Shown here: positions 1 through 64,000 of the stretch, in pieces
Position numbering within the stretch: the first letter of the stretch is position 1
Layout of the letters: every line of letters begins with the position of its first letter
DNA from: a phage
Length of the DNA stretch: 64,000 bases
Sequence record: PZ154897.1
Strand: one strand, 5' to 3'
The notes under the pieces: generated by a model
What the model saw: only the letters and a program-made list of their open reading frames with translations
The model's database searches: none
What the model was told of the DNA's origin: nothing
Translations under genes and position numbers: made by a program

Positions 1-2314
<2,314 letters not shown>

Positions 2315-2342
2315 TATTAAAGCATATTAAAGAGGATTAAAA

Positions 2343-4322
2343 ATGACTTTATTATCTCCGGGCATTGAGCTCAAAGAAACCACGGTTCAAAGCACCGTGG
2401 TTAATAACTCTACTGGTACAGCAGCTTTGGCCGGTAAATTCCAGTGGGGTCCTGCTTTTCAGATTAAACAGGTTACAAATGAAGTAGATTTAGTTAATAC
2501 TTTTGGTCAACCAACCGCTGAAACTGCTGACTATTTTATGTCTGCGATGAATTTCTTGCAGTACGGAAATGACTTACGAGTAGTTCGTGCTGTTGATAGA
2601 GATACCGCTAAAAACTCATCTCCGATTGCCGGTAATATTGAATACACAATTTCTACCCCAGGTAGTAACTACGCAGTTGGAGATAAAATCACGGTCAAAT
2701 ATGTTTCAGATGCTATTGAAACTGAAGGTAAAATTACTGAAGTAGACACAGATGGAAAAATTAAGAAAATTAATATTCCTACTGCAAAAATTATCGCTAA
2801 AGCTAAAGAAGTCGGTGAATATCCGGAATTAGGTTCTAGCTGGACTGCGGAAATTTCTTCATCTTCCTCTGGTTTAGCTGCAGTAATAACTCTTGGAAAA
2901 ATTATTACTGATTCTGGTATTTTATTAGCTGAAATTGAAAATGCTGAAGCTGCTATGACAGAGGTTGGCTTTCAAGCAAATCTCGAAAAATACGGAATTC
3001 CAGGAGTAGTAGCTCTTTATCCAGGCGAATTAGGCGATAAAATTGAAGTTGAAATCGTATCTAAAGCTGACTACGCAAAAGGGGCTTCTGCATTACTGCC
3101 AATTTATCCAGGCGGTGGTACTCGTGCATCTACTGCTAAAGCTGTGTTTGGATATGGACCACAAACTGATTCACAGTACGCTATTATAGTTCGTCGCAAT
3201 GATGCTATTGTTCAAAGTGTTGTTCTTTCAACTAAGCGTGGTGAAAAAGATATTTACGATAGTAACATCTATATCGATGACTTTTTCGCAAAAGGTGGTT
3301 CAGAATATATTTTTGCAACTGCACAAAACTGGCCAGAAGGCTTCTCTGGAATTTTAACTCTGTCTGGTGGATTATCATCAAATGCTGAAGTAACAGCAGG
3401 AGATTTGATGGAAGCTTGGGACTTCTTTGCTGACCGTGAATCCGTTGATGTTCAACTGTTTATTGCGGGTTCTTGTGCCGGTGAATCTTTAGAAACAGCA
3501 TCTACTGTCCAAAAACACGTCGTTTCAATTGGGGATGCTCGCCAAGACTGCTTAGTATTGTGCTCACCACCGCGTGAAACTGTAGTTGGAATTCCTGTAA
3601 CCCGTGCTGTTGATAACTTAGTCAATTGGAGAACTGCGGCAGGTTCATACACTGATAATAACTTTAATATCAGTTCAACCTATGCAGCAATTGATGGTAA
3701 CTATAAGTATCAGTATGACAAATATAATGATGTGAATCGTTGGGTTCCATTAGCAGCTGATATTGCTGGTTTATGCGCAAGAACTGATAACGTATCTCAG
3801 ACTTGGATGTCTCCAGCTGGTTATAATCGTGGTCAGATTCTTAACGTTATTAAACTTGCTATTGAAACTCGCCAGGCTCAGCGCGACCGTTTATACCAAG
3901 AAGCTATCAACCCGGTAACCGGTACAGGTGGTGATGGTTACGTATTGTATGGTGATAAAACAGCTACTTCTGTTCCTTCTCCATTTGATCGTATTAACGT
4001 TCGTCGTCTGTTTAATATGTTGAAAACGAATATCGGACGTAGTTCAAAATATCGTTTGTTCGAATTAAACAACGCGTTTACCCGTTCATCGTTCCGCACA
4101 GAAACTGCCCAATACTTACAGGGAATTAAAGCTCTCGGTGGAATTTATGAATATCGTGTAGTTTGCGATACAACAAATAACACTCCGTCAGTAATTGATA
4201 GAAATGAGTTTGTTGCAACATTCTACATCCAACCGGCTAGAAGTATAAATTATATCCAACTTAATTTCGTCGCAACTGCTACTGGTGCAGATTTCGACGA
4301 GTTAACTGGTCTTGCAGGTTAA
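2343..4322 (+). CDS. 18: tail sheath protein gp18
   Basis: 659-aa ORF, same length and sequence as T4 gp18 by recall. Confidence 0.95.
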   Translation: MTLLSPGIELKETTVQSTVVNNSTGTAALAGKFQWGPAFQIKQVTNEVDLVNTFGQPTAETADYFMSAMNFLQYGNDLRVVRAVDRDTAKNSSPIAGNIEYTISTPGSNYAVGDKITVKYVSDAIETEGKITEVDTDGKIKKINIPTAKIIAKAKEVGEYPELGSSWTAEISSSSSGLAAVITLGKIITDSGILLAEIENAEAAMTEVGFQANLEKYGIPGVVALYPGELGDKIEVEIVSKADYAKGASALLPIYPGGGTRASTAKAVFGYGPQTDSQYAIIVRRNDAIVQSVVLSTKRGEKDIYDSNIYIDDFFAKGGSEYIFATAQNWPEGFSGILTLSGGLSSNAEVTAGDLMEAWDFFADRESVDVQLFIAGSCAGESLETASTVQKHVVSIGDARQDCLVLCSPPRETVVGIPVTRAVDNLVNWRTAAGSYTDNNFNISSTYAAIDGNYKYQYDKYNDVNRWVPLAADIAGLCARTDNVSQTWMSPAGYNRGQILNVIKLAIETRQAQRDRLYQEAINPVTGTGGDGYVLYGDKTATSVPSPFDRINVRRLFNMLKTNIGRSSKYRLFELNNAFTRSSFRTETAQYLQGIKALGGIYEYRVVCDTTNNTPSVIDRNEFVATFYIQPARSINYIQLNFVATATGADFDELTGLAG

Positions 4323-4357
4323 TACGGTGCATTCTAAAGGCCTGTTTCGGCAGGCCA

Positions 4358-4365
4358 TATAAATA
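4358..4365 (+). promoter_or_regulatory. late promoter TATAAATA (P19 distal)
   Basis: Exact late consensus in 18-19 intergenic region, after GGCCTG/CAGGCC hairpin. Confidence 0.6.
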
Positions 4366-4416
4366 CACTATATCCTTAATTCTTTAATTCTATATGCCCT
4401 AGGTTAAACATAGGGA

Positions 4417-4424
4417 TATAAATA
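4417..4424 (+). promoter_or_regulatory. late promoter TATAAATA (P19 proximal)
   Basis: Exact late consensus 15 nt upstream of gene 19 ATG. Confidence 0.7.
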
Positions 4425-4438
4425 CTACAGAGGCTAAT

Positions 4439-4930
4439 ATGTTTGTAGATGATGTAACACGAGCGTTTGAATCTGGTGATTTTGCTCGACCTAACTTATT
4501 CCAAGTAGAAATTTCTTATCTTGGACAAAATTTTACGTTTCAATGTAAAGCCACTGCTTTACCAGCTGGTATTGTAGAAAAAATTCCAGTCGGATTTATG
4601 AACCGTAAAATTAACGTAGCAGGCGATCGTACATTCGATGACTGGACTGTTACAGTAATGAACGATGAGGCACATGATGCTCGCCAGAAGTTTGTTGATT
4701 GGCAAAGCATTGCTGCTGGGCAAGGGAACGAAATTACTGGTGGAAAACCAGCAGAGTATAAAAAGAGTGCTATCGTTCGTCAATATGCTCGTGACGCTAA
4801 AACAGTAACAAAAGAAATCGAAATTAAAGGCTTGTGGCCTACTAACGTGGGTGAACTTCAATTAGATTGGGATTCAAACAATGAAATCCAAACATTTGAA
4901 GTAACTCTTGCTCTCGATTATTGGGAATAA
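4439..4930 (+). CDS. 19: tail tube protein gp19
   Basis: 163-aa ORF; T4 gp19 length and sequence by recall. Confidence 0.95.
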   Translation: MFVDDVTRAFESGDFARPNLFQVEISYLGQNFTFQCKATALPAGIVEKIPVGFMNRKINVAGDRTFDDWTVTVMNDEAHDARQKFVDWQSIAAGQGNEITGGKPAEYKKSAIVRQYARDAKTVTKEIEIKGLWPTNVGELQLDWDSNNEIQTFEVTLALDYWE

Positions 4931-4977
4931 AATGAATGGGGAGAAATCCCCATCCTGCTTAAAGCAGAGAAGTCCAT

Positions 4978-4985
4978 TATAAATA
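4978..4985 (+). promoter_or_regulatory. late promoter TATAAATA (P20)
   Basis: Exact late consensus about 30 nt upstream of gene 20. Confidence 0.7.
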
Positions 4986-4994
4986 TAACTATAA

Positions 4995-6589
<1,595 letters not shown>

Positions 6590-6590
<1 letters not shown>

Positions 6591-6838
6591 TGGAAGGTTT
6601 AATTGAAGCTATTAAATCAAACGACCTCGTAGCCGCTCGTAAATTATTTGCTGAAGCCATGGCTGCAAGAACGATTGATTTAATTAAAGAAGAAAAAATC
6701 GCTATCGCTCGTAATTTCTTAATCGAAGGTGAAGCACCTGAAGACGAGGATGATGACGAAGACGAAGATGGTGATGATAAAGACGACAAAAAAGACAAAG
6801 ACTCTGACGAAGATGACGAAGACGAGGATGATGAATAA
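6590..6838 (+). CDS. 67: prohead core protein gp67 with acidic C-terminal tail
   Basis: 82-aa ORF between 20 and 68; Asp/Glu-rich tail; T4 gene order. Confidence 0.8.
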
Positions 6839-7263
6839 TGCTTCTGATCCCTGAAACTCATGAATTAGTTCTCGAGAATGTCGAAGCACTTATTCCTGAA
6901 GCACAGGGTCGCTTTGACGAATTGTCTTCTGCTTTAAATAAAGACGATATAAATACAATTGTCGAGAATATGCTTGATGATGAAACTGATTTAGCGATTG
7001 CATTAGCTTCTATTAATGAAAATATGCCGTTAAATGAATTCATTGTTAAGCATGTTTCAGCTCGTGGTGAAATTACTCGCACTAAAGATCGCAAAACCCG
7101 CGAACGAAATGCATTTCAAACCACTGGGCTGTCTAAAGCAAAACGTAGACAAATTGCTCGTAAAGCTACCAAAACGAAGATTGCCAATCCAGCAGGTCAA
7201 TCTCGTGCTCAGCGTAAGCGTAAAAAAGCTCTTAAACGCCGTAAAGCATTAGGATTAAGCTAA
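6838..7263 (+). CDS. 68: prohead core protein gp68
   Basis: 141-aa ORF, basic C-terminus; position between 67 and 21. Confidence 0.8.
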
Positions 7264-7901
7264 TGAATGAACCCCAATTACTAATTGAAACTTGGGGTCA
7301 ACCTGGCGAAATTATTGATGGCGTACCAATGCTTGAATCTCATGATGGAAAAGACCTAGGTTTAAAACCTGGTTTATACATCGAAGGAATATTCATGCAA
7401 GCGGAAGTCGTCAATAGAAATAAACGTCTTTATCCAAAACGTATATTAGAAAAAGCGGTAAAAGACTATATTAATGAGCAAGTTTTAACTAAACAAGCTC
7501 TCGGAGAATTAAATCATCCTCCACGCGCTAATGTTGACCCGATGCAAGCCGCTATCATTATAGAAGATATGTGGTGGAAAGGAAATGACGTATACGGACG
7601 AGCTCGTGTTATTGAAGGTGACCATGGTCCTGGAGATAAATTAGCAGCTAATATTCGTGCCGGATGGATTCCAGGAGTTTCTTCTCGTGGATTAGGTTCA
7701 TTGACTGACACAAATAAAGGTTATCGTATCGTAAACGAAGGATTCAAATTAACTGTAGGTGTTGATGCGGTATGGGGTCCAAGTGCTCCAGATGCATGGG
7801 TAACTCCTAAGGAAATTACAGAATCACAGACGGCGGAAGCCGATACAAGTGCCGATGACGCCTATATGGCTCTCGCAGAGGCCATGAAAAAAGCGTTATA
7901 A
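7263..7901 (+). CDS. 21: prohead core protease gp21
   Basis: 212-aa ORF; T4 gp21 length; gene order. Confidence 0.9.
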   Translation: MNEPQLLIETWGQPGEIIDGVPMLESHDGKDLGLKPGLYIEGIFMQAEVVNRNKRLYPKRILEKAVKDYINEQVLTKQALGELNHPPRANVDPMQAAIIIEDMWWKGNDVYGRARVIEGDHGPGDKLAANIRAGWIPGVSSRGLGSLTDTNKGYRIVNEGFKLTVGVDAVWGPSAPDAWVTPKEITESQTAEADTSADDAYMALAEAMKKAL

Positions 7902-7904
7902 ATA
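7897..7904 (+). promoter_or_regulatory. late promoter TATAAATA (P22)
   Basis: Exact late consensus overlapping gene 21 stop, 28 nt upstream of gene 22. Confidence 0.7.
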
Positions 7905-7931
7905 TTATTATCTAAACAACAGGACTACAAA

Positions 7932-8741
7932 ATGCTTAAAGAACAACTGATTGCCGAAGCGCAGAAAATTGATGCTTCCGTTGCTCTTGATAGTATTTTC
8001 GAATCAGTTAATATTTCTCCGGAAGCAAAAGAAACTTTCGGCACTGTATTCGAAGCTACCGTCAAGCAGCACGCCGTTAAATTAGCTGAATCTCATATCG
8101 CCAAAATTGCTGAAAAAGCAGAAGAAGAAGTAGAAAAAAATAAAGAAGAAGCCGAAGAAAAAGCTGAGAAGAAAATCGCTGAGCAAGCTTCTAAATTCAT
8201 CGACCATCTTGCGAAAGAATGGCTCGCCGAAAATAAATTAGCAGTTGATAAAGGCATCAAAGCCGAACTGTTTGAATCCATGCTTGGTGGATTAAAAGAG
8301 CTCTTTGTTGAACACAACGTTGTTGTTCCAGAAGAATCAGTTGATGTTGTGGCTGAAATGGAAGAAGAGCTGCAAGAACATAAAGAAGAATCAGCTCGTC
8401 TGTTCGAAGAACTCAATAAGCGTGACGCATATATCAATTATGTGCAGCGTGAAGTGGCATTGAGCGAAAGTACTAAAGATCTGACTGAGTCTCAAAAAGA
8501 AAAAGTCTCTGCTCTGGTCGAAGGTATGGATTATTCAGATGAATTCTCAAGTAAATTGAGTGCCATCGTAGAAATGGTGAAGAAGTCTAATAAAGATGAA
8601 AGCACTATTACTGAGGGTATAAATACTCCTGATACTGAAGCAGCCGGACTGAATTTCGTCACTGAAGCTGTAGAAGATAAAGCTGCACAGGGTGCAGAAG
8701 ATATTGTAAGTGTATATGCGAAAGTCGCATCTCGTTTCTAA
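7932..8741 (+). CDS. 22: prohead core scaffold protein gp22
   Basis: 269-aa ORF, Glu/Lys-rich coiled-coil-like; T4 gp22 length. Confidence 0.9.
   Translation: MLKEQLIAEAQKIDASVALDSIFESVNISPEAKETFGTVFEATVKQHAVKLAESHIAKIAEKAEEEVEKNKEEAEEKAEKKIAEQASKFIDHLAKEWLAENKLAVDKGIKAELFESMLGGLKELFVEHNVVVPEESVDVVAEMEEELQEHKEESARLFEELNKRDAYINYVQREVALSESTKDLTESQKEKVSALVEGMDYSDEFSSKLSAIVEMVKKSNKDESTITEGINTPDTEAAGLNFVTEAVEDKAAQGAEDIVSVYAKVASRF
8628..8635 (+). promoter_or_regulatory. late promoter TATAAATA inside 3' end of gene 22 (P23)
   Basis: Exact late consensus about 125 nt upstream of gene 23, in gene 22 coding sequence. Confidence 0.55.
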
Positions 8742-8759
8742 TTTTAAAGGTTAACACAA

Positions 8760-10325
8760 ATGACTATCAAAACTAAAGCTGAACTTTTGAACAAATGGAA
8801 GCCATTACTGGAAGGTGAAGGTTTACCGGAAATTGCTAATAGCAAACAAGCGATTATCGCTAAAATCTTTGAAAACCAGGAAAAAGATTTCCAGACAGCT
8901 CCGGAATATAAAGACGAAAAAATTGCTCAGGCATTCGGTTCTTTCTTAACAGAAGCTGAAATCGGTGGTGACCACGGTTACAATGCTACTAACATCGCTG
9001 CAGGTCAGACTTCTGGCGCAGTAACTCAGATTGGCCCAGCTGTTATGGGTATGGTACGTCGTGCTATTCCTAACCTGATTGCTTTCGATATTTGCGGTGT
9101 TCAGCCGATGAACAGCCCAACTGGTCAGGTATTCGCACTGCGCGCAGTATATGGTAAAGACCCAATCGCTTCCGGTGCTAAAGAAGCATTCCACCCAATG
9201 TATGGTCCAGATGCAATGTTCTCTGGTCAGGGTGCTGCTAAGAAATTCGCTGCTTTGAAAGCAAGTGATACTCTTGAAGTCGGAACTATTTACACTCACT
9301 TCTTCCAGGAAACTGGTACAGTATATCTGCAAGCTACAGCAGCTAAACAAATTGATTTAGGCGCATCTGACGCAGATAAATTAGATGCTGAAATTAAGAA
9401 ACAAATGGAAGCTGGTGTACTGGTAGAAATCGCTGAAGGTATGGCTACTTCTATCGCTGAACTTCAGGAAGGTTTCAATGGTTCTACCGATAACCCATGG
9501 AATGAAATGGGCTTCCGTATCGATAAACAAGTTATCGAAGCTAAATCTCGCCAGCTGAAAGCTGCTTACTCTATCGAATTAGCACAAGACCTCCGCGCTG
9601 TTCACGGTATGGATGCTGATGCTGAACTGTCTGGTATTCTGGCTACAGAAATCATGCTGGAAATCAACCGTGAAGTTGTTGATTGGATTAACTACTCCGC
9701 TCAGGTTGGTAAATCTGGTATGACCCTGACTCCAGGTTCTAAAGCTGGTGTATTTGACTTCCAGGATCCGATTGATATTCGTGGTGCTCGCTGGGCGGGT
9801 GAATCCTTTAAAGCTCTGTTGTTCCAGATTGACAAAGAAGCAGTTGAAATTGCTCGTCAGACCGGTCGTGGTGAAGGTAACTTCATTATCGCTTCCCGTA
9901 ACGTAGTTAACGTTCTGGCTTCAGTTGATACTGGCATTTCTTATGCTGCACAGGGTCTGGCTACCGGCTTTAACACTGATACTACCAAGTCAGTATTTGC
10001 TGGTGTTCTGGGTGGTAAATACCGTGTATATATCGACCAGTATGCTAAACAGGATTATTTCACCGTAGGTTATAAAGGTCCGAACGAAATGGATGCAGGT
10101 ATTTACTATGCTCCATATGTAGCTCTGACTCCGCTGCGTGGTTCCGATCCGAAGAACTTCCAACCAGTAATGGGATTCAAAACTCGTTATGGTATCGGTA
10201 TCAACCCATTTGCAGAATCCGCTGCTCAGGCTCCGGCTTCTCGCATCCAGAGCGGTATGCCTTCTATTCTGAATAGCCTTGGTAAAAACGCTTACTTCCG
10301 CCGTGTATATGTTAAAGGTATCTAA
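8760..10325 (+). CDS. 23: major capsid protein gp23
   Basis: 521-aa ORF, sequence matches T4 gp23 by recall. Confidence 0.97.
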   Translation: MTIKTKAELLNKWKPLLEGEGLPEIANSKQAIIAKIFENQEKDFQTAPEYKDEKIAQAFGSFLTEAEIGGDHGYNATNIAAGQTSGAVTQIGPAVMGMVRRAIPNLIAFDICGVQPMNSPTGQVFALRAVYGKDPIASGAKEAFHPMYGPDAMFSGQGAAKKFAALKASDTLEVGTIYTHFFQETGTVYLQATAAKQIDLGASDADKLDAEIKKQMEAGVLVEIAEGMATSIAELQEGFNGSTDNPWNEMGFRIDKQVIEAKSRQLKAAYSIELAQDLRAVHGMDADAELSGILATEIMLEINREVVDWINYSAQVGKSGMTLTPGSKAGVFDFQDPIDIRGARWAGESFKALLFQIDKEAVEIARQTGRGEGNFIIASRNVVNVLASVDTGISYAAQGLATGFNTDTTKSVFAGVLGGKYRVYIDQYAKQDYFTVGYKGPNEMDAGIYYAPYVALTPLRGSDPKNFQPVMGFKTRYGIGINPFAESAAQAPASRIQSGMPSILNSLGKNAYFRRVYVKGI

Positions 10326-10338
10326 TCTTTGACGATTT

Positions 10339-10358
10339 AAGGGACCTTCGGGTCCCTT
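10339..10358 (+). terminator. intrinsic terminator hairpin after gene 23
   Basis: AAGGGACC-TTCG-GGTCCCTT stem-loop followed by T-rich tract. Confidence 0.8.
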
Positions 10359-10373
10359 TAGTTGTTTTTATGG

Positions 10374-10381
10374 TATAAATA
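10374..10381 (+). promoter_or_regulatory. late promoter TATAAATA (P24)
   Basis: Exact late consensus 28 nt upstream of gene 24. Confidence 0.7.
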
Positions 10382-10408
10382 AATCATATAAACCAAAAGG
10401 AAAGCGCA

Positions 10409-11692
10409 ATGGCTAAAATCAACGAACTTCTGCGCGAATCAACCACAACGAATAGCAACTCAATCGGTCGCCCAAATCTCGTTGCTTTGACTCGCGCTAC
10501 CACTAAATTAATATATTCCGACATTGTAGCAACACAAAGAACTAATCAACCTGTTGCTGCTTTTTACGGTATCAAATACCTTAATCCAGATAACGAATTT
10601 ACTTTTAAAACTGGTGCTACTTACGCTGGCGAAGCTGGGTATGTAGACCGAGAACAAATCACAGAATTAACAGAAGAGTCTAAATTAACTCTCAATAAAG
10701 GCGATTTATTCAAATATAATAATATCGTTTATAAAGTATTAGAAAATACACCATTTGCTGATATTGAAGAAAGCGATTTAGAATTAGCTCTTCAGATTGC
10801 AATTGTTCTTTTAAAGGTTCGTCTATTTTCTGACGCAGCATCAACGAGCAAATTTGAAAGCTCTGATAGCGAAATTGCTGATGCTAGATTCCAGATTAAT
10901 AAATGGCAAACCGCAGTTAAATCTCGTAAACTTAAAACTGGCATTACAGTTGAATTAGCACAAGATTTAGAAGCAAATGGATTCGATGCTCCTAATTTCT
11001 TGGAAGATTTGCTTGCAACTGAAATGGCGGATGAAATCAATAAAGATATTCTACAGTCTTTGATTACAGTATCAAAACGCTATAAAGTTACAGGAATTAC
11101 TGATACTGGATTCATTGATTTGAGTTATGCATCTGCACCTGAAGCCGGTCGTTCATTATACCGAATGGTATGCGAAATGGTTTCACATATCCAGAAAGAA
11201 TCAACTTATACTGCAACGTTCTGTGTTGCTTCAGCTCGTGCTGCTGCGATTCTTGCTGCATCAGGTTGGTTAAAACATAAACCAGAAGATGATAAATATC
11301 TTTCACAAAATGCCTACGGGTTCTTAGCTAATGGTTTACCGCTTTATTGCGATACCAACAGCCCATTAGATTATGTAATCGTTGGCGTAGTAGAAAATAT
11401 TGGTGAAAAAGAAATTGTTGGGTCAATTTTCTATGCTCCGTATACAGAAGGTCTTGACTTAGATGACCCTGAACATGTAGGTGCATTTAAAGTTGTAGTT
11501 GATCCAGAAAGTTTGCAGCCATCTATCGGTTTATTAGTTAGATATGCTTTATCTGCAAATCCTTACACTGTAGCAAAAGATGAAAAAGAAGCAAGAGTAA
11601 TTGATGGTGGAGACATGGATAAAATGGCGGGTCGTTCAGATTTGTCTGTTTTATTAGGTGTTAAACTACCAAAAATTATCGTTGATGAATAA
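10409..11692 (+). CDS. 24: capsid vertex protein gp24
   Basis: 427-aa ORF, gp23-like fold motifs; T4 gp24 length. Confidence 0.93.
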   Translation: MAKINELLRESTTTNSNSIGRPNLVALTRATTKLIYSDIVATQRTNQPVAAFYGIKYLNPDNEFTFKTGATYAGEAGYVDREQITELTEESKLTLNKGDLFKYNNIVYKVLENTPFADIEESDLELALQIAIVLLKVRLFSDAASTSKFESSDSEIADARFQINKWQTAVKSRKLKTGITVELAQDLEANGFDAPNFLEDLLATEMADEINKDILQSLITVSKRYKVTGITDTGFIDLSYASAPEAGRSLYRMVCEMVSHIQKESTYTATFCVASARAAAILAASGWLKHKPEDDKYLSQNAYGFLANGLPLYCDTNSPLDYVIVGVVENIGEKEIVGSIFYAPYTEGLDLDDPEHVGAFKVVVDPESLQPSIGLLVRYALSANPYTVAKDEKEARVIDGGDMDKMAGRSDLSVLLGVKLPKIIVDE

Positions 11693-11695
11693 AAC

Positions 11696-11719
11696 AAAGG
11701 GACCGAAAGGTCCCTTTTT
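11696..11719. terminator. bidirectional terminator hairpin between convergent 24 and rnlB
   Basis: GGGACC-GAAA-GGTCCC stem flanked by A-run and T-run. Confidence 0.8.
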
Positions 11720-11721
11720 AT

Positions 11722-12726
11722 TTAACTTACCAATTCAATCCAAGCCGGACGAAGTACATCTTGTACCATTTTAACTAATTCCTTCTTAATCAAAGAAGGA
11801 TTATCCGCTTGAGTTAAAGTAATACCTTCACGAGAAGTTTCTTCCAAAATATCTTGAACAGTTAGTCCCATCACCTTTCCAAAATCTTTTGGACCAATTT
11901 CGCCAATTTTAGAAATAACGTTATTTACTCGGTTCAGTGTAACGTAGCAAGCTAAAATTCCCAGCAATTTATTATCAGCTTCTGACAGCTCAACTTTAGC
12001 TTTAATAGGCTTATCAGACTTTTTCTTTTCGCTAAATTTAGAGTTCTTGCATTTGATAGCTACGCGATTGCCATTAGGCATCCAAGAAGGATAACAAGGT
12101 TTCAATACATATCCTTCAGCGGTAAATACTTCGCCTTTTGCTTCAGCATTCCAAACGCATTTATTTGCATCAACTAATCCAGCATGGTCTACCGTAAAAT
12201 TATAATCTTGGACGACAGAATCTAAATCATTTGGCAATTTAATAAGCTCTTCAAATTTACCGCGACCTAAAAGTGGAGCCATTTTAAATTTAAATGTATT
12301 GCAGAATGATTCCATCATATAATCATCGACATAAGTCACATCACCACTTTCGGTAGTAACAATAATGTCAAATACATAAAAATCTTTATCACCATAATCG
12401 ACATTCTTCTGAATGCCAGGTCCGGCGAATTCGCCAAAAACTTGATAAGATACAACCGCTGAAGTTTCCATAATATCTTGTACTGCTTTAATGGAATCAG
12501 CATAATTCTTCAAAATAATTTCATACCCAAAGAAATCTTCAGCAGGAAGAATAGGACCAGTTCGTTTAGCACAAGTTACTTTATCACGCTCAATAATCAA
12601 TGAGAAATTTGTGCCATGAATCTTTTCACGAGCTACCCATTCGCCGCCAGTCAATCCTAAACTGTAAAGTTTTTCAATGAATTTAGAATTGTAATGATTT
12701 TCAAGACTGCTATACTTTTTAAACAT
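11722..12726 (-). CDS. rnlB: RNA ligase 2
   Basis: 334-aa ORF, same length as T4 Rnl2; position after gene 24. Confidence 0.85.
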
Positions 12727-12735
12727 AATTAATCC

Positions 12736-13014
12736 TCAAAATGTAATTTCTAACCAATCACCATCACGCTGATCACTATTGACTTTAAAGCTAAATCCTT
12801 CTTTTCTCAGCCAATCACCAATTTCTTCAGTAATCAATTTATCGCGAGCAGTACAATAATAACTAAAATATGTTTTACCTTGTTCAGCTGCTTTATTAGC
12901 AAGTTCCGAAAAATCTTTAATAAAACACTCTAGTTTAAACTGTTTACTTTTAAGTGCTTTTTCGCGTAATTGATTAGCAAAAGATTCATTTTCATAAAGA
13001 TCATACTGTTCCAT
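12736..13014 (-). CDS. hypothetical protein (T4 24.2 position)
   Basis: 92-aa ORF, synteny only. Confidence 0.5.
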   Translation of the reverse strand: MEQYDLYENESFANQLREKALKSKQFKLECFIKDFSELANKAAEQGKTYFSYYCTARDKLITEEIGDWLRKEGFSFKVNSDQRDGDWLEITF

Positions 13015-13216
13015 TTTTCACCTTTTTATTAATGTGTCTTTTTCTATAGACAACTTTTTCTCGAGTCTCAAATTTATTCTTAGCAGTCATAGCTCGAGCC
13101 CATAATACAGCCACTTCTTTCGCCTGTAAGTTCAATTCACGAGCAATTTCAATGAATGACTTTCCAGACTCATGAAGAGTAAACACCACAACCTCAGTTC
13201 TCATAATCAATCTCAT
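13001..13216 (-). CDS. hypothetical small protein with helix-turn-helix-like segment (T4 24.3 position)
   Basis: 71-aa ORF; SGKSFIEIARELNLQAKEV resembles an HTH. Confidence 0.5.
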   Translation of the reverse strand: MRLIMRTEVVVFTLHESGKSFIEIARELNLQAKEVAVLWARAMTAKNKFETREKVVYRKRHINKKVKNGTV

Positions 13217-13284
13217 GTTATCGAGTTGGTGCCATTATATACATCATTTTCTGAGTGTGTTTTGTGTGCTTTCAAAATGAAGAA

Positions 13285-13300
13285 AGGGGCCGAAGCCCCT
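13285..13300 (-). terminator. hairpin terminator downstream of hoc
   Basis: AGGGGC-CGAA-GCCCCT; U-rich on minus strand after stem. Confidence 0.6.
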
Positions 13301-13304
13301 AAGA

Positions 13305-14435
13305 TTATGGATAGGTATAGATGATACCAGTTTCTAAAGCAGTTTTATGAATGATGTATCCATTACGTGATTCTTGAACATCAACTTCTGGATAGTCTTT
13401 CATCATCTTCTGAAGAGTGTAACGATGCAGGTAGTATTTACTGTCTGGATCTTCAGTTTTCCAATCTTTACCTTCTTCAGTCATTTTTTGAATTTCATCC
13501 ATAACCCACCAACCGCACCAGATATAAGCTGAAGTACGATGTGGAAGAGGATGAACATAAGGTAATTCACCTTCTGGTTCCGGAGCAACTTTATCAGTTA
13601 CCTGAACTTGACCTTCTGCTGTGATAGTTTTGCTATCATAATCAGTTGCTGTAACGACAGCAGTAACTTCAATAGTTTGACTTCCAACAGATGAGGTATC
13701 GACAGTATATACGTTAGTTGACCCTTCTACAGGAGAAGAATCTTTCTTCCACGAGTAAGTAATTTGTGCTGCGTCAGGTGCGCCAGTAACATTAGCAGTA
13801 AATGTAGCCGAAGCATCCTGCTGAACATTAATAGAAGGAGGAGTCAATGCAATCTGTGGATTCATTGTCTTCTTATTAACTGTCAATGATACTTCATTAG
13901 AAGTAACTTCTTTTGTATCATAATCTGTCGCTGTTACTTGAGCTACACACTTAATTTTTTTAACTCCGCTTGTAGTAGGAGTGTAATTGAATGTAGCACT
14001 AGTTGCTTCGCTCACAGGAGAACCATCTACATGCCACTGATACGTAGCAGATGCACCTGATGGTTGAGAAGCTAAGGCAGCGGTAAATTCAACAGGAGTT
14101 CCAATTACTCCAGCAGCAGGACTAGCAGGAGTTACAGCTAAGGTAGTTGTCTGTGTCTTATTTTGAACTGTGATAGTTGTAGAAGCTTCTGCTGTTTCGG
14201 GACTACTATCGGCAACTTGATTGGTTGCAACTACTTTAATAGTCTTTTGCCCGGAAGGTCCTTTTAGTACATAACTAAAAGTTGCTGACGTTTCTTCCTG
14301 TGGAGAGTCGTCTACAGTCCAAGCATATGTAATAGGTCCATCTCCAGTTTGACCACTGGGTGTAGCAGTAAACTGCTGAGTCTGATCTATAACTCCAGTA
14401 GGTGTTTTAGGAGTTATATCAACTGTAAAAGTCAT
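13305..14435 (-). CDS. hoc: highly immunogenic outer capsid protein Hoc (Ig-like repeats)
   Basis: 376-aa ORF, repeated Ig-like T/S-rich modules; T4 Hoc length. Confidence 0.85.
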   Translation of the reverse strand: MTFTVDITPKTPTGVIDQTQQFTATPSGQTGDGPITYAWTVDDSPQEETSATFSYVLKGPSGQKTIKVVATNQVADSSPETAEASTTITVQNKTQTTTLAVTPASPAAGVIGTPVEFTAALASQPSGASATYQWHVDGSPVSEATSATFNYTPTTSGVKKIKCVAQVTATDYDTKEVTSNEVSLTVNKKTMNPQIALTPPSINVQQDASATFTANVTGAPDAAQITYSWKKDSSPVEGSTNVYTVDTSSVGSQTIEVTAVVTATDYDSKTITAEGQVQVTDKVAPEPEGELPYVHPLPHRTSAYIWCGWWVMDEIQKMTEEGKDWKTEDPDSKYYLHRYTLQKMMKDYPEVDVQESRNGYIIHKTALETGIIYTYP

Positions 14436-14444
14436 AAGTTATCC

Positions 14445-15125
14445 TTATTTTAATGTTACGAAAGAAGAATTGCGTGTTTCACGAATTAAAACTGATCCAT
14501 CACGATTAATGTAATAAATTAAGCTAAATAAAGTTTGGTGTGCTGACGCGTGTTCAAAACTAGTTGGGTGAGATTTCCAATCCGGAGTTTCAGCTATCCA
14601 TTGATAAATCCACCAAGGAACAGTGCAGAATCCTGGATTTTTTCCAATCAGCTGAAGATTCGGACTAAAGTTTTCCGGAAGAGTAAATACAGACGGCTTT
14701 TCAGATTCAATAATCTCAGCTACAGCCTTCTCGAATTTTTCTTCAACAAAAGGAGTATCTTCAATCAAAACATCGGTATTTTCGGGAATTTTATCCATTT
14801 CTACTACTTCAATTTTAATGTCAGATTTAACCGGAGAATCAATCAGAAGTGCTGCTTCTGGATTGACTTCTTCATCGTCATATTTTAATCCCTCTGCGGC
14901 ATCAGCAGCATCAATTAAGTCTTTAATAGATAACCCATCAGTCTCTGGCATAGGTTCACTAGCGAGCTTCTGGAGGGCTTCTTCAATATCAGCAACGATA
15001 TTATCAAAAGATTTATTCTTTTTGACCTTTATACCAAACTGTTCAGCATATTCAGCTAATTTAGCCTTAGCTTCTTTATTATCATCAAGAGCCTTCAGCT
15101 CTGCAATATAATCTTTATCTATCAT
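14445..15125 (-). CDS. inh: Inh, inhibitor of prohead protease
   Basis: 226-aa ORF between hoc and uvsW; synteny and length. Confidence 0.7.
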   Translation of the reverse strand: MIDKDYIAELKALDDNKEAKAKLAEYAEQFGIKVKKNKSFDNIVADIEEALQKLASEPMPETDGLSIKDLIDAADAAEGLKYDDEEVNPEAALLIDSPVKSDIKIEVVEMDKIPENTDVLIEDTPFVEEKFEKAVAEIIESEKPSVFTLPENFSPNLQLIGKNPGFCTVPWWIYQWIAETPDWKSHPTSFEHASAHQTLFSLIYYINRDGSVLIRETRNSSFVTLK

Positions 15126-15138
15126 AATATTTCCTCAG

Positions 15139-15146
15139 TATAAATA
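15139..15146 (+). promoter_or_regulatory. late promoter TATAAATA (PuvsW)
   Basis: Exact late consensus 30 nt upstream of uvsW. Confidence 0.65.
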
Positions 15147-15175
15147 TAGATATATTTATTACATGGTATTTAGAC

Positions 15176-16687
15176 ATGACTGACATTAAAGTACATTTTT
15201 ATGATTTTAGTCACGTGAGAATTGATTGTGAAGAAAGTACATTTCATGAACTCCGTGATTTCTTTAGCTTTGAAGCTGATGGGTATCGTTTTAATCCGAA
15301 GTACAGATATGGCCACTGGGATGGACGAATCCGTCTTTTAGATTATAATCGTCTTCTTCCATTCGGCTTAGTCGGGCAAATTAAAAAGTTCTGTGATAAC
15401 TTTGGCTATAAAGCCTGGATTGACCCACAAATTAACGAAAAAGAAGAATTATCAAGAAAAGATTTTGATGAATGGCTTTCTAAATTAGAAATCTATTCAG
15501 GAAATAAAAGAATTGAACCACACTGGTATCAAAAAGATGCAGTGTTCGAAGGATTAGTTAATCGTCGTAGAATTCTTAATCTTCCAACATCCGCTGGTAA
15601 ATCTTTAATTCAAGCTTTGCTTGCTCGATATTATTTGGAAAATTATGAAGGTAAAATTCTTATCATTGTTCCAACAACTGCTCTGACAACTCAGATGGCT
15701 GATGACTTTGTTGACTATCGTTTATTCAGTCATGCAATGATAAAGAAAATCGGTGGTGGAGCATCAAAAGATGATAAATATAAAAATGATGCACCGGTAA
15801 TTGTTGGTACATGGCAAACTGTAGTAAAACAACCAAAAGAATGGTTCTCACAGTTTGGAATGATGATGAATGATGAATGCCATCTTGCCACAGGAAAAAG
15901 TATTTCATCTATCATATCAGGTTTAAATAACTGCATGTTCAAATTCGGTTTGTCTGGTTCATTACGTGATGGCAAAGCCAATATCATGCAGTATGTTGGA
16001 ATGTTTGGTGAAATATTTAAGCCAGTAACGACTTCTAAATTAATGGAAGATGGACAAGTAACTGAGTTAAAAATTAATAGTATTTTTCTTCGTTATCCCG
16101 ATGAGTTCACTACTAAATTAAAGGGAAAAACTTACCAAGAAGAAATAAAAATTATTACTGGGCTCAGTAAAAGAAATAAATGGATCGCTAAATTAGCTAT
16201 TAAGCTTGCGCAAAAAGATGAAAACGCTTTTGTCATGTTTAAACATGTATCGCATGGTAAAGCTATTTTCGATTTAATTAAAAATGAATACGATAAAGTT
16301 TATTACGTATCAGGGGAAGTTGATACAGAAACCCGCAACGTAATGAAAACCTTAGCTGAAAATGGTAAAGGAATAATTATAGTAGCTAGTTATGGCGTAT
16401 TTTCTACTGGTATTTCAGTTAAAAATCTGCATCATGTTGTTTTAGCGCACGGCGTTAAATCAAAAATCATTGTATTACAAACAATCGGTCGTGTATTACG
16501 TAAGCATGGTTCTAAAACAATCGCAACAGTCTGGGACCTCATTGATGACGCGGGCGTAGTTTCTAAATCAAAAACATCTTCTAAAAAATACTCGCATTTA
16601 AACTATCTTTTAAAACACGGACTTGATCGTATTCAGCGTTATGCTGATGAGAAGTTTAATTATGTGATGAAAGAGGTTAAACTTTGA
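15176..16687 (+). CDS. uvsW: UvsW recombination/repair helicase (SF2)
   Basis: 503-aa ORF; Walker A TSAGKS, DECH box; T4 UvsW length. Confidence 0.9.
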   Translation: MTDIKVHFYDFSHVRIDCEESTFHELRDFFSFEADGYRFNPKYRYGHWDGRIRLLDYNRLLPFGLVGQIKKFCDNFGYKAWIDPQINEKEELSRKDFDEWLSKLEIYSGNKRIEPHWYQKDAVFEGLVNRRRILNLPTSAGKSLIQALLARYYLENYEGKILIIVPTTALTTQMADDFVDYRLFSHAMIKKIGGGASKDDKYKNDAPVIVGTWQTVVKQPKEWFSQFGMMMNDECHLATGKSISSIISGLNNCMFKFGLSGSLRDGKANIMQYVGMFGEIFKPVTTSKLMEDGQVTELKINSIFLRYPDEFTTKLKGKTYQEEIKIITGLSKRNKWIAKLAIKLAQKDENAFVMFKHVSHGKAIFDLIKNEYDKVYYVSGEVDTETRNVMKTLAENGKGIIIVASYGVFSTGISVKNLHHVVLAHGVKSKIIVLQTIGRVLRKHGSKTIATVWDLIDDAGVVSKSKTSSKKYSHLNYLLKHGLDRIQRYADEKFNYVMKEVKL

Positions 16688-17376
16688 ATTATAAATTAAT
16701 ATATGATAATTTAATTAATAGAGCCCAGAATCGGGCTCGCCTTAATGGATACACTGAAACTCATCATATAATTCCTAGATGTATGGGCGGTACAGATGAT
16801 AAGTGTAATTTGGTAGAACTAACAGCTGAAGAGCATTTTATAGCTCATAAACTTTTAGCTAAAATTCATCCAAACCATTACGGTATAATTAAAGCCGTTA
16901 TATGTATGGGGATGAATTCAAAGACTCATGAAAGACACGTTAATAAATCTTACGCCTGGGAACGTCGTAAAATGGCAGAACTTCAATCAGGTGAAGGTAA
17001 TCCATTTTACGGAAAACACCATACGGAAGAACATAAACAATATATGTCAAAACTCATGAAAAATCGTCCAATTACGTGGGGAAGTAAAATTAGTAAAACT
17101 AAAAGAATGAACCCAACAAAATGGACTGAAGAAGCTAAAAGATTGCATTCTATCAATCAATCAGGTAAAAATAATGGCATGTATGGAAGGAAACATTCCG
17201 CTAAATCTATTCAGAAAATTAAAGATAACATGCCAGATAATTCAGGAGCTAATAACCCAGCTGCTAAACCTATAGAAGTAAATGGTGTTAAGTATAAATG
17301 CATGAAAGATGCTTCTAAAGCTACTGGATTATCAATGTACAAACTAAGAATACTTAGAAAAACAGTTAATTTATAA
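16684..17376 (+). CDS. HNH homing endonuclease with NUMOD3-like repeats
   Basis: 230-aa ORF; HHIIPRCMGG...N...EH..AH HNH motif; NPFYGKHHTEEHK repeats; N-terminus paralogous to 43031-43762; TTG start overlapping uvsW stop. Confidence 0.8.
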   Translation: MNYKLIYDNLINRAQNRARLNGYTETHHIIPRCMGGTDDKCNLVELTAEEHFIAHKLLAKIHPNHYGIIKAVICMGMNSKTHERHVNKSYAWERRKMAELQSGEGNPFYGKHHTEEHKQYMSKLMKNRPITWGSKISKTKRMNPTKWTEEAKRLHSINQSGKNNGMYGRKHSAKSIQKIKDNMPDNSGANNPAAKPIEVNGVKYKCMKDASKATGLSMYKLRILRKTVNL

Positions 17377-17390
17377 GGGCTTCGGCCCTT
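17376..17390 (+). terminator. hairpin after HNH gene
   Basis: AGGGC-TTCG-GCCCT stem-loop overlapping stop codon. Confidence 0.5.
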
Positions 17391-17401
17391 TGGAGAAAAA
17401 G

Positions 17402-17632
17402 ATGTTACTAAAATTTAAACAATTTCTTTATGAAGCTTCTATTGATGAATTTATGGGTAAAATTGCCTCTTGTCAAACATTAGAAGGTCTAGAAGAACTT
17501 GAAGCTTATTATAAGAAAAGAGTCAAAGAAACTGAATTAAAAGATACTGATGACATCTCTGTCAGAGATGCTTTGGCAGGAAAAAGAGCTGAATTAGAAG
17601 ATTCAGACGATGAAGTAGAAGAAAGCTTTTAA
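17402..17632 (+). CDS. uvsW.1: UvsW.1 small acidic protein
   Basis: 76 aa from ATG at 17402; matches T4 UvsW.1 length. Confidence 0.7.
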   Translation: MLLKFKQFLYEASIDEFMGKIASCQTLEGLEELEAYYKKRVKETELKDTDDISVRDALAGKRAELEDSDDEVEESF

Positions 17633-17687
17633 ATTAAAAAAGGCCCAACCAAAAAGGAAGGGCCAAAACTATAGACTAAAGGTCACA

Positions 17688-17855
17688 CTATAGCAAAAGT
17701 TGTGTTTCATTTAATTGTTCTTCCGAACTTTCTGAAACTGGTAGTTCTTTAATGTAATTATAGCAAGGCCCAGGATGTACAGGACCTTTGTCTGTTTCAA
17801 CAACCAATGCAGAATCGATTGGAGTTTTACAGACAACACAAATCTTATCTGACAT
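17688..17855 (-). CDS. small Cys-rich (CxxC...PxPC) protein, uvsY.-1 position
   Basis: 55-codon ORF found by manual translation (below ORF-track cutoff); zinc-ribbon-like CVVC...GPC. Confidence 0.45.
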   Translation of the reverse strand: MSDKICVVCKTPIDSALVVETDKGPVHPGPCYNYIKELPVSESSEEQLNETQLLL

Positions 17856-17883
17856 GATTGTCTCCTCTAAATTATATATCTAT

Positions 17884-18108
17884 TTATATAACTCTCATAT
17901 GCATATCAATGCCCATATCTTTAGAATAAAAATATTCATCAAGATATCCGGCAAATTTTCCTTTAATATAAAGGACATCTTCACCACACGGGTGATCGGC
18001 CAGGATACGAATATCCTGACGCTTAAGATTATACTTTTTCATTAAGAATTGAATTTCCGTTTCAAATTCTTCTTCATAATTAAAAGCATCATCAATGCTA
18101 TATCTCAT
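17884..18108 (-). CDS. hypothetical protein (uvsY.-2 position)
   Basis: 74-aa ORF abutting uvsY; synteny. Confidence 0.55.
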   Translation of the reverse strand: MRYSIDDAFNYEEEFETEIQFLMKKYNLKRQDIRILADHPCGEDVLYIKGKFAGYLDEYFYSKDMGIDMHMRVI

Positions 18109-18521
18109 TATTTTCCAGCCTCAAATGCCCGCATGTCTTGAATATGCTTAATAGCAAATCCACGTGATTTAATAGCATCAAGAGCTCCGCTACAGAAATC
18201 CAATAAAATCCCCCAATACTGTAACGAGGTATCAACCTTTAAAACATCCTTATCAGCTGATAGAACTGTCTTCATTTCTGATTTCTCGTAACGATCCATA
18301 CTAAATTCATCACCATCTCCTCGTCCCGAGTAGTAGTCTAATCTAGCTTTAAGAGCAACTTTTTTCTGTGCGTCAATTCTAAGCATTTCCTTTTTAATAC
18401 TTGAATGCTTATTAAGCCATTTACTATATAACATCACATTATTAGCTGCTTCATACTGTAATTTAGTCGAATCTATAAACACATCTTTCTTCAATTCTTC
18501 TTGAAGATCTTCTAATCTCAT
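18108..18521 (-). CDS. uvsY: UvsY recombination mediator
   Basis: 137-aa ORF; T4 UvsY length; synteny. Confidence 0.9.
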   Translation of the reverse strand: MRLEDLQEELKKDVFIDSTKLQYEAANNVMLYSKWLNKHSSIKKEMLRIDAQKKVALKARLDYYSGRGDGDEFSMDRYEKSEMKTVLSADKDVLKVDTSLQYWGILLDFCSGALDAIKSRGFAIKHIQDMRAFEAGK

Positions 18522-18561
18522 ATTGTTCTCTATTCAATTGTTATTGGATGGACTTAGATTC

Positions 18562-18590
18562 ATTATACCACGTTTATACGTGAAGCATTA
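18562..18590 (-). promoter_or_regulatory. middle promoter (MotA box TGCTTCA, 13-nt spacer, TATAAT) for uvsY
   Basis: Minus-strand ataaTGCTTCAcgtataaacgtggTATAAT upstream of uvsY start. Confidence 0.65.
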
Positions 18591-18986
18591 TACTCTGTTA
18601 CTGGAAGCCAGTTGTAGTTTTATCTGCTCAATGTCATCAGGGTTATCGATGACCGAAAAGCGTATTTCTACTATCAGAGTATAATCATCATAAACTGGTA
18701 TCACATTAACTGATAATTTATCAATACGTGGCTCATAGTTTCTTACTGCGCTTTCAATATTGCGCTCAACTGTGTCAGCAGTAAGAGGAGTCATATTTTC
18801 AAAAAGCTGGTCTGATAAATCACATCCAAATTCAGGGTCAAACGGTCTTGAACCTTTTCTTGTTGTAATAATTCCCAAAAGACTGTTTTTAATTGACCTT
18901 AATCCAAGTGATCTGGAAACATCTTTGTTCCAATCAATTTTCATTTCCGGGTCAATATCAGAATAAAGCTTATTAATATTTGCCAT
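18588..18986 (-). CDS. 25: baseplate wedge protein gp25
   Basis: 132-aa ORF; T4 gp25 length; synteny. Confidence 0.9.
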   Translation of the reverse strand: MANINKLYSDIDPEMKIDWNKDVSRSLGLRSIKNSLLGIITTRKGSRPFDPEFGCDLSDQLFENMTPLTADTVERNIESAVRNYEPRIDKLSVNVIPVYDDYTLIVEIRFSVIDNPDDIEQIKLQLASSNRV

Positions 18987-19612
18987 TATAGTAACTCAAA
19001 GAACTCTTTGAGGCCTCTTATTACGTGAGCATGGGTTTTTCCACACTCTGGACACTTAATTGGAACAGCCAAATAAACGGTAGGTTTTAAAAGCATATCT
19101 TTTATAGCTACAATATCTGACTCTGTGATGATAGAATATAAATCTTCTAGTTCCTTTTCATTTAAGTCTTCAACTGGAATGCTTTCCCCGTTAGCATGAA
19201 TCGTTTCTATGCATGATACTATCATGTGGGCTATATTTTTATCATCAAAAATTTTAGGGTATCGGAATTTAATTTTAATGTCACCCAGTGTATACCAGAG
19301 GTCTTCTGGTGCATCTATTTGTGTATGTAATAGATTTATATGAGTTGGTATTTCAGTTCCACAGGTGCACTTCCAGGAGTTTTCGTGATTAACTTCGCCG
19401 AGAGAATGTGCCCATAAATGAATCAACAATAGTTCTGATTCTTGGCGGTTTAAATCTTTTGCATTTGTGCAGTCTTTGATTAGCTTTTTAACAATTACTT
19501 CTACAGAACCATTATTTTTGGCAGTAATAAGTTCTAGATATTCTTTAAGCGTGAATGCGCGACAATTGATTATTTTAGAACCAACTCTCACATCAAATTT
19601 GTATTCATACAT
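18986..19612 (-). CDS. 26: baseplate hub protein gp26
   Basis: 208-aa ORF; T4 gp26 length. Confidence 0.85.
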
Positions 19613-19633
19613 ATTTAGCTCCTTTATTTATCA

Positions 19634-19645
19634 TATTTATAAATA
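19634..19645. promoter_or_regulatory. divergent overlapping late promoters (TATTTATAAATA) for 26 (-) and 51 (+)
   Basis: Palindromic element gives TATAAATA on both strands between divergent late genes. Confidence 0.65.
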
Positions 19646-19662
19646 GAATAAAAGGAGCATCT

Positions 19663-20412
19663 ATGGCAAACATTATTCGTTGTAAATTACCAGATGGTGT
19701 TCATCGTTTTAAACCATTTACGGTAGAAGATTATCGAGATTTTTTGTTAGTTCGAAACGATATAGAACATCGGTCACCACAAGAACAAAAAGAAATAATT
19801 ACTGATTTAATTGATGATTATTTTGGAGACTATCCGAAGACTTGGCAACCATTTATATTTTTGCAGGTATTTGTAGGGTCGATAGGTAAAACAAAAGTAC
19901 CAGTCACATTCGTATGTCCAAAATGTAAAAAAGAAAAGACAGTTCCATTTGAAATATATCAAAAAGAATTAAAGGAACCTATTTTTGATGTAGCTAATGT
20001 TAAAATTAAATTAAAATTTCCTTCTGAGTTTTATGAAAATAAAGCAAAGATGATTACTGAAAATATTCATTCTGTTCAAGTAAATGAAATATGGTATGAT
20101 TGGAAGGAAATTAGCGAGTCCAGTCAAATAAAACTCGTTGACGCCATCGAGATAGAAACATTAGAAAAAATTCTCGATGCAATGAATCCTATTAATTTAA
20201 CTCTACATATGTCATGCTGTAATAAGTACATTAAAAAATACACTGATATAGTAGACGTGTTTAAGCTATTAGTTAACCCAGATGAGATATTTACTTTTTA
20301 TCAAATTAATCACACACTCGTAAAAAGTAATTATAGCTTAAATTCAATAATGAAAATGATTCCTGCTGAGCGCGGATTCGTATTAAAACTGATTGAGAAG
20401 GATAAACAATAA
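19663..20412 (+). CDS. 51: baseplate hub assembly protein gp51
   Basis: 249-aa ORF; T4 gp51 length. Confidence 0.85.
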
Positions 20413-21587
20413 TGAGTATGTTGCAACGCCCAGGATATCCAAATCTCAGCGTTAAATTATTTGATAGCTACGACGCTTGGAGTAATAATAGATTTGTTGA
20501 ATTAGCTGCTACTATTACCACATTAACTATGCGGGATTCTCTTTATGGCCGAAATGAAGGAATGCTGCAGTTTTATGATTCTAAAAATATCCATACAAAA
20601 ATTGATGGAAATGAAATAATTCAGATTTCTGTAGCTAATGCAAATGATATTAATAATGTTAAAACAAGAATTTATGGATGTAAGCATTTTTCTGTGTCAG
20701 TAGATTCAAAGGGTGATAACATCATTGCTATTGAATTGGGAACTATTCATTCTATAGAAAATCTTAAATTTGGTAGACCATTTTTCCCTGATGCAGGTGA
20801 ATCTATAAAAGAAATGCTTGGCGTCATTTATCAAGACCGTACATTATTAACTCCAGCGATAAATGCTATAAATGCTTATGTTCCTGATATTCCATGGACT
20901 AGCACATTTGAAAACTATTTGTCATATGTAAGAGAAGTTGGTCTAGCTGTAGGAAGTGACAAATTTGTGTTTGTGTGGCAAGACATCATGGGAGTTAACA
21001 TGATGGACTATGATATGATGATAAATCAAGAACCGTATCCAATGATTGTCGGTGAGCCATCTTTAATAGGTCAATTCATCCAAGAATTAAAATATCCATT
21101 AGCATATGATTTCGTTTGGTTGACTAAATCGAATCCTCACAAACGTGACCCAATGAAAAACGCTACTATCTATGCGCATTCATTTTTAGATTCTTCATTG
21201 CCAATGATTACTACAGGAAAGGGCGAAAACTCTATTGTAGTGTCAAGGTCAGGTGCTTATTCTGAAATGACTTATAGGAATGGATATGAAGAAGCTATTC
21301 GTCTTCAAACTATGGCACAATACGATGGCTATGCTAAATGTTCTACTGTCGGTAATTTTAACTTGACTCCTGGCGTTAAAATTATTTTTAACGATAGTAA
21401 AAACCAATTTAAAACAGAATTTTACGTTGATGAAGTCATCCATGAATTATCTAATAATAATTCAGTAACTCATCTATATATGTTCACTAATGCAACGAAA
21501 CTGGAAACAATAGACCCAGTTAAGGTTAAAAATGAATTTAAATCTGATACTACCACTGAAGAAAGTAGTTCTTCCAATAAGCAATAA
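20412..21587 (+). CDS. 27: baseplate hub protein gp27
   Basis: 391-aa ORF; T4 gp27 length. Confidence 0.9.
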
Positions 21588-22065
21588 AGAAGTTTCTATT
21601 CCTAAAATGGGTCTTAAACATTATAACATTTTAAAGGATGTTAAAGGTCCTGATGAAAATTTAAAACTTCTTATTGATTCTATTTGTCCGAATTTATCGC
21701 CGGCAGAAGTTGATTTCGTTTCTATTCATTTATTGGAATTTAATGGAAAGATTAAATCTCGTAAAGAAATAGATAGTTATACTTATGACATTAATGATGT
21801 CTATGTATGCCAAAGATTAGAATTTCAATACCAAGGAAATACATTTTATTTTAGACCTCCTGGAAAATTTGAACAATTTTTAACTGTGAGCGATATGTTA
21901 TCCAAATGCTTGCTTAAGGTCAATGATGAAGTTAAAGAAATTAATTTTCTTGAGATGCCAGCATTCGTTTTAAAATGGGCAAATGATATTTTTACAACTT
22001 TAGCAATTCCTGGCCCTAATGGTCCAATAACCGGAATTGGCAATATTATTGGATTATTTGAATGA
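21532..22065 (+). CDS. 28: baseplate hub distal protein gp28
   Basis: 177-aa ORF overlapping gene 27 end; T4 gp28 length. Confidence 0.8.
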
Positions 22066-23834
22066 AAAAGCCACAAGAAATGCAAACGATGCGTAGAAAA
22101 GTTATTTCAGATAATAAACCAACACAGGAAGCGGCTAAATCCGCTTCTAACACTTTATCTGGACTTAACGATATATCTACGAAATTGGATGATGCTCAAG
22201 CTGCTTCTGAGTTAATTGCTCAAACTGTCGAAGAAAAATCGAATGAAATAATTGGAGCAATTGACAACGTAGAAAGCGCAGTGAGTGATACTACTGCTGG
22301 TTCTGAGTTAATTGCTGAAACCGTTGAAATTGGCAATAATATTAATAAAGAAATCGGTGAATCACTCGGGAGCAAATTAGATAAATTAACAAGTTTACTA
22401 GAGCAAAAAATTCAGACAGCTGGAATTCAACAAACAGGAACTAGTTTAGCCACGGTTGAAAGCGCTATTCCTGTTAAAGTTGTTGAGGACGATACAGCTG
22501 AATCTGTGGGTCCTTTATTACCGGCTCCTGAAGCAGTTAATAATGATCCTGATGCTGATTTTTTCCCTACCCCTCAGCCAGTCGAACCTAAACAAGAATC
22601 GCCAGAAGAAAAACAGAAAAAAGACGCATTTAACTTAAAATTATCTCAAGCTTTAGATAAATTAACAAAGACTGTTGATTTCGGATTTAAGAAATCTATT
22701 TCAATTACTGATAAAATATCAAGCATGCTATTTAAGTATACCGTCAGTGCTGCTATTGAAGCTGCTAAAATGACTGCAATGATATTGGCTGTTGTTGTTG
22801 GAATAGATCTACTGATGGTTCATTTCAAATATTGGTCAGATAAATTTTCGCAGGCTTGGGATTTGTTTAGTACAGACTTTACTAAATTCTCTAGCGAAAC
22901 CGGAACATGGGGTCCTTTATTACAAAGCATCTTTGGTTCTATTGATAAAATTAAGAAGCTGTGGGAAGCTGGAGATTGGGGCGGATTGACAGCAGCTATT
23001 GTAGAAGGACTTGGAAAGGTTCTTTTTAATTTAGGAGAGCTTATTCAGCTTGGAATGGCTAAATTATCTGCTGCAATTCTTCGAGTCATTCCTGGCATGA
23101 AGGATACCGCTGATGAAGTAGAAGGAAGAGCACTAGAAAATTTCCAAAATACTACAAATGCTTCTCTTAACAAAGAAGACCAAGAAAAAGTTGCAAACTA
23201 TCAATATAAAAGAATGAATGGAGAACTTGGTCCGATAGCAAAAGGACTAGACAAAATTGCGAACTGGAAAACTCGTGCATCTAACTGGATTCGTGGTGTT
23301 GATAATAAAGAAGCACTAACGACTGATGAAGAGAGAGCAGATGAAGAAGAAAAATTAAAGCAACTTTCTCCGGAGGAAGCTAAAATTGCTTTAATGAAAG
23401 CTAATGAAGCTCGTGCTGCTATGAATCGTTTTGATGAATATGCTAATTCAGCTGATATGAGTAAAGATTCAACAGTTAAATCAGTTGAATCTGCCTATGA
23501 AGACCTTAAAAAACGGATGGATGACCCGGATTTAAATAATTCACCGGCAGTTAAAAAAGAACTTGCTGCTAGATTTTCTAAAATTGATGCTACTTATCAA
23601 GAGCTCAAGAAAAATCAGCCTAATGCCAAACCTCAAACTTCTGCTAAATCGCCAGAAGCAAAACAAGTCCAGGTAATAGAAAAGAACAAAGCACAGCAAG
23701 CTCCTGTTCAACAAGCATCTCCTTCGATCAATAATACTAATAATGTTGTTAAGAAAAATACTGTCGTTCATAATATGACACCTGTAACAAGCACAACTGC
23801 TCCTGGTGTATTTGATGCGACTGGAGTTAATTAA
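22062..23834 (+). CDS. 29: tail tube tape-measure / baseplate hub protein gp29
   Basis: 590-aa ORF; T4 gp29 length. Confidence 0.9.
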   Translation: MKKPQEMQTMRRKVISDNKPTQEAAKSASNTLSGLNDISTKLDDAQAASELIAQTVEEKSNEIIGAIDNVESAVSDTTAGSELIAETVEIGNNINKEIGESLGSKLDKLTSLLEQKIQTAGIQQTGTSLATVESAIPVKVVEDDTAESVGPLLPAPEAVNNDPDADFFPTPQPVEPKQESPEEKQKKDAFNLKLSQALDKLTKTVDFGFKKSISITDKISSMLFKYTVSAAIEAAKMTAMILAVVVGIDLLMVHFKYWSDKFSQAWDLFSTDFTKFSSETGTWGPLLQSIFGSIDKIKKLWEAGDWGGLTAAIVEGLGKVLFNLGELIQLGMAKLSAAILRVIPGMKDTADEVEGRALENFQNTTNASLNKEDQEKVANYQYKRMNGELGPIAKGLDKIANWKTRASNWIRGVDNKEALTTDEERADEEEKLKQLSPEEAKIALMKANEARAAMNRFDEYANSADMSKDSTVKSVESAYEDLKKRMDDPDLNNSPAVKKELAARFSKIDATYQELKKNQPNAKPQTSAKSPEAKQVQVIEKNKAQQAPVQQASPSINNTNNVVKKNTVVHNMTPVTSTTAPGVFDATGVN

Positions 23835-23842
23835 GGAATAAT

Positions 23843-24937
23843 ATGGCAATTGTTAAAGAAATAACTACTGATTTAATTAAAAAGTCCGGTGAGAAAATTT
23901 CAGCCGGACAGAGTACTAAATCAGAAGTAGTAACTAAAACATACACTGCCCAGTTTCCAACTGGGCGTGCTAGTGGTAATGACACTACAGGGGACTTCCA
24001 GGTAACAGATCTATATAAGAATGGATTATTATTTACTGCATACAATATGTCATCTAGGGATTCTGGAAGTCTTAGATCGATGAGATCTAACTACTCTTCT
24101 TCATCTTCGAGTATTTTAAGTACAGCTAAAAACACTATTAGTAGTACAGTATCAAAACTATCAAATGGATTAATATCAAATAATAATTCAGGAACAATAA
24201 GTAAAGCTCCTGTCGCAAATATTCTTTTACCGAGATCTAAATCTGATGTTGATACATCATCACATAGATTTAATGATGTTCAAGAAAGTCTTATTAGCAG
24301 AGGCGGAGGTACTGCTACTGGTGTGCTAAGTAATATTGCTTCAACCGCAGTATTTGGGGCACTGGAAAGTATAACACAAGGCATAATGGCTGATAATAAT
24401 GAACAGATTTATACGACAGCCAGAAGTATGTATGGTGGTGCTGAAAATAGAACTAAAGTGTTTACATGGGATTTGACTCCACGTTCAACAGAAGATTTAA
24501 TGGCTATTATTAATATCTATCAATATTTTAACTATTTTTCTTATGGTGAAACGGGTAAATCTCAATATGCTGCTGAAATAAAGGGGTATTTAGATGATTG
24601 GTATCGTTCTACGTTAATTGAACCTTTATCTCCGGAAGACGCAGCTAAAAATAAAACACTATTTGAGAAAATGACAGCAAGTTTAACGAACGTTCTTGTA
24701 GTTTCAAACCCGACAGTTTGGATGGTGAAAAACTTTGGCGCAACATCTAAGTTTGATGGAAAAACGGAAATATTTGGTCCATGCCAAATACAGAGCATTA
24801 GATTTGATAAAACACCTAATGGTAACTTTAACGGATTAGCTATTGCTCCAAACCTCCCTAGTACATTTACTCTCGAGATTACTATGAGAGAAATTATCAC
24901 GTTAAACCGTGCTTCTTTATATGCGGGGACTTTTTAA
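23843..24937 (+). CDS. 48: baseplate tail-tube cap gp48
   Basis: 364-aa ORF; T4 gp48 length. Confidence 0.9.
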   Translation: MAIVKEITTDLIKKSGEKISAGQSTKSEVVTKTYTAQFPTGRASGNDTTGDFQVTDLYKNGLLFTAYNMSSRDSGSLRSMRSNYSSSSSSILSTAKNTISSTVSKLSNGLISNNNSGTISKAPVANILLPRSKSDVDTSSHRFNDVQESLISRGGGTATGVLSNIASTAVFGALESITQGIMADNNEQIYTTARSMYGGAENRTKVFTWDLTPRSTEDLMAIINIYQYFNYFSYGETGKSQYAAEIKGYLDDWYRSTLIEPLSPEDAAKNKTLFEKMTASLTNVLVVSNPTVWMVKNFGATSKFDGKTEIFGPCQIQSIRFDKTPNGNFNGLAIAPNLPSTFTLEITMREIITLNRASLYAGTF

Positions 24938-25724
24938 TGTATTCTTTAGAGGAATTTAATAATCAAGCAATAAACGCAGATTTCCAACGTAATAATATGT
25001 TTAGCTGCGTTTTTGCGCTGGCACACAAAAACTGATAAGAAAATCAGGGGTTAGTAAATATCTTATTGGTGCCATGAGTCAACGTACAGTTCAAAGTTTA
25101 TTGGGCTCATTTACAGTTGGTACATATTTAATTGACTTCTTTAACATGGCATATAACTCATCTGGATTGATGATATATTCTGTAAAAATGCCAGAGAATA
25201 GATTATCCTATGAAACTGACTGGAACTATAATTCTCCTAATATTCGTATAACTGGGAGAGAATTAGACCCTTTGGTTATTTCATTTAGGATGGATTCAGA
25301 AGCATGTAATTATCGTGCGATGCAAGACTGGGTTAACGCTGTTCAAGACCCAGTAACTGGATTGCGTGCTTTACCACAAGATGTCGAGGCAGACATTCAA
25401 GTTAATCTTCATTCTCGTAATGGATTGCCTCATACTGCGGTGATGTTCACTGGATGCATTCCAATATCAGTGAGCGCTCCTGAGTTATCATATGATGGAG
25501 ATAACCAAATAACTACATTTGATGTTACTTTTGCGTATAGAGTGATGCAGGCTGGAGCGGTTGATAGGCAAGCTGCGCTTGAATGGCTTGAATCTGCTGC
25601 TATAAATGGTATTCAAAGCGTTCTCGGAAATAGTGGAGGTGTTACTGGACTATCTAATTCGCTTTCACGACTTAGTAGACTAGGAGGAACCTCAGGAAGC
25701 ATTTCAAATATTAGTATACTATGA
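24937..25724 (+). CDS. 54: baseplate tail-tube initiator gp54 homolog, interrupted by a frameshift as sequenced (32 codons at 24937-25035, remainder in -1 frame to 25724)
   Basis: Tube-fold motifs split across two frames (FQRNNMFSCVF in frame A; ...TTFDVTFAYRVMQ in frame B); synteny after gene 48. Confidence 0.7.
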
Positions 25725-25772
25725 CAGGGATTGTCAATTCGCAAAGTAAAATATTAGGAGCAATATAACAAT

Positions 25773-25790
25773 GGGGACCGAAAGGTCCCC
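25773..25790. terminator. bidirectional terminator between 54 (+) and alt.-3 (-)
   Basis: GGGGACC-GAAA-GGTCCCC with T-run. Confidence 0.8.
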
Positions 25791-25796
25791 ATATTT

Positions 25797-26087
25797 TTAT
25801 TTACGGAATGAAATGAAAGCAGCAACTGAAGCAACTAAACTGTCTTCAATATAAACTTCAATTTTTACCGGAGCTTCTGACTCAAATTTACCTGTTACTA
25901 CACCTTGGAAAATACTTTCAGTCTGTTCTGGCTTTGAAAAATTTTCAGAAGGAAAAATTCCAAACTTTTTATCTGTTCCGAAAATTTTGATAAATTCATC
26001 ATAAACTGCTTCATTAAAAGCATTATCAGCAGGAATAACGCCTTCAACTACAAGTTCTTGACCTAAAAAGCGTAAAGAAGATTTCAT
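25797..26087 (-). CDS. hypothetical protein (alt.-3 position)
   Basis: 96-aa ORF with GAGGAA RBS, downstream of early promoter. Confidence 0.55.
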   Translation of the reverse strand: MKSSLRFLGQELVVEGVIPADNAFNEAVYDEFIKIFGTDKKFGIFPSENFSKPEQTESIFQGVVTGKFESEAPVKIEVYIEDSLVASVAAFISFRK

Positions 26088-26118
26088 TTTGTGTTCCTCA
26101 TGTTATGTCAGTAAGACT

Positions 26119-26148
26119 ACTATAACACAACACGAGGGACTTGTAAAC
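26119..26148 (-). promoter_or_regulatory. early sigma70-type promoter (GTTTACA-N17-TATAGT)
   Basis: Minus-strand -35 at 26142-26148, -10 at 26119-26124; drives ORF starting 26087. Confidence 0.7.
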
Positions 26149-26505
26149 TACATTTTGAACTTTTTAGTACGCGTAATAGGCATGCGTCGATTTTATACTG
26201 TTTCATTGTTTGAAGAGCAGTATCAAAAACAGCATTAATGACACCAATTGGATTTCCACCCAAGTTTTTAAGCTTAACTAATGATAGTTTCTCATTAACA
26301 CCTATCATTACGATATGCATCATTTTGTCGCCTGGCTTAACGTTTTTATTTGTATCACCGCCAGAGGTGTATGTACAAAATCTAAATCCAGGAAGCACGC
26401 TTTCTTCGCCGGCTTGAATAGCAAAATTTGTGGTATTTTATGCTTAGGATTTAAGTTAACAACCGGCGCCGAAGCGCCGTCAAATAATTCTGTAATAAGT
26501 TCCAT
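26120..26505 (-). pseudogene. frameshifted partial duplicate of alt 5' region (alt.-1/alt.-2-like ORFs)
   Basis: MELITELFD...NLNPKHKIPQI and PGFRFCTYTSGGDTN...MKQYKIDACLLRVLKS parallel Alt residues 1-120 in two frames. Confidence 0.6.
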
Positions 26506-26508
26506 GAT

Positions 26509-28560
26509 TTATCCTTGAACGAACTTGTAAGGCATGTTTGCAATATCTATGCAAGACGCAATAATTCCAAGAGATGATTCTACTTTCTGTTTAACATTTG
26601 ATGAAACAAATGATGCAAAGTCAACTCTATCTTCTATATCACCTGTCATTGTAACCAATTCACCAGTTTCCATTAAATGGTCTCCGTCATAGATTACCGA
26701 TTCGGTGAGTTCTTCTGTGGTCATAACTTCAGCTTGAATAAGCTTGTTGTTAGTTCTAACTGTTCCATCGTTGTAAGATGCATCGGTTATTTTATTAACT
26801 TTGACCATTAATCCACGTGGCAAAATGACTTCCATTTCATTTGAAGGCGCTAAACTTCCACCGGGTAAAACAACATTGACTTTATCAGCCCCAGTAATAA
26901 CCCATCCAATTCCAACTAAATTATCGCTAGAATTTACAAGTCCTTCATCAGTTTTATCAATAGAAACACTTAGACGCTTTTCGTCTGGTAAAACACCTAT
27001 AGATGAATCAGTCATCCAAGTACCAAAAATATTTGGATATAATGATGTTGACACAAAGTTTCTAAAATAAAAAACTCGATTTTTTACCATTGCTTCATAT
27101 ATTGAAGGTAACATTCGTTGTGAACGATACAAAGTAATACCTTTTGGTAATCGTTCACCATTTTTAAAGGCTGAATCTAAATTATCAATGGCTTGTTCTA
27201 TTTCAGGTGCTGTTAAAATACTTGTACGCTCATCTGGATTATATAATCCCAAAAGAGCATTATTCATGTCTACATATCCTGAACCTACATATTCACGAAT
27301 TCCGCGTTTTTGCGCTGGTGTGTATTTAGATGAATCTTTATTTTCGACTATAGGATGTAATGACCATCCAGCGGTAAGAGCATATCCACGTAATTCTCTT
27401 CGAATAATCTTTGTTTTTATTGCATTCCAAGAATTTTGTACTAACTCATTTGCAGCATCTTGGTTTAAATGCGAATGTCTGTTAATATTTCTTTCAAACC
27501 AAGCACCTTTATATTTTTCTAAAGTATCATCGACGATAGAAGCAATAGTTTCTAAAGTTTTTATTGAAGTAATAGATTCTTTTCGTAATTTTTCTAAAGC
27601 TTTATTTTTTATTTCTGCATTAATAATGGATTCTTTATCTTCAGGAATTATAGAAGCTTCTCTGAATGCCATCCCAGCTGTAACACTGCTAAGAGCATTC
27701 TCTAGTGCAAATCCTGAAGTAGAAATTACCGTTAATTCATTAGAATCAGAAATTAAAGGAGCGTCCGCTGGTTTATTTAATTCTGCCGCTGAAGCCTCAA
27801 ATTTTTGAAACATCGGTGTTTCAAATCTAGAAGATTCCAATGACTGACTTTGTGCAATTGCTCTACGGGAAATTTTAACTTTAACGATTACAGCTTGGTC
27901 AGAACGTTTATCATTTTCTTGTGCAATAGATGCTGCAATTGCCTCATTTTTAGTTACTTGAGCTCCAGTATCTTTATTGATATAAACATCACCGACCTTC
28001 GATTCAACCTTAGTAAAGAGCTCGGTACTAATTTCCGGAACCCCTGGAATGTCTTCTAGTGATACATTTTTGCGATGTATAAGAATATATGCATACTTTT
28101 TATCATAATCCCAGAGTTCCTTAAGAAGGACGTATCTGCCACCTGAACGACTACGGATAAGTCTATCAGCAATAACTTGAATTTGTCGAGCTTGACCAGC
28201 GGTTTTAGACTTAAGAATACGGAGCATACAAGCATCAATTTTATATTGACGCATTGTTTGCATTGCAACAGTAAAAACTGAATTGATATAATTAATTGGG
28301 CTTGGCCCAAGACCTTTCAATTTAGCAATTGAACCTTTAGCGGTTAATGTAAAAGGAACAATATGCATCATTTTATCGCCCATCTTTAAATCACGATTAG
28401 TATCACCTCCAGATGTATAGGTACATAAACGAAAGCCCGGTTGTTCAATTGCGTCATCAACATGAACTGAAAAAATTTGCGGTATTTTCTTCTTTGGATT
28501 TAAGTTTGTAATTGGAAGAGTAGTATCTTCGTCAAATAATTCTGTAATTAGTTCCATCAT
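26509..28560 (-). CDS. alt: Alt, packaged ADP-ribosyltransferase
   Basis: 683-aa ORF; T4 Alt is about 682 aa; synteny next to gene 30. Confidence 0.9.
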   Translation of the reverse strand: MMELITELFDEDTTLPITNLNPKKKIPQIFSVHVDDAIEQPGFRLCTYTSGGDTNRDLKMGDKMMHIVPFTLTAKGSIAKLKGLGPSPINYINSVFTVAMQTMRQYKIDACMLRILKSKTAGQARQIQVIADRLIRSRSGGRYVLLKELWDYDKKYAYILIHRKNVSLEDIPGVPEISTELFTKVESKVGDVYINKDTGAQVTKNEAIAASIAQENDKRSDQAVIVKVKISRRAIAQSQSLESSRFETPMFQKFEASAAELNKPADAPLISDSNELTVISTSGFALENALSSVTAGMAFREASIIPEDKESIINAEIKNKALEKLRKESITSIKTLETIASIVDDTLEKYKGAWFERNINRHSHLNQDAANELVQNSWNAIKTKIIRRELRGYALTAGWSLHPIVENKDSSKYTPAQKRGIREYVGSGYVDMNNALLGLYNPDERTSILTAPEIEQAIDNLDSAFKNGERLPKGITLYRSQRMLPSIYEAMVKNRVFYFRNFVSTSLYPNIFGTWMTDSSIGVLPDEKRLSVSIDKTDEGLVNSSDNLVGIGWVITGADKVNVVLPGGSLAPSNEMEVILPRGLMVKVNKITDASYNDGTVRTNNKLIQAEVMTTEELTESVIYDGDHLMETGELVTMTGDIEDRVDFASFVSSNVKQKVESSLGIIASCIDIANMPYKFVQG

Positions 28561-28580
28561 ATCCTCTCTAGTGTTTATTC

Positions 28581-28588
28581 TATTTATA
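28581..28588 (-). promoter_or_regulatory. late promoter TATAAATA (minus strand) for alt
   Basis: Plus-strand tatttata 20 nt upstream of alt start. Confidence 0.65.
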
Positions 28589-28593
28589 AAATT

Positions 28594-28611
28594 AAAGGCC
28601 CGAAGGCCTTT
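28594..28611 (-). terminator. hairpin terminator upstream of alt
   Basis: AAAGGCC-CGAA-GGCCTTT stem-loop. Confidence 0.6.
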
Positions 28612-28798
28612 AATAATCTAACGGTAAGAGAGTACGATATATTTCAAACTTTGGACCTTTTTCATAGGCATCAAATGTTTCTGTGAATTTATTATAAGCA
28701 TATGCATCTACAAATTCGAGAATGACTTGTGATACAGAAGTAGAAACATCTCCACCTTCTTTTTGAGCAATGACAATTGTTTCTAAGTAAGCTTTCAT
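28610..28798 (-). CDS. hypothetical small protein
   Basis: 62-aa ORF overlapping gene 30 stop. Confidence 0.4.
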   Translation of the reverse strand: MKAYLETIVIAQKEGGDVSTSVSQVILEFVDAYAYNKFTETFDAYEKGPKFEIYRTLLPLDY

Positions 28799-30258
28799 AG
28801 ACCAGTTACCTCATGAAAATCGCCAAATACATCTTCGAACGTATTAGCTTTAGTTTTATCTTCACGTAAACGAATCGCAATTGGAAGAAATAATTTTACG
28901 TAATCAGTGCGGCCATCAGATTTTAACCAACCATTGCATTCGCACTCTAGAATTTTTCCAATATAATAATTTTGGTTTTCCATAATGCGAGTACGGTCAA
29001 GTTCATGCGATTTTACACCGGCTTTATCTTTTAAGCCTGAACCAGCATTTACCTTAATTTTTCCACACTCTGACTCAAGAATAAATCCACCTGCTTTAGT
29101 AGGGTCTTTACGGTGAGGATAAATTCCTACAATTTTTAAATCAACATCAATTACTTCTTTAAATTTATAGAGATTTTTTGAACGAGCATTTTCCCATAAT
29201 CCATCGATATTTTTGAGAATAATACCTTCAAGACCTTGGTCAATATACTTTTTATAAATTACCTTAGCTTCATCTAGGTTATTTACTACCTGGTTTTCAA
29301 TTAAAATTACTTTATCATAGCCTGATGTCATTTGTTCTAGTTTAGAAAAACGTACATCATATTTTAAACGAAATGCAGGAAGACCGTATATTTCTACCAA
29401 CGGGACATAATCCCAGACCTGAAACTTCATGCATTGAGCTTCTTTTTCAGAAATGGTTCCCTTTAAAGATTTATTGGCGATGCCATTAGATGCAGTACGT
29501 GATTCAGCTACTTCTGTGAAGTCTTTAACTTTGCTGTTTTCAGGATGAGCATCAAAAAGAAAATCTAGGCCTTCTGGTTCCTTTTCAACTTGCTCATGGT
29601 ATACCAATTCGCCATCAATTAACACGCCTTCTGGATGAATCTGGCGGGCTTCAGCGGTCATTTTGATTAATTCTTCCTTAAGAAGATCTAATCCTAGATA
29701 TTCATTACCGGCTCGTGATAAAAGACGAACATCATCTAATTCATCACCTCGGACTTCAGCAAAACACCGAGCTCCATCTGCTTTTAACTGCGCAAAGGCT
29801 GGAAATTTGATATTCTTATTAATGCCTTTTTCATCATAAGAACTTGCGAGCATTTGAGGTTGTTCAGGAATTAAACCCGGCCAAACTTTGTTTGCAATAG
29901 ATACTGAAGCACCACATTCAAGGTCTCGCATCATAACTCGACGCAAAACTTCAACATCATCCTTTTTACCATCGGTGATATATCCGGTTAATTCCTCAAT
30001 TGCTGCATTTCCAGTCAATTTCCGAGTAGCTAACGTGAATTCAATGAAGTCAAGCATATCGGTAATAGTCAGCATTCCAAAACTCTGAGTAGCAATACCA
30101 GGCTTAGGCCATTTTTTGATATAATACTGCAACCCACGAGAATAAGTCAGACGATATACTCGTTTAAGCAATTCATTATCTTTATTCTTTTCAAGAATTG
30201 CTTGCTTCTGCTTAGTTGAACCAATAGATGCTATTTCATTCAGAATTTTAAGAATCAT
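28795..30258 (-). CDS. 30: ATP-dependent DNA ligase gp30
   Basis: 487-aa ORF; T4 DNA ligase length; ligase motif K-x-DG (IKADGAR). Confidence 0.95.
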   Translation of the reverse strand: MILKILNEIASIGSTKQKQAILEKNKDNELLKRVYRLTYSRGLQYYIKKWPKPGIATQSFGMLTITDMLDFIEFTLATRKLTGNAAIEELTGYITDGKKDDVEVLRRVMMRDLECGASVSIANKVWPGLIPEQPQMLASSYDEKGINKNIKFPAFAQLKADGARCFAEVRGDELDDVRLLSRAGNEYLGLDLLKEELIKMTAEARQIHPEGVLIDGELVYHEQVEKEPEGLDFLFDAHPENSKVKDFTEVAESRTASNGIANKSLKGTISEKEAQCMKFQVWDYVPLVEIYGLPAFRLKYDVRFSKLEQMTSGYDKVILIENQVVNNLDEAKVIYKKYIDQGLEGIILKNIDGLWENARSKNLYKFKEVIDVDLKIVGIYPHRKDPTKAGGFILESECGKIKVNAGSGLKDKAGVKSHELDRTRIMENQNYYIGKILECECNGWLKSDGRTDYVKLFLPIAIRLREDKTKANTFEDVFGDFHEVTGL

Positions 30259-30524
30259 TGCTCATCCTTCAAGGTTTGGTTTACAGCTCTATTATAAATC
30301 AATTCATCATTAAGCTCAGGCAAAGACTTATGATATGTAGTTCTAACTTTATTTCCTTGCATCCAGTGCTTGATATAAATGAAACCTTGCTCTACGCATT
30401 TTTTAAAAATTCGTTCGTCTTTTTGAGCTCGGAATTCTGGATTGCATCTAAAGAATTGATTTACGTGACCGTAATCACGTGTAGTATTACCTTCATTTTC
30501 ATAAATAGTGTGAACGACAAACAT
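30255..30524 (-). CDS. hypothetical protein (30.1 position)
   Basis: 89-aa ORF; synteny. Confidence 0.5.
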   Translation of the reverse strand: MFVVHTIYENEGNTTRDYGHVNQFFRCNPEFRAQKDERIFKKCVEQGFIYIKHWMQGNKVRTTYHKSLPELNDELIYNRAVNQTLKDEQ

Positions 30525-31387
30525 TAGAATGCTCCTTGGAAAATATTATCACCACTAGTAAGTCTATTAAAATACCCTGCGTCGCCAGGCTTAGTATAAC
30601 TCCACGTATGGAATGGATTCATATGATACGGGTGCGTATAATATGGATTATATGGATGTGTATAATATGGATTATACGGATTAAATCCAGGAGTTCTCCA
30701 AGTAGTGTTCCAACGAAAAGAATCGTTTTTAACCATCTTCTCAATTACATCTTTTATAGCTTTTTCACTATCAAAACTTTCTTTATTTTCCTTCGGCGAA
30801 AAAAGCTTATTTTCTACATCATTCCATGTATAAACTCGCTGCGCAGTTTTTGGAATATTGTCACGCTCTCCTCGAGCCATCCAATAAACCGGAACATTTA
30901 ATATTTCACTCGCATGATCGCAATGGTGAGCGAGATCGTCAATATAACAAATTACGTTATATTTCTCTTTTGCCTTTTTGAATAACTCTTCTTTTGAAGA
31001 ATCATGACCACACATCATTACTTCTGAGAAGGCACCAGGAAAAAGAGCATTCAAATTAAATTGACGATTCAACAGAGCGTCAATAGAATCACCCAATGCT
31101 GTAACAGCTACAAAATTATAATCTTCTTTTAATTTGTTAATTACACACAGGGCATCTTTATACGGAGACAAGTAACGAATAAAATCTGAACGATTGTATT
31201 TTTCAATTAACTTGACACCAAGTTCTTCATCACAATTAAAGAGTTTACCTGGAGAAATAAATTTCTCATCTTGGATCATTTTTAAAATATGTTCTAACGG
31301 AAGATTATATTTCTGAGCAAAATAAGGAAGGCCTGATTGCCAGCTTAAACATACTCCATCAATATCAGTCAAAATAGTTGGCTTCAT
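30524..31387 (-). CDS. HAD-like (DxDGV) hydrolase/nucleotidase-like protein with C-terminal YNPYYTHP repeats (30.2 position)
   Basis: 287-aa ORF; N-terminal TDIDGV motif; tandem 24-bp repeat in coding DNA. Confidence 0.55.
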   Translation of the reverse strand: MKPTILTDIDGVCLSWQSGLPYFAQKYNLPLEHILKMIQDEKFISPGKLFNCDEELGVKLIEKYNRSDFIRYLSPYKDALCVINKLKEDYNFVAVTALGDSIDALLNRQFNLNALFPGAFSEVMMCGHDSSKEELFKKAKEKYNVICYIDDLAHHCDHASEILNVPVYWMARGERDNIPKTAQRVYTWNDVENKLFSPKENKESFDSEKAIKDVIEKMVKNDSFRWNTTWRTPGFNPYNPYYTHPYNPYYTHPYHMNPFHTWSYTKPGDAGYFNRLTSGDNIFQGAF

Positions 31388-31848
31388 AGAGAGTCTCTTA
31401 ATAGGTTTAACACATCAATAAATTCAGCTTCGGTTAGTATTGTATCATCTTTTGTTAGACCACTAGCCATGCTGTGCTTCAAAACTTTTCCTTTCGAGGC
31501 TTGTAATGCATCGCGAAAGCCCTTGTTTTGGATCGCTGCTTCAAAATATGCATTTGTGTATAATTCTTTCCACGCCGGGGAGTATCTTGAAAACGGAACT
31601 CCAAGCCAGAAGAGGGTCCCACGGTCCTGAGCTCTAGCATAAGACCTTCCAGCTTGTTGGGCGGCAAGCCCGGATAACCCAAATATACGTCTTTGATGTT
31701 CAACATTTTTCACCTTACACCCTTGGAGGAATCCTTCGAGACCTCCAAATTGAATGCCATCCATAACGAAAGGCCATTGGGCGAAATTACTTAATGCACA
31801 TGATGGCCATTTAAAATTGCTTCTTATCTCTAGCTCAGACATTTTCAA
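31384..31848 (-). CDS. hypothetical protein, possible NADAR/YbiA-like domain (30.3 position)
   Basis: 154-aa ORF; SNFAQWPF...DG...F motif pattern; tentative. Confidence 0.5.
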   Translation of the reverse strand: MKMSELEIRSNFKWPSCALSNFAQWPFVMDGIQFGGLEGFLQGCKVKNVEHQRRIFGLSGLAAQQAGRSYARAQDRGTLFWLGVPFSRYSPAWKELYTNAYFEAAIQNKGFRDALQASKGKVLKHSMASGLTKDDTILTEAEFIDVLNLLRDSL

Positions 31849-32041
31849 TACTTATAATTTCAACATCAGCCCAATGACCATAGCAAGGAAGACGAAATTC
31901 AACTGGCCAGTTAGGGTCCTTTTCTAATATAATAGACTCAACTTGTGGTTCTTCATGTTCATCAGTATACGGACCTTTATACGTTACTTTATATGTGACC
32001 TTAATGTACTGAATTCCAAAAATCTTATTAATTATATTCAT
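31835..32041 (-). CDS. hypothetical small protein
   Basis: 68-aa ORF in compact minus-strand operon. Confidence 0.4.
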   Translation of the reverse strand: MNIINKIFGIQYIKVTYKVTYKGPYTDEHEEPQVESIILEKDPNWPVEFRLPCYGHWADVEIISIENV

Positions 32042-32235
32042 ACTAATTCCTTTAATCCATAGATAGGAGATAATTCATCACCCATACGAAGATCTTCATT
32101 TCCATCTACCCAGGAAACAATATAAGCCTCTTTTATTTGAATACCACTCCATTTAAATGGAGGTAGAACCTTAGAAATTAATCCAGGTATACCAACTCCC
32201 TTTAATTCAACAGTTTGACCTAAAAAGAATTTCAT
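32038..32235 (-). CDS. hypothetical small protein
   Basis: 65-aa ORF, start/stop overlap with neighbours. Confidence 0.4.
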   Translation of the reverse strand: MKFFLGQTVELKGVGIPGLISKVLPPFKWSGIQIKEAYIVSWVDGNEDLRMGDELSPIYGLKELV

Positions 32236-32522
32236 TAAAACCTCATCTGAAAACCATGCGATTTAACATTACCACCACCAATGTCAGAAATATTAATTTC
32301 ACGCGCAATTGAAGGGTCAATGTCAATTTCACGATTGAGTTTAGTGATAGCTAAAGTATCGCGCCCATTTACAGTACGGAACTCTAAAGGACATACTACA
32401 TTAACGTAGTTTTTAATCGATTCGCTGGTAGGTTGCAAATGAGCAGGAAGGTCTTTAGGCGCCTTAGAGAAAACTACTTCGCAGAAGTTTTTACGAGTAT
32501 CAAAATAAGTAGTCATAAACAT
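32235..32522 (-). CDS. hypothetical protein
   Basis: 95-aa ORF, start/stop overlap. Confidence 0.45.
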   Translation of the reverse strand: MFMTTYFDTRKNFCEVVFSKAPKDLPAHLQPTSESIKNYVNVVCPLEFRTVNGRDTLAITKLNREIDIDPSIAREINISDIGGGNVKSHGFQMRF

Positions 32523-32563
32523 AGTATTTTCCTCAGTAAGGGGCCGAAGCCCCTCATTTTATT

Positions 32564-32929
32564 TTAAATATCAAATTCGTTAAGAACTACATCAAAGATT
32601 GCTTCAAGATGCTCAGGTTTAGCTCTGTTACTCAGAATATGACGAATCCAAGTTTTAACCAGAAGCTTACGATTGACGCCATTCCAGCAAGGATGAGTAC
32701 CTAAATCGCGTTGACGAAAATCATCATCTAATGCGATTTTAAAAGAAGAACCTTCTTTCGTGATTGAAACCGTGCTGCCATTTTCAAATCGCATATAAAC
32801 GTAGTTAGGAGTCATATACTGTTCAATTTCGCATACTGATCCATTTTGATGTTTCCAAAGGCAGATAGTATCAATAGAACCTGCAATACCATTAGAAACA
32901 TATTTACGTTCAAAGTTGATGTAGTTCAT
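32564..32929 (-). CDS. hypothetical protein
   Basis: 121-aa ORF downstream of early promoter. Confidence 0.5.
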   Translation of the reverse strand: MNYINFERKYVSNGIAGSIDTICLWKHQNGSVCEIEQYMTPNYVYMRFENGSTVSITKEGSSFKIALDDDFRQRDLGTHPCWNGVNRKLLVKTWIRHILSNRAKPEHLEAIFDVVLNEFDI

Positions 32930-32966
32930 TTTTATTCTCCGAGATGTTTAATTGCGGTACAGGTAT

Positions 32967-32995
32967 ATAATATCATATCCTGTACCAAAGTAAAC
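32967..32995 (-). promoter_or_regulatory. early promoter (GTTTAC...TATTAT) with 8-bp inverted repeat spanning -10
   Basis: Minus-strand GTTTAC at 32990-32995; IR ggtacagg/cctgtacc at 32956-32986. Confidence 0.6.
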
Positions 32996-32997
32996 AA

Positions 32998-33330
32998 TTA
33001 TTTTACTACTTTCCAGTGCTGCATGTCAAGTTTACCAACTTTTTTCATCTTCTCAATTAAGCGTTCGGCACGTTGGCGAGCTGTAACATAATACCATTCA
33101 CCCAATTCATTTTGTTCAATTTTTCCAACGATTACTGTATTCAATTCATAAATCCAACCAGTAAAGAAATTATGAACTTGGATTGTAAAGGTGAAATCTG
33201 TTCCCATACCTTCTGTTGTTTCTACTTCAATAATATCACCTTCAACTGCCATTAAGAACCACATAGTTTCATCATATTTACCATTGAAGCATTTAGTTTT
33301 AACTGTAGCGTTCAGATTAATCGTTTTCAT
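32998..33330 (-). CDS. hypothetical protein
   Basis: 110-aa ORF downstream of early promoter. Confidence 0.5.
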   Translation of the reverse strand: MKTINLNATVKTKCFNGKYDETMWFLMAVEGDIIEVETTEGMGTDFTFTIQVHNFFTGWIYELNTVIVGKIEQNELGEWYYVTARQRAERLIEKMKKVGKLDMQHWKVVK

Positions 33331-33357
33331 TTTATTCTCCTTTGTTTGTGTAAGATA

Positions 33358-33387
33358 ATACTATCACAAAGGAACTATACTGTAAAC
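33358..33387 (-). promoter_or_regulatory. early promoter (GTTTACA-N17-TAGTAT)
   Basis: Minus-strand consensus upstream of ORF starting 33330. Confidence 0.6.
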
Positions 33388-33416
33388 AACTTTGTGCAAT
33401 CTTTGGAAAATAAAAA

Positions 33417-33436
33417 AGGACTCCCGAAGGAGTCCT
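33417..33436 (-). terminator. intrinsic terminator
   Basis: AGGACTCC-CGAA-GGAGTCCT followed by U-run on minus strand. Confidence 0.75.
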
Positions 33437-33440
33437 TAAC

Positions 33441-33617
33441 TTATGCTTTCTGCTTACCAAAACGAGAAGCATCATCTCGAAGAACCGCACGTGCTCGGCG
33501 CATGATCTTCTCAACAGTTTGATTGATACGAGAGTTCGACCCACGCTTGTAACCAGCGCGTTTAGAATCACCAACTTTCTTTTCAACTGCTTTCTTTGCT
33601 TTAGCTTGTTTTGCCAT
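33441..33617 (-). CDS. small basic protein (rIII-region gene; identity uncertain)
   Basis: 58 aa from MAKQAKAKK; Lys/Arg-rich; position upstream of 30.x cluster. Confidence 0.45.
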   Translation of the reverse strand: MAKQAKAKKAVEKKVGDSKRAGYKRGSNSRINQTVEKIMRRARAVLRDDASRFGKQKA

Positions 33618-33855
33618 TATAAATTCTCTTTTAAATGAAAATGCAGGACTTATTGGCATTGCCTGCGCAAGCCCTCAAGGGGAACATAGGTTTTGAATAT
33701 TTACCGACAGGATAACCATAAACCTCGTCAACATTCAAGAGGTACACCATAAAACTGCCGGGGTCTTAAAACTATAATGATTCGCAAATCATTAATCAGA
33801 CAGTTCGATGGCTCCTCGATTTTAGCTCACACTAAGGCAGTGAATCTCCAATAAA

Positions 33856-34104
33856 TTACTTCAGTGTTACCACAAAGTGACGAACTGCTTTTCGTGCAGC
33901 AGAAGCCAGAGGCTTAGCATACTTAAGTTCATCTTTTTCCTGAAGCTCAGCAGCTAATGCAGTTTGAGCAGGATTCAGATGTTTGAAATAACGCAGGATT
34001 TCAAGAGCTTCGGCTTCAACATCAATAGATGCGCCATAGTTTTCGTGACCATTATTCCATGCGTTTCGTTGCAGTTCAAGAGCGTGTTGTAATTGTTTAA
34101 TCAT
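33856..34104 (-). CDS. hypothetical protein (31.-1 position)
   Basis: 82-aa ORF. Confidence 0.5.
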   Translation of the reverse strand: MIKQLQHALELQRNAWNNGHENYGASIDVEAEALEILRYFKHLNPAQTALAAELQEKDELKYAKPLASAARKAVRHFVVTLK

Positions 34105-34251
34105 TTAAAAATTCTCGTTAGAGATTAAAACTCGGTAGTCACGTTCTTCTGAATTTCATCTTCTTTCGACAGATCTCTCAGTTGTAGACTACCACATAGA
34201 ATTGTTCGGTTAACTTATTATTCCGACACCCAATTCATATTATTATTTATA

Positions 34252-34587
34252 TCACTTATAAAGACACGGAATAGCTTTATAGTGACAGGTAACGAATTTT
34301 TGTTTAATTTCTTTTGGCTGCTTAAGACCCAGAGCTACAAAAGGATGTGGAACGTTTCGAATTTGACCAACTGGAAGAGAAGTCAAATCACCAACTTCGC
34401 AGAAACCTTCAGGAACATCAGGACCAACAGAGTGAATTACACACAGTTCAGGAACTTCACCTTGAACACGTTTACCGATAATAAGTCCTGATTCTGTAAC
34501 TTCTTCATCACCGGCTTGTGCAGGTTCAGAAACTAAAATAACATATTCACCGACAGCACGAATTGGTAGCTGTTGTACTTCAGACAT
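34252..34587 (-). CDS. 31: gp31 co-chaperonin (GroES-like)
   Basis: 111-aa ORF; T4 gp31 length and sequence by recall. Confidence 0.9.
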
Positions 34588-34617
34588 CGTTTTTCCTTTT
34601 TGTTAACAGATGAATTA

Positions 34618-34645
34618 ATAATAACAAATAATTCTTAAAGCATTT
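34618..34645 (-). promoter_or_regulatory. middle promoter (MotA box aaaTGCTTTA, 12-nt spacer, TATTAT) for gene 31
   Basis: Minus-strand MotA-box consensus centred about -30 upstream of gene 31. Confidence 0.65.
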
Positions 34646-34952
34646 ATTTACCAATAAATTGAAGCAAATGCTCAACTTTCATACCATTAACGGAAATCAA
34701 TTTGTCAATAGAAAAACCTCGCCATGCACCGAGCTCAACATCAAATACTGGAATCATATCAGTAGATTCTTTCCGAGTAGATTCAGTCAATTTACCAGTT
34801 TGCATGGTTGGCATAAAGTCTGCATCACGAGTACCTTTCATAGTACGAATAGTACCGTCAGACTTTTCAAAAACTACGTTTGAAATACCCATGGACAATT
34901 TAGTTTTCAAAATTTCACGAATTGCTACTTTCTGTTCAGTCGTCAGTTTCAT
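34644..34952 (-). CDS. hypothetical protein
   Basis: 102-aa ORF. Confidence 0.5.
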   Translation of the reverse strand: MKLTTEQKVAIREILKTKLSMGISNVVFEKSDGTIRTMKGTRDADFMPTMQTGKLTESTRKESTDMIPVFDVELGAWRGFSIDKLISVNGMKVEHLLQFIGK

Positions 34953-35189
34953 TTATTTACCTATCACAGTTTTAATATGAGTTGTTCCACGTTCTTTAAG
35001 AGTGGAAAGCAACTTTTGGCATTTTTCTAAATCAGATTTCCAACTATACGGTCTATCAATACAAACCCATTCTGACTTATAATACTGCTTCCATTTAGAG
35101 AAAAAATACTTCTTATACTCTACAGCAAATGAAATGTTCTCGTTGGAATAAGAACTAATTGCTGTGAGTTGTACCAAACGAAATTTCAT
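34953..35189 (-). CDS. hypothetical protein
   Basis: 78-aa ORF abutting cd. Confidence 0.45.
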   Translation of the reverse strand: MKFRLVQLTAISSYSNENISFAVEYKKYFFSKWKQYYKSEWVCIDRPYSWKSDLEKCQKLLSTLKERGTTHIKTVIGK

Positions 35190-35770
35190 TATTCACCACA
35201 GAATTCGTTGATATTTTCCCAGTTTAACTTATTCAAGTTTTTCTTAGGAACATTAAACACTTCAATACCCGCATTTCGCAGAATATCATCCCAGCCAGGT
35301 TTATTTTTATCGTATGTTTCGCAATAAACCAGCTTTTTAATACCAGATTGAGCTATCGCTTTTGCACAATCTGGGCAAGGAGAAAGTGTTACATACATAG
35401 TAGCACCTTCAATTGAAGAACCATTTCGCGCAGCAAACAAAATCGCATTTAGTTCAGCATGAATTTCATTTTTAGACGACCACTCAGAGTGAGCACTACG
35501 ATGTTCTTTCGCCAAGACAAAACGATCAGTTGAACCAAACGATACACATTCGGGCTTATGACCTTGAATGATAGTGTGTTTAGGCTTATTCAGCAACCAA
35601 CCTTGCTCGGCAGCATAATCACAACAATTCACACCACCTGCCGGAGAACCGTTATATCCAGTAGAAATAATACGCCCATTCTTTTCAATTACTGCTCCTA
35701 CCTTCCAGGAGCAACATTTTGATTCTTGTGATACTAAATATGCAATTTGAAGTACTGTACTCGCTTTCAT
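35189..35770 (-). CDS. cd: dCMP deaminase
   Basis: 193-aa ORF; zinc motifs HAE...PCxxC; T4 Cd length. Confidence 0.9.
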   Translation of the reverse strand: MKASTVLQIAYLVSQESKCCSWKVGAVIEKNGRIISTGYNGSPAGGVNCCDYAAEQGWLLNKPKHTIIQGHKPECVSFGSTDRFVLAKEHRSAHSEWSSKNEIHAELNAILFAARNGSSIEGATMYVTLSPCPDCAKAIAQSGIKKLVYCETYDKNKPGWDDILRNAGIEVFNVPKKNLNKLNWENINEFCGE

Positions 35771-36105
35771 TTCATAATCACCAGATAAGCAGATTTAGCA
35801 GTTTCAACACGATAAATTTCGTGACGAAGTTTAGTTATACTTTTAATAACAGAACTAATTATATTCTGCCCATCTTTAAAGCGGTTTTTCTTATCAATAA
35901 AAATTGCGCCAATCATCTTTTTGTGAAGCTCAACCGGATACTTCGTCACAATAATAGCATCATACACAGAAGGATGAATACTGTTCACCAGAGTATCATT
36001 CATTAAAGTTATTCTAATGAACTGTGCTGTTTCAGAGTCAAGCGCTCTATGATCGCCAGTATCATTTTCAAGACAATTATCAATTATATCAGTTAAATTC
36101 ATCAT
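35767..36105 (-). CDS. hypothetical protein (cd.1 position)
   Basis: 112-aa ORF. Confidence 0.5.
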   Translation of the reverse strand: MMNLTDIIDNCLENDTGDHRALDSETAQFIRITLMNDTLVNSIHPSVYDAIIVTKYPVELHKKMIGAIFIDKKNRFKDGQNIISSVIKSITKLRHEIYRVETAKSAYLVIMK

Positions 36106-36338
36106 AGTACGCCATACACCCTTTGTGCTTCAACTAATCCATCAAAATCCAGTTTAAGATGTGTTATTTGGTCACCATCACCTGGATTCACAATTACTAA
36201 TACTGAACGAGGAGTCTCGGTAATAACACGAACCGATGTTTCAGGAAATCGTTCAGAAACCTTATTTACCAATTCTTGAGCAAATAGTTTAACTTTTTCT
36301 TGGAATTCTTTAACAGTAATTGGTTTTTCGCTTAGCAT
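36102..36338 (-). CDS. hypothetical protein
   Basis: 78-aa ORF. Confidence 0.45.
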   Translation of the reverse strand: MLSEKPITVKEFQEKVKLFAQELVNKVSERFPETSVRVITETPRSVLVIVNPGDGDQITHLKLDFDGLVEAQRVYGVL

Positions 36339-36859
36339 GTTGATCCCAGCTCCTTACTTTCAACGTTTTTAACTAATTTGACAGAAACTAATTCGGCATC
36401 TTGGGTAATCATTACCGGGCCTTCTTCATACTCTTCAAGATATTCTAGAGCTTTCTTTTTAGCTTCTTCCTTCGTATCAGTTTGAGCATAGATATAGAAC
36501 ATACAACCAGTAATACCTACTACTTTCCACTTAATTTCTTTATCAGCTTTAATTTCAAATTTACTGACAGAATCATCTTTTTGAACTTCTTCGAAAAAAG
36601 AATATTCTAACATATAAGCAATTGAAAATAACGGGCTAACTTTATAGGATTCGCCCATTACATCAACAGCTTTATACCAGCAATCGTCAATTTCGCGTTT
36701 AATGCTAATAACATTTTTCGCAGGATCTATTTTTACTTTAAATGAATTTTCCCCAATAAACTGGGCAATTCGTTTATTAGCCCCGCAAGTTTCATTAAAA
36801 ATATCTTTATATCCAGCTTTAAAGCGATAAACCTTACCTTCTTCAAACCATTCGCTCAT
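36332..36859 (-). CDS. hypothetical protein
   Basis: 175-aa ORF downstream of early promoter. Confidence 0.5.
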   Translation of the reverse strand: MSEWFEEGKVYRFKAGYKDIFNETCGANKRIAQFIGENSFKVKIDPAKNVISIKREIDDCWYKAVDVMGESYKVSPLFSIAYMLEYSFFEEVQKDDSVSKFEIKADKEIKWKVVGITGCMFYIYAQTDTKEEAKKKALEYLEEYEEGPVMITQDAELVSVKLVKNVESKELGSTC

Positions 36860-36889
36860 TTCAATTTCCTCATTTGTTTTGGTAGAGCT

Positions 36890-36919
36890 ATAATATCACA
36901 ACTCTACCGTAAAGTAAAC
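36890..36919 (-). promoter_or_regulatory. early promoter (GTTTAC...TATTAT) with 7-bp inverted repeat spanning -10
   Basis: Minus-strand GTTTAC 36914-36919; IR ggtagag/ctctacc 36881-36908. Confidence 0.6.
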
Positions 36920-36921
36920 TA

Positions 36922-37197
36922 TTAAATTGCTTTGAATTCTGATGTCTGTGATTCAAAACGAATATCGCCTTTGATAACTAACTCAGCATCAAGACCAAAT
37001 ACGACAATGATATGCGCAGAACCTGGATACAGCGTAATGGCGATAGAATCCACCTGGTCTGGAAGCAAAGTGTTCAATACATGAGTCACTTGAGCATGAA
37101 TTCGAAGCTCAGCTGCGTTATCAAGCTTTTCAAACATATTATTAGCGATAATTTGGCTAAACACTACTTCTACGATTTTAGAATAAGTCGGAAACAT
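36922..37197 (-). CDS. hypothetical protein
   Basis: 91-aa ORF. Confidence 0.45.
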   Translation of the reverse strand: MFPTYSKIVEVVFSQIIANNMFEKLDNAAELRIHAQVTHVLNTLLPDQVDSIAITLYPGSAHIIVVFGLDAELVIKGDIRFESQTSEFKAI

Positions 37198-37199
37198 AT

Positions 37200-37400
37200 T
37201 TACCTCACATAATTTTCTTCAAGCCAATCAATAACATCCAACGCATTATCAAAAGTTGAACCATCTACTTTGTCTTCTGTTTCATAATCAAGAACATCTA
37301 AACCTACTCTTCCATCAACAATAGGCCATAAACAAAATAGATATTTCTTTTCTTTTTCAATCTTATCACAAAGACGATAAATCTTTTCTATGTTATTCAT
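37200..37400 (-). CDS. hypothetical small protein
   Basis: 66-aa ORF. Confidence 0.4.
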   Translation of the reverse strand: MNNIEKIYRLCDKIEKEKKYLFCLWPIVDGRVGLDVLDYETEDKVDGSTFDNALDVIDWLEENYVR

Positions 37401-37589
37401 AAGTTTTCCATGGTAAAGGTAGTTTAGTTTTCTTTACTGTTAGTTCAACATCAGGATTCTTTTCTCTTAATTTAAGGCATTCCTCCCAAGCTCTGATTTC
37501 ACTAGTGAATATACAAAATTGCCCATTACTAGTACCAACTAAACCACTATTTACAATAACAATAGCCCAAGTTTCATGATGCCACGCCA

Positions 37590-37590
<1 letters not shown>
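37393..37590 (-). CDS. hypothetical small protein
   Basis: 65-aa ORF. Confidence 0.4.
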
Positions 37591-38802
<1,212 letters not shown>

Positions 38803-38806
<4 letters not shown>

Positions 38807-39039
38807 TTATTTTTCTCAACCAATGATTGAATATAATCATGCAGGTCTTTAGATGCTTTACCCCACTTATTTTGATATTCATTTTTAAGATTAGCCCGAG
38901 ATTGAGCTAATAAAACATCATTAGTTGGAGGTAAAGATTCTAATCGTTGAATCTGGCGTCCATAAATCATTGCAGCCATCTCGGATTCATAAATCAATCC
39001 TTTGAGATGTTCAAATTGATGCCATGAAATCATTTGCAT
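38803..39039 (-). CDS. hypothetical protein
   Basis: 78-aa ORF. Confidence 0.4.
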
Positions 39040-39329
39040 TTATCCTCTTTTAGCTCTTGGCGATAATAACATATCATAGTTTTCTGATCATGTACATATC
39101 GTTTTACATCATTAAGCCAAATACGAAATTCCTGGGAATCTTCGAATGGCATACCGACCCAAGCTTTACCATCAATAACTTTAACTTGCCAAGATAGTTT
39201 AGCTTCATCATATGACTTTATTTGCACAGGCCAATTAGGATGAACTGTTTCTTTCTTTACTTCTAGAGGCTTTGTCGAACAACCAACTAGAAGACCAATA
39301 GATAATATTACTGCTGATAGTTTAATCAT
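39030..39329 (-). CDS. predicted lipoprotein
   Basis: 99-aa ORF; signal peptide with lipobox LVGC at residues 14-17. Confidence 0.5.
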   Translation of the reverse strand: MIKLSAVILSIGLLVGCSTKPLEVKKETVHPNWPVQIKSYDEAKLSWQVKVIDGKAWVGMPFEDSQEFRIWLNDVKRYVHDQKTMICYYRQELKEDKCK

Positions 39330-39679
39330 TTAGAAAGGTCCTGGATGTCTTCTGCGAACTTGTTGAAGGAGTTGTTGATTTGTTTTTCAACCAATCCTGG
39401 CTTATGAGCCACCACATCCGCCTTCTTTGCATCTTTGCGCAGTTTTTCATTTTCACGCTCAATAGCAGCAATTGCCTCACGATTTTTATTATTCATCGCA
39501 TCAATATAATTATACTGAATTCGCAAATTATCTAATGCTAAAGCGTTTTCATTGGCCGTTTTTGTAATTTCTACAACAGACGTTTCTAATCTTTCAATTT
39601 TACTTTTTAAAATTAAAGAAGTTCCGCCCAATGCGATTACAATTAATAACAAACCTGCTGTCGTATTACTTAATTGCAT
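39326..39679 (-). CDS. predicted membrane-anchored coiled-coil protein
   Basis: 117-aa ORF; N-terminal hydrophobic helix LLLIVIALGGTSLIL. Confidence 0.45.
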   Translation of the reverse strand: MQLSNTTAGLLLIVIALGGTSLILKSKIERLETSVVEITKTANENALALDNLRIQYNYIDAMNNKNREAIAAIERENEKLRKDAKKADVVAHKPGLVEKQINNSFNKFAEDIQDLSK

Positions 39680-40176
39680 AAAGTTTTAATAACCTCTACA
39701 ATATCGTCTTGAGAAAGACCGTTAATTAAAATATGATGTTCAGCTGGAGATTTAGAAATTTTAAAGCATGCCTCAACATCTTCTGCCATATCTGATGCAC
39801 TACGATTTGGATTACTAATTCCAAGACGATGTTTTCCCGTTAAAGGATTAACGATGATATAGCATTTACAGCTGTTAATATGAACATTAGGTTGAGTCTG
39901 ATTAATGAACACATCACAATCATATTTCGCAAGCTGATTTTCTAAAAAGACTTTCATCTCCTCAACTGCATCAGGAAGCATATCACGGGCTTGCTCAAGA
40001 CGACGATTTCGATATTCTTTGATGGTCGTTTTCCGCTTAACTTGCTTAGCTAAATCTTTCTTAAGATCGGTGATATATCCAACTCGACGATTTCCTTTAA
40101 ATACAGAAATCCCATCTGTAGTATCACCGTATGCTTCAACGACCATTTCAGTAGTAATAAGCTGCAAATCCATCAT
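39670..40176 (-). CDS. alc: Alc-like protein (transcription termination on dC-DNA), by position and length
   Basis: 168-aa ORF immediately downstream of rnlA; T4 Alc about 167 aa. Confidence 0.55.
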   Translation of the reverse strand: MMDLQLITTEMVVEAYGDTTDGISVFKGNRRVGYITDLKKDLAKQVKRKTTIKEYRNRRLEQARDMLPDAVEEMKVFLENQLAKYDCDVFINQTQPNVHINSCKCYIIVNPLTGKHRLGISNPNRSASDMAEDVEACFKISKSPAEHHILINGLSQDDIVEVIKTLCN

Positions 40177-40204
40177 AAAGTCCTCATGTTATGTCAGTAA
40201 GTCT

Positions 40205-40234
40205 ACTATAACACAACACGAGGGACTTGTAAAC
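40205..40234 (-). promoter_or_regulatory. early promoter (GTTTACA-N17-TATAGT), near-identical copy of 26119-26148 cassette
   Basis: 53-bp identity with 26096-26148 except one base; includes leader and GAGGA RBS. Confidence 0.7.
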
Positions 40235-40237
40235 AGC

Positions 40238-41825
<1,588 letters not shown>

Positions 41826-41833
41826 AATAAAAT

Positions 41834-41847
41834 GGGCCTTGCGGCCC
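41834..41847 (-). terminator. hairpin between nrdB and denA
   Basis: GGGCC-TTGC-GGCCC with U-run on minus strand. Confidence 0.5.
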
Positions 41848-41852
41848 ACTCC

Positions 41853-43031
41853 TTAAAAGTATTTTTTAAAACTCATCATAACTTTATCATCAACATCATT
41901 ATCAATCTGTGCAACAAGGTAAGATGACAGTTCTACTTCTTGTGGCGCGGATTGAACATTATCAGAATTAAGATATTCACGAATCCAAGGATATGGGTGT
42001 TTAACCGGAGCATCGGTAATTGGGCATGGAAGACCACACTGTTTCATACGAGATACAGTTAAGTAATCAATAAAGCTCCACATGCTATTTGTATTTAATC
42101 CAGGAACATCACCATCTTTAAATAAATGAACTGCCCAGTCTTTTTCTTGACGGTTAACTTCCATGAAAATATCAACTGCTTCTTGTTCACACTCTTGAGC
42201 AATTTTAACCCATTCATCACCATCAGTTCCAAGCTGAAGTTGACGAATAATATATTGAGTGCCTTTAAGGTGAAGCTGCTCATCACGAGCAATGAACTTC
42301 ATAATCTTGGCATTACCTTCCATGATTTCCATGTTCTTATGGAAGTTAAATGTACACGCGAAAGATACGTAAAAACGAATAGCTTCCAGGGCGTTGATTA
42401 CATGAAGGCAAAGATAAAGAGATTTCATTAGTGCTCGTTTAGCTTCGGCTTCTTGTTTAATAGCTCGATTTAAACGAAAATCAGCATCAGGAGATTCTTT
42501 GGCTAGTTCTACAAATTCTTTAGCATTTTCCCATTCACGGGTCTTCTTAAGAACATCATCGTAATAGCGACCAATGGACTCAGCGCGTTTCATAATATCT
42601 TCATCTAATACAATCTCATCAAATACCTTTGACGGATCAGTATAAAGATTTCGCATGATATGGGTATATGAACGACTATGAATAGTTTCACTAAAAGTCC
42701 ATGTAGCAACCCATGTATCAAGACTTGGGTCTGAAATTAACGACATAAGTACAGCAGACGGTGCACGACCCTGAATGCTATCTAGAAGTGATTGATACTT
42801 CAGGTTATTAGTAAAAATATCTTGCTGATATTGAGGAAGCTTGTTAAATTGTGCAGCATCCATCATCAAGTTTACTTCTTCAGGACGCCAGAAAAATGAC
42901 AATTGCTTTTCGGTTAAATCTTCAAAAACTTTATGGCGTTGAATATCATAACGCGCAATACCAAGACCTGAACCGAAGAACATAGGTTCTTTTAAAACAT
43001 CAACTGGATTTGTATTAAAAACTGTAGACAT
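41853..43031 (-). CDS. nrdB: ribonucleotide reductase small subunit NrdB (intronless)
   Basis: Continuous ORF from MSTVFNTNPVD; no intron interruption. Confidence 0.93.
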   Translation of the reverse strand: MSTVFNTNPVDVLKEPMFFGSGLGIARYDIQRHKVFEDLTEKQLSFFWRPEEVNLMMDAAQFNKLPQYQQDIFTNNLKYQSLLDSIQGRAPSAVLMSLISDPSLDTWVATWTFSETIHSRSYTHIMRNLYTDPSKVFDEIVLDEDIMKRAESIGRYYDDVLKKTREWENAKEFVELAKESPDADFRLNRAIKQEAEAKRALMKSLYLCLHVINALEAIRFYVSFACTFNFHKNMEIMEGNAKIMKFIARDEQLHLKGTQYIIRQLQLGTDGDEWVKIAQECEQEAVDIFMEVNRQEKDWAVHLFKDGDVPGLNTNSMWSFIDYLTVSRMKQCGLPCPITDAPVKHPYPWIREYLNSDNVQSAPQEVELSSYLVAQIDNDVDDKVMMSFKKYF

Positions 43032-43762
43032 TAATTTTTCCTCTTTAAAATTCTGCCGTGTTTCCAACCTGGCGGAATAATATCATCTTTACCTATAAGC
43101 GTGCATTCACTTCCATTATTAATCCATTTCTTACCGCGGATTCCTTTATAATCTCTTGGTTTTATTTTGTCAAACTTTGCATCAAGTTGATATGACCATC
43201 TAAATCCATAAGCATATTGAAATTTACCCTCGGCACAATATTTGATATTTGATCCGTTTCCATTAACTGACCGGGACGCTGCCGCAATAGAGTGAAAGGT
43301 TTCTATGAAATCCCCGTCTAATGAGAATTTATGTATTTCTATAGATGGGCATGCATATCTATTCACGTTTGATACATGCTGTTTAGTTTCGTTTTTATGG
43401 TGCTTGCCTAACATTCCTTTAGGATGAGGATTATTTTTCCAATATTTCTTAAAGAACTCAGAATTAGCTTTAGCAAATAATTTTCTGTGTAAGCTGTACA
43501 ATCTGTTATTAATTCTATTGCCAGCTTTATCTGTTGCCATTAACGTTAACGCAGAGGCAAGCCCAAAATGGCCTTCATTTATCTTACATAGTAGTAGATG
43601 AGCTATAAAATGTTCTCTGGCTGTTAATTCAACTAAATTTTCCTTATCATCAGAACCTCCCATACATCTAGGGATTATATGATGTGTCTCTTTATATTCT
43701 GATAAAGATTCCCGAGCCTGAGCTCGGGAAATTAGGTCGTTATAGATTTTTTGATAATTCAT
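43031..43762 (-). CDS. mobE: HNH homing endonuclease, MobE-like, between nrdA and nrdB
   Basis: 243-aa ORF; HHIIPRCMGG...EHFIAH HNH motif; position as T4 mobE. Confidence 0.8.
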   Translation of the reverse strand: MNYQKIYNDLISRAQARESLSEYKETHHIIPRCMGGSDDKENLVELTAREHFIAHLLLCKINEGHFGLASALTLMATDKAGNRINNRLYSLHRKLFAKANSEFFKKYWKNNPHPKGMLGKHHKNETKQHVSNVNRYACPSIEIHKFSLDGDFIETFHSIAAASRSVNGNGSNIKYCAEGKFQYAYGFRWSYQLDAKFDKIKPRDYKGIRGKKWINNGSECTLIGKDDIIPPGWKHGRILKRKN

Positions 43763-46026
43763 TACAATTTACACGCTGCGCAATCATCGGCTTTTGGAGT
43801 TTCTATTTCGTAATCATCAGTACCGGAACCATCACGAGTATTATGATAATAGAAGTTTTTAATGCCATAATACCATCCGTATAGCATGTCATCAATCATT
43901 ATTGACATTGGAACCTTTCCTTTTGGAAAAATCTGCGGGTCATAATATGTATTTGCTGAAGCTGATTGACATACCCATTTAAGCATAATAGCTACCTGCG
44001 TAAGATAAGGTTTATTACCTTTCTTAGCTAATTTCCATGTATAATCATATAGGTCTATGTTATGTTCAATATTGGGCACGACTTGATTAAAGGAACCCTC
44101 TTTTGATTCTTTAACAGAGACTGGTCCACGTGGAGGCTCGATACCGTTTGTACTGTTAGAAACTTGGGAAGATGACTCACATGGCATAAGTGCTGATAAT
44201 GTGCTATTACGGATGCCAAAGAGCTTAAGGTCTTCCCGCAGCGCCGACCAGTCACAAACGTATTTTGGAGCTGCGATTTGGTCAATCTTTTTATTGTACC
44301 AGTCGATAGGTAATTCGCCTCGAGACCAACGAGTGTCTGAATAATATTCGCAAGGTCCTTTTTCTTTGGCGAGCTTAATGGATGCTTTAATGAGTCCATA
44401 CTGTAATCTCTCAAATAGTTCATGTGTTAAATCGTTAGCATCTTCATAAGAAGCAAAGTTACTTGCCAGCCAAGCTGCATAGTTGGTAACACCTACACCA
44501 AGATTTCGACGCTTTTTAGCTTTTTCTGCTTCAGGAACTGGATATCCTTGGTAATCCAAAAGATTATCAAGAGCACGAACTTGAACTTCTGCTAATTCAT
44601 TAATTTTATCTTGGTCTTGCCAATCGAAGTTATCCAACACAAATGCAGATAACGTACACAATCCAATTTCGGCATCAGGACTATTCACATCATTTGTTGG
44701 AATAGCAATTTCACAGCACAAATTACTCTGACGAATAGGTGCCTTTTCACGAATAAATGGAGTATAGTTATTCGTATTATCAATGAACTGTACATAAATC
44801 CTTGCTGTTCCTGATCGTTCAGTCATGAGTAGTTCAAACAGTTCACGTGCTTTAATACGCTTTTTACGAATATTAGGGTCTTTTTCTGCGGCTTCATATA
44901 ATTCACGGAAACGGTCTTGGTCTTTAAAATAAGAATAATAAAGCTCGCCACCCATTTCATGCGGACTGAACAAAGTAATGTAGTCGTTCTTTCCAAAACG
45001 TTCCATCATCAAATCATTCAGCTGGACGCCATAATCCATATGACGGATACGGTTTTCTTCTACACCTTTGTTATTTTTCAAAACGAGAAGATTTTCAACT
45101 TCCAAATGCCAAATAGGATAATAAGCAGTAGCAGCGCCGCCACGAATTCCACCCTGTGAGCATGATTTAACAGCAGTCTGAAAATGTTTCCAAAAAGGAA
45201 TAACACCAGTATGGCGTACTTCACCTGTGCCAATCTTAGAACCTTCAGCACGAATCATACCAACGTTAATGCCAATTCCAGCTCGTTTAGAAATATATTC
45301 AACAATTGAAGCGGAAGCCTTATTGATAGACTTCAATGAATCTCCTGCCTCAATAACAACACATGAACTAAACTGTCGAGTCGGAGTACGGCAACCAGCC
45401 ATAATAGGAGTTGGCAATGAAATCTGTCGAGTAGATACTGCTTCATAAAAACGAATAACATGTTTTAATCTATCAACAGGTTCATCTTGATGCAATGCCA
45501 TTCCAATAGTCATAAATGCAAACTGTGGAGTTTCATAAATTTGACCAGTGGTTTTATCTTTAACTAGATATTTTTCTTTTAATTGCATCGCCCCGGAATA
45601 AGTAAATTCCATATCCCGCTCGTGCTTAATTTTTGATTCTAAAAATGTAATTTCTTCTGCTGAATATTTTGACAATAATTCAGGGTCGTATTTACCTTCA
45701 TTTACACAGTAAGAAATATGGTCAATAAATGAACGTGGTTCATACTGCCCATAAACATGCTTACGAAGAGCAAACATTAAACACCGTGCAGCTACGTATT
45801 GATAATCAGGCTCTTCAACCGAAATAGAATTCGCAGCAGCCTTAATTACAATGGTTTGAATGTCATCAGTGGTCATTCCATCACGGAGATATGATTTAAT
45901 ATTTTCATATAATTCATAAGGATCTACAGATGTTCCTTCAGCTGCCCAAGATAAAACTTTAATAATTTTTTGCGGGTCAAAGCTCTGAGAAACACCACTA
46001 CTTTTGATAACATTAATTAATTGCAT
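43762..46026 (-). CDS. nrdA: ribonucleotide reductase large subunit NrdA
   Basis: 754-aa ORF; T4 NrdA length; C-terminal CxxC. Confidence 0.95.
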   Translation of the reverse strand: MQLINVIKSSGVSQSFDPQKIIKVLSWAAEGTSVDPYELYENIKSYLRDGMTTDDIQTIVIKAAANSISVEEPDYQYVAARCLMFALRKHVYGQYEPRSFIDHISYCVNEGKYDPELLSKYSAEEITFLESKIKHERDMEFTYSGAMQLKEKYLVKDKTTGQIYETPQFAFMTIGMALHQDEPVDRLKHVIRFYEAVSTRQISLPTPIMAGCRTPTRQFSSCVVIEAGDSLKSINKASASIVEYISKRAGIGINVGMIRAEGSKIGTGEVRHTGVIPFWKHFQTAVKSCSQGGIRGGAATAYYPIWHLEVENLLVLKNNKGVEENRIRHMDYGVQLNDLMMERFGKNDYITLFSPHEMGGELYYSYFKDQDRFRELYEAAEKDPNIRKKRIKARELFELLMTERSGTARIYVQFIDNTNNYTPFIREKAPIRQSNLCCEIAIPTNDVNSPDAEIGLCTLSAFVLDNFDWQDQDKINELAEVQVRALDNLLDYQGYPVPEAEKAKKRRNLGVGVTNYAAWLASNFASYEDANDLTHELFERLQYGLIKASIKLAKEKGPCEYYSDTRWSRGELPIDWYNKKIDQIAAPKYVCDWSALREDLKLFGIRNSTLSALMPCESSSQVSNSTNGIEPPRGPVSVKESKEGSFNQVVPNIEHNIDLYDYTWKLAKKGNKPYLTQVAIMLKWVCQSASANTYYDPQIFPKGKVPMSIMIDDMLYGWYYGIKNFYYHNTRDGSGTDDYEIETPKADDCAACKL

Positions 46027-46283
46027 AAGTCCTCAACTTGAAAATCGTCTTTAAACAATCGGTTAACTATATGAGCTATTATATCACCATGACACGGCTT
46101 TGGTTTACATGTGCATCCTAGCCTCATTCCACGTAAAGGCTCTAAATGTGCTTTAGTTATTTCTCCGGATTTAATTCGACGTATAAAATCTTTTTTGAAT
46201 AATTCAATGGCAGCCTCCCGGCTGCCAGCATCTTTACCGACGTAATTTCCCCCAAAATGTACCACGGTGAATATTAACATCAA
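46017..46283 (-). CDS. hypothetical Cys/His-containing protein (nrdA.1 position)
   Basis: 88-aa ORF; CTCKPKPCHGD. Confidence 0.45.
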   Translation of the reverse strand: MMLIFTVVHFGGNYVGKDAGSREAAIELFKKDFIRRIKSGEITKAHLEPLRGMRLGCTCKPKPCHGDIIAHIVNRLFKDDFQVEDLCN

Positions 46284-46297
46284 AGTCGGATTTGTAT

Positions 46298-46573
46298 TTA
46301 TTCACTACCTGGCATAGACGGCCCGCGCGGTGATAATTCGTCATATTGTTTTTCCGTTAAAACAGTAATATCATAGTAACAATCAGAAGAAGTTTTAACT
46401 GTGGAAATTTTATTATCAAAATACTCACGAGTCATTTTATGAGTATAATATTTTTTGCCATAAATGATAATAGGCTGTTCTGGTCCTGGAACTTCTAACT
46501 CGCTTGGATTAGGAAGTGTAAAAAGAACGACACCAGAAGTATCCTTAAATCGTAAAATCATATATCCTCTCAA
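46298..46573 (-). CDS. hypothetical protein (nrdA.2 position)
   Basis: 91-aa ORF. Confidence 0.45.
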
Positions 46574-46584
46574 TTAAATTAAAA

Positions 46585-46896
46585 TTACACCGCCATCTTT
46601 CCTTTAATTGGCGGGTGAGATTCGTAACCTTTAAGAACGAAATCTTTAGGCCTGAGTTTAAGAACATATTTTAATTGTTCTTTAGTAGAAAGATAGCGGA
46701 ATTTATAAGGTAGACCACTTATTACCAGCTCACAAAGCTCTTTAGGTTCACGACGTAAAATTTCTTTACATTGTTCTACGTGATTCATATAGATATGAGT
46801 ATTACCACCAGAAAATATCAAATCTCCTGGAATAAGATTACACATCTTAGCTACAATATGAACTAACGCAGCATATGATGCAATATTAAATGGAAG
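46585..46896 (-). CDS. td: thymidylate synthase, exon 2
   Basis: Encodes LPFNIASYA...KGKMAV; joins exon 1 after intron removal. Confidence 0.9.
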   Translation of the reverse strand, partial: LPFNIASYAALVHIVAKMCNLIPGDLIFSGGNTHIYMNHVEQCKEILRREPKELCELVISGLPYKFRYLSTKEQLKYVLKLRPKDFVLKGYESHPPIKGKMAV

Positions 46897-47158
46897 CATT
46901 ATGTTCAGATAAGGTCGTTAATCTTATCCCGGAATTATATCCAGCTGCATGTCGCCATGCAGTTCAGACTATATCTTCAACTTGTTAAAGCAAGTTGTCT
47001 ATCGTTTCGAGTCACTTGACCCTACTCCCTAAAGGGATAGTCGTTAGGCATTTATGTAGAACCAAAGTCCTACAATTTAGCACGGGATTGTCTACTAGAG
47101 AGGTTCCCCGTTTAGATAGATTACAAGTATAAGTCACCTTATACTCAGGCCTCAATTA
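46897..47158 (-). ncRNA. td group I self-splicing intron, ORF-less (262 nt)
   Basis: Starts UAAUUGAGGCCUGAGUAUAAGGUGAC after exon ...CUUGGGU, ends ...CUGAACAUAAUG; matches T4 td intron core by recall; no internal ORF. Confidence 0.85.
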
Positions 47159-47706
47159 ACCCAAGAAAACATCTACAGAACGTTGATACCACTGCAAATC
47201 CAAATAGCCATTACGCACATTAAACTGATAGAACATATGACAAGGCGGTAATGCCATATATTTAAGTTCAGCTGGATTCCACGCCGACACAATTTGACGC
47301 CTATCATTCGGCAGTTTTTTAATACGATCAATAACTTCTACAATTTGGTCTACACCGCCAAAATCACGCCACTGTTTTCCATAAATTGGACCAAGTTCAC
47401 CACTATGATATCCTAAATCTTTTGCTTGATTTTCGTAATTTTCATCCCAGACTGTTTTGCCTTGAATTAATGAATCATGCTGAATTAATCGTAAATCATT
47501 TACGTTAGTACTTCCTGACAAAAACCAAAGGAGCTCAGCAATACAAGCTTTCCAGGCGAGCTTCTTAGTCGTTACTGCAGGAAAACCTTTAGTTAAATCC
47601 CAGCGTAATTTAGTACCGAACAGAGCAATTGTTCCTGTGCCTGTTCGATCATCAGTTTCATAACCATTTTCCAGGATATCTTTAATTAAAAATTGGTATT
47701 GTTTCA

Positions 47707-47707
<1 letters not shown>
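47159..47707 (-). CDS. td: thymidylate synthase, exon 1
   Basis: 183 codons from MKQYQ to SVDVFLG; start overlaps upstream ORF stop (TAATG). Confidence 0.9.
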
Positions 47708-48736
<1,029 letters not shown>

Positions 48737-48746
48737 ATTATTTTCC

Positions 48747-48989
48747 TTAAACAGACTTTTTCACAATTTTCCAATCAGCTTTAAACTGTTCAACGTCAGA
48801 ATGATAAATCCAGAATCCTGCGCTTTCTCCATCCTCATAAAGAGGGCATCCATCGCATTCATCTTCCCATCCCATATCACGCAAAAGATGTTCAGCTTTT
48901 TCAACGAGTTCAGAATCTTTACCGATGATATTAAAATACCATTTACCTCTAACTTCTGAATCTTTGATGCTCTGGCGTTGTAATCTCAT
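48747..48989 (-). CDS. hypothetical protein (frd.2 position)
   Basis: 80-aa ORF downstream of early promoter. Confidence 0.45.
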   Translation of the reverse strand: MRLQRQSIKDSEVRGKWYFNIIGKDSELVEKAEHLLRDMGWEDECDGCPLYEDGESAGFWIYHSDVEQFKADWKIVKKSV

Positions 48990-49014
48990 TTTATTCTCCT
49001 TAGTTGATAGGGTA

Positions 49015-49044
49015 ATAGTATCACACTACTACCCTGTTGTAAAC
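49015..49044 (-). promoter_or_regulatory. early promoter (GTTTAC...TACTAT) with imperfect inverted repeat
   Basis: Minus-strand GTTTAC 49039-49044, -10 49015-49020. Confidence 0.55.
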
Positions 49045-49424
49045 TACTTTTTGAAAGTTTTTCGCAAAAGTTCAATGATTTCATCTACATTGTTTTCGTC
49101 TACAATGCAGTGAATTTTTGTTACGCCAGAAACCTTGTCTTCTATTTCATCTTCTTCAGAAGTCGGTTCTTTATACTCGCGGAAACAATGAAATTCGTCT
49201 TCGCAAATTTCTAAAAGTCTATCTTTGAGGTAAAAATGCTTTCCATTTGCGCATTCAATGTGTTTTACTGCTTTATATCCATTAGCGACGGAAACTTCTT
49301 TAACTTCAAACCATCCGCCATTATCTCGAATAGCTTTAACTATTGATGAATTAGAACGTGGGCTATAATTAATAAATGTATCAATAAGTCTTGGAACAAG
49401 TTCATATTTTCTACCAGTATACAT
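49044..49424 (-). CDS. hypothetical protein (frd.3 position)
   Basis: 126-aa ORF. Confidence 0.45.
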   Translation of the reverse strand: MYTGRKYELVPRLIDTFINYSPRSNSSIVKAIRDNGGWFEVKEVSVANGYKAVKHIECANGKHFYLKDRLLEICEDEFHCFREYKEPTSEEDEIEDKVSGVTKIHCIVDENNVDEIIELLRKTFKK

Positions 49425-49444
49425 TGCGTTTTCCTCATTTTAAT

Positions 49445-49462
49445 AGGGGCTTGATAGCCCCT
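49445..49462 (-). terminator. hairpin downstream of gene 32 region
   Basis: AGGGGC-TTGATA-GCCCCT stem-loop. Confidence 0.5.
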
Positions 49463-49468
49463 TGATAA

Positions 49469-50647
49469 TTACTGCTCAATAAATCCTGTGTAAAATTCTA
49501 CATCTTCAGCATCCATACCGTCACAATATTCATTAACCATAAATTGTTTAAGACGATTTAAAGGACCTTCAATAACAACTGAAACATTGCAATTAGGATC
49601 ATTTAGTGCGCTTGTAATACGGAGTTCAGGATAACGATTACGAATAATTTCTTCAATATATTCAAAATCAACAACATCAATATCAATTTTAGCCATGTTA
49701 TTTTCCTCTTTAATCATCATCAGCAGTATTGCCGATAGTTGTATAGTACCACAGTATGCTTTGGGGTCCGTGTCATCAGCACTAGATGAACTGCCAGAGC
49801 TTGAGCTCATAAAATCATCTTCAGTTTTTGTTTTGAAGTCATCAACATTGAATGCATCCAAATCATCAGCAACTTTATCAGCTTTCTTAGCGGCAGTTGC
49901 TGCGGCACCACCCATAGCAGCAGTTCCCATAACTTGACTGAACTTAGTGCTCAGTTCTTCAAACGATTTGAATTTATCTTTAGAAGTCATTTCAGAAAGG
50001 TCAACCATTTGTTCGAACAGTTCTTTCTGGAAAGATTCATCATCAATGTTTGGAATCGCAGATTGATTCAGGAATTTAGATTCGTCGTAGTTACTAAAAC
50101 CAGAAACTTGTTTAACTTTCAGTACAAAGTTAGCACCTTCCCACGGACAAGTTACATCAACAGGAGTTTCACCCATTTCAACATCAACTGCAATCATTGC
50201 ATTGATTTTATCCCAGATTTTCTTACCGAAACGATATTTAAATACTTTACCTTCATTTTCTGGAGCAGCTGGGTCTTTTACAACAAGAATGTTAGCCCAG
50301 TAAGAAGTTTTACGTTTAACAAGACCGTACTCTTTATTGTCAGTGTTATACAAATCATTTTTACTGATGTACTGACATACTGGACAAGAATCGTAATCAC
50401 CGTAGGTAGATGAGCATGTTTCGATATACCATTTACCATTTTTCTTGAAACCGTGATTTACAAGAAGTGCGAATGGTGCTTGTTCATCATTTTTAGACGG
50501 AAGAAAACGAATTACTGCTTGACCGTTACCCGCATTATCGAGTTTCAGTTTCCACTCGCCTTTATCTTCAGAAGAAAAACCACCTTTATTTCCAGCCAGT
50601 TTAGCCATTTGTGCAGCGAGTTCAGCAGTAGATTTACGTTTAAACAT
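49469..50647 (-). CDS. 32: gp32 single-stranded DNA-binding protein; ORF as sequenced extends to 392 codons by read-through into a downstream 75-codon ORF
   Basis: N-terminal about 294 aa match T4 gp32 by recall; no stop after acidic tail; internal ATG with RBS at 49696. Confidence 0.85.
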
Positions 50648-50698
50648 TTTTATTTCCTTTTTTAATTTAATTAACAGTTGGTGCTATGACACTTTACC

Positions 50699-51331
50699 TC
50701 ATAGCTGGCATAATTCGCAATACTCTGGGTCTTCGAGAGGTATCCAACCTGAGTTGAAATACTTTACCATCGATTTAGCAGTTGTATCAGTTATATTTAT
50801 ATTACCTTTAACTCTTCGCCATCCAGGAGTTTTACCGTACAGATTAGAGGATAATAATAACACATAATTCTCGTAAGCAATATGAGATAATTTCCAAGAC
50901 TCTATATTAGCTCGTGATGTTTTCCAAGGTCTAAAATCGTCACGGTTCATATAATTAGCCAATCTCATATGCTCTCTAACTTCCGGGTCTTTGGCTGGAT
51001 GAGTTTCACCACTCACACCAAATCCGCCGCCAGCATATACCAGATTAAAATAGTCTGGATTATCTCTGGCATTTACTTCAAGTTGGTATTTTCGCTCTGC
51101 TTCAATAACATCCAAATCATCATCAATTTGAATTATTTTAACGCTCGGTTTTTGAAGCATTACCGCATTTAAAAATCTTTTTTGTTTGCACGAGCTCCAG
51201 TATTCCTTTCCGGAAGAGTCATATATTATTCCATTCTCAAATGAGCAATTTAATTTACTGCCGATATAGTAGTACGGCGGAGTCTTATTTTTGACACGGT
51301 CTTCAAATGTAAACCAATATACTATATTCAT
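50699..51331 (-). CDS. putative GIY-YIG homing endonuclease (SegG-like, 32.1 position)
   Basis: 210-aa ORF between 32 and 59; NIVYWFTF...YYYIGSK resembles GIY-YIG. Confidence 0.55.
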   Translation of the reverse strand: MNIVYWFTFEDRVKNKTPPYYYIGSKLNCSFENGIIYDSSGKEYWSSCKQKRFLNAVMLQKPSVKIIQIDDDLDVIEAERKYQLEVNARDNPDYFNLVYAGGGFGVSGETHPAKDPEVREHMRLANYMNRDDFRPWKTSRANIESWKLSHIAYENYVLLLSSNLYGKTPGWRRVKGNINITDTTAKSMVKYFNSGWIPLEDPEYCELCQL

Positions 51332-51332
51332 A

Positions 51333-51986
51333 TCAATACTTACAAGATTTCACAGTTTCAATGAAAACACTTTTAGCTTTCTGTGAATCAATATTTAAAA
51401 TTTTTCTATAAGCTTTTAACTTTATAGAATAATTATTCCAGACTAAATTATCAGTCTGTTCATCATGTTTATCGATTATATTTAAAAACGAATCAAGCAA
51501 GATAAACGTCTCAAACGAAATTATATTCGATTGAAGTAGTTTAAAAATATAACTTGATTGAACTTTTGGATTATACTCAAAGATTTCTTTAAAAGCAGAA
51601 ACTTCAACTTTTTTACTAAAATAATAAATGTTGCGAATATCTTCTTCAAACTTAAATTTAATTTGCTTTAAGCGTCCGATATATTCACGATAAAACACAA
51701 GTGCATCAGCGTCAGAGATGTCACCAATCCAAGCATCTTGGTTAGCAACAAGATTGCTTATAAAGATTAAGGCAAGTTCCTTTAATTTATATTTTTCTGA
51801 TAGCTTCTGGAAAAAATACTTATCCCTTCGCTTTTGATAAGCGGCATCAGACACCCGCATGCACCAATTATACTTAATTACATCATACTTTCCATTCATA
51901 TGTTGTTTTATCATTAAGTATAATTTATAAACTGATTTACCATCAATGTATCTTTCACCACCAGCAGGCATGCGGAGTTTAATCAT
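51333..51986 (-). CDS. 59: gp59 helicase loader
   Basis: 217-aa ORF; T4 gp59 length; synteny. Confidence 0.9.
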   Translation of the reverse strand: MIKLRMPAGGERYIDGKSVYKLYLMIKQHMNGKYDVIKYNWCMRVSDAAYQKRRDKYFFQKLSEKYKLKELALIFISNLVANQDAWIGDISDADALVFYREYIGRLKQIKFKFEEDIRNIYYFSKKVEVSAFKEIFEYNPKVQSSYIFKLLQSNIISFETFILLDSFLNIIDKHDEQTDNLVWNNYSIKLKAYRKILNIDSQKAKSVFIETVKSCKY

Positions 51987-52321
51987 AGTAGAAAATCTAA
52001 TGTATTAGTTTTTTCACAACGAACAACAGAAGGACGTAAAAGATTTTCGTCGATAGCTTCTGACTGAATTTTTTCAATTATACCCGAAGGAATAAATTTA
52101 GCAAATTGAGTTTCAGGAATAGAATTTTCTTCTAAGAATGCTGTTGTAGCTTCAAGATAACTCATTCCAAACTCTTCTACCATTTTTTCAATGATAAATC
52201 CATTTTCTTGGCGGTCAAGAAGCTTTGCTATTTCATCCTTTTCTTTCTTAATTGAAAGTTCTTTTTCTGAAAGACCGGTCTCATCGACCGGACGAATATC
52301 ATTTAGAGAAAACTGTGTCAT
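51983..52321 (-). CDS. 33: gp33 late transcription co-activator
   Basis: 112 aa from MTQFSLNDIRP; synteny. Confidence 0.85.
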   Translation of the reverse strand: MTQFSLNDIRPVDETGLSEKELSIKKEKDEIAKLLDRQENGFIIEKMVEEFGMSYLEATTAFLEENSIPETQFAKFIPSGIIEKIQSEAIDENLLRPSVVRCEKTNTLDFLL

Positions 52322-52568
52322 AAAGTTCAACTACCTCTTCAGTTTCAGCTTCAAACACATCACGGTTATCTTTATGATACAAAGCTAATAGACGATTAAA
52401 CATCTTGCCATCAACGCCAAGTTCATCTTTGGCACGAATTCGAATATCTTTAATCAATTCATTATAACCAGAAATTTTCAGTTTATGATCAGATGCTTCT
52501 TTAATAAATTTAGCCAAGTCTTCGCCATGGATAGCTTCATCAAATTCAACCATTTCTTTTTTAGCCAT
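52299..52568 (-). CDS. dsbA: DsbA double-stranded DNA-binding protein
   Basis: 89-aa ORF; T4 DsbA length; synteny. Confidence 0.8.
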   Translation of the reverse strand: MAKKEMVEFDEAIHGEDLAKFIKEASDHKLKISGYNELIKDIRIRAKDELGVDGKMFNRLLALYHKDNRDVFEAETEEVVELYDTVFSK

Positions 52569-52576
52569 TATTCACC

Positions 52577-53494
52577 TCAAAATTCATTAATGCTATTAGT
52601 TAATTTAGAAAGACCCGCTTTTACAAAATATGAATAAATTTTGCCACGCGGTGGTAATTTATATGAATTATAGTAATTCACAATGTTTGAAGCAATATTA
52701 TCAGGAATATAATCAAAATCAATTAGAACTAAATTTTCTTTATACCGATTATATTCAGATTCAGTGAGAAGCACCTTAGCTTGCTCGCGGTCATTAGCAA
52801 TAGCTTCAACAATAGAGGTTTTCATTGAAGGAGTTCGTTCACCTTCAACTCTGGTAAACCAAAAGTCAGATCGTACTTTAACTGAAGCAACGTTATCCTT
52901 TTTGTCGCCTTTAAGGATTTTAGTCATACAGTCAATTTCAGCAGAACCGCTTTTAATTTTAACCCATTTCTTGTGCATCGGTGACCATTGCTTAACATTT
53001 GGGTATTTGTGAAGTTGAGTAAAGTCACCATCCGATGAAATGATTAAAATCTTGTGTCCTTCTAAAGAGAACTTTTTAACCAAAACAGCAATATGGTCAT
53101 CTGCTTCATACTTATCAATATCCATAACAATGTATGGCATATAAGCTTTCAATTCATCTATAACTTTATGACTGGATTCAAAATAACCTTCCCAATCCCA
53201 AGTAGATTCTTCTCGTGCTTTTCCACGGTTTTTCTTATAATAATAAGCGAAATCACGACGCCAGTATCCAGATTTCGCATTATCGATACACAGTACAATT
53301 TTAGTGTATCCAAGAGTTTTTGCTTTTTTGACATTAAACTTAATTGAGTTCAATATCAAATGACGAACCATTGATAAATTAATTTTTTCTTTATCTGGGA
53401 AGTTTACTAGAGCAGTTGAAAGTGCAATTTGACTAAAGTCAATTAAGCAGATTCCTTCTTTGTAATCTTCATCCAGCATCATTTCTAAATCCAT
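52577..53494 (-). CDS. rnh: RNase H (5'-3' exonuclease/FEN)
   Basis: 305 aa from MDLEMMLDEDY; T4 RNase H N-terminus by recall. Confidence 0.9.
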   Translation of the reverse strand: MDLEMMLDEDYKEGICLIDFSQIALSTALVNFPDKEKINLSMVRHLILNSIKFNVKKAKTLGYTKIVLCIDNAKSGYWRRDFAYYYKKNRGKAREESTWDWEGYFESSHKVIDELKAYMPYIVMDIDKYEADDHIAVLVKKFSLEGHKILIISSDGDFTQLHKYPNVKQWSPMHKKWVKIKSGSAEIDCMTKILKGDKKDNVASVKVRSDFWFTRVEGERTPSMKTSIVEAIANDREQAKVLLTESEYNRYKENLVLIDFDYIPDNIASNIVNYYNSYKLPPRGKIYSYFVKAGLSKLTNSINEF

Positions 53495-53556
53495 ATGAAC
53501 CTCGTTCAATTAGTGAGATTTCTATTATATACCATCCGAATCTTAAAGTAAACAAG

Positions 53557-53564
53557 TATAAATA
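53557..53564 (+). promoter_or_regulatory. late promoter TATAAATA (P34)
   Basis: Exact late consensus 35 nt upstream of gene 34. Confidence 0.7.
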
Positions 53565-53598
53565 CTTATTATTGAAAACACAATAGGAGCCCGGGAGA

Positions 53599-56500
53599 AT
53601 GGCCGAGATTAAAAGAAAGTTCAGAGCAGAAGACGGTCTGGACGCAGGTGGCGATAAAATAATCAACGTAGCTTTAGCTGATCGTACCGTAGGAACTGAC
53701 GGTGTTAACGTTGATTACCTAATTCAAGAAAACACAGTTCAACAATACGATCCAACTCGTGGATATTTAAAAGATTTTGTAATCATTTATGATAACCGCT
53801 TTTGGGCTGCTATAAATGATATTCCAAAACCGGCAGGAACTTTTAATAGTGGACGCTGGAGAGCATTGCGTACTGATGCTAACTGGATTACAGTTTCATC
53901 GGGTTCATATCAATTAAAATCTGGTGAAGCTATTTCGGTTAACACTGCAGCCGGTAATGATATTACATTTACTTTACCATCTACCCCAATTGATGGTGAT
54001 ACTATCGTTCTCCAAGACATTGGAGGAAAACCTGGAGTTAACCAAGTTTTAATTGTAGCTCCAGTGCAAAGTATTGTAAACTTCAGAGGTCAGCAAGTAC
54101 GTTCAGTACTAATGACTCATCCAAAATCACAGTTGGTTTTAATTTTTAGTAATCGTCTGTGGCAAATGTATGTTGCTGATTATAGTAGAGAAGCTGTAGT
54201 TGTAACACCAGCGAATACTTATCAAGCGCAATCTAACGATTTTATCGTACGTAGATTTACTTCTGCTGCACCGATTAATATTAAACTTCCGAGATTTGCC
54301 AATCACGGCGATATTATTAATTTCGTCGATTTGGATAAATTAAACCCTCTTTATCATACAATTGTTACTACATACGATGAAACTACTTCAATACAAGAAG
54401 ATGGAACTCATTCTATTGAAGGACGTACATCTATTGATGGTTTCTTGATGTATGACGATAATGAAAAATTGTGGAGATTGTTTGACGGGGACAGTAAAGC
54501 ACGTTTACGTATTATAACAACTAATTCAAATATTCGTCCAAATGAAGAAGTTATGGTATTTGGTGCGAATAATGGAACAACTCAAACAATTGAGCTTCAG
54601 CTTCCAACTAATATTTCTGTTGGTGATACTGTTAAAATTTCCATGAATTACATGCGAAAAGGCCAAACAGTTAAAATCAAAGCTGCCGGTGAAGATAAAA
54701 TTGCTTCTTCAGTTCAATTGCTGCAATTCCCAAAACGTTCAGAATATCCGCCTGAAGCTGAATGGGTAACTGTTCAAGAATTAGTTTTTAACGGTGAAAC
54801 TAATTATGTTCCAGTTTTACAACTTGCTTATATAGAAGATTCTGACGGAAAATACTGGGTTGTACAACAAAACGTTCCAACTGTAGAAAGAGTTGATTCT
54901 TTAAATGATTCTACTAGAGCAAGATTAGGCGTGATTGCTTTAGCTACACAAGCGCAAGCTAATGTCGATTTAGAAAATTCTCCACAAAAAGAATTAGCAA
55001 TTACTCCAGAAACATTAGCTAACCGTACTGCTACAGAAACTCGTAGAGGTATCGCAAGAATAGCAACTACTGCTCAAGTGAATCAGAACACCACATTCTC
55101 TTTTGCTGATGATATTATCATCACTCCTAAAAAGCTGAATGAAAGAACTGCTACAGAAACTCGTAGAGGTGTTGCTGAAATTGCTACGCAACAGGAAACT
55201 AATGCAGGTACTGATGATACTACAATCATCACTCCTAAAAAGCTTCAAGCTCGACAAGGTTCTGAATCATTATCTGGTATTGTAACATTTGTATCTACTG
55301 CAGGAGCTACTCCAGCTTCTAGTCGTGAATTAAATGGTACAAACGTTTATAATAAAAACACTAATAATTTAGTTGTTTCGCCTAAAGCTCTGGATCAGTA
55401 TAAAGCTACTCCAACACAACAAGGTGCAGTAATTTTAGCAGTTGAAAGTGAAGTAATTGCTGGACAAAGCCAAGAAGGATGGGCAAATGCGGTTGTAACG
55501 CCAGAAACGTTACATAAAAAGACATCAACTGATGGAAGAATTGGTTTAATTGAAATTGCTACGCAAAGTGAAGTTAATACAGGAACTGATTATACTCGTG
55601 CAGTCACTCCTAAAACTTTAAATGACCGTATAGCAACTGAAAGTTTAAGTGGTATAGCTGAAATTGCTACACAAGTTGAATTCGACGCAGGCGTCGACGA
55701 TACTCGTATCTCTACACCATTAAAAATTAAAACTAGATTTAATAGTACTGATCGTACTTCTGTTGTTGCTCTATCTGGATTAGTTGAATCAGGAACTCTC
55801 TGGGACCATTATACCCTTAATATTCTTGAAGCAAATGAGACACAACGTGGTACACTTCGTGTAGCTACACAAGTTGAAGCTTCTGCAGGAACATTGGATA
55901 ATGTTTTGATAACTCCTAAAAAGCTTTTAGGTACTAAATCTACTGAAGCACAGGAAGGTGTTATTAAAGTTGCAACTCAGTCTGAAACTGTGACTGGAAC
56001 GTCAGCAAATACTGCTGTATCTCCAAAAAATTTAAAATGGATTGCGCAGAGTGAACCTACTTGGGCAGCTACTACTGCGATAAGAGGCTTTGTTAAAACT
56101 TCATCTGGTTCAATTACATTTGTTGGTAATGATACAGCTGGTTCTACGCAGGACTTAGAGTTATATGAGAAAAATAGCTATGCAGTATCACCATATGAAT
56201 TAAACCGTGTATTAGCAAATTATTTGCCATTAAAAGCAAAAGCCGCTGACACAAATTTATTGGATGGTCTAGATTCATCCCAGTTCATTCGTAGGGATAT
56301 TGCACAGACGGTTAATGGTTCACTAACCTTAACCCAACAAACGAATCTGAGTGCCCCTCTTGTATCATCTAGTACTGCTACGTTTGGCGGATCAGTTTCG
56401 GCAAACAGCACATTAACTATTTCTAATACTGGAACGGCAACTCGTCTGATATTTGAGAAAGGACCTCAAACTGGAACTAACCCAGCGCAGACGATGACTA

Positions 56501-57468
56501 TCAGAGTTTGGGGAAATCAGTTTGGTGGCGGTTCAGATACAACACGTTCTACTGTATTTGAAGTTGGTGATGAAACGTCTAATCACTTTTATTCTCAACG
56601 TAATAAAGCTGGGAATATAACGTTTAGTATCAATGGTACTGTGATGCCGATAAATGTCAATGCTTCGGGTTCTTTGAACGCGAACGGTGTTGCAACATTT
56701 GGTAGTTCAGTTACTGCTAATGGTGAATTCATCAGCAAGTCTGCAAATGCTTTCAGAGCAATAAACGGTGATTACGGATTCTTTATTCGCAACGATGCTG
56801 CTAACACCTATTTTATGCTTACTGCATCGGGTGATCAGACTGGCGGATTTAATGGATTACGTCCTTTAGCTATTAACAATGCATCCGGTCAAGTAACGAT
56901 TGGTGAAAGCTTAATCATTGCCAAAGGTGCTACTATAAATTCAGGTGGTTTAACTGTTAACTCGAGAATTCGTTCTCAGGGCACTAAAACATCTGACTTA
57001 TATACCCGTGCGCCAACATCTGATACTGTAGGATTCTGGTCAATTGACATTAATGATTCAGCTACTTATAACCAGTTCCCAGGTTATTTTAAAATGGTTG
57101 AAAAAACTAATGAAGTGACTGGGCTTCCGTACTTAGAACGTGGCGAAGAAGTTAAATCTCCTGGTACATTAACTCAGTTTGGTAACACACTTGATTCGCT
57201 TTACCAAGATTGGATTACTTATCCAACGACTCCAGAAGCACGTACCACTCGCTGGACACGTACATGGCAGAAAACCAAAAATTCTTGGTCGAGTTTTGTT
57301 CAGGTATTTGATGGAGGTAACCCTCCTCAACCATCTGATATCGGTGCTTTACCATCTGATAATGCTACAATGGGGAATCTTACTATTCGTGATTTCTTAC
57401 GAATTGGTAATGTTCGTATTATTCCTGACCCAGTGAATAAAACGGTTAAATTTGAATGGGTTGAATAA
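53599..57468 (+). CDS. 34: long tail fibre proximal subunit gp34
   Basis: 1289-aa ORF; T4 gp34 length; repeated ATQxExxxGT motifs. Confidence 0.95.
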   Translation: MAEIKRKFRAEDGLDAGGDKIINVALADRTVGTDGVNVDYLIQENTVQQYDPTRGYLKDFVIIYDNRFWAAINDIPKPAGTFNSGRWRALRTDANWITVSSGSYQLKSGEAISVNTAAGNDITFTLPSTPIDGDTIVLQDIGGKPGVNQVLIVAPVQSIVNFRGQQVRSVLMTHPKSQLVLIFSNRLWQMYVADYSREAVVVTPANTYQAQSNDFIVRRFTSAAPINIKLPRFANHGDIINFVDLDKLNPLYHTIVTTYDETTSIQEDGTHSIEGRTSIDGFLMYDDNEKLWRLFDGDSKARLRIITTNSNIRPNEEVMVFGANNGTTQTIELQLPTNISVGDTVKISMNYMRKGQTVKIKAAGEDKIASSVQLLQFPKRSEYPPEAEWVTVQELVFNGETNYVPVLQLAYIEDSDGKYWVVQQNVPTVERVDSLNDSTRARLGVIALATQAQANVDLENSPQKELAITPETLANRTATETRRGIARIATTAQVNQNTTFSFADDIIITPKKLNERTATETRRGVAEIATQQETNAGTDDTTIITPKKLQARQGSESLSGIVTFVSTAGATPASSRELNGTNVYNKNTNNLVVSPKALDQYKATPTQQGAVILAVESEVIAGQSQEGWANAVVTPETLHKKTSTDGRIGLIEIATQSEVNTGTDYTRAVTPKTLNDRIATESLSGIAEIATQVEFDAGVDDTRISTPLKIKTRFNSTDRTSVVALSGLVESGTLWDHYTLNILEANETQRGTLRVATQVEASAGTLDNVLITPKKLLGTKSTEAQEGVIKVATQSETVTGTSANTAVSPKNLKWIAQSEPTWAATTAIRGFVKTSSGSITFVGNDTAGSTQDLELYEKNSYAVSPYELNRVLANYLPLKAKAADTNLLDGLDSSQFIRRDIAQTVNGSLTLTQQTNLSAPLVSSSTATFGGSVSANSTLTISNTGTATRLIFEKGPQTGTNPAQTMTIRVWGNQFGGGSDTTRSTVFEVGDETSNHFYSQRNKAGNITFSINGTVMPINVNASGSLNANGVATFGSSVTANGEFISKSANAFRAINGDYGFFIRNDAANTYFMLTASGDQTGGFNGLRPLAINNASGQVTIGESLIIAKGATINSGGLTVNSRIRSQGTKTSDLYTRAPTSDTVGFWSIDINDSATYNQFPGYFKMVEKTNEVTGLPYLERGEEVKSPGTLTQFGNTLDSLYQDWITYPTTPEARTTRWTRTWQKTKNSWSSFVQVFDGGNPPQPSDIGALPSDNATMGNLTIRDFLRIGNVRIIPDPVNKTVKFEWVE

Positions 57469-57476
57469 GAGGTATT

Positions 57477-58592
57477 ATGGAAAAATTTATGGCAGAGTTT
57501 GGACAAGGATATGTCCAAACGCCATTTTTATCGGAAAGTAATTCAGTAAGATATAAAATAAGTATAGCGGGTTCTTGCCCGCTTTCTACTGCAGGACCAT
57601 ACGTTAAATTTCAAGATAATCCTGTTGGAAGTCAAACATTTAGCGCAGGTCTTCATTTAAGAGTTTTTGACCCTTCCACCGGAGCATTAGTTGATAGTAA
57701 GTCATATGCTTTTTCTACTTCAAATGATACTACATCAGCTGCTTTTGTTAGTTTCATGAATTCTTTGACGAATAACAGACTTGTTGCTATATTAACTAGC
57801 GGAAAGGTTAATTTTCCTCCTGAAGTAGTATCTTGGCTAAGAACCGCAGGAACGTCTGCTTTTCCATCTGATTCTATATTGTCAAGATTTGACGTATCAT
57901 ATGCTGCTTTTTACACTTCTTCTAAAAGAGCTATTGCATTAGAGCATGTTAAATTAAGTAATAGAAAAAGCACAGACGACTATCAAACTATTTTAGATGT
58001 TGTATTTGACAGTTTAGAAGATGTTGGAGCTACCGGCTTTCCAAGAAGAACATATGAAAGCACCGAGCAATTTATGTCAGCAGTCGGTGGAACTAATAAT
58101 GAAATTGCGCGATTGCCAACTTCAGCTGCTATAAGTAAACTCTCTGATTATAATTTAATTCCTGGTGATGTTCTTTATCTTAAAGCTCAGTTATATGCTG
58201 ATGCCGATTTACTTGCTCTTGGAACTACAAATATATCTATCCGTTTTTATAATGCATCGAATGGATATATTTCTTCAACACAAGCTGAGTTTACCGGGCA
58301 AGCTGGGTCTTGGGAATTAAAAGAAGATTATGTAGTTGTTCCAGAAAACGCTGTGGGATTTACGATATACGCACAAAGAACAGCACAAGCTGGTCAAGGT
58401 GGCATGAGAAATTTAAGCTTTTCTGAAGTGTCAAGAAATGGAGGTATTTCGAAACCCGCTGAATTTGGCGTCAATGGCATTCGTGTTAATTATATCTGTG
58501 AATCTGCTTCACCTCCGGATATAATGGTACTTCCTACACAAGCATCGTCTAAAACTGGTAAAGTGTTTGGGCAAGAATTTAGAGAAGTATAA
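57477..58592 (+). CDS. 35: long tail fibre hinge protein gp35
   Basis: 371-aa ORF; synteny. Confidence 0.9.
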   Translation: MEKFMAEFGQGYVQTPFLSESNSVRYKISIAGSCPLSTAGPYVKFQDNPVGSQTFSAGLHLRVFDPSTGALVDSKSYAFSTSNDTTSAAFVSFMNSLTNNRLVAILTSGKVNFPPEVVSWLRTAGTSAFPSDSILSRFDVSYAAFYTSSKRAIALEHVKLSNRKSTDDYQTILDVVFDSLEDVGATGFPRRTYESTEQFMSAVGGTNNEIARLPTSAAISKLSDYNLIPGDVLYLKAQLYADADLLALGTTNISIRFYNASNGYISSTQAEFTGQAGSWELKEDYVVVPENAVGFTIYAQRTAQAGQGGMRNLSFSEVSRNGGISKPAEFGVNGIRVNYICESASPPDIMVLPTQASSKTGKVFGQEFREV

Positions 58593-58597
58593 ATTGA

Positions 58598-58620
58598 GGG
58601 AGCCTTCGGGTTCCCTTTTT
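58598..58620 (+). terminator. intrinsic terminator after gene 35
   Basis: GGGAGCC-TTCG-GGTTCCC followed by TTTTT. Confidence 0.75.
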
Positions 58621-58623
58621 CTT

Positions 58624-58631
58624 TATAAATA
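58624..58631 (+). promoter_or_regulatory. late promoter TATAAATA (P36)
   Basis: Exact late consensus 24 nt upstream of gene 36. Confidence 0.7.
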
Positions 58632-58654
58632 CTATTAAAATAAAGGGGCATACA

Positions 58655-59317
58655 ATGGCTGATTTAAAAGTAGGTTCAACAACTGGAGGCTCTGTCATTT
58701 GGCATCAAGGAAATTTTCCATTGAATCCAGCCGGTGACGATGTACTCTATAAATCATTTAAAATATATTCAGAATATAATAAACCACAAGCTGTTGATAA
58801 CGATTTCGTTTCTAAAGCTAATGGTGGTACTTACGCCGCGACTGTTCGATTTAATGGAGGCGTACATGTTCCTACTATAGGTAGTAGTCAACAGTGTGGC
58901 GTTTATCCAGGCAACGGTGATGCAGCTACTTTTGCTATGGCAAATATTGACATCGTTTCGTGGAATGGTATCGGTTTTAAATCATCACAAGGTTCAGCAG
59001 ACCGAACTGTTGTAATTAATGCACGTAATGGTGATATTAGTACAAAAGGCGTTGTGACAGCAGTAGGTCAAATAAGAAGTAATGCAGTTTCTCCTGTATC
59101 AGCAAATGACCTTACTAGAAAGGACTACGTTGATGGAGCAATAAATACTGTTACGGCAAATGCGAACTCTAGAGTGTTACGATCTGGCGACACTATGACG
59201 GGTAACTTAACCGCACCAAACTTTTTCTCGCAGAATCCTGCATCTCAACCTTCACACGTTCCACGATTTGACCAAATCGTAATTAAGGATTCTGTTCAAG
59301 ATTTCGGCTATTATTAA
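58655..59317 (+). CDS. 36: long tail fibre distal connector gp36
   Basis: 220-aa ORF; synteny. Confidence 0.9.
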
Positions 59318-59325
59318 GAGGACTT

Positions 59326-62300
59326 ATGGCTACTTTAAAACAAATACAATTTAAAAGAAGCAAAACCGCAGGTGCACGTCCTGCTGCTTCAGTATTAGCC
59401 GAAGGTGAATTGGCTATAAACTTAAAAGATAGAACAATTTTTACTAAAGACGATTCAGGAAATATCATTGATTTAAGCATTTCTGCTGGCGGTAATATCA
59501 GTGGAAATATCACTCAAACTGGTGATTATACACAGACTGGAAAATTTAATTTAATTGGTCCGCAAATTGTAGCAAGCGGTGGATATATTGAGTTTAATTA
59601 TCGTACTACTGGAAGTGGGTCTTGGGCCGGTCAACACACCGCAAAAGCTCCAATTTTTGTAGATTTAAGCTCAGCTACTTCCACATCTGAATATAATCCT
59701 ATAATTAAACAACGCTTTAAAGATGGAACTTTTTCATTAGGTACTTTAGTTTCTGAAGGTTCGTTGAAGATTCATTATATCAATGAATCTGGCGATTCGA
59801 AATATTGGACGTTTCGACGTGATGGCGGATTTACTGTTGACGGCGGAGGTTTAGCAGTATCAGGAGGTAGTATAACTACATCTGGAAATATTGCAGCTCT
59901 CGGAAATATTACTTCACCTCAGATTAATACTAAAAATATTATTTTAGATACAAAAGCATTCGGACAATACGATTCGCAGTCATTAGTTCAATATGTTTAT
60001 CCTGGAACAGGCGAAGAAAATGGTATAAACTATCTTCGTAAAGTTCGAGCTAAATCAGGTGGAACTATTTACCATGAAATTGCTTCTGCGCAGACTGGTA
60101 AGAATGATGAAATTTCTTGGTGGACTGGAAATTCGCTTACTACTAAATTAATGGGTCTTCGTAATGATGGCGCAATGGTATTACGTCGTTCACTTGCTAT
60201 TGGCACAATTACCACTGATGAAAATACTAACAACTATGGTTCTCCTACTCCAATGGGAGAAAGATATATTGCTTTGGGTGATGCTGCAACTGGTTTAAAA
60301 TATATTAAGCAAGGCGTTTATGATTTAGTAGGTAATTGGAATTCTGTTGCTTCTATTACTCCTGATAGTTTCCGTAGTACTCGTAAAGCATTATTTGGAC
60401 GTTCAGAAGACCAAGGCGGAACCTGGACAATGCCTGGAACGAACGCTGCTCTCTTGTCTGTTCAAACCCAGGCAGATGTGAATAACGCAGGCGATGGTCA
60501 AACCCACATTGGATATAATTCTGGCGGTAAATTTTCCCATTATTTCCGCGGTAAAGGCCAAACCAACATTAATACGCAGGAAGGTATGGAAATTAACCCT
60601 GGTATTTTGAAATTGGTAACTGGCTCTAATAACGTACAGTTTTATGCTAACGGAACGGTATCTTCAATACAAAGAATTAAATTTGATAACGGAGTAATTC
60701 TTACTGGTGCTAGACCTGACGGTATTCAACTTGACGCTCCTACATCAGCAGATGGCACTAAAACTATACTGTGGGCTGGTGGTACTCGCGCAGGTCAGAA
60801 TAAAAGTTATGTATCTATTAAAGCATGGGGTAATTCATTTAACGCATCTGGCGATCGTGCTCGTGAAACAGTTTTTGAAGTGGCTGACGGGCAGGGATAT
60901 TATTTTTATGCACAACGCACTACTCCTGCATCAGGTCAAACAGTAGGTCCGGTTAACTTTAAATTTAACGGAACTGTCGAAACAGGCCATATCATAGGCC
61001 TTGGAAATATAAGTGCCTCCGGTACAGGTTCTTTTGGTGGCAATGTTACCATGTCTAATGGTTTGTTTGTCCAAGGTGGTTCTTCTATTACTGGGCAAGT
61101 TAAAATCGGCGGAACATCAGATGCATTAAGAATTTGGAATGCTGAATATGGCGCAATTTTCCGTCGTTCTGAAGATAAGTTTTATATTATTCCAACCCCA
61201 CAGAATGCGGGTGAATCAGGTGGCATTTCTAATTTACGTCCGTTCTATATTACATTAAGTAATGGTAAAGTTTCCATGGATCATGATGTAGATATCGGTG
61301 GCGGTAGATTTAAAGTAGAAGTGGCTGGAACAACATCAGGGCAACGTATTACAGTTAATATGGCATCAGATGCTATTAGACTAAATGCTCCAACGCAAGA
61401 GTCTTCTAACTTCATCCAAGGACGTAAAGCAGATGTTCCGAAATGGTATTTAGGTATTGGCGATGGCGGCAACGTCGTTCGTATGCACAGTTACACCTAC
61501 TCCCACGGTATTGCATTAAACTCTGATACGGTTGATATAGCTAAACCTCTTAGAATAGGTTCAGCTCAATTAGGTACTGATGGTAATATTACTGGCGGTT
61601 CTGGTAATTTTGCTAACTTGAATACCACAATAAATAACCTTAAGACGGATATTGTCTCAAGTTATCCAATTGGTGCTCCGATTCCTTGGCCTACTGATAC
61701 ACCTCCTGAAGGTTATGCCATCATGGAAGGTCAAACATTTGATGCCAACTTGTATCCTAAGTTAGCTGCGGTGTATCCTTCCGGCGCTCTGCCTGATATG
61801 CGTGGTCAAACTATCAAGGGTAAACCATCCGGGCGTGCTGTATTAAGTACAGAAGCAGACGGTGTTAAGTCACATAGCCATAGTGCAAGTGCATCAAACA
61901 CAGATTTGGGTACTAAGACCACTTCTAGTTTTGATTACGGCAGCAAAACGACTTCAAGCTTTGATTATGGTACTAAGACCAGTAATACCACTGGCAACCA
62001 TAACCATACAGTGAGTGGTAATACTGGTTCCGCTGGTGCTCACCAACATGCGCGTTCAGGCCCTCAGATGCAAGGCGGCATACCCACTAGCATATTCTAT
62101 GATGGATACAATAGTGCGGGTCCAAACGGCAACGCTAAAATCACTGGAACCGTGAGCGGTGCTACTGCATCGTCGAATATGGCCAAAACTTCTTCAGACG
62201 GTGCCCACACCCATAGTTGGTCTGGTACTACTAGCGCTACTGGTAACCATGCTCATACTGTGGGTATTGGTGCTCATACACACACTGTAGGCATTGGTGC

Positions 62301-62418
62301 TCATACTCACACGGTAGCTATTGGTTCCCATGGACATACAATAACTGTAAATGCCACAGGAAATACAGAAAACACAGTTAAAAACGTTGCTTTTAACTAT
62401 ATCGTTCGTTTAGCATAA
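59326..62418 (+). CDS. 37: long tail fibre distal subunit gp37 (receptor-binding tip with His-rich repeats)
   Basis: 1030-aa ORF; C-terminal HxH repeats [24 protein letters not shown]; synteny. Confidence 0.93.
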
Positions 62419-62422
62419 GGAG

Positions 62423-62444
62423 AAGGGACTTCTGTCCCTTTTTA
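62423..62444 (+). terminator. hairpin after gene 37
   Basis: AAGGGAC-TTCT-GTCCCTT followed by TTT. Confidence 0.65.
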
Positions 62445-62448
62445 TAAT

Positions 62449-63000
62449 ATGAAACTCTATCACTATTATTTTGACACTAAAGAATTTTACAAAGAAGAAA
62501 ATTATAAACCATTAAAAGGCGTAGGATTTCCGGCTCATTCGACACCAAAAAAACCTTTAGACCCTAAAGAAGGCTATGCTGTTATATTTGACGAACGCGA
62601 ACAAGAATGGGTTTATGTTGAAGACCATCGTGGAAAAACAGTATGGACATATGATAAGCAAAAAATTGTTATTGACACTCCAGGTGCTCTTCAAAATGTT
62701 ACTACAGAAGAACCTGGTGAATTTGACATTTGGACCGGCGACGGGTGGAAGGAAGATGAAGCATATAAACGCGTAGTTCAACGTGATAAGAAAATTCATG
62801 AACTCTATAAATTATTCAGTGTTTTAAGTTCTCTTATTGACGCAGAGGTTGCTAATAGAGAAGAAAAACGAAAATTTAAAGAGCTCAAAAAATTCTTTGC
62901 CCTTTTAGAAAAACATGAACATCTTGGCGGCGAATTCCCTAAATTCCCTGACCTTGAAAACAAATCTATTTTCAAAGCGATTATAAATATCTTTAAGTAA
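62449..63000 (+). CDS. 38: gp38, T4-type tail fibre assembly chaperone
   Basis: 183-aa ORF; T4 gp38 length and N-terminus MK(L/I)YHYYFDTKEFYKEENYKP by recall. Confidence 0.85.
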   Translation: MKLYHYYFDTKEFYKEENYKPLKGVGFPAHSTPKKPLDPKEGYAVIFDEREQEWVYVEDHRGKTVWTYDKQKIVIDTPGALQNVTTEEPGEFDIWTGDGWKEDEAYKRVVQRDKKIHELYKLFSVLSSLIDAEVANREEKRKFKELKKFFALLEKHEHLGGEFPKFPDLENKSIFKAIINIFK

Positions 63001-63009
63001 GGAGGTATT

Positions 63010-63669
63010 ATGGCAACACCAAAAGTATCATTTTCGCCTAGTGATATTCTATTTGGGTTGCTAGATCGTATTTTCAAAGATAACGCTACTGGAAAGGTTT
63101 TAATGTCACGAGTAGCGGTAATTATTCTTTTGTTCCTAATGGCACTAATATGGTACAAAGGAAGTATTTTGCTGGATTATTATGTAAGAGCTAAGTATGA
63201 TACTTATACTGAAATAATCCAAAAAGAACGAGCTTTACGTTTTGAATCTGCGGCTCTAGAACAACTGCAAATAGTTCATATCTCATCTGGTGCAGATTTT
63301 AGTGCTGTGTATTCTTTCAGACCTAAAAACTTAAATTATTTCGTCGACCTTATAGCTTATGAAGGCAAACTACCTAGCACAATTTCTGAAAAGTCCCTTG
63401 GTGGATTCCCAGTGGATAAAACGGCTAATGAATATATGGTTCATTTAAGTGGCCGTCATTTCTCATCTAAATCAGAATTTGCATTTTTGCCTACAAAATC
63501 TAAGACTGCCGAACTTTCTTATATGTATAGTTGTCCATACTTTAATTTGGATAACATCTACGCTGGAACTGTGACGATGTATTGGTATAAGGGGAGTAAT
63601 ATACTTGAGGAAGATCGCTTAGCGGCTATATGCAACCAAGCGATCCGAATACTAGGAAGGGCTAAATAA
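63010..63669 (+). CDS. t: holin T
   Basis: 219-aa ORF; single N-terminal TM helix; T4 holin length; strong SD AAGGAGG. Confidence 0.9.
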   Translation: MATPKVSFSPSDILFGLLDRIFKDNATGKVLMSRVAVIILLFLMALIWYKGSILLDYYVRAKYDTYTEIIQKERALRFESAALEQLQIVHISSGADFSAVYSFRPKNLNYFVDLIAYEGKLPSTISEKSLGGFPVDKTANEYMVHLSGRHFSSKSEFAFLPTKSKTAELSYMYSCPYFNLDNIYAGTVTMYWYKGSNILEEDRLAAICNQAIRILGRAK

Positions 63670-63942
63670 TTAGTTGTTAGAATACATCGCTAAATGACGA
63701 TAAATATTTTCAAAACCTTCATTGAATTCACTAATCAGTGTTTTCTTTTCTTCGGCAGTTAAATTTGTAATTAGTTTTCTGAACGAATTCTGATTTAGCT
63801 GCCGACCATCTTTTTTAATTCCAATCTCATTCAAGAATCCGATGAAACTTGCTCGGTCTTCAACAATATCTTCCCTAGAGAATTTAATCAAAATAGAAGC
63901 AATAGTAATAATTTCACGTACGATTTCAATGTCTTTATTCAT
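63670..63942 (-). CDS. asiA: AsiA anti-sigma70 factor
   Basis: 90-aa ORF; T4 AsiA length and sequence by recall. Confidence 0.9.
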   Translation of the reverse strand: MNKDIEIVREIITIASILIKFSREDIVEDRASFIGFLNEIGIKKDGRQLNQNSFRKLITNLTAEEKKTLISEFNEGFENIYRHLAMYSNN

Positions 63943-64000
63943 AACGTTTTATTCATTCCACTTAGTTGATATGGATATAGTACCATTATCAGTGTTGATT

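Follow-up and report, generated by a model that had tools for sequence, protein, structure and literature searches.

The described systems closest to the gene examined here are T4 MobE, T4 SegE and I-TevI. The target of MobE lies downstream of its own gene, at nucleotides 122-126 of nrdB, and the enzyme loses its nicking activity when residues 33-62, predicted to form the HNH catalytic motif, are deleted (PMC2790892). SegE is a GIY-YIG nuclease whose activity is experimentally documented (cited in PMC2988022), and it targets uvsW (Table 1 of PMC2988022). I-TevI, with a GIY-YIG catalytic domain, is encoded within an intron. In addition, T4 mobA/gene 60-39 and Aeh1 mobE/nrdA are examples of a free-standing HNH gene lodged inside a host coding sequence with preservation of function (PMC2988022); in both, the host protein is split into two functional pieces.

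We analyzed a gene found at the 3' end of uvsW in a stretch of 64,000 nt of phage DNA (PZ154897.1, hereafter "the window"), which belongs to Tequatrovirus. The gene is very probably a free-standing ('intronless') homing endonuclease gene of the HNH family. It is an ordinary representative of its kind, does not reveal a novel type of system, and shows clean sequence signs of spread between phages. It is already present and annotated in GenBank in T6, PST (as 'mobD/MobE'), HY03 and other phages; however, no characterization was found in the literature searched, and accessible T4-centred reviews do not mention the uvsW 3' end as a locus, even though the gene is present in classic phage T6.

A cassette at the 3' end of uvsW

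A sequence-only reading of the window had described a 230-aa HNH protein filling the uvsW-uvsW.1 junction, with a TTG start that overlaps the uvsW stop. The list of open reading frames with translations contains this ORF, and its start does overlap the TGA stop of uvsW (Table 1). The names given to the neighbors agree with their Pfam domains (UvsW_N, DEAD and Helicase_C in uvsW, UvsW-1 in uvsW.1). The statement that T4 has no gene at this place was likewise correct, as 25 nt separate uvsW and uvsW.1 in T4; segE, located between inh and uvsW in T4 and T6, is missing from the window, as had been said. segD, also said to be missing, may be absent too: in the ORF list, the unassigned ORFs 8760..10325 and 10409..11692 have only an 83-nt gap between them.

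Table 1. Coordinates of features at the uvsW locus and of the paralogous gene in the window.
Feature	Position	Strand	Details
T4-type late promoter consensus TATAAATA	15139..15146	+	30 nt 5' of uvsW; exact-match scan
uvsW helicase gene	15176..16687	+	503 aa; Pfam UvsW_N 5.2e-43, ResIII, DEAD, Helicase_C
Diverged 5' patch of uvsW, tracking segE presence/absence	15185..15334	+	window-T4 78.7%, window-T6 78.7%
Diverged 3' patch of uvsW, linked to endonuclease gene	16543..16672	+	window-T4 73.2%, window-T6 96.9%, T4-T6 74.8%
Block A	16558-16586	+	non-synonymous linker sequence
Block B	16596-16672	+	mostly silent third-position changes
Inserted cassette	16673..17361	+	689 bp; aligned to empty sites of T4 and OES_C-1
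Insert-borne substitute uvsW tail	16673..16687	+	GAG GTT AAA CTT TGA (EVKL*); sequence
HNH homing endonuclease ORF	16684..17376	+	230 aa, TTG start; PHROG 655 'homing endonuclease', 1.6e-61
G+C-rich hairpin in 5' part of endonuclease ORF	16721..16738	+	GAGCCC-AGAAUC-GGGCUC
HNH catalytic motif	16756..16848	+	residues 25-55, E-T-HH-IIPRCMGG...N-LVEL...EH-FIAH
First NUMOD3 repeat	16963..17049	+	residues 94-122; Pfam NUMOD3
I-TevI-like DNA-binding region	17152..17331	+	residues 157-216; NUMOD3 helix + helix-turn-helix
Original uvsW last four codons and stop	17362..17376	+	ACA GTT AAT TTA TAA (TVNL*); identical to T4 uvsW 3' end
Resident uvsW/uvsW.1 spacer hairpin	17377..17388	+	GGGC-UUCG-GCCC; same in T4 and OES_C-1; folded
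uvsW.1	17402..17632	+	76 aa; Pfam UvsW-1 1.5e-30; 98.8% identity to T4
Paralogous HNH endonuclease gene between nrdA and nrdB	43031..43762	-	mobE-like N-terminal domain, NUMOD1-containing C-terminal part

When the window was aligned to empty sites, the insert proved to be at the uvsW/uvsW.1 junction but not exactly between the two genes, as had been proposed: the cassette begins 15 nt before the uvsW stop, within the coding sequence and not in the spacer. Its boundaries are uncertain by about 4 nt because both junctions share an A-run. The last four codons and the stop of uvsW in the window thus come from the insert, while those of the original gene now serve as the C-terminal codons and stop of the endonuclease. 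The substitute tail contains a Shine-Dalgarno sequence, GAGG (16673-16676), 7 nt 5' of the TTG start. Because the endonuclease ORF exits through the original uvsW codons and stop, the spacer hairpin and the uvsW.1 ribosome-binding site beyond it (Shine-Dalgarno GGAG at 17392-17395) are left unchanged.

Elements of this arrangement recur in other phages. The left junction ATGAAAGAGGT...TTGA is common to the window, the Dhakavirus phages UP19 and Bp7 and a metagenome locus (L009), and comparison of UP19 with JS98, another Dhakavirus, revealed the same layout of the original tail, with MKQVDL* shared. Carriers of four genera have insert-borne UvsW end codons that double as the endonuclease ribosome-binding site, and an endonuclease start codon that overlaps the new uvsW stop. 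Read-out through the original tail and stop of the host is found in Tequatrovirus and Dhakavirus and is ambiguous in Jiaodavirus. A hairpin located ~35-60 nt into the ORF is conserved among carriers in structure and variable in sequence. Finally, a Bp7-type endonuclease of 261 aa has the same left junction, N-terminus and site, together with an unrelated C-terminal domain, suggesting that the junction machinery stays and DNA-binding modules are swapped in situ. One reading of these features, to which we give somewhat less than even weight, is that the cassette has a specialized 'tail-swap' design and did not land by chance. In that case, the 3' end of uvsW would serve as a long-standing docking site across several genera, and a tractable system for the intron-less entry of free-standing endonuclease genes into coding sequence.

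A gene embedded in the end of uvsW might also be viewed as part of an intron- or intein-like element that splits a single uvsW whose halves rejoin. Two annotations point that way: in the record of Klebsiella phage Metamorpho, the helicase CDS is joined across the intervening endonuclease gene, and an older T4 annotation had uvsW and uvsW.1 as one 587-aa protein. However, in T4 and five relatives, uvsW and uvsW.1 were established as separate ORFs by resequencing and crystallography (PMC1524935); at empty sites, a stop codon comes first and a separate start follows it; and the endonuclease has its own start in a frame different from that of uvsW. No group I/II intron or any other Rfam family was detected in 15000-18000. 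An element of this kind is extremely improbable, and the split of a single 587-aa uvsW gene is ruled out by the two resequenced T4 ORFs and by the stop and start of empty sites. What is found is an ORF with its own start at the edge of a host gene, outside any intron or intein, as is the case for free-standing homing genes.

An HNH protein with an I-TevI-like DNA-binding region

The N-terminus of the protein has the features of the HNH superfamily: HH27-28, N42, H51 and H55 lie on a beta-hairpin plus helix, and the predicted model (pLDDT 86.5) has strands at 25-28 and 43-46, then a helix at 48-61. Residues H28, P31, G36, N42, L46, H51 and H55 are invariant in 69 homologues. As a single sequence, the protein matches Pfam HNH with E=0.0079 and 16.8 bits, under the gathering score of 21.4 bits; the family profile matches the McrA HNH domain at 2.4e-4 and Cas8f-HNH at 0.011, and a local Foldseek search returned HNH domains with probability 0.96.

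The NUMOD3 repeats described from the letters were found by Pfam in two stretches (7.7e-14), the second near residues 160-180. The single-sequence match of residues 157-216 to the I-TevI DNA-binding domain (PDB 1I3J) is weak (phmmer, E=0.006), while that of the family profile reaches 1.7e-7; 1i3j was also the top Foldseek match (probability 0.99). The GIY-YIG model TIGR01453 covers the protein at model positions 95-192 only, that is, in the DNA-binding part, with a score of 30 bits against a cut-off of 56, and the N-terminus is HNH. Labels such as 'group I intron endonuclease' and 'GIY-YIG homing endonuclease' are therefore misleading, since the protein is of the HNH type and has no GIY-YIG motif.

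Orthologues align from residue 1, start with ATG or TTG, and have intact ORFs. The dN/dS ratio is 0.06 in the comparison with T6 and 0.06-0.30 in comparisons with other genera, values that indicate purifying selection on the endonuclease ORF.

The HNH gene between nrdA and nrdB had been reported as a paralogue, near-identical in pattern over the first ~60 residues. This gene is real, lies between nrdA and nrdB and is related; however, it is on the minus strand and shares the HNH domain only. Identity over the first 60 residues is 73% (44/60), which makes the two N-termini clearly related but not near-identical, and it declines to 36% at residues 61-130 and 22% at residues 131-225 (49% over the first 134 aa, E 2e-36). 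The nrdA/nrdB paralogue is not T4 mobE itself because only its first 168 nt match T4 mobE (95%). Its identification as Hef was discarded, as a review calls Hef unique and non-HNH and the paralogue bears an HNH motif. Nor is the uvsW-end gene a MobE orthologue: the locus is different, and similarity is limited to the N-terminal ~130 residues.

Patchy occupancy and a linked flank

The sequence-only reading had called for comparison of the junction across T-even genomes. The gene is present in only some relatives: among 499 Tequatrovirus records with the locus, 450 have the uninterrupted T4-type junction, nearly invariant in sequence, and 49 have the insert. Carriers include T6, PST and HY03; the 49 records contain RefSeq/GenBank duplicates and closely related isolates and do not represent 49 independent events. 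When an empty site was used as query, 470 of the 499 best matches were at least 99% identical, and carriers aligned only from query nt 52, at AAAACAGTTAAT. Such polymorphism of presence and absence at a fixed locus among close relatives is characteristic of free-standing homing genes. The insert was also found in 13 of ~138 Klebsiella phage records and in seven Dhakavirus-type records. Altogether, this junction harbors orthologues (55-98% identity) in Tequatrovirus, Jiaodavirus, Dhakavirus, Gualtarvirus and two metagenome contigs.

Outside two patches, the window uvsW is 97-99% identical to that of T4. The 3' patch, which adjoins the insert, is made of two blocks. Block A is a variable linker and is present without the insert in OES_C-1. 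The block B allele, a 77-nt stretch immediately preceding the insert, occurs in all 49 carriers and in none (0/450) of the empty-site records; the flank is thus co-inherited with the gene, with complete linkage. Divergence is one-sided, as identity to T4 is 73% upstream of the insert and ~99% downstream. The same asymmetry was observed in Jiaodavirus (Roth16 vs Mineola) and Dhakavirus (UP19 vs JS98), with one carrier/non-carrier pair compared per genus. We propose that the 3' patch may be a co-conversion tract and an immune variant of the target. It could, alternatively, merely mark recombination of a foreign segment, not immunity.

The other patch, at the 5' end of uvsW, follows the presence or absence of segE: T4 and T6 are 98.7% identical in this region, and the window and OES_C-1 are 94% identical. 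This patch provides an internal positive control for the signature of homing. Mosaicism was shown for five genomes.

As to a candidate target, TACGTA is a hexamer that does not vary among the empty sites of three genera and is changed in 7 of 8 carrier lineages. For the recognized core, the best candidate is AAATTTAAYTACGTAATGAAA, the empty-site stretch that immediately precedes the point of insertion.

Carrier sequences form only two tight clusters, with 99.1-99.9% and 96.7-97.1% identity to the window, a pattern that could also result from one ancestral invasion of a T6-like lineage followed by vertical descent. The gene would then be an inactive or decaying relic and the flank a recombination scar; low activity might be indicated by the weak TTG start and by a Pfam HNH score under the threshold. 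Against this explanation, which we consider unlikely, dN/dS between the two carrier groups is 0.06 at a dS of 0.146, and the catalytic residues are invariant. Furthermore, the carrier state is uncoupled from the neighboring sequences, as the flanks of the window are equally close to T4 (a non-carrier) and T6; all four combinations of segE and HNH gene presence occur in nature; and occupancy is likewise patchy in three further genera. The proposal that a freestanding HNH homing endonuclease gene colonized the junction is thus upheld by its patchiness, its linked one-sided flank, the patchy orthologues and purifying selection.

Expression, proposed homing and relation to known systems

On the plus strand, the late-promoter consensus upstream of uvsW is the sole match near the locus, and there is no exact match within the insert. 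A scan for sigma-70-like promoters yielded no more sites than shuffled sequence. The promoter upstream of uvsW is presumed to be the source of the transcript that carries the endonuclease gene. The hairpin in the 5' part of the ORF is positioned like the published internal terminator of mobE; however, its stem is not followed by a U tract, and it is therefore probably not a terminator. Hairpins with differing stems were found at the equivalent place in every family member examined when sequences were folded individually. RNAalifold detected zero consensus pairs in nine 5' regions because the hairpins sit in different registers; conservation of the hairpin thus rests on individual folds, without a covariation statistic.

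A tentative model of homing can be outlined as follows. The gene, apparently promoterless, would be read from the uvsW late transcript, and the TTG start, start/stop coupling and the 5' hairpin, which possibly occludes the Shine-Dalgarno sequence, probably limit its output. In a mixed infection with an empty-site relative, the NUMOD3 helices and the helix-turn-helix would bind DNA, as known for the family, and the protein would then nick or cut the 3' end of the empty-site uvsW; nicking is the probable activity. Repair of the break by the phage recombination system, with the carrier genome as template, would copy in the cassette along with some 130-190 nt of the uvsW sequence upstream of it, and the mostly silent upstream variant would render the carrier allele resistant. 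The literature searched contained no cleavage, nicking or inheritance data for the protein or its orthologues.

A nuclease of this kind may also be useful to the phage. Domestication would mean that the gene is kept for a benefit such as marker exclusion, damage to co-infecting genomes or control of the UvsW:UvsW.1 ratio, over pure selfishness. Strong purifying selection fits such a role, and uvsW is bracketed by segE and the insert gene in T6 and PST. In Jiaodavirus and Dhakavirus, uvsW and uvsW.1 are coupled by an ATGA overlap, and the insert preserves the coupling chain. Moreover, homing endonucleases aid phage competition in published cases (PMC11620839; marker exclusion, PMC2988022). The gene is, however, missing in 90% of Tequatrovirus records, and no sequence feature separates domestication from ordinary homing; both may hold together. 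As an explanation that takes precedence over selfishness, domestication seems improbable.

Recognition of a homing endonuclease gene at the uvsW 3' end adds one further occupied site to the T-even catalogue, and permits correction of database labels ('MobE', 'mobD', 'GIY-YIG', 'group I intron endonuclease', and a helicase CDS joined across the insert). The comparative data are unusually clean, with 499 genomes, perfect linkage of a silent variant, three genera and an adjacent validated control in segE, and they yield a concrete, testable prediction of the target.

Among known systems, T4 MobE resembles the uvsW-end gene in its N-terminal HNH domain, the part in which the mobE-like protein of the window is most similar. 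Both genes are free-standing, apparently promoterless cassettes read from the upstream gene; in both, the start codon overlaps the upstream stop, a G+C-rich hairpin occupies the same 5' coding position, and the target (predicted in our case) is in a conserved flanking gene. They differ in several respects. MobE sits at nrdA/nrdB and starts with ATG, whereas the insert gene lies at uvsW/uvsW.1, within the end of a coding sequence, and starts with TTG; its DNA-binding region is made of two NUMOD3 repeats and an I-TevI-like helix-turn-helix; and its predicted target is upstream, not downstream. Likeness to I-TevI is found in residues 157-216, which align with the minor-groove helix and the helix-turn-helix of 1I3J, and does not extend to the catalytic domain, which is HNH in the insert protein. 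SegE also targets uvsW, from the other end, coexists with the insert gene in T6 and PST, and has a short diverged uvsW patch adjoining its gene and tracking its presence; it belongs, however, to an unrelated nuclease family. The mobA and Aeh1 mobE insertions share with the uvsW-end gene a location inside a host coding sequence. In contrast with the split proteins that they produce, UvsW stays a single polypeptide, as only its last four codons are displaced and an insert-borne copy replaces them.

Insertion site and architecture of the endonuclease gene

A sequence-only reading of this DNA had placed an HNH homing endonuclease exactly between uvsW and uvsW.1, as a 230-aa ORF whose TTG start overlaps the uvsW stop, at a junction where T4 has no gene. 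The gene coordinates bear out the ORF and the overlap (the last two bases of the TTG are part of the uvsW TGA stop), and T4 runs uninterrupted from uvsW to uvsW.1. The locus also stands; "exactly between" does not, as the insertion point lies 15 nt inside the uvsW coding sequence and outside the 25-nt spacer.

Coordinates of the features discussed, in the window
Feature	Position	Strand	Remark
Late-promoter consensus TATAAATA	15139-15146		30 nt 5' of uvsW; sole one near the locus
uvsW	15176..16687	+	503 codons; Pfam UvsW_N (5.2e-43), DEAD, Helicase_C
5' patch of uvsW	15185-15334		adjoins segE site
3' patch of uvsW	16543-16672		adjoins HNH insert
Block A of 3' patch	16558-16586		non-synonymous linker block
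Block B of 3' patch	16596-16672		ten differences
Left flank end, ATG AAA	16667-16672	+	alignment with empty sites
Insert	16673-17361		689 bp
HNH endonuclease ORF	16684..17376	+	230 codons, TTG start
G+C-rich hairpin	16721-16738		~40 nt into endonuclease ORF
Right flank restart, ACA GTT AAT TTA TAA	17362-17376	+	alignment with empty sites
Resident spacer hairpin	17377-17388	+	unaltered by insertion
uvsW.1	17402..17632	+	Pfam UvsW-1 (1.5e-30)
mobE-like paralogue	43031..43762	-	between nrdA and nrdB
Hairpin of mobE-like gene	near 43700-43725	-	within 43031-43762

In T4 and OES_C-1 the empty site reads ...TAC GTA ATG AAA ACA GTT AAT TTA TAA GGGCTTCGGCCC TTTGGAGAAAAAG ATG..., and the size of the insert follows from the points where the two flanks break off and restart in the window, with boundaries ambiguous by ~4 nt owing to an A-run common to both junctions. 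The first 15 nt of the insert, GAG GTT AAA CTT TGA, give UvsW the tail EVKL* in place of TVNL* and contain a GAGG 7 nt 5' of the TTG start. The displaced uvsW tail, TVNL* with its stop, now closes the endonuclease ORF. By hand count, the two tail copies are alike at 14 of 21 nt. The Shine-Dalgarno of uvsW.1 is unaltered. Judging from the sequences, the tail swap is clearer in Dhakavirus than in the window: uvsW of JS98 (empty) ends in ATG AAA CAG GTG GAT TTA TGA (MKQVDL*), the left junction of the carrier UP19 reads ATG AAA GAG GTC CAA ATT TGA (KEVQI*), and the UP19 endonuclease ends in the identical MKQVDL*. In Jiaodavirus (Roth16 and Metamorpho versus Mineola) both junctions have TATGA start/stop overlaps, and the crossover point cannot be pinned down more closely than the last six codons. 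A tail-swap insertion at the end of a coding sequence, kept across four genera, is mildly unusual.

Searches with the 230-aa protein hit PHROG 655 "homing endonuclease" (1.6e-61) and, in two stretches, Pfam NUMOD3 (7.7e-14); the DNA-binding domain of I-TevI was matched weakly, and Pfam HNH only under the curated cut-off (E=0.0079). Residues H28, P31, G36, N42, L46, H51 and H55 do not vary among 69 homologues. An AlphaFold model built on the alignment of these homologues is confident (mean pLDDT 86.5), with strands 25-28 and 43-46, helix 48-61, a series of short helical segments and, at the C-terminus, a beta-hairpin and a helix-turn-helix. Locally, Foldseek places 1i3j, the DNA-binding domain of I-TevI, first (probability 0.99) and also ranks Cas8f-fused HNH domains among its best matches (0.96); the family profile retrieves 1i3j (1.7e-7) and the McrA HNH domain (2.4e-4) from PDB sequences. 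The dN/dS ratio, 0.06 against T6 (at dS 0.146) and 0.06-0.30 against copies of other genera, points to purifying selection on the protein.

GenBank names include "homing endonuclease", "hypothetical protein", "NUMOD3 motif protein", "putative mobile endonuclease E", "mobD/MobE" (PST) and "group I intron endonuclease". The latter and "GIY-YIG" are mislabels explained by a match to TIGR01453, the I-TevI-type family, that scores under cut-off and is confined to the DNA-binding part; a GIY-YIG enzyme was rejected. An intron-borne gene was likewise rejected, with no Rfam intron match in 15000-18000. Nor does the insert split one uvsW gene in two: T4 and its relatives have uvsW and uvsW.1 as distinct ORFs (PMC1524935). 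In two records, uvsW is split 5' of the insert into "uvsW" and "uvsW-B" (T6, MH550421; L003 1498-3005), or a helicase CDS join spans the endonuclease gene, itself labelled GIY-YIG (Metamorpho, MT701588; L007 942-3363); either oddity seems to be an artefact of annotation or sequencing.

Occupancy of the junction and divergence of its flanks

Tequatrovirus genomes match the window locus at 96-98.5% identity, NIC06P2 most closely, with T6, PST, HY03 and ACG-C40 among the others. A 140-nt query across the empty T4 junction matched 499 phage records, 470 of them with a best match at least 99% identical. The match was contiguous, indicating an empty site, in 450 and began only at query nt 52, AAAACAGTTAAT, in the other 49, all of which contain the full insert (PST was individually checked). 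The gene is therefore present in about 10%, a patchy distribution, and no third junction state was seen among these 499 Tequatrovirus-type records. The copy of BF15 (MW822007, 103318-104006) aligns over 689 nt versus 693 nt; this may reflect a 4-nt deletion, which would frameshift the endonuclease and make it a candidate decaying copy.

A protein search yielded 13 clusters at 55-98% identity with full-length coverage, then a gap, then homologues at 35-45%. All orthologues with readable context lie between uvsW and uvsW.1, with a start overlapping the uvsW stop: in Tequatrovirus, Jiaodavirus (Roth16, Metamorpho), Dhakavirus (UP19), Gualtarvirus (Rgz1) and two metagenome contigs. Occupancy outside Tequatrovirus is likewise patchy, with the insert in 13 of 138 Klebsiella phage records matched by a Roth16 query and in 7 records found with UP19. 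At the same site, the Dhakavirus phages Bp7 (NC_019500; L011 1497-2279) and UGJNEcP4 have a different, 261-aa HNH protein. Because the Bp7-type gene resembles the others at its N-terminus and keeps their left junction (KEVQL*, TTG start), while its C-terminal part lacks NUMOD3 repeats and is unrelated, its sequence suggests that DNA-binding modules have been exchanged in place.

The window is 97-99% identical to T4 across inh, the uvsW body, uvsW.1 and further, with two exceptions, one at each end of uvsW; 3' of the insert identity is ~99%.

Identity of the two uvsW patches between phages
Pair	5' patch	3' patch
Window vs T4	78.7%	73.2%
Window vs T6	78.7%	96.9%
T4 vs T6	98.7%	74.8%
Window vs OES_C-1	94.0%	92.1%

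Each patch tracks its own endonuclease gene, the 5' patch segE and the 3' patch the HNH gene. All four combinations occur: both genes in T6 and PST, segE alone in T4, the HNH gene alone in the window, and neither in OES_C-1; the uvsW body is ~98% identical throughout. The location of segE on the other side of uvsW in T4, and its absence here, had been correctly anticipated. Homing by SegE, with uvsW as its target gene, has been established by experiment (Table 1, PMC2988022), so the 5' patch calibrates the signature at the 3' end: it looks like the segE-linked allele boundary and acts as a natural control for the homing signature.

Seven of the ten block B differences are silent third-position changes in its last 28 nt, and megablast with block B alone retrieved exactly the 49 carriers and 0/450 empty-site records. 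In OES_C-1 (L002, PQ553088; 2780-2905) block A is window-like and the last ~85 nt (block B plus junction) are T4-type, a mosaic that could stem either from recombination of carrier and non-carrier alleles or from precise insert loss. Divergence on the upstream side only is repeated in both other genera tested: Roth16 versus Mineola falls to 72-82% identity from -130 to -40 (background 95-100%), and UP19 versus JS98 to 73-82% from -180 to -30. Directly 5' of the insertion point, empty sites of three genera share AAATTTAAYTACGTAATGAAA, whose TACGTA hexamer is changed in 7/8 carrier lineages; the eighth, UP19, has the AAA codon changed to CGT instead. AAATTTAAYTACGTAATGAAA is proposed as the likeliest core of the predicted endonuclease target.

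Patchiness, linked flank and orthologues together support the proposal of a freestanding homing endonuclease at a colonised site, and by sequence criteria the gene belongs with the free-standing HNH homing endonucleases of T-even phages, the "mob" type. Our literature search found no published description of it, and a 2010 review of T4 mobile elements has segE as the only entry at uvsW (PMC2988022); the gene is already annotated in GenBank, yet uncharacterised in the literature searched.

Expression signals and relation to MobE

No late-promoter consensus was found inside the insert by motif scan, and sigma-70-like sites in the locus showed no excess over shuffled sequence. Transcription thus seems to reach the gene from uvsW, making it a cassette with no promoter of its own, as has been published for mobE (PMC2790892).

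Every family member examined has a G+C-rich hairpin ~35-60 nt into the ORF, with fold z-scores of -2.0 to -4.2 for six sequences folded. It occupies the same 5' coding position, with differing stems, in Roth16, UP19, Rgz1, Bp7, the metagenome locus L009 and L010 (the last two read by eye off the alignment). This position is that of the published internal terminator of mobE. In the mobE-like gene of the window, the terminator is visible as the stem UUCCCGAGC/GCUCGGGAA with a U tract behind it; the uvsW-site genes lack a U tract after the hairpin. When the window, UP19 and Bp7 sequences are folded to minimum energy, a CCUC-like stretch just past the hairpin pairs with the Shine-Dalgarno, which recalls the sequestration of the ribosome-binding site described for Aeh1 mobE (cited in PMC2988022). 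No consensus emerged from RNAalifold on the 5' regions because hairpin registers differ, so predicted sequestration stays a lead.

The proposed kinship with the nrdA/nrdB paralogue holds over the first 134 residues (49% identical, E 2e-36); calling the first ~60 near-identical was too strong, since identity is 73% in residues 1-60, 36% in 61-130 and 22% beyond. The paralogue itself matches T4 mobE only in its first 168 nt (95%), the rest being a different C-terminal module with NUMOD1, found full-length in 55 records. That the endonuclease is MobE itself was rejected, as it lies at another locus and differs from MobE over its C-terminal two-thirds. Compared with MobE, it has a paralogous nuclease domain and a DNA-binding region of the NUMOD3/I-TevI kind.

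Follow-up and report, generated by a model that had tools for sequence, protein, structure and literature searches.

A 136-nt out-of-frame deletion splits gene 54 in a T4-like phage sequence record and very probably leaves a null allele

The stretch of phage DNA analysed here (64,000 nt of record PZ154897.1, given 5' to 3' and hereafter called the window) contains a gene 54 whose reading frame is split in two. The features of the locus are listed below, together with their state in the relatives vB_Eco_F26 (F26) and RB14.

23843..24937, + strand: gene 48 (baseplate tail-tube cap), intact, a 364-aa ORF.
24937..25035, + strand: 5' remnant of gene 54, 32 codons, ending with TGA at 25033-25035.
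25010-25014, + strand: T5 run, wild-type, within gp54 codons 25-26; identical in F26 and RB14.
25016..25017, + strand: deletion junction; 136 nt are missing between these two bases in the alignment with F26 and RB14.
25027-25031, + strand: A5 run, wild-type, within Gln-Lys-Leu (CAA AAA CTG); identical in F26 and RB14.
25017..25724, + strand: 3' remnant of gene 54 in the -1 frame, corresponding to F26 gp54 residues 73-307.
25771..25792, bidirectional: intrinsic terminator hairpin, closing the late unit after gene 54.

The gene 48 product matches F26 gp48 with 99.5% identity over residues 1-364 in a single frame, and its stop overlaps the start of gene 54 in the sequence TAATG, which places the gene 54 ATG at 24937. 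The product of the 32-codon ORF opened by this ATG is MYSLEEFNNQAINADFQRNNMFSCVFALAHKN, with codons 1-27 (24937-25017) representing authentic gp54, followed by five out-of-frame codons (L-A-H-K-N) and the TGA. The remainder of the gene is found in the -1 frame, which is open from 25005 to its stop at 25724 (239 codons). The first start codon available in this frame is the ATG at 25074, equivalent to Met92 in the intact protein, and the ORF begun there has 216 aa. The single uninterrupted ORF of about 285-330 codons that characterizes the family is absent from the window, its place being taken by ORFs of 32 and 216 codons. An earlier, sequence-only reading of the window had described the same arrangement, and every coordinate that it reported was reproduced, including the 32-codon ORF overlapping the gp48 stop (seen in the ORF listing and by direct reading), the continuation in the -1 frame with its opening and its first ATG, and the positions of the T5 and A5 runs. 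The split ORF is genuinely present in the window sequence and is not a chance pattern.

Homology and synteny agree that the gene is gene 54, as had been proposed; its product gp54 is known as the baseplate-tail tube junction protein or initiator. The 32-codon ORF belongs to gp54 and carries its true N-terminus, residues 1-27 being identical to those of the intact F26 protein at 27 of 27 positions, and residues 73-307, encoded in the other frame, share 99.6% identity with F26 gp54. The gp54 of an intact relative matches PDB chains 9ufn_C and 5iv5_W with E-values around 1e-190, and 9f4a_BQ is matched as well, gp54 being a virion protein whose structure has been solved. The PHROG family phrog_45 recognizes both fragments, residues 1-28 on the one hand and the downstream ORF on the other (E = 2e-58). 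The position is likewise that of T4 gp54 (5IV5 chain W; 9UFN chain C; PHROG 45), with gene 48 ahead of it and with the terminator and the alt region behind it, gene 54 being the last gene of the late hub unit. The gp19 motifs that the earlier reading had quoted for comparison are indeed present in the window (4439-4927), and gp54 residues 147-245 align to gp19 residues 57-158 with E = 1e-5. Pfam returns a sub-threshold match to the gp19 family over the C-terminal tube region only and is silent on the part of the protein discussed below. The protein called "gp54" in phage XM1 was considered and dismissed as an unrelated capsid protein.

Alignment with F26 and RB14 exposes the nature of the interruption. 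The window is identical to both relatives up to ...GCGTTTTTGC (25016) and identical again from GCTGGCACACAAAAACTG (25017), the bases at the junction reading TTTTTGC/GCTGGCAC (slash at the junction; junction string TTTGCGCTGG). The intervening block, AACAACTCC...CTAATTACA, is 136 nt long when the segment is extracted from the relatives and counted, and it comprises 45 codons plus 1 nt, covering gp54 residues 28-73 with the product TTPSTKSSSLISSISNFSYNNLGLNS[N/D]WLGLTQGDINQGITTLITA. As 136 equals 45 x 3 + 1, reading passes out of frame at the junction, which is blunt and free of microhomology, the bases on either side of the deletion not being repeated at the opposite end. A search for the missing 136 nt within the window returned only chance matches of at most 15 nt, indicating that the block has not been relocated there. 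The gene 54 split is caused by the loss of these 136 nt and not by a slip at an A or T run. The suggestion of a genuine frameshift in an essential gene survives only insofar as the deletion shifts the frame.

The sequence-only reading had placed the frameshift at the A5/T5 region, offering a homopolymer sequencing error as one of its explanations. However, relatives whose gene is intact have both runs unchanged, along with 40 nt to the left and right of the junction, and the frame is lost through the deletion. The A5 run happens to stand directly 5' of the out-of-frame TGA, and with runs of five or more occurring at 5.9 per kb in the window, the presence of such runs inside the overlap is unremarkable. 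The T5 and A5 runs are bystanders that flank the junction by chance. An error of this kind would mean that the true genome carries A6 (or T6) and a continuous 262-codon ORF. One base added in the overlap (25005-25032) does fuse the two frames into a single 262-aa ORF, as had been noted, and a real one-base run difference was found elsewhere in the window, in an accessory ORF at 46249-46253. Yet the extra A does not restore the native protein, as the fused ORF still lacks 45 conserved residues that all homologs examined possess. Moreover, no difference in run length was found against F26, RB14 or the matched flanks of the related records, and one base cannot explain 136 missing ones. We consider a one-base homopolymer error at this locus extremely improbable.

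How widely the deletion occurs was assessed in several collections. Megablast with positions 24600-26000 as query against 50,697 phage records retrieved 500 Tequatrovirus-type records with 90-98% identity, all matching in two pieces, and among the matches listed the spans exceeded that of the query by 134-136 bases. A second query, 80 nt long with the junction at its centre, likewise hit 500 phage records; all 15 of the matches listed covered 216 nt (80 + 136) in two pieces. In 209 of the 500 records the identity was at least 99%, indicating that the same T5 and A5 runs are present in intact genes. Neither the viral contigs of IMG/VR nor the metagenome contigs of JGI contained the exact 30-nt junction, and a search of 185,579 species-representative genomes gave no match either. 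The two-frame arrangement is shared by none of the 500 phage records retrieved, and the homologs examined are all single ORFs. Within the material searched, the 136-nt deletion appears to be unique to this window.

The remainder of the window was compared by tblastn with 88 F26 proteins. The other conserved genes proved to be full-length and in a single frame, including those for terminase, sheath, tube, portal and capsid, the hub genes 51-27-28-29-48, DNA ligase, gp32 and the tail-fibre genes 34-38, while gene 54 was the sole structural gene matched in two frames. Given the intactness of the other conserved genes, errors are not a general feature of the window sequence, and the lesion is specific to this locus.

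Several further differences from the relatives were recorded in the course of these comparisons. Over its first 24 kb, the window shares ~97% identity with the nearest phage records. Look-ups of the 216-aa ORF, gp48 and Alt by exact sequence gave no match, and none was found among E. coli assemblies. At the 3' end of gene 54, a 2-nt GT insertion (25714-25715) is shared by the window and F26 and is absent from RB14 and T4-type genes, giving a gp54 that ends in ...SNISIL* (307-aa type) instead of ...SNINTMTGIVNSQSKILGAI* (320/321 aa). A matching +2 span occurs in about eight independent phages among the top matches, which suggests that gp54 naturally varies in length at its C-terminus. In the terminator at 25771-25792, the stems (GGGGACC/GGTCCCC) are the same as in F26 and RB14, but the loop reads GAAA here and TTTC there. 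One loop is the exact reverse complement of the other, the outcome to be expected if a palindromic bidirectional terminator undergoes inversion or template switching. Beyond it, two short overlapping ORFs on the - strand (26120-26505; 92 aa and 61 aa) are similar to the first ~120 residues of Alt, an ADP-ribosyltransferase, and lie directly downstream of a full-length alt (26509-28560, - strand), at a place where a 67-aa fragment is annotated in F26. These ORFs look like a decayed, frameshifted remnant of an alt paralog. The run difference at 46249-46253 (- strand) consists of G5 here and G4 in F26 and falls in a small ORF just upstream of nrdA. This ORF has a later start in the window and yields 88 aa from a TTG, as against the 102-aa F26 product. 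The lesion is of the type that the earlier reading had put forward for gene 54, here in an accessory gene.

The content of homing endonucleases differs from that of F26 as well (window 43364-43762 and 16684-17373). An endonuclease ORF between uvsW and uvsW.1 is kept in the window, whereas the endonuclease genes F26_0222, F26_0224 and F26_0231 have no counterpart there. The gene nrdA is a continuous 754-aa ORF in the window and is annotated in F26 as two parts around an HNH endonuclease. Against a backbone identity to F26 of ~97-100%, far lower values are seen for Hoc (13308-14435, - strand; about 51-55%) and within the tail-fibre region (59326-62985, + strand), where gp37 reaches 51% and gp38 66%. 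For genes 37-38-t, tail-fibre DNA from the phage collection comes no closer than ~90% identity. The divergence of Hoc, gp37 and gp38 is of the mosaic kind typical of the host-range and decoration genes of Tequatrovirus.

Whether the segment missing from gene 54 is dispensable was examined through its conservation. The best 120 of 239 gp54 homologs are 292-325 aa long, and in an alignment of homologs reaching down to 59% identity, residues 28-73 are ungapped and contain conserved positions. A search for orthologs among 1.84 billion cluster representatives extended this picture, as full-length collinear gp54 orthologs of 285-330 aa were found with identities as low as about 26-31%. Matches to generic tube proteins (160-260 aa) were confined to gp54 residues ~120-250. 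In an alignment of 16 orthologs down to 22% identity, the segment between the DFQRxNMFS first strand and GAxNxRxVxSxLG is retained and Pro30, which falls inside the deleted stretch, is invariant; the window lacks 46 residues (28-73) of this gp54-specific segment, Pro30 included. With gp54 residues 1-28 corresponding to phrog_45 positions 75-103 and the downstream ORF matching from position 110, residues ~29-110 constitute an insertion relative to the generic tube profile. By sequence comparison, this insertion is gp54-specific yet ancient, and it has been kept in all gp54 orthologs examined. Four short proteins (P0214, P0127, P0129 and P0122), considered as truncated gp54s, turned out to be fragments at contig ends that lack this junction. 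Modelling of the intact protein with AlphaFold2 from a 40-sequence alignment reached a mean pLDDT of 48, with residues 28-122 below 50, and the model is too poor for structural arguments. The literature consulted for the N-terminal region holds general statements on copy number and role only: gp54 is present in 6 copies, and gp48 and gp54 together form the platform for gp19 polymerisation (PMC3004832).

The position of the junction also permits a milder account of the lesion, namely that a viable phage arose by an in-frame 135-nt deletion via CA microhomology (TTTGCA/GCTGG) and that a one-base miscall was made at the junction. Both wild-type ends carry CA (..TTTGCA/ACAAC.. and ..ATTACA/GCTGG..), the event would take out precisely 45 codons, and the window falls short of its expected product by a single A; the lost segment is, besides, an insertion relative to the generic tube profile. 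Nevertheless, the missing A lies outside any homopolymer, so that a miscall is not favoured, and the conserved genes elsewhere in the window are free of such errors. The orthologs weigh in the same direction, as no natural gp54 without the segment was found and Pro30 is invariant. An in-frame deletion combined with a miscall is therefore improbable in our view, carrying only a slim chance.

Translation might, alternatively, resume at the ATG at 25074, with the resulting 216-aa C-terminal part of gp54 working alone or together with the 32-aa peptide. This ATG stands 39 nt past the stop of the 32-codon ORF with a weak GGTG 2 nt upstream, and the product would keep most of the tube-fold region. 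It would, however, lack the nearly invariant first strand DFQRNNMFS and the conserved residues 28-92. In addition, the spacing between GGTG and ATG is very short, and no homolog of such architecture was found, contig-end fragments aside. The T4 late-promoter motif (TATAAATA) is absent from 19638 (upstream of gene 51) to gene 54, and none was found close to the second ORF, which lacks a promoter of its own. Together, these features make functional re-initiation hardly credible. Complementation between the two halves as a split protein was rejected for lack of any signal or conservation.

A different way of joining the two frames would be recoding within 25005-25035, be it -1 frameshifting, +2 hopping or transcriptional slippage, giving a functional gp54 without residues 28-73. 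Perfect re-pairing is formally possible at two places: tRNA-Phe could shift on U UUU (25011-25014), and tRNA-Lys on the AAAAA that immediately precedes the stop. The demand would be small, 6 gp54 copies per virion being sufficient, and the deletion falls within the gp54-specific insertion, outside the core tube-fold region common to gp19. Against this stands the composition of the overlap. No X XXY YYZ heptamer exists in the zero frame of 25002-25035, the nearest approach being C AAA AAC. Predicted folding downstream is no better than that of shuffled sequences (MFE z -0.61 for 25033-25120 and -1.07 for 24990-25090, for pseudoknot-free structures). Efficient transcriptional slippage needs runs of roughly 8-9 or more A or T, and the overlap contains runs of 5 nt only, which are too short. 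Since the overlap is the same as in phages whose gene requires no shift, it bears no adaptation for recoding; the two-frame arrangement occurs in no relative examined, and conservation of the missing segment extends down to 22% identity. We regard recoding to a functional gp54 as exceedingly improbable, and the programmed -1 frameshifting or transcriptional slippage raised by the earlier reading, which finds neither heptamer nor structure, long run or conserved arrangement, as very unlikely. A related proposal is that the phage is viable as written. Spontaneous, low-level -1 slippage, either of tRNA-Phe at 25011-25014 (U UUU) or of tRNA-Lys/Asn at the AAAAAC ahead of the UGA, would then provide each virion with its six gp54 copies; this, too, seems highly improbable.

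Comparison with established recoding systems points in the same direction. The -1 frameshifting of lambda G/GT and of E. coli dnaX resembles the present locus in having overlapping frames in a tail gene and an A-rich overlap. These systems are defined by conservation, whereas the gene 54 overlap has no slippery heptamer, no stimulatory element and no conserved two-frame arrangement. T4 gene 60 provides a precedent for a T4-family gene whose coding sequence is discontinuous in the DNA. There, a 50-nt coding gap has been inserted and is conserved along with take-off and landing codons and a hairpin; gene 54 of the window, in contrast, has lost sequence and gained none, and a bypass of the gene 60 type was rejected here, as neither such signals nor conservation were found.

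These observations are best explained by a null allele of gene 54 that arose through a unique 136-nt out-of-frame deletion, present either as an error or edit in the record or as a defective variant, and we hold this explanation to be very probably correct. The window is derived from a Tequatrovirus (T4-like phage) whose gene 54 has lost residues 28-73 together with its frame; translation from the authentic start ends after 32 codons, and the remaining 235 codons, standing in the -1 frame, have no efficient route to translation as gp54. The comparisons demonstrate the deletion itself, its uniqueness in the material searched, the conservation of the lost segment and the lack of recoding signals; we infer the loss of function from this conservation and from the classical genetics of the gene. 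Gene 54 is essential: T4 gene 54 amber mutants are lethal and form baseplates without tubes. The window would share with these mutants the premature termination of gp54 and the expected phenotype of baseplates unable to nucleate the gp19 tube, but its lesion is a 136-nt deletion with a frameshift rather than a suppressible point mutation. In comparison with the T4 gp54 family as a whole, the window copy lacks residues 28-73 and runs out of frame, whereas the other members examined are single ORFs of 285-330 aa. Gene 54 being the last gene of its late unit, the lesion has no polar effect downstream.

As to how the null allele came to stand in the record, we infer two candidate origins. The deletion may have entered through an error or edit when the sequence was assembled or deposited. 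Alternatively, it may represent a defective deletion variant derived from a mixed population or an uncultivated assembly, in which intact genomes would supply gp54. Misassembly by repeat collapse, the common way in which assemblers fail, is disfavoured by the clean state of the rest of the window and by the lack of any repeat at the junction. A plaque-purified phage cannot carry a null gene 54 as its majority form, which means that a real variant would need a mixed population or a helper. Viability argues against a real deletion in a clonal phage. Most likely, the sequence is not that of a self-sufficient viable phage at the gene 54 locus. The locus is best read as an ordinary lesion in a well-known gene, that is, as an inactivated or mis-recorded copy and not as a recoding signal.

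The main value of the finding lies in quality control, as the record, judged as written, would encode no functional form of gp54, an essential protein present in six copies. Annotators and other users of the genome should flag the disruption of gene 54 in this record. The case also illustrates that a split ORF beside short homopolymers need not reflect a homopolymer problem, alignment to one relative having been enough to expose the deletion. Should the deletion nonetheless be real in a clonal, viable phage, part of a module that is conserved down to 22% identity would be dispensable. Should such a phage be viable by slippage, a 45-residue part of the gp54-specific insertion would be dispensable for tail-tube nucleation, and an essential structural protein could be supplied by fortuitous frameshifting.

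Follow-up and report, generated by a model that had tools for sequence, protein, structure and literature searches.

The DNA immediately downstream of alt, at positions 26120–26505, is very probably a pseudogene, the non-functional remainder of a full-length second gene for an alt-like ADP-ribosyltransferase, which stood in tandem behind alt. The window analyzed here, 64,000 nt of record PZ154897.1, is a segment of a Tequatrovirus (T4-like) genome, and a 3-kb region around the locus is 97.7–98.8% identical to T4, e11/2 and many relatives. The initial annotation described a frameshifted partial tandem duplicate of the alt 5′ end. The segment is indeed a frameshifted, decaying alt paralogue, but its partial character was not original: both of its ends match an intact, full-length copy found in relatives (96.3% at one end and 99% at the other), which argues for origin from a complete paralogue through an internal deletion.

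The features on which the argument draws are listed here from upstream to downstream along the minus strand.
28795–30258, minus strand: DNA ligase (ORF map)
28610–28798, minus strand: alt.1 (ORF map)
28581–28588, minus strand: putative T4-type late promoter, an exact copy of the motif TATAAATA, ~20 nt ahead of the alt start
26509–28560, minus strand: full-length alt ORF, encoding the packaged ADP-ribosyltransferase, 683 aa from the first ATG; the functional paralogue
26423–26426, minus strand: frameshift site, a run of four T, against T5 in every intact allele and every other deleted one; −1 at gene nt 80 (alignments)
26320–26505, minus strand: alt.-1 ORF, 61 aa, starting MELITELFDGASAPVVNLNPKHKIPQI... 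(ORF map, phrog profiles)
26120–26398, minus strand: alt.-2 ORF, 92 aa from a GTG or 67 aa from the ATG at 26323 (ORF map, phrog profiles)
26159–26167, minus strand: deletion junction, with the sole surviving copy of the 9-bp repeat CTAAAAAGT (overlap of BLAST HSPs at query 394–402)
26148–26158, minus strand: last 11 nt of the intact second copy, TCAAAATGTAG, including its original TAG stop at 26148–26150 (alignment to 4743–4753 of the PV654520 locus, L004)
26119–26147, minus strand: predicted sigma-70/T4 early-type promoter for alt.-3, TTTACA, 17 nt, TGTTATAGT (promoter scan, 10/12 matches, extended TG)
25797–26087, minus strand: alt.-3, 96 aa, DUF5498, an intact neighbor outside the duplicate (Pfam PF17602, E=1e-64)
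25771–25792, both strands: bidirectional intrinsic terminator between alt.-3 and gene 54, with a 9-bp stem on both strands

The remnant immediately follows the alt stop codon and, on that strand, precedes alt.-3; this is the alt.-1/alt.-2 locus of T4. The terminator at 25771–25792 marks the end of the alt transcription unit and is annotated as a terminator in e11/2 and fPS-2; genes 54 and 48, on the plus strand, are convergent. The alt.-3 gene is treated in the T4 literature (PMC11618068).

Both minus-strand ORFs of the initial annotation are present in the ORF map, at 26320–26505 and 26120–26398, and their sequences agree exactly with those quoted there. The first begins 4 nt past the alt stop codon, is preceded by the Shine-Dalgarno sequence AAGGA (26512–26516), and ends in a TGA that overlaps the alt.-2 ATG (26323) as ATGA. 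Residues 1–27 of Alt.-1 correspond to the N-terminus of the second Alt copy and its other 34 residues are out of frame; Alt.-2 takes up second-copy residues ~37–116 and then continues for 12 residues out of frame beyond the original stop. Profile matches follow the same division, with phrog_23015 (E=9e-18) and the Alt-like phrog_802 over residues 1–32 for Alt.-1, and phrog_15247 (E=3e-49) and phrog_802 over positions 41–120 (E=5e-35) for Alt.-2. Correcting the frame by restoring one T in the T-run yields a 128-aa product that is identical to residues 2–118 of the window's Alt at 73/117 positions (62%; BLASTP E=1e-49), so that the pair recapitulates the Alt N-terminus in two frames, as had been proposed, once a single frameshift is repaired. 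The nucleotide-level resemblance that the same proposal called for is also there: the remnant is ~70% identical to the alt 5′ end (238/338), the best patches spanning 31 nt (94%) and 35 nt (89%) and lying 2049–2052 nt away from the corresponding patches in alt. Because the likeness is so strong at the protein level (E=1e-49) and is repeated in the DNA, it goes far beyond chance, and a chance resemblance is ruled out.

What the remnant retains is the N-terminal part only. The corrected 128-aa product has no Pfam domain and no ART catalytic domain (R, S-T-S and E-x-E motifs), and the remnant matches phrog_802 at positions 2–35 and 41–120 only; Alt N-terminal homology is present, though the ART domain is absent. 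The window's own Alt carries the PF03496 ADPrib_exo_Tox domain at residues 375–615 (E=7e-34) and is identical to T4 Alt at 674/682 residues. Searches of the PDB returned distant relatives for the Alt ART domain only, with none over the N-terminal 116 residues.

The parent of the remnant can be read in its relatives. PV654520 has a 685-aa ORF at exactly the remnant's position, T6 and RB32 have a full-length second copy at the same position (labelled alt.-2), and T2 is also among the carriers. In the second copy, PF03496 is found at residues 416–620 and the motifs YRG, FVSTSL and EAEVILPRG are readable in the sequence; alt paralogues run to 683–697 aa, and the second copy is ~46% identical to Alt over its full length and 63% identical over the first 116 residues, the best-conserved part. 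The corrected remnant is identical to the T6 second copy at 115/116 residues vs 73/116 for the window's Alt. Window positions 26560–26159 (402 nt) are 96.3% identical to PV654520 (L004 2641–3043) with a single 1-nt gap, a match that covers the first 348 nt of the second-copy gene and its upstream flank, and window positions 26167–26050 (118 nt) are 99% identical to L004 4734–4851, which comprises the last 20 nt of the second copy and its downstream flank. The interior 1.6 kb is found in 402–408 phage records, intact-length second copies being counted here by DNA coverage only. The two-gene state is thus the majority condition and the deletion allele, carried by T4, e11/2, RB55/59, the window and others, is the minority. 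The second copy of T6, RB32, T2, PV654520 and ~400 other Tequatrovirus records is orthologous to the window's locus, whose ends it matches at 96–99% of nucleotides and 115/116 residues; the T6/RB32-type gene keeps codons 117–685 with the PF03496 ADP-ribosyltransferase domain, all of which the window lacks.

The break between the two matching ends is precise. The two HSPs overlap by 9 bp, corresponding to L004 3035–3043 and 4734–4742, so that the repeat starts lie 1,699 bp apart; in T6, offsets 342 and 2041 mark the two copies of CTAAAAAGT. Deletion of 1,699 bp between these 9-bp direct repeats removes codons 117 onward and with them the whole catalytic domain. Deletions flanked by repeats are typical of slippage or illegitimate recombination. 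The second-copy CDS is annotated in L004 as ending at 4753, and the deletion ends 11 nt before the alt.-3 early promoter, which is spared. As 1,699 is not divisible by three, the frame continues 12 codons beyond the old TAG stop, and it terminates at a TAG inside the −10 box of the alt.-3 promoter, whose span (26119–26147) overlaps the end of the alt.-2 ORF. About 91 of 499 records carry the same junction, CTAAAAAGT followed by TCAAAATGTAG, in a single piece; in the remaining records the two halves lie apart with the break at the repeat, and the 402–408 records with the interior and the 91 with the junction make up the total.

Alleles that share the deletion differ in what happened afterward. 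We aligned 17 deletion alleles, all with the same junction. A stop at codon 6 (E6*, 16G>T, GAA to TAA) is present in fPS-2, SG1, pSe_SNUABM_01, IME537 and CE1 (5/17 alleles); 160delA in T4, e11/2, G2540-3, F25, T4_ev151 and others; 278delT in IME537 and CE1; 342delA in F25; and 80delT in the window only. N2, SYGD1 and AV121 have the same deletion as the window and no second lesion, and therefore a single 128-aa ORF rather than two; the N2 and SYGD1 products are the same as the corrected window product. A shared junction with differing second lesions is the signature of a decaying pseudogene, so the suggestion of a decaying duplicate in the initial annotation is well founded, in the form of a decayed copy, and the two ORFs are not conserved across relatives as intact independent genes. 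Synonymous and nonsynonymous polymorphisms number 20:7 in the deletion alleles vs 17:1 in intact copies, counts that are underpowered, with AV121 mis-binned, and that are suggestive of relaxed constraint in the remnants. Polymorphism that is still mostly synonymous could reflect residual constraint, but it is accounted for just as well if the alleles are recent or have recombined with intact copies. Programmed frameshifting that rejoins the two ORFs finds no support, as the lesion is a simple homopolymer loss absent in every relative and the relatives have other lesions, including the codon-6 stop.

Comparison with T4 places the window's allele within this series. T4 alt.-1 and alt.-2 (NP_049810/NP_049809; ADJ39920/ADJ39919 in T4T) share with the window the position, the 1,699-bp junction, the ATGA overlap and the ORF lengths of 186 and 204 nt, at ~98% nucleotide identity. 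They differ in the frameshift: T4 has lost an A from an A5 run (AATAAAAAC) at nt 160, whereas in the window A5 is intact and a T is lost at nt 80. Alt.-1 consequently holds 55 parental residues in T4 vs 27 in the window and, because second lesions differ between genomes, the Alt.-1 of T4 and that of the window are not the same protein. The proposed comparison with T4 alt.-1/alt.-2 thus gives the same locus and junction with a different frameshift and, judged from the alignments, the window carries a different decay allele of the same remnant.

It is possible, if somewhat unlikely, that the split into two ORFs is a homopolymer sequencing or assembly error and that the true genome has a single 128-codon ORF of the N2/SYGD1 type. 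The four-T run is unique among 490 phage records, where the best match over 26300–26520 is 99.5% identical with one gap and none reaches 100%. The allele is also absent from IMG/VR as an exact match; that database is uninformative for the T-run, because the control T5 allele was found in just 2 IMG/VR contigs. Further points in favor of an error are the identity of the corrected product to those of N2 and SYGD1, and two other private changes in the window, C4 to C5 in nrdA.1 and the loss of 136 bp from gene 54, which suggest an imperfect assembly or a defective genome. Against it, 63/65 compared e11/2 genes are intact in the window, so that indel errors are not widespread, and homopolymer slippage is just the mutation expected of a true pseudogene, with analogous A-run and T-run losses in relatives. 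The conclusion that the segment is a remnant of the second copy is the same whether the T-run frameshift is real or an error.

At ~46249–46256 in nrdA.1 (minus strand), the window has C5 where e11/2 has C4, and the small ORF is frameshifted. In gene 54 (24937–25724), 136 bp present in T4, T6, RB32 and e11/2, and kept in 8/8 best-matching phage records, are missing at a junction near 25017; gp54 residues ~28–72 are lost and the frame is shifted, the product reading MYSLEE...SCVFA and then LAHKN*, with the rest in another frame. The product gp54 is the baseplate-tail tube initiator and is essential in T4. The genome may be defective or that of a mutant, or the disruption may have arisen in assembly. 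Separately, the gp54 C-terminus (25700–25724) of the window and of e11/2 (L008 5476–6399) ends ...SISNISIL*, 13 residues shorter than the T4/T6 ending ...SISNINTMTGIVNSQSKILGAI*; because the T4-type tail is readable in another frame, this appears to be a frameshift variant near the gene 3′ end common to a sublineage. Two blocks, 16672–17359 and 36334–36865, are in the window without alignment to e11/2; they lie near uvsW/hoc and cd and have the character of typical T-even mosaic insertions.

Whether anything is made from the remnant can be approached through its transcription. On the minus strand between alt and 25792, the terminator scan returned only weak intragenic sites and, as no convincing terminator separates them, alt and the remnant are expected to be co-transcribed. 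The late promoter TATAAATA probably drives read-through transcription of the remnant, and some translation is plausible from the good Shine-Dalgarno sequence and the ATGA stop/start overlap. Shotgun proteomics easily misses small proteins. The available expression data are for T4, a different phage from that of the window: alt.-1 and alt.-2 transcripts were detected there and are classed as "middle," like alt, and Alt.-1 and Alt.-2 are given as NA (not detected), with Alt and Alt.-3 proteins detected and alt.-3 early at both RNA and protein level (Wolfram-Schauerte et al., PMC9697503 supplement).

The N-terminus that the remnant preserves is of a kind that could be envisioned as a packaging signal. 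Prohead protease cuts Alt at ITE-6 and LTE-619 (PMC5694885), and the remnant keeps MELITE at Alt.-1 residues 1–6, a gp21-type propeptide motif, (I/L)-x-E, recorded as motif presence only; the remark in the initial annotation that the Alt N-terminus should carry a processing or targeting signal is therefore a reasonable one. From this it may be argued that the ORFs are functional late small genes, in which an Alt-like N-terminus (ITE-6) would direct a short peptide, or in some phages a 128-aa N-terminal domain, into the prohead core, either as cargo or to compete with Alt or modulate its packaging. We regard this as very unlikely. It draws on the retention of the first 27 residues including MELITE, on an undefined role for the Alt N-terminal propeptide removed at ITE-6 (PMC5694885), on the good Shine-Dalgarno sequence and co-transcription with alt, on the strong conservation of the first 116 residues between paralogues (63% vs 46% overall) and on the uninterrupted 128-aa ORF of N2, SYGD1 and AV121. 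Set against these are five different disabling lesions at differing positions, with the codon-6 stop in 5/17 alleles, products that vary by phage (27 parental Alt.-1 residues in the window vs 55 in T4) and the failure to detect either protein in T4 (PMC9697503). With lesions that vary by genome and T4 proteomics without Alt.-1 or Alt.-2 (PMC9697503), the suggestion that the copy encodes short packaged peptides is left unsupported. A more specific version, that late read-through yields an Alt-like N-terminal peptide with an ITE-6 end (61 aa in the window and 128 aa in N2 and SYGD1) which enters the prohead core or competes with Alt, the remnant being not inert but a small modulator of Alt packaging left after loss of the second transferase, seems more doubtful still. 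Peptides such as LFDGASAPVVNLNPK exemplify remnant-specific sequence.

Least probable, and refuted by the alignment to the intact copies, is the version shared by the first description and an older T4 RefSeq note, in which only the first ~360 nt of alt underwent tandem duplication and the copy later gained a stop or frameshift: a note in NC_000866.4 speaks of an "old duplication of the first part of gene alt," and inside the window a second copy is visible for the alt 5′ part only, but the segment is only ~70% identical to alt vs 96–99% to both ends of the paralogue in ~400 relatives, the break falls exactly at the 9-bp repeat, and the long copy's 3′ end, stop codon included, supplies the 11 nt that precede the alt.-3 promoter. 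The same identities rule out a recent duplication confined to the alt 5′ end. Nor is the short form likely to be ancestral, with the interior inserted, as RB32 and T6 notes ("apparent insertion in alt.-2") would have it: the interior has the ART domain and aligns full-length with Alt, and insertion of alt-homologous sequence into a short form is far less parsimonious.

Decay of a complete second gene can be envisioned in three steps. In the first, which would be old, alt was duplicated in an ancestor of the T-even phages. In the second, which the comparison of alleles shows, one lineage underwent the 1,699-bp deletion between CTAAAAAGT repeats, losing the catalytic domain; the 128-codon frame left behind crosses the old stop and reaches into the spared alt.-3 early promoter. 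In the third, likewise shown by the alleles, separate carriers of the deletion gained different disabling mutations, in the window the loss of one T from the T5 run, which splits the frame into alt.-1 (61 aa) and alt.-2 (67 or 92 aa). Read-through from the alt late promoter probably still transcribes the remnant, which most likely is without protein function; what selection preserves here is its surroundings, with the alt stop region on one side and the alt.-3 promoter on the other.

That promoter belongs to a 54-nt cassette that occurs twice in the window with one mismatch, at 26095–26148 (minus strand) before alt.-3 and at 40181–40234 (minus strand) before alc, just after rnlA. Each copy comprises an early promoter (GTTTAC, 17 nt, TATAGT), a leader and a GAGGA Shine-Dalgarno sequence, and e11/2 has the same pair. 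It looks like a duplicated or mobile regulatory cassette. The alt.-3 leader RNA has no significant stem-loop (z=−0.2), and for this reason we do not call the cassette a stem-loop element.

The remnant is an already known feature, annotated in GenBank T4 records to the extent of their notes on this locus. Nolan et al. 2006 (PMC1524935) treat alt.-1 and alt.-2 as paralogous duplications of alt; the same work describes alt paralogues beside alt, some of them truncated like that of the window, as 44RR ORF187c (full-length) and ORF188c and RB49 ORF183c, which belong to distant genera and are likened to the Tequatrovirus second copy by description only. In the T4T record HM137666, a note reads [quoted passage not shown] and it is this note, rather than the "duplication of the first part" note in RefSeq, that our analysis supports, as far as the wording of the two notes goes. 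To that note the analysis adds the 9-bp repeats, the escape of the alt.-3 promoter from the deletion, and the diversity of the secondary lesions. In G2540-3 (MK327944, L005 643–2749), alt itself is annotated as two ORFs, 643–2373 and 2423–2749; this phage may accordingly have lost both Alt-like transferases.

The consequence is mainly one of annotation hygiene: alt.-1 and alt.-2 are better read together as one pseudogene of a second alt paralogue than as two hypothetical proteins or as a duplicate of the first part of alt. The locus also lays out the stages of gene decay in T-even phages as a clean natural series, from an intact copy through a repeat-mediated deletion to several independent secondary lesions. 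Most T-even phages, unlike T4, have two packaged-type Alt-like ADP-ribosyltransferases, and work on Alt in T4 therefore describes a lineage in which one of them has been lost.

Follow-up and report, generated by a model that had tools for sequence, protein, structure and literature searches.

The phage gene family considered here is said to have been classified as NADAR on bioinformatic grounds by de Souza and Aravind more than a decade ago. NADAR proteins reverse the guanine ADP-ribosylation introduced by DarT1 (Schuller et al. 2023, PMC11543638), and those encoded by phages have been named "gp30.3 proteins" (Toxins 2024, PMC11125620). A NADAR of an E. coli phage, belonging to these gp30.3 proteins (which were noted to include that of T4), hydrolysed guanine-ADPr but not thymine-ADPr in vitro, and did not rescue E. 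coli from DarT1 (PMC11125620). In the last strand of the fold, the YbiA family has a glutamate, which gives way to aspartate in NADARs associated with DarT and to histidine in those of phages (PMC11543638, PMC11125620).

[quoted passage not shown] The gene was necessary and sufficient for this resistance; adfN deletion mutants of T4 and T2 formed no plaques on DarTG1 hosts, and adfN(T4) supplied ectopically restored the plaquing of RB69 (PMC11825919). Purified AdfN strips ADP-ribose from DarT1-modified DNA while its E36A variant does not, both E36A and K43A impair AdfN(T4), and the protein does not bind DarT1 (PMC11825919). The sensitivity of RB69 was assigned to the insertion of a T at position 411, which leaves a protein 15 residues shorter with its C-terminal helix gone, and C-terminal truncation lowers AdfN activity (PMC11825919). 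In an independent transposon screen of T4 (HIDEN-SEQ), insertions in 30.3/adfN were lost on DarTG1 hosts (bioRxiv 10.1101/2025.11.20.689424). In uninfected E. coli, AdfN(T4) gives no rescue from DarT1, and its rescue of T5 and Bas25 is only weak (PMC11825919, PMC11125620); therefore, the enzyme by itself does not fully account for the mechanism in vivo.

Gene 30.3 and its boundaries in the window

We analysed a stretch of phage DNA of 64,000 nucleotides (sequence record PZ154897.1; hereafter the window). By its sequence, the window comes from a T4-like phage of the genus Tequatrovirus. The 3-kb segment around the ORF under study matched 732 phage records, mostly of Escherichia/Shigella Tequatrovirus, with a best identity of 97.8%. 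Positions 27055-36337 of the window are colinear with positions 124000-133267 of T4 at 96% identity, and the gene order in T4 is alt, alt.1, 30 (DNA ligase), 30.1, 30.2, 30.3, 30.4. The label "30.3 position", which had been given to the ORF in the original prediction, is correct by this colinearity and gene order. About 520 bp at 36337-36857 of the window are without a T4 counterpart and represent an insertion at the cd.2/cd.3 junction (T4 133267/133269).

In the ORF listing of the window, the ORF spans 31384..31848 (minus strand) and has 154 aa counted from a TTG start. The original prediction had reported a gene at these positions; the gene is real, while the strand had been left out and the start probably lies at a different codon. 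In T4 and AR1, the orthologous 30.3 CDS is annotated from an ATG that follows the TTG by two codons (459 nt, 152 aa), and the CDS of adfN in the window most likely occupies 31384..31842 (minus strand), starting from the ATG at 31842 and encoding 152 aa followed by a stop. This ATG overlaps the stop codon of the upstream neighbour 30.4 (ATGTCTGA), and the adfN stop codon overlaps the start of 30.2 (ATGA). Gene 30.4 (31835..32041, minus strand), placed from the ORF listing and T4 synteny, encodes 68 aa and belongs to phrog_2042, which carries the PHROGs label unknown function. Clearly, the ORF is a genuine gene and did not arise by chance, because its product matches Pfam family PF08010 (E=1.1e-69), homologues were found in 1511 phage records by tblastn and in 1449 cluster representatives by an exhaustive profile search (E<=0.001), and the substitutions that separate it from its relatives are mostly at third codon positions. 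A consensus scan of positions 28500-34500 found 23 promoter matches (21±4.6 by chance) and four terminator matches (3.5±1.9 by chance), with no excess of either.

Inside adfN, in its +1 frame, lies the 75-aa ORF 30.3' (31479..31706, minus strand), which appears in the ORF listing, is annotated in T4 and matches the Pfam family DUF2883 (E=1e-49). We rejected 30.3' as unlikely to be a second functional gene, as it contains an internal stop in RB69, has no ATG in WG01 and encodes proteins that are 72% (RB69) and 63% (WG01) identical to that of the window, far below the 96% and 86% of adfN over the same DNA. Within the overlap, 26 of the 39 substitutions in WG01 and 20 of the 28 in RB69 fall at third codon positions of adfN, which points to selection on adfN and not on 30.3'. 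The internal ORF is probably an unselected by-product, despite having a Pfam family of its own.

Assignment to the NADAR fold

The original prediction had proposed a possible NADAR/YbiA-like motif in the protein and a link of such domains to the reversal of nucleic-acid ADP-ribosylation. The string that it quoted, CALSNFAQWPFVMDGIQFGGLEGFLQGCKV, stands verbatim in the translation of the 31384..31848 ORF, and the quoted block covers residues C15-V44 (31711..31800, minus strand). Read directly from the sequence, this block holds the LSNF motif (L17-F20) and the catalytic glutamate and lysine of the (S/L)E-x-(Y/F)-x-Q-x-x-K block, namely E36 (codon at 31735-31737, minus strand) and K43 (codon at 31714-31716, minus strand).

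In the Pfam scan, PF08010 (Phage_30_3, "Bacteriophage protein GP30.3") was the sole family matched by the window protein, at 233.1 bits against a gathering cutoff of 36 and over the full profile (1-138). The NADAR profile PF08719 went unmatched in a direct hmmscan, even with the cutoff relaxed to E<=10, because PF08010, the model of its own family, captures the protein. We considered and rejected this missing match as a refutation of NADAR membership, since the profile-profile and structure tests described below were positive. NCBIfam holds no family for the protein. In PHROGs, it falls in phrog_652 (annotated as unknown function); the profile of this family has a length of 296 and matches the window protein only via profile positions 126-272.

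Among PDB sequences, the first or nearly first match was E. coli YbiA (2b3w), aligned on the motif of the original prediction at a sub-threshold E=0.86 in a single-sequence phmmer search and at E=0.055, still sub-threshold, with a 10-sequence profile. These sequence-only matches served solely as a lead, and the gp30.3 and YbiA families were compared as alignments. The first alignment (A2) comprised 51 diverse single-domain members of the gp30.3 family with a mean column identity of 39%. N19 and E36 do not vary in it, and conservation is at least 90% at L17, S18, G37, L39, Q40, K43, H123 and other positions. Every one of the 51 members matched PF08010 when scanned individually against Pfam, and nine of them also matched the NADAR profile PF08719 (best E=1.1e-4). 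The converse cross-match was also present, as precomputed PF08010 hits exist on several close homologues of YbiA. Comparison of A2 with a 25-sequence alignment of the YbiA family (A3) by hhalign gave a probability of 97.5% and E=8e-12 over 142 columns, pairing LSNFA with FSNFA, LEGFLQGCK with SEHYFQAQK, E36 with YbiA E48 and K43 with YbiA K55. The test against the Pfam NADAR/DUF1768 profile that accompanied the original prediction thus came out negative in the direct scan, and positive through hhalign and through the nine relatives of 51 that match PF08719.

The family searches also gave observations on other proteins. Four of the 51 members of A2 matched DUF6939 (PF22075) weakly (best E=8.8e-4), which hints that DUF6939 may be another NADAR-related family. 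Among the gp30.3-family representatives P0023-P0026, P0031 and P0037, some are 290-480 aa long, with two or three distinct regions that match the profile; judged by this pattern, they are tandem NADAR repeats or fusions. In other representatives, which are 350-560 aa long, the domain is C-terminal and is preceded by an uncharacterised N-terminal part.

The AlphaFold2 model of the window protein had a mean pLDDT of 90.6 and a pTM of 0.86. Its secondary structure elements are strands at residues 3-6, 25-27/30-32, 76-79/82-85 and 120-123, and helices at 35-41, 47-54, 58-66, 89-105, 107-115 and 138-151. In a Foldseek search, the top three PDB matches of the model were precisely the three NADAR structures solved so far, all at probability 1.00: E. 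coli YbiA 2b3w (E=3e-5, TMq 0.68), the DarT1-associated NADAR of Geobacter lovleyi 8bat, and the NADAR of Phytophthora (P. nicotianae) with ADP-ribose 8bau. They are followed by a gap, with a fourth match at probability 0.05 (E=2.7) and the rest at 0.08 or below, so that NADAR structures are the sole confident PDB matches of the predicted structure. Because the family cross-matches, hhalign and Foldseek agree, the window protein has the NADAR fold and belongs to the gp30.3 branch. These results, together with the literature on T4 gp30.3, bear out the proposed motif, and the proposed link to the reversal of nucleic-acid ADP-ribosylation finds its support in the work on T4 gp30.3 (AdfN), to which the window protein is 98% identical.

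The last strand of the model (120-123) ends in H123 (LKHS; codon CAC at 31474..31476, minus strand). This residue is the histidine that defines the phage subfamily, and its exact structural equivalence to PnNADAR E125 is putative. The strand bears on the notion that the protein could be a YbiA-type N-glycosidase acting on intermediates of the riboflavin pathway, in metabolic housekeeping. YbiA is indeed its best single structural match, with the active-site block aligned, and the YbiA family is its profile-profile match. However, the protein has the phage-type histidine in place of the signature glutamate of the last strand, guanine-ADPr is hydrolysed in vitro even by YbiA (PMC11125620), and the phage phenotype is specific to defence. 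We consider a housekeeping role of this kind to have almost no probability.

The window allele, its predicted role and gene 30.2

The window protein is identical to T4 gp30.3 (NP_049816) at 149 of 152 residues (98%). It shares with AdfN(T4) its length, its place between 30.4 and 30.2, the catalytic E36 and K43, H123 and the C-terminal helix, and differs from it by the conservative substitutions R11K, Q49H and I125M; nothing else was detected. K11 and M125 also occur in AR1 and RB69, and H49 in the more distant homologues P0008, P0009 and P0011. AdfN(RB69) is 96% identical to the window protein over residues 1-137, where its reading frame is broken by the single added T, with a TGA stop after T137. 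RB69 reads AACTTGAAG at this site, while T4 and the window both read AACCGAAG and lack the frameshift. The frameshift removes the last helix from the protein of RB69, which is DarTG1-sensitive, whereas the window allele runs uninterrupted to L152, with residues E138-L152 (31387..31431, minus strand) forming the C-terminal helix of the model.

Defective alleles are found in nature, including the frameshifted one of RB69 and truncated or fused database entries of the family (P0007, P0012, P0014 and P0016), and the window allele might likewise be a decayed, non-functional copy. Its frame is nevertheless full-length, its C-terminus is identical to that of T4, its catalytic residues are complete and its three conservative substitutions are each seen in other phages, and we regard decay as highly improbable. 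Orthology with T4 30.3, the NADAR fold, the conserved catalytic residues and the intact C-terminus are properties of the window allele itself. From the activity and phenotype published for the T4 and T2 alleles, it can be expected with high confidence to behave like the T4 allele.

RB69 belongs to the genus Mosigvirus, and the region around its adfN (RB69 L004 7410-8889, compared with window 30524-32041) differs in conservation from gene to gene. AdfN is 96% identical, but identity falls to 73% for 30.2 and 49% for 30.4 on its flanks, which suggests that adfN was exchanged horizontally between genera in recent times.

Taken as a whole, the evidence makes us highly confident that the gene is the Tequatrovirus ortholog of T4 30.3 (adfN), encoding a NADAR enzyme that removes ADP-ribose from the guanines of phage DNA and counters DarTG1. 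During infection of a DarTG1 host, the DarT1 toxin would ADP-ribosylate guanine bases in the phage DNA and block its replication. AdfN, a single-domain enzyme of the gp30.3 NADAR branch made during infection, would hydrolyse the N-glycosidic bond between ADP-ribose and guanine, restoring unmodified DNA and allowing replication. It would act as a phage-carried orphan copy of the DarG1 antitoxin activity, without binding DarT1 and without reversing the thymine ADP-ribosylation of DarT2. The phage of the window is thus predicted to be resistant to defences of the DarTG1 type, which ADP-ribosylate guanine. Both the gene and its function are already known, and the anti-DarTG1 role is not a new finding; the plating of deletion mutants on hosts with ADP-ribosylating toxins, proposed along with the original prediction, is already published for T4 and T2 (PMC11825919). 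The practical value of the assignment lies in annotation, as most of the approximately 1500 phage records with the gene still say "hypothetical protein". The product of 31384..31842 can be annotated as a phage-type NADAR DNA ADP-ribosylglycohydrolase, on the basis of the ORF, the start in T4 and AR1, the identity to T4, PF08010, the fold and hhalign.

Before experiments were available, phage NADARs were proposed to act on soluble substrates (Iyer et al. 2022, PMC9503650), and the protein could mainly degrade small molecules derived from NAD+/ADP-ribose, such as immune signals or by-products of RNA repair, and not DNA adducts. In some phages, NADAR genes adjoin genes for NAD+ salvage, and the failure of AdfN(T4) to serve as an antitoxin in uninfected cells leaves room for a further or different substrate in vivo. 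Against this stand the direct removal of ADP-ribose from DNA in vitro and the DarTG1-specific phenotype of the T4 and T2 deletions, and no NAD+ salvage genes flank adfN in the window. It is very unlikely that soluble molecules are the main substrate, and a side activity of AdfN on soluble ADPr signals is not needed to explain the data.

The downstream neighbour 30.2 (30524..31387, minus strand) is labelled "hypothetical" in almost every record, and no Pfam family matched it. Its HAD motifs stand out in a 33-sequence alignment, with D8-x-D10, K132 and D150-D151 unchanged throughout and T96 at least 90% conserved, and its profile matched the mouse 5'(3')-deoxyribonucleotidase 2jao at E=0.014. 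The AF2 model of 30.2 is confident over the N-terminal two-thirds, drops after about residue 200 and has a pLDDT below 50 at residues 249-287; in Foldseek it matched HAD hydrolases, including the deoxyribonucleotidases 2jao, 2i7d, 3bwv and 4yih, at probability 1.00. By its conserved motifs, profile and model, 30.2 is a HAD-superfamily hydrolase resembling 5'(3')-deoxyribonucleotidases. The 3' part of the gene contains a 24-nt tandem repeat at 30626-30681 (2.3 copies, 87% matches), which encodes a duplicated NPYNPYYTHPY in the disordered tail (pLDDT <50), rich in Pro, Tyr and Asn. Because of this repeat in its tail, 30.2 is longer in the window than in T4 (287 vs 278 aa).

Homologues of 30.2 follow those of 30.3 in T4, AR1, RB69, WG01 and Acinetobacter phage Morttis, and the gene downstream of the NADAR gene in Vibrio phage nt-1 is a clear NT5C (E=4e-11). 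The order of a NADAR gene and then a HAD/NT5C gene thus recurs in distant phages, namely Morttis and nt-1. The two genes are not adjacent in Karamvirus KaAlpha and Krischvirus MIZ4, and several genes lie between them in a Proteus phage. We rejected 30.2 as an obligatory partner of AdfN, since adjacency is not kept in KaAlpha, MIZ4 and the Proteus phage. An "additional T-even protein" has been invoked to account for AdfN(T4) working fully only in a T-even infection (PMC11825919), and 30.2 could be that protein. If so, it might process the released ADP-ribose or phosphoribosyl remnant, or act alongside AdfN at replicating DNA. We think such a contribution unlikely; the text on HIDEN-SEQ names only 30.3/adfN for DarTG1 (bioRxiv 10.1101/2025.11.20.689424). 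We list 30.2 as context of adfN and not as a proven part of the system.

Comparison with other NADAR systems

The best structural match of the window protein, E. coli YbiA (PF08719), is 18% identical to it and carries the glutamate signature. Both YbiA and gp30.3 hydrolyse guanine-ADPr in vitro, and YbiA gives no protection against DarT1 in vivo (PMC11125620). The ybiA gene is chromosomal and adjoins dinG and ybiB, its product has been proposed to be an N-glycosidase of riboflavin intermediates, and its locus has been described as a LexA-controlled operon (PMC11125620).

DarG1 and the other DarT1-associated NADAR antitoxins (BC4488 family; G. lovleyi 8bat, E. coli C7 NADAR) have their fold in common with the window protein (Foldseek probability 1.00) and share with AdfN the removal of ADP-ribose from guanine in DNA. 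The window protein is much smaller than these antitoxins (152 vs 219 aa) and has His in the last strand where they have a catalytic Asp. No DarT toxin gene lies beside adfN, whose neighbours are 30.4 and 30.2 (the HAD hydrolase). The nearest ADP-ribosyltransferase is the phage's own Alt, encoded several genes downstream and annotated in T4 as a protein ADP-ribosyltransferase that targets RNA polymerase. In addition, AdfN(T4) cannot replace DarG1 in uninfected cells (PMC11825919). In its mode of action, the window protein resembles a DarG1 antitoxin, but the lack of an adjacent DarT gene and the His instead of Asp in the last strand place it outside that class.

AdfN(Bas32) and AdfN(Bas60), which are NADARs of T5-like and Vequintavirinae phages, have their counter-defence logic and guanine specificity in common with AdfN(T4). 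Unlike AdfN(T4), AdfN(Bas32) and AdfN(Bas60) were acquired independently from other NADAR branches, and they are active outside T-even infections, serving even uninfected cells as antitoxins.

Follow-up and report, generated by a model that had tools for sequence, protein, structure and literature searches.

Early promoters with inverted repeats

The window, by which we mean the whole stretch of 64,000 nucleotides that was analysed (PZ154897.1), is a T4-like (Tequatrovirus) genome. Positions refer to the window throughout, and the promoter elements are read on the minus strand. Three early promoters, which precede genes 30.7, cd.2 and frd.1 (P30.7, Pcd.2 and Pfrd.1), carry a short inverted repeat on which direct reading of the sequence and a repeat search agree (Table 1). 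The repeat is perfect at P30.7 (8 bp, 15-nt loop) and at Pcd.2 (7 bp, 14-nt loop), and that of Pfrd.1 has 9 bp with one mismatch, which reads as G.U on the sense strand. All three had been described in the original prediction and were found at early promoters as it said, apart from its span of 49009-49035 for the third repeat, which is off by one. They are also registered on the promoters as it had claimed, with the -10 either in the loop (P30.7, Pcd.2) or overlapped by the 3' arm (Pfrd.1). In the general layout the -35/-10 spacer, which is otherwise free, accommodates the 5' arm, the TGn/-10 element falls in the loop and the 3' arm extends from just past the -10 to about +5.

With RNAfold the three hairpins closed to loops of 3-4 nt with 12-13 pairs at about -16 kcal/mol, namely -16.6 kcal/mol for P30.7 (z = -5.0), -16.3 kcal/mol for Pcd.2 (z = -4.6) and -16.1 kcal/mol for Pfrd.1 (z = -3.0). 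The stem of Pcd.2 is lengthened by G.U pairs to 12 pairs with an AUAU loop, and its antisense strand reached just -9.1 kcal/mol. Two further early promoters, with the -10 at 26119 and 40205, share with these three the order GTTTAC-N17/18-TAnnnT followed directly by a Shine-Dalgarno sequence (SD) and ATG. A promoter at 53553 was also considered as an example and rejected; its repeat in the window has 5 bp (AGATT/AATCT) and the 6-bp version in T4 is broken by a C.A mismatch.

Table 1. Positions of promoter elements and repeat arms in the window.
Feature	Position	Strand	Remark
P30.7 -35 GTTTAC	32990..32995	-	T4 orthologue 129918, between genes 30.8 and 30.7
P30.7 5' arm GGTACAGG	32979..32986	-	Within -35/-10 spacer; 8 nt, 100% complementary
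P30.7 -10 TATTAT	32967..32972	-	In 15-nt loop of repeat
P30.7 3' arm CCTGTACC	32956..32963	-	About -3 to +5; putative start inside arm
Pcd.2 -35 GTTTAC	36914..36919	-	cd.3/cd.2 position; T4 name Pe133295
Pcd.2 5' arm GGTAGAG	36902..36908	-	In spacer
Pcd.2 -10 TATTAT	36890..36895	-	In loop
Pcd.2 3' arm CTCTACC	36881..36887	-	About -4 to +3
Pfrd.1 -35 GTTTAC	49039..49044	-	Early promoter before frd.1 orthologue
Pfrd.1 5' arm GGGTAGTAG	49026..49034	-	In spacer
Pfrd.1 -10 TACTAT	49015..49020	-	Overlapped by 3' arm
Pfrd.1 3' arm CTATTACCC	49010..49018	-	Covers last four bases of -10
alt.-3-orthologue promoter	-35 26143-26148, -10 26119-26124	-	Sister class
alt.-3-site 5' arm GUCCCUCGUGUUGUGUU	26124..26140	-	Spacer and start of -10
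alt.-3-site 3' arm ACAUAACAUGAGGAAC	26093..26109	-	Contains SD GAGG 26097-26100; ATG 26085-26087
alc-orthologue promoter	-35 40229-40234, -10 40205-40210	-	Sister class
alc-site 5' arm	40210..40228	-	Sister class
alc-site 3' arm	40178..40195	-	Contains SD GAGGA of alc orthologue
Gene 30.8 promoter	33338..33373, -35 33382-33387	-	Sister class

Enrichment at early promoters

On the T4 minus strand 41 sites match GTTTAC-N17/18-TAnnnT, and 11 of these have a perfect repeat around the -10 that is 7 bp or longer (loop of at most 20 nt containing the -10), although the independent cases are fewer, about seven families in T4, because some of the promoters are paralogous. Shuffled sequences gave a mean of 0.63 such sites with a maximum of 4 in 300 shuffles, random positions gave 1.1-1.2, and control windows shifted by 45-90 nt held 0-2. 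Repeats of at least 8 bp were present at seven T4 sites (0.13-0.4 expected) and repeats of at least 10 bp, in fact 10-14 bp, at four (0.01-0.05 expected). The Dhakavirus genome had a repeat of at least 7 bp at 6 of its 40 sites against 0.72 expected. Over shuffles, random positions and shifted windows, the enrichment in T4 and the Dhakavirus is 10- to 100-fold, and the repeat is present in about one-quarter to one-third of the early promoters. GTTTAC-type sites are scarce in the Gaprivervirus genome (11), which was used for orthologue comparisons only. When 92 unselected promoters from three genera were compared, only two dyad registers exceeded all 200 column shuffles; relative to the first base of the -10 they are centred at +0.5 and -2.5, that is, at its upstream edge, and about ten different arm sequences occupy one common register.

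By our own estimate, some 77 perfect 7-bp repeats with loops of 10-20 nt are to be expected in 64 kb of such composition, and the weakest examples, AT-only repeats of 6 bp, may well be accidental. However, the enrichment at promoters is at least ten-fold, the arms are G+C-rich, the register is fixed and the arms co-vary as described below. Enrichment, register and covariation refute a chance origin in AT-rich DNA for the class as a whole, and its probability is negligible.

Conservation and covariation of the arms

The arms vary among promoters and their complementarity is retained. At P30.7 the arms are invariant in about 23 orthologous loci in which the loop and the leader diverge, and one natural variant of the 3' arm, CTTGTACC (L009), leaves a G.U pair on the sense strand. 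Compensatory changes between orthologues were found at Pcd.2 (GGTAGAG/CTCTACC versus GGTAGGAC/GTCCTACC versus GGTGGAGTT/AACTCTACC), at PmotB (GGGACCA/TGGTCCC versus GGGGTCA/TGACCCC versus TGGGAGCA/TGCTCCCA) and at Pfrd.1 (GGGTAGTAG/CTATTACCC versus TAAGGCTAT/ATAGCCTTA in Dhakavirus); the Gaprivervirus orthologue of Pfrd.1 has the arms GTCTAT/ATAGAC. In an alignment of 19 promoters, which were chosen for having stems, 74% of the cells pair compared to 58% in shuffles, and none of 500 shuffles reached 74%. The covariation score was 0.56 versus 0.28, with 12 of 13 pairs changing on both sides, and slid registers gave 34-48% pairing. The original prediction had named conserved or co-varying flanking arms as its test, and the compensatory changes, which keep the pairing across homologues, bear it out. 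We consider it very probable that the pairing of the arms is under selection.

The structure is not universal: in a Klebsiella phage the P30.7 orthologue keeps the letters of the 3' arm and pairs over just 4 bp, an ipII/ipIII-type promoter of a Dhakavirus has lost the 3' arm, and a G.A mismatch occurs in one variant of Pcd.2 from metagenomes. When metagenomes were scanned with gp30.7, only 9 loci were obtained, which added few new variants. A pattern scan of IMG/VR with GTTTAC-N12/13-TGTGATANNAT yielded single chance matches in contigs that were for the most part unrelated and was left out of the statistics, and an Rfam search of the window gave a group I intron at 46945-47168 as its sole match, with none at the hairpins.

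The dyad symmetry over the -10, and the GGTA...TACC that is common to the three window sites, could also suggest an operator, the palindromic binding site of a dimeric protein that might, for example, repress early promoters; a protein-binding palindrome had been among the predictions. However, each promoter has arm sequences of its own, the loops range over 7-15 nt and complementarity alone is kept; the arms are unrelated in sequence across the 92 promoters, the distance from GGTA to TACC is 31, 28 and 23 nt at the three sites, and both arms change together in orthologues. Because no half-site is shared, the repeats are not operators. With neither a half-site consensus nor a common half-site at fixed spacing, the sequence data contradict the operator reading, which we regard as very improbable.

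Read-through RNA and the ribosome binding site

We assumed that transcription starts 7 nt past the -10, and with this start the geometry would suit a promoter whose own transcripts lack the 5' arm. As a promoter's own start would lie in or just past the 3' arm, the hairpin could fold only in RNA read through from upstream, and the geometry agrees with the read-through hairpins that had been predicted. In the three main hairpins, which make up class A in the window, the 3' arm holds no SD, and the probability of the SD being unpaired is 0.69-0.80 in read-through RNA. Among 13 T4 promoters of class A, predicted SD accessibility was higher than in the shuffled-upstream control in 12, and the values for the thirteenth were 0.53 versus 0.54.

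A sister class (class B) is represented in the window by the promoters at 26148, 40234 and 33387. At the first two, the symmetry TGTTAT/ATAACA that had been noted around the -10 is indeed present (26101-26106/26122-26127 and 40187-40192/40208-40213), but it had been under-read, being the core of a longer anti-SD:SD helix of 16-18 pairs, including G.U, that joins the promoter spacer to the SD. The two modules are near-identical copies, and their folds have -23.0 kcal/mol (z = -4.9) at the alt.-3 site and -26.0 kcal/mol (z = -5.8) at the alc site. Before gene 30.8 the helix forms between the spacer UCCUUUGU (33366-33373) and ACAAAGGA (33338-33345), a segment containing the SD, in a fold of -17.6 kcal/mol (z = -3.9). 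The probability of the SD being unpaired in read-through RNA was 0.00 at the T4 orthologue of the alt.-3 site (123093), 0.00 at the T4 alc site (136336), where it was 0.28 in promoter-proximal RNA, and 0.01 at the gene 30.8 site compared to 0.86 in promoter-proximal RNA. The helices of this class co-vary as well, for example CUCCUGUAG/CUACAGGAG versus CUCCAGUAG/CUACUGGAG. Besides alc, alt.-3 and 30.8, class B takes in regB and denV.

An SD that is at most 0.05 unpaired in read-through RNA was found at 11 of 39 T4 promoters and 11 of 36 Dhakavirus promoters, with about 4 expected and a maximum of 7-8 in 25 shuffles, and SDs that are closed in read-through RNA are open in promoter-proximal RNA. 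Mean SD accessibility over all promoters was no different from that of the shuffled-upstream control (Wilcoxon p = 0.84); the distribution is bimodal, with an excess of fully closed and of open sites. Given that the spacer pairs with the SD in class B, translation of the downstream gene should require mRNA from its own early promoter, and on the basis of the predicted folds this pairing should silence translation on read-through RNA at 26148, 40234 and 33387.

Pairing in RNA or in DNA

Covariation alone is equally expected of a DNA hairpin. Of the mismatches within the stems, 13 are G.U on the sense strand, 3 are A.C and 3 are of other kinds, and the single-step variants of class A arms comprise 6 G.U, 1 A.C and 1 G.A; this G.U excess could partly reflect a strand-biased C-to-T mutation. 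In T4 the sense RNA of the promoter windows folds 3.0 kcal/mol better than the antisense RNA, compared to 0.7 kcal/mol for random windows (p = 0.001). Within class A the sense fold is the more stable one in 21 of 24 hairpins, which is not independent evidence because much of this asymmetry comes from G.U pairing of the consensus TRTGn and TAnnAT. Since the asymmetry is not significant in the Dhakavirus and is confounded by the consensus in class A, the energy test is supportive only. As RNA the three main hairpins have about -16 kcal/mol, and as single-stranded DNA -5 to -9 kcal/mol.

Transcription from T4 early promoters is carried out by the host sigma-70 holoenzyme. A promoter element acting in the DNA itself, in which the dyad at the upstream edge of the -10 would lead to a hairpin or cruciform or would alter melting or bending, would tune open-complex formation or add to the shut-off of early promoters. 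Its axis at -12/-11 is where melting starts, the register is fixed, covariation suits it as well as it suits RNA, and the lack of strand asymmetry in the Dhakavirus is in its favour. Hairpins centred near -12 are reportedly found in the early promoters of phage N4 that are read by the virion RNA polymerase, and Horwitz and Loeb (1988) are said to have described a synthetic promoter regulated by a cruciform. This likeness is one of position only, a dyad near -12 of a phage early promoter. T4 early promoters differ in being recognised by the host sigma-70 polymerase through a duplex -35, TGn and -10, and their repeats have long loops of 7-15 nt. T4 early promoters are a textbook case, yet reviews call their "additional regions of consensus", their promoter-specific behaviour, the stimulation by Alt and the shut-off of early expression unexplained, which leaves room for such an element.

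However, arms of 7-9 bp with loops of this length are poor cruciform formers and the single-stranded DNA folds are weak, the left arm (-27 to -14) remains double-stranded in the open complex, and the repeat is present in just a quarter to a third of the early promoters. The sense-strand G.U pairs outnumber A.C, and in the sister class the same spacer serves as 5' arm and pairs with the SD, which is sensible only in RNA. The register can be explained too by a hairpin that is packed around the obligatory -10 with the shortest loop. Taken together we find a DNA-level element unlikely, and the pairing probably acts in read-through RNA.

Termination and processing

The original prediction had suggested modules in which terminator and promoter are coupled. 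The class A hairpins do share with intrinsic terminators a stable intergenic RNA structure with a G+C-rich stem and a short loop. The difference is that no T/U run follows any of them, the sequences after the 3' arms being such as GCAATTAAAC, AAAACAAATG and TATCAACTAA, and that the terminator scan flagged none of them. Because a U-tract is lacking, the class A hairpins are not intrinsic terminators, and the coupling was not upheld. The only element that the scan flagged is a separate canonical UUCG terminator, AAGGACTCC-TTCG-GGAGTCCTT at 33437-33416, upstream of the promoter at 33387, which indicates that the phage uses a distinct element for termination.

This last arrangement is of the type known from the promoter-early stem-loop (PeSL) cassettes of T4-like phages (Arbiol et al. 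2010, PMC2839356; Comeau et al. 2014, PMC4122927). In these cassettes the stem-loop has a terminator function and is placed upstream of both an AT-rich region and the -35 (PMC2839356, PMC4122927), and the published "AGNA-loop-TCNT" stem fits the UUCG terminator at 33437-33416. The promoters are the same ones, PST and T4 having been included in the PeSL work; the AT-rich upstream region, sigma-70-like -35, -10, SD and ATG are all present here, and the modules likewise lie in variable regions at breakpoints of gene exchange. The repeats described here differ in lying inside the promoter, spanning the -10 and having no U-tract. Identity with the PeSL stem-loop is ruled out because the PeSL stem lies upstream of the promoter.

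A 3' end signal of the upstream unit, either as a fusion of terminator and promoter or as an RNase processing site, would suit the intercistronic position of the hairpins and their stability as RNA, and PeSL stem-loops of RB49 terminate in a reporter assay. A hairpin at a processed 3' end could also protect the upstream message, in which respect this reading overlaps with the one that we prefer. Against it are the missing U-tracts and the single canonical terminator at 33437-33416, and we hold it to be quite improbable. With regard to processing, typical RNase III substrates need longer stems, and by this general knowledge the stems are too short.

Proposed role of the hairpins

Our best explanation, to which we assign a probability of roughly 0.55, is that selected hairpin modules are built into the T4-type sigma-70 early promoters. 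An mRNA from the promoter itself would, with the assumed start, carry no 5' arm and little of the 3' arm and have an unstructured 5' end, and an mRNA from an upstream promoter that reads through would contain both arms, whose hairpin would be stable at -14 to -20 kcal/mol. In this way the module would mark read-through transcripts at the RNA level. Two versions are envisaged. In class B (26148, 40234, 33387) the spacer would pair with the SD, and in class A (32995, 36919, 49044) the ribosome site would stay open. The class A hairpin would close directly past the -10 and lock away the AU-rich promoter sequence, which could then neither mispair with the downstream translation start nor serve as a single-stranded target for nucleases; it may also shield RNA ends after cleavage. 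That class A serves specifically as a self-contained intercistronic RNA structure is a tentative proposal, and a benefit by insulation or stability may follow from the accessibility predicted in silico. It is similarly speculative that in T4-like phages the -35/-10 spacer of early promoters has, across the genome, a second function as 5' arm of an RNA switch, by which the fate of a cistron is set by the origin of its mRNA. If this were true, read-through RNA would have translation switched off in class B and an insulated or stabilised cistron in class A. A literature search for RNA-seq found no T4 end-mapping data.

In T4, published hairpins that sequester the ribosome binding site and contain an internal promoter concern "all late genes" and late promoters (PMC2988022; PMC3014915). 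The likeness is that RNA started upstream folds the helix and RNA from the internal promoter lacks the 5' arm, and the sister class (26148, 40234, 33387) sequesters the SD just as the late-gene hairpins do. Here, in contrast, the promoter is a sigma-70 early promoter (GTTTAC-N17/18-TAnnAT) whose own -35/-10 spacer is the 5' arm, and the three main hairpins leave the SD untouched. Of the published structures, the closest to these three is the hairpin seg43(25) from Aeromonas phage 25, which lies directly upstream of the ribosome binding site (PMC2988022).

A quarter to a half of the T4 early promoters lie within helices that are conserved and co-vary. If our reading is correct, these helices form only on read-through RNA and would be a testable layer of control that separates promoter-proximal from read-through early mRNAs. 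It would extend to early genes, as a counterpart, a hairpin rule hitherto described for late genes only. It would also offer a post-transcriptional reason why many early proteins stop being made after the shut-off of early promoters despite middle transcription from upstream. For annotation, such hairpins should not be called terminators, and in engineering, an altered spacer of a T4 promoter may alter the expression of neighbouring genes. Valerie et al. (1986, Nucleic Acids Res 14:8637) reportedly noted that sequences before ipIII, ipII, denV and orf61.9 can form stable stem-loops; these loci are T4 66498, 65799, 65413 and 62797 of the present scan. This was reportedly a local remark and differs from the present analysis in having no genome-wide statistics, register, covariation or link to the start site.

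Gene exchange at the promoter modules

The repeats could also be a recombination signal or a by-product of cassette shuffling, that is, a hotspot or the scar of a template switch with no role in expression. In this reading, promoter modules are patches of homology at which T4-like phages swap genes by PeSL-type shuffling; shuffling of this kind is documented in the PeSL papers, in which T4 deletions at GGGC/GCCC inverted repeats are also cited. According to the T4 record, an inverted orientation had once been reported for the 14-nt loop of Pcd.2, and the near-identical copies at 26148 and 40234 would fit as well, as would the breaks in homology at the modules that are described below. However, homologous exchange requires shared sequence and not dyad symmetry, and the arms are the most divergent part among paralogous promoters, which disfavours ectopic recombination. 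Decay would be expected of a scar, but across genera compensatory changes have preserved the arms; the breakpoints are on either side of the module and do not lie in the hairpin, and the G.U bias would be left unexplained. We therefore regard this origin of the repeats as improbable.

The association of the modules with gene replacement itself was evident at all three main sites, and hairpins selected as part of the promoter would refine the anatomy of the mobile promoter cassettes behind gene shuffling in T4-like phages. In many phages the similarity to the window starts at the GTTTAC of P30.7 (matches over query positions 106-251), so that homology breaks there. At Pcd.2 and Pfrd.1 the downstream genes differ: T4 and the window share the Pcd.2 module and are followed by different genes, with the break at the SD, and T4 has an extra small open reading frame between the Pfrd.1 module and frd.1.

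Repeats spanning the -10 element

The hairpins at T4 early promoters are real, general and selected. Alignment with T4 (NC_000866) placed the window at approximately T4 positions 97-161 kb, and many Tequatrovirus (T4-like) phages match it at 96-99% identity. Its G+C content is 35-38%, and the minus strand, which carries all elements discussed here, is the early-gene strand. Direct reading and a repeat search found the three inverted repeats of the original prediction in place, the third offset by one. All three lie within GTTTAC-N17/18-TAnnAT promoters, immediately 5' of a Shine-Dalgarno (SD) sequence and ATG, and they precede 30.7, the gene occupying the cd.2 position (T4 'Pe133295') and frd.1. 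The window has seven intergenic early promoters, including three with a hairpin that spans the -10 and leaves the SD free (class A) and three in which the spacer pairs with the SD (class B); the one at 53553 is without a convincing repeat.

Promoter hairpins and associated features of the window (promoter positions in brackets; energies in kcal/mol)
Feature	Coordinates	Strand	Sequence	Remarks
Class A, P30.7 (32995)	32979-32986 / 32956-32963	minus	GGTACAGG / CCTGTACC	encloses TATTAT; sense RNA -16.6, z -5.0; single-stranded DNA -9.3
Class A, Pcd.2 (36919)	36902-36908 / 36881-36887	minus	GGTAGAG / CTCTACC	encloses TATTAT; sense RNA -16.3, z -4.6; single-stranded DNA -5.0
Class A, Pfrd.1 (49044)	49026-49034 / 49010-49018	minus	GGGTAGTAG / CTATTACCC	3' arm overlaps TACTAT; sole mismatch a G.U pair (sense strand); sense RNA -16.1, z -3.0; single-stranded DNA -6.8
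Class B, gene 30.8 (33387)		minus	UCCUUUGU / ACAAAGGA	
Class B, alt.-3 orthologue (26148)		minus	GUCCCUCGUGUUGUGUU / ACAUAACAUGAGGAAC	fold -23, z -4.9
Class B, alc orthologue (40234)		minus	GUCCCUCGUGUUGUGUU / ACAUAACAUGAGGAAC	fold -26, z -5.8
Intrinsic terminator, canonical, UUCG tetraloop	33437-33416	minus	AAGGACTCC-TTCG-GGAGTCCTT then TTTTATTTT	terminator scan
Group I intron	46945-47168	minus		Rfam RF00028 at 76 bits; presumably that of td

The 5' arm of a class A hairpin occupies the -35/-10 spacer and the 3' arm spans about -4 to +5; when folded as RNA, the TGTGA/TAnTAT region contributes G.U and A-U pairs that shrink the loop to 3-4 nt. Transcription from sigma-70 promoters starts 7 nt 3' of the -10. 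With this start assumed, the promoter's own transcript would lack the 5' arm and retain no more than 3-5 nt of its 3' partner, so that only read-through RNA, begun at an upstream promoter, would fold the hairpin.

Excess, register and covariation

All GTTTAC-N17/18-TAnnnT sites on the minus strand of the whole T4 genome were taken without selection (n = 41) and scored by the longest perfect Watson-Crick repeat with a loop of at most 20 nt containing the -10; shuffles preserved both hexamers and local composition. Stems of at least 7 bp occurred at 11 of the 41 sites, a count that includes paralogous promoters and corresponds to approximately seven independent families, whereas 0.63 were expected from shuffles (maximum 4 in 300) and 1.1-1.2 from random positions. 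Seven sites had at least 8 bp (expected 0.13-0.4) and four at least 10 bp (0.01-0.05). When, as a control, the windows were moved 45-90 nt to either side of the same promoters, 0-2 sites reached the 7-bp threshold. The excess is still large after allowing for paralogues. Among the longest stems are those at T4 57990 (AGTTGACAAGATTA-tggtatag-TAATCTTGTCAACT) and, 5' of ipII, at T4 65799 (TCCTAGAATTGTGA-atatatta-TCACAATTCTAGGA). Similarly, Dhakavirus OP292222 had at least 7 bp at 6 of 40 sites (0.72 expected) and at least 8 bp at four of them (0.28 expected).

The dyad axis clusters at +0.5 and -2.5 nt relative to the first base of the -10, and in 92 unselected promoters (T4, Dhakavirus and a Gaprivervirus) these were the only registers to beat all 200 column shuffles in Watson-Crick pairing. 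Arms sharing one register are all unlike (AGTTGACAAGATTA, TGATGAGGTA, GACAAGACTA, TGGGAGCA, GGTAGAG, GGGACCA, GAGGACA and others). Both arms change jointly between orthologues, the outcome that the original prediction had proposed to look for. At Pcd.2, T4 and the window have GGTAGAG/CTCTACC, Dhakavirus and four IMG/VR loci GGTAGGAC/GTCCTACC, and a further locus (L013) GGTGGAGTT/AACTCTACC with one G.U pair. PmotB reads GGGACCA/TGGTCCC in T4 vs GGGGTCA/TGACCCC in Gaprivervirus, with TGGGAGCA/TGCTCCCA at a paralogue of this family in Dhakavirus (7371), and the window arms of Pfrd.1 are replaced in Dhakavirus by TAAGGCTAT/ATAGCCTTA. At P30.7 the arms are constant in approximately 23 loci, while the loop and the leader 3' of the 3' arm vary freely.

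In 19 main-register promoters, which were picked for having stems so that the percentage paired is inflated, 74% of cells were paired compared to 58% in shuffles (reached by 0 of 500). The covariation score in this set was 0.56 compared to 0.28, both sides had changed in 12 of 13 pairs, and slid registers gave 34-48% paired. The register, the joint arm changes and this count together argue that pairing as such is under selection, to which we give a probability of roughly 85%. Chance palindromes, the counter-reading, fail as an explanation: the repeats are enriched at promoters, fixed in register and co-varying in their arms. The structure is not universal: a Klebsiella phage orthologue of P30.7 retains ACCTGTACC but pairs over only 4 bp, the 3' arm is gone from a Dhakavirus promoter of the ipII/ipIII type, and a G.A mismatch occurs in one Pcd.2 variant from a metagenome.

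Possible stem-loops were reportedly noted before ipIII, ipII, denV and orf61.9 by Valerie et al. (1986), loci that are four of the T4 cases counted here. None of the Rfam families matched the hairpins in the window search, and early-promoter repeats go unmentioned in the reviews examined on transcription and post-transcriptional control in T4 (including PMC3014915).

Possible role of the class A hairpins

The hairpins had been suggested to be terminators or protein-binding palindromes. By direct reading none of the three is followed by a U-run, and the terminator scan detected the separate UUCG terminator alone; they are therefore not terminators. Comparison of the arms found no half-site common to the promoters, and for this reason they are not operators either. 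The SD stays open in read-through RNA, with an unpaired probability of 0.69-0.80 at the three window hairpins, and among 13 class A promoters of T4 its accessibility was above a shuffled-upstream control in 12 and level with it in the last. The effect visible in silico is thus insulation, in which AU-rich promoter sequence would be held in a local hairpin and kept off the translation start. It is equally plausible that the hairpin would guard against RNase E, or against 3' exonucleases after cleavage.

Promoters with predicted SD sequestration

In many other early promoters the spacer pairs with the SD and not with the bases just 3' of the -10. The TGTTAT/ATAACA symmetry predicted at the 26119 and 40205 promoters was found, merely as the core of a far longer helix. 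For the class B promoters of the window or their T4 orthologues, the SD unpaired probability was 0.00-0.01 in read-through RNA; in promoter-proximal RNA, started at the promoter itself, it was 0.86 for 33387, and the T4 orthologues of 26148 and 40234 gave 0.2-0.3. Values of at most 0.05 in read-through RNA were obtained for 11 of 39 T4 and 11 of 36 Dhakavirus promoters, with approximately 4 expected (maximum 7-8 in 25 dinucleotide shuffles). These helices also co-vary (CUCCUGUAG/CUACAGGAG vs CUCCAGUAG/CUACUGGAG and CUCCUCAUG/CAUGAGGAG). The logic is that of the SD-sequestering hairpins of T4 genes e, soc, 49 and I-TevI, and by this analogy the function of class B is well founded; the published cases were called 'all late genes' (PMC2988022; PMC3014915).

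Two copies of a promoter-plus-leader module of approximately 55 nt, GTTTACAAGTCCCTCGTGTTGTGTTATAGTAG(T/A)CTTACTGACATAACATGAGGA, lie 14 kb apart at 26093-26148 and 40178-40234 before unrelated genes, and the same pair is present at T4 123093 and 136336; the copies are potential substrates for ectopic recombination. Additionally, the 33387 promoter has CACAAAG (33390-33396) 5' of its -35, within a conserved 'tttCACAAAGTTGTTTAC' upstream motif; this heptamer complements spacer CTTTGTG (33365-33371), which itself pairs with the SD region, and alternative pairings may form on read-through RNA.

RNA or DNA pairing

Covariation is unable to separate RNA from DNA pairing. We lean towards pairing at the level of sense-strand RNA, because of the G.U changes, the sense-fold bias and class B, which makes sense in RNA only. 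Within-stem mismatches were 13 G.U, 3 A.C and 3 other, and single-step natural variants of class A arms were 6 G.U, 1 A.C and 1 G.A. Sense folds were better than antisense by 3.0 kcal/mol in T4 promoter windows vs 0.7 in random ones (p = 0.001), and more stable for 21 of 24 class A hairpins. In Dhakavirus the promoter-window comparison gave no significant asymmetry; much of the class A asymmetry traces to letters of the promoter consensus with a fortuitous capacity for G.U pairing, and strand-biased mutation could contribute.

PeSL cassettes and module boundaries

PeSL cassettes are the same promoter modules as studied here, and their defining stem-loop lies 5' of the promoter and acts as a terminator (PMC2839356; PMC4122927). 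The published stem 'AGNA-loop-TCNT' matches the UUCG terminator and not the -10-spanning repeat. The AT-rich region and -35 element of the 33387 promoter follow just 3' of this terminator, a PeSL-type arrangement, and the same terminator also occurs 5' of the P30.7 orthologue in a Klebsiella phage (L148 120-140).

The promoter modules coincide with gene-exchange breakpoints, in line with PeSL theory. The Pcd.2 module is common to T4 and the window, with different genes 3' of it (downstream of window 36859) and homology stopping at the SD. Approximately 150-200 phage records begin to resemble the window exactly at the P30.7 GTTTAC (32995) and have a different upstream gene. These edges would fit an exchange of cassettes at the promoter modules. 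Between the Pfrd.1 module and frd.1, T4 has a small ORF starting MFAPYIMA (T4 ~146015-146083 vs window 48989-49010), which the T4 RefSeq table consulted does not list; in the window phage this ORF is absent and the module abuts the frd.1 SD, an indel at the module edge.

A misc_feature on Pe133295 (T4 NC_000866 133300-133313; window 36888-36901) reads 'inverted complement of previously reported sequence; corrects the early promoter Pe133295', and its 14 nt are the exact loop between GGTAGAG and CTCTACC. The discrepancy reflects either an error of early sequencing at a hairpin or a real inversion of the loop between the short repeats; an inversion would shift the -10 out of register.

Other palindromes are confined to the spacer and in many cases take in the TG of the extended -10 (CATAAAGCTTTATG, CCACAAGGATGTGG, ACCACAAGGACCGTGGT, CACCATGGATGGTG); they lie at T4 146875, 55384, 2458, 50973 and 167086, at L155 801 and in Gaprivervirus; in some phages one stands in for the -10-spanning hairpin at the Pcd.2 position. 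The surroundings of the -35 (GTAGTT or AGTTG before TTAC) complement a conserved AACTA(C)/CAACT box 3' of many early promoters, as at window 49039-49049 with 48999-49004 and at several T4 promoters, so that an outer helix could enclose the inner hairpin, which may account for part of the conserved 'ATCAACTAC' box.

Follow-up and report, generated by a model that had tools for sequence, protein, structure and literature searches.

A 54-bp early promoter cassette with a predicted Shine-Dalgarno-masking hairpin precedes alc and alt.-3 in a T4-like phage

RESULTS AND DISCUSSION

A near-identical 54-bp cassette lies upstream of alc and alt.-3

The window analyzed here, a 64,000-nucleotide stretch of phage DNA (PZ154897.1), is a Tequatrovirus (T4-like) segment. 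Its minus strand carries two copies of a 54-bp sequence, GTTTACAAGTCCCTCGTGTTGTGTTATAGTAG[T/A]CTTACTGACATAACATGAGGA, one 5′ of alt.-3 (copy A) and one between rnlA and alc (copy B; Table 1), and the flanks of both are 97 to 98% identical to T4 and its relatives. The copies agree at 53 of 54 positions, the sole mismatch falling at position 33 of the 54-mer (window positions 26116 and 40202). An earlier note on this DNA had described a near-identical cassette present twice with a single mismatch, which we confirmed, although the repeat is one base longer than stated there. In T4, the pair is also 53/54 identical, with the mismatch at a different position from that of the window. Similarity between the copies starts exactly at the G of GTTTAC and stops at GAGGA, and these edges were sharp in all genomes examined. 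No chance match with three or fewer mismatches was found in 100 dinucleotide-preserving shuffles, and no direct repeat in the window is longer, except for a 68-nt coding repeat near 55 kb whose copies are more diverged (66 to 71% identity).

The gene downstream of copy B is alc, encoding a host transcription inhibitor. The earlier note recognized an alc-like gene here but started it at 40176, where another in-frame ATG is indeed present; the T4 annotation uses the second ATG, at 40173, from which the spacing between GAGGA and ATG is 7 nt, equal to that of alt.-3. Upstream of copy A, the alt.-2 open reading frame, the remnant of a degraded second alt copy, runs into the cassette and ends at the TAG within its −10 box. 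This read-through of the 5′ arm occurs in the window and in T4, whereas in genomes with an intact second Alt paralogue the stop codon adjoins the cassette instead. Together, alt.-1 and alt.-2 (window 26120 to 26505, minus strand) represent what is left of a second alt gene, in whose place most Tequatroviruses carry an intact 685-amino-acid (aa) second Alt-like ADP-ribosyltransferase; a 31-nt repeat, D9 (26478 to 26508 versus 28530 to 28560), corresponds to the 5′ ends of alt and the degraded duplicate. The alt.-3 transcription unit is closed by a bidirectional intrinsic terminator, and a related terminator hairpin lies at window 11699 to 11745.

Table 1. Features at the two cassette copies (positions in the 64,000-nucleotide window)
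Feature	Coordinates	Strand	Remarks
Copy A of 54-bp cassette	26095..26148	-	5′ of alt.-3; overlaps 3′ end of alt.-2 remnant ORF
Copy A −35, TTTACA	26142..26147	-	
Copy A 5′ arm, anti-SD spacer	26124..26137	-	
Copy A extended −10 (TGT + TATAGT)	26119..26127	-	alt.-2 TAG stop inside
Copy A predicted transcription start, A	26112	-	From promoter geometry
Copy A 3′ arm	26096..26109	-	Ends in SD GAGG, 26096-26099
alt.-3 CDS	25797..26087	-	96 aa; DUF5498
alt.-2 remnant ORF	26120..26323	-	Degraded second alt copy; crosses −35 and anti-SD arm of copy A
Bidirectional intrinsic terminator (GGGGACC..GGTCCCC)	25771..25792	.	Closes alt.-3 transcription unit; between alt.-3 and gene 54
Copy B of 54-bp cassette	40181..40234	-	Between rnlA stop codon and alc
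Copy B −35, TTTACA	40228..40233	-	
Copy B 5′ arm, spacer CCUCGUGUUGUGUU	40210..40223	-	Anti-SD CCUC first
Copy B extended −10 (TGT + TATAGT)	40205..40213	-	10/12 match, TG present
Copy B predicted transcription start, A	40198	-	From promoter geometry: 7 nt after −10, in CTTAC motif, inside hairpin
Copy B 3′ arm, GACAUAACAUGAGG	40182..40195	-	Ends in SD GAGG, 40182-40185
alc CDS (host transcription inhibitor)	39670..40173	-	Second ATG, as in T4 annotation; PF17527 on orthologues
rnlA stop codon, TAA	40238..40240	-	3 nt upstream of copy B

Across a phage collection, the 54-mer was found at 999 places in 500 records; there were exactly two copies per genome, a third was not found, and the copies were 12.4 to 15.9 kb apart (∼14 kb in the window). 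Six other GTTTAC..TAnnnT sites in the window had only the consensus hexamers in common with the 54-mer, indicating that the 54-bp pair is a specific duplication rather than a generic early consensus. This is what the earlier note had proposed, and the many genome-wide copies that it had set against its own proposal did not appear. A literature search for the 54-mer sequence found none, and an exact-match search of contigs with gp30.7 likewise returned none.

The repeat had also been suggested to mediate deletion or rearrangement. The interval between the copies includes DNA ligase (gene 30), gene 31, cd, pseT, and other genes, and no deletion between the copies was present among ∼500 sequenced genomes. 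Because the interval contains essential genes and no genome lacks it, a viable deletion between the repeats, and with it this part of the earlier proposal, is not supported; transient recombination products between the copies may nevertheless form.

Both copies match an early sigma-70-type promoter

Each copy contains TTTACA, a 17-nt spacer, and TATAGT with an extended −10 TG, matching the Escherichia coli consensus at 10 of 12 positions, and each is the top sigma-70 match on the coding strand of its own region. The arrangement that the earlier note had read from the letters, in which a −35, a 17-nt spacer, TATAGT, a leader, and a GAGGA ribosome-binding site precede two unrelated genes, was therefore upheld. 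Promoter features at both sites are absent from the reference T4 GenBank record. Promoter geometry places the predicted +1 at position 37 of the 54-mer, on the A of a CTTAC motif that recurs across the early promoters examined; the leader would be 18 nt long and end in GAGGA, with the ATG 7 nt on. Among Tequatrovirus copies, the −35, the extended −10, and the Shine-Dalgarno sequence (SD) are invariant core elements, and in G29A variants the −10 becomes TATAAT.

The gene alc is a known early product, and T4 early promoters fit this anatomy (PMC2988021). The cassette resembles the T4 early "uber" promoters (UP/−35/TGn/−10; Hinton 2010, PMC2988021) in its GTTTACA, 17-nt spacer, TGn, A-rich upstream tract, and association with the early gene alc. 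It differs from T4 early promoters in having TATAGT rather than TATAAT (although TATAAT occurs at alt.-3 in some genomes) and in that the whole spacer and leader are common to this pair but not to other early promoters. Relative to a published early −10 motif, TGTG(A/G)TA(C/T)(A/T)AT (preprint 10.1101/2024.04.04.588121), TGTGTTATAGT has the extended −10 TG and is off at two positions.

The promoter is embedded in a hairpin predicted to mask the SD

The sense RNA of the 54-mer was predicted to fold into a single hairpin of ∼18 bp (positions 12 to 53) that encloses both the −10 and the predicted +1. Positions 12 to 25, within the spacer, pair with positions 40 to 53, and the apical stem has 4 bp. 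The CCUC of the spacer pairs with GAGG of the SD, and the spacer therefore constitutes an anti-SD. The fold is stable (ΔG of −22 kcal/mol; z of −5.4 to −5.8), with none of 200 shuffles as stable, and in native context it reached −35.8 and −35.9 kcal/mol (z of approximately −5 at both loci). The antisense strand folds more weakly (−12.8 versus −22 kcal/mol) because three of the stem pairs are G·U. The spacer, −10, leader, and SD are conserved as one block because the whole unit is one hairpin with the spacer as its anti-SD arm. Of the promoter-plus-leader cassette described in the earlier note, the promoter thus stands, but the leader is more than a passive one.

Predicted SD accessibility depended on where the RNA begins. 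In read-through RNA (from 150 nt upstream), opening the SD would cost 7.05 kcal/mol at alc and 11.21 kcal/mol at alt.-3, and the predicted probability of an unpaired SD was 0.001 to 0.008. In contrast, leaders starting at the predicted transcription start site (TSS) were unstructured (z of approximately +0.5), and opening the SD in these self-initiated RNAs would cost 0.48 kcal/mol (alc) or 1.61 kcal/mol (alt.-3).

Several other assignments were considered for the element. Rfam covariance models gave no match at either copy with an E value of ≤1, and Rfam family membership was rejected. No U-tract follows either hairpin (tails ACUUUAUGAUG at alc and AACACAAAAUG at alt.-3) and a terminator scan was negative; an intrinsic (Rho-independent) terminator was accordingly rejected at both copies. 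Targeting of the Tequatrovirus SD by RegB was rejected because GAGGA lacks the GGAG/U of RegB specificity. An AUG in the leader (54-mer positions 48 to 50) opens a mini-ORF of 4 to 5 codons (window 40171 to 40187 and 26085 to 26101, minus strand), whose UGA overlaps the true start region (AUGA) at both sites; since it has no SD of its own, the mini-ORF is probably a coincidence.

We also quantified variation in the stem within Tequatrovirus. In 28 haplotypes, pairing was kept in 92.7% of cells. One-sided changes that leave the pair intact occur at six stem pairs, and the loop and bulge, where most of the remaining variation falls, are largely unconstrained. Of the distinct stem substitutions, roughly half disrupt pairing, among them G29A, a common variant at alt.-3. 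With so little divergence among the 28 haplotypes and every change confined to one side of a pair, there was no double-sided covariation and no significant covariation overall; shuffling controls were uninformative.

The hairpin design recurs at alc in other T4-like genera

The 54-mer was not found upstream of alc in JS98-like, CF1/Moon-like, Klebsiella, or other T4-like phages. The alc orthologues of other genera (45 to 60% aa identity) nonetheless have TTTACA upstream, and the spacer after it is again an anti-SD, pairing with an SD ∼35 nt further on and leaving the −10 in the loop. The stem arms read UCUCCUCAU/AUGAGGAGA in JS98-like phages, UCUCCGUUU.../...AAACGGAGA in L020, UCUCCAUUUGGUU/AACCAAAUGGAGA in CF1/Moon-like phages, UCCUCAUUUCGUU/AACGAAAUGAGGA in L024, and CCUCGUUUGUU/AACAAACGAGG in Klebsiella phages. 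These hairpins had z values of −2.3 to −6.5, and opening the SD was predicted to cost 7.5 to 12.3 kcal/mol in read-through RNA versus 0.3 to 2.3 kcal/mol from the cassette's own TSS. Between clearly homologous cassettes, compensatory changes affect both arms (for example, CUCC/GGAG exchanged for CCUC/GAGG, A-U versus G-C, and G-C versus C-G); these were counted on −35-anchored, individually folded sequences, which is less independent than counting on an alignment. When nine alc cassettes were aligned with MAFFT and passed to RNAalifold, the stems fell out of register and no consensus structure emerged. In a few lineages, the −10 hairpin at alc stops short of the SD or the promoter is absent. 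From this distribution, we infer that alc already had the promoter-in-hairpin design in the ancestor of the T4-like genera.

In other genera, too, alt.-3 is served by an early promoter of its own at the equivalent position, where the TAG stop again overlaps the −35. SD masking by these outgroup promoters was weak (2.1 to 5.4 kcal/mol), and their spacer and leader are unlike those of the alc cassette of the same genome. Overall identity (74% versus 71%) is dominated by the promoter consensus and does not reveal which copy was the source. The outgroups keep the design at alc and not at alt.-3, so the resident alt.-3 promoter was probably replaced, in the ancestor of Tequatrovirus, by a copy of the alc cassette. 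An analogous promoter/leader duplication is present in another genus: JS98-like Dhakavirus genomes (L009 to L014) carry their own 49-bp repeat, TATAGAC[A/C]TGTACCAAATAATACGAAAACAAACTGGAGAATAAAATGAA, spanning −10, leader, SD, and ATG at ∼11.2 to 11.8 kb in locus coordinates, with the copies ∼406 bp apart, just 3′ of gene 31, on either side of one small ORF.

Comparison across genomes suggests that the two sites still exchange sequence

In 23 genomes with both copies, we found no fixed differences between the two sites and eight shared polymorphic positions with the same alleles. Distances between orthologous copies (2.9 and 2.6) were close to those between paralogous copies (3.0), giving an Fst-like value of 0.07. 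Multi-position haplotypes also cross between sites: some genomes have T11+A16 at alt.-3 and another has it at alc, and both copies of one genome share a rare haplotype, A32+A34, that was not seen elsewhere in the 23. A metagenome scan yielded only eight more stretches and added a single-variant A32 haplotype at alt.-3. Nucleotide diversity (pi) was 0.047 to 0.056 in the repeat versus 0.026 to 0.041 in the coding flanks; because the repeat is more polymorphic than its flanks, strong purifying selection is not by itself a sufficient reason for the two sites having failed to diverge.

Within genomes, the signal was weaker. Excess similarity of the two copies of a genome gave a P of 0.01 in a 19-genome subset and 0.07 to 0.09 in the 23 genomes, and co-occurrence of minor alleles within genomes gave a P of 0.066. 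A weak within-genome signal could be expected if recombination between phages is frequent, and recurrent mutation at the few free sites could be a partial alternative. The pattern resembles concerted evolution of short paralogous repeats in the lack of fixed differences, the shared polymorphisms and haplotypes, and a paralogous divergence similar to the orthologous one; it differs in that the tract is just 54 bp and within-genome homogenization is statistically weak. Singer and colleagues reportedly determined in 1982 the minimum homology for T4 recombination, and 54 bp is said to be close to that minimum. Taken together, these comparisons suggest continuing gene conversion between the alc and alt.-3 cassettes. 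The earlier note had offered duplication or gene conversion as the origin of the pair, and the cross-genus design, the lack of fixed differences, and the shared haplotypes support it.

The cassette combines features of two known systems

Promoter-early stem-loop (PeSL) cassettes of T4-type phages (Arbiol et al. 2010, PMC2839356; Comeau et al. 2014, PMC4122927) consist of an upstream stop, an A/T-rich tract, a sigma-70-like promoter, a stem-loop overlapping the −10, an SD, and an ATG, with the PST/T4 promoter consensus TTTACW-N17-TAYWAT; the stem-loop is read as a terminator, and neither SD masking, translation, nor gene conversion is mentioned (PMC2839356, PMC4122927). The 54-bp cassettes share this layout from stop to ATG, including the stem-loop on the −10, and are likewise repeated and able to recombine. 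The order from upstream stop to SD and ATG is present at both sites, although at alt.-3 in the window the degraded alt.-2 runs into the cassette, and the stable stem-loop expected between −35 and −10 or over the −10 lies at positions 12 to 53. PeSL copies, however, are described as many and only loosely similar, lying in hyperplastic regions on either side of variable ORFans 1 to 4 kb apart, with a part in indels and mini-circles. The 54-mer departs from this pattern: each genome has just two copies, nearly identical and at fixed loci ∼14 kb apart around essential genes, to which the other promoters of the window bear only a loose resemblance, and here the 3′ arm of the stem is the SD itself.

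The second system comprises the T4 genes e, soc, 49, and I-TevI, in which the SD lies in a helix on long upstream transcripts and RNA from an internal promoter, lacking the 5′ arm, is translatable (PMC3014915). This translational gate was shown experimentally for e and I-TevI, with soc and 49 listed (PMC3014915). The cassettes at alc and alt.-3 resemble these gates in their predicted sequestration of the SD in upstream-initiated RNA and free SD in RNA from the internal promoter. They are a mirror image in timing: the known gates use late promoters (TATAAATA) and are late-only, whereas the early sigma-70 promoter here would make expression early-only. Neither alc nor alt.-3 is among the listed promoter-in-hairpin cases (PMC3014915), and the gate proposed here is a predicted one. 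The pair thus belongs to known kinds, PeSL cassettes and promoter-in-hairpin gates, with an early-promoter twist and a function predicted from folding.

SD masking by a promoter hairpin was predicted for three of the seven early promoter/gene starts in the window, namely, the two copies and 33358 to 33387. In this third case (window 33330 to 33387, minus strand), the early promoter also has an anti-SD spacer, UUCCUUUGU pairing with ACAAAGGAG, and opening the SD of the 30.8-like gene at 33330 would cost 8.4 kcal/mol in read-through RNA versus 0.07 kcal/mol from its own TSS. The early promoters at 32967 to 32995, 36890 to 36919, and 49015 to 49044 (minus strand) have strong −10-centered hairpins (ΔG of −15 to −19 kcal/mol) that end before the SD and are PeSL-like.

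A model for early-only translation and its alternatives

We consider it probable that the pair is a PeSL-type early cassette whose hairpin masks the SD, restricting translation to the early period, and that it arose by copying from alc to alt.-3 followed by occasional exchange. Each cassette would comprise, in order, the end of the upstream gene, a UP-like A-rich tract, TTTACA, the 17-nt spacer, TGnTATAGT, the +1 A, the leader, GAGGA, and the ATG. Right after infection, host RNA polymerase (sigma-70) would initiate at the cassette; the RNA would start within the hairpin, lack the 5′ arm, and present a free SD, such that Alc and Alt.-3 are made. RNA arriving from upstream (rnlA to alc, or alt/alt.-2 to alt.-3) would have both arms, fold, and bury the SD. 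The upstream genes, rnlA and alt with its second copy, have late functions. Translation of Alc and Alt.-3 would then depend almost entirely on the transcripts that each gene's own early promoter supplies during the first minutes after infection, and longer middle or late read-through RNAs would yield neither protein. If the alt.-2 remnant is translated, ribosomes crossing the 5′ arm could open the copy A hairpin. As for origin, the alc cassette may have overwritten the alt.-3 promoter in the Tequatrovirus ancestor, with the conversion ending in the shared −35 and SD microhomologies, and the two 54-bp copies would still swap sequence now and then. A more far-reaching version, in which an ancient early-only gate present across T4-like genera was moved as a block onto alt.-3 and its copies are still being homogenized, is one that we put forward tentatively, as rather less than probable.

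The alternative that we take most seriously, although we regard it as unlikely, is that the stem-loop serves mainly as a terminator or attenuator shielding alc and alt.-3 from upstream transcription, with SD masking incidental. Such a role was proposed in the PeSL papers, where one G/C-rich RB49 stem-loop was tested as a terminator, and the element sits exactly at gene boundaries. However, a U-tract is missing after the outgroup alc hairpins as well as after both copies, where the terminator scan was blank, and in most lineages the 3′ arm ends exactly at the SD, which a terminator would not need; the two roles are compatible and not mutually exclusive. It is less likely still that a plain strong early promoter was duplicated, that the hairpin is a by-product, and that the copies remain alike through purifying selection without gene conversion. 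The spacer and leader, unneeded for a promoter or ribosome-binding site, remain complementary to each other across many genera although their sequences differ, and the polymorphism of the repeat exceeds that of the coding flanks while the two sites have no fixed difference and carry the same multi-SNP haplotypes. This account does fit the invariant −35, extended −10, and SD and the nonsignificant within-genome association, and the shared polymorphisms could reflect the small number of free sites.

Two further readings were weighed. A long, near-perfect duplex of ∼18 bp at a cistron boundary could serve in RNA processing or stability, for instance as an RNase III-type site or by protecting the 3′ ends of the upstream rnlA and alt mRNAs, but we think this very unlikely, as it leaves unexplained why the SD is always at the base of the 3′ arm and why the promoter start lies inside the structure. 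The least credible is a DNA-level palindrome acting as a cruciform, protein-binding site, or recombination hotspot. The DNA does contain an imperfect inverted repeat, and PeSLs are proposed recombination sites; yet the three G·U pairs, along with variants that interchange G·U and Watson-Crick pairs, make the structure stronger in sense RNA than in antisense.

If the SD-masking cassette is as proposed, it would be a natural portable regulatory cassette that moves between loci in a virulent phage, a concrete case in which a promoter/leader/ribosome-binding-site module took over the promoter of another gene and keeps exchanging sequence with its source. It would extend T4 promoter-in-hairpin logic from late to immediate-early genes, and at least some PeSL stem-loops would be translational gates rather than terminators. 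The shut-off of T4 early expression is still incompletely understood (PMC3014915, PMC2988021), and the cassette would offer a simple cis-acting way to stop synthesis of early proteins while later read-through RNAs carry the coding sequence. The 54-bp unit would also give phage engineers a small, portable part for early-only expression. The basic picture of T4 biology would be unchanged by this, a refinement rather than a surprise.

Additional elements in the window

Two other elements were noted in the window. At 33402 to 33485 (minus strand), there was a sub-threshold Rfam match to Atu_C8, a Rhizobiales small RNA (32.5 bits versus a gathering score of 50; E = 0.003), which is most likely due to chance. 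At 55000 to 55925 (plus strand), diverged tandem-like direct repeats of 33 to 68 nt (families D1 and D2) lie in a coding region, probably that of a tail-fiber-type repeat protein.
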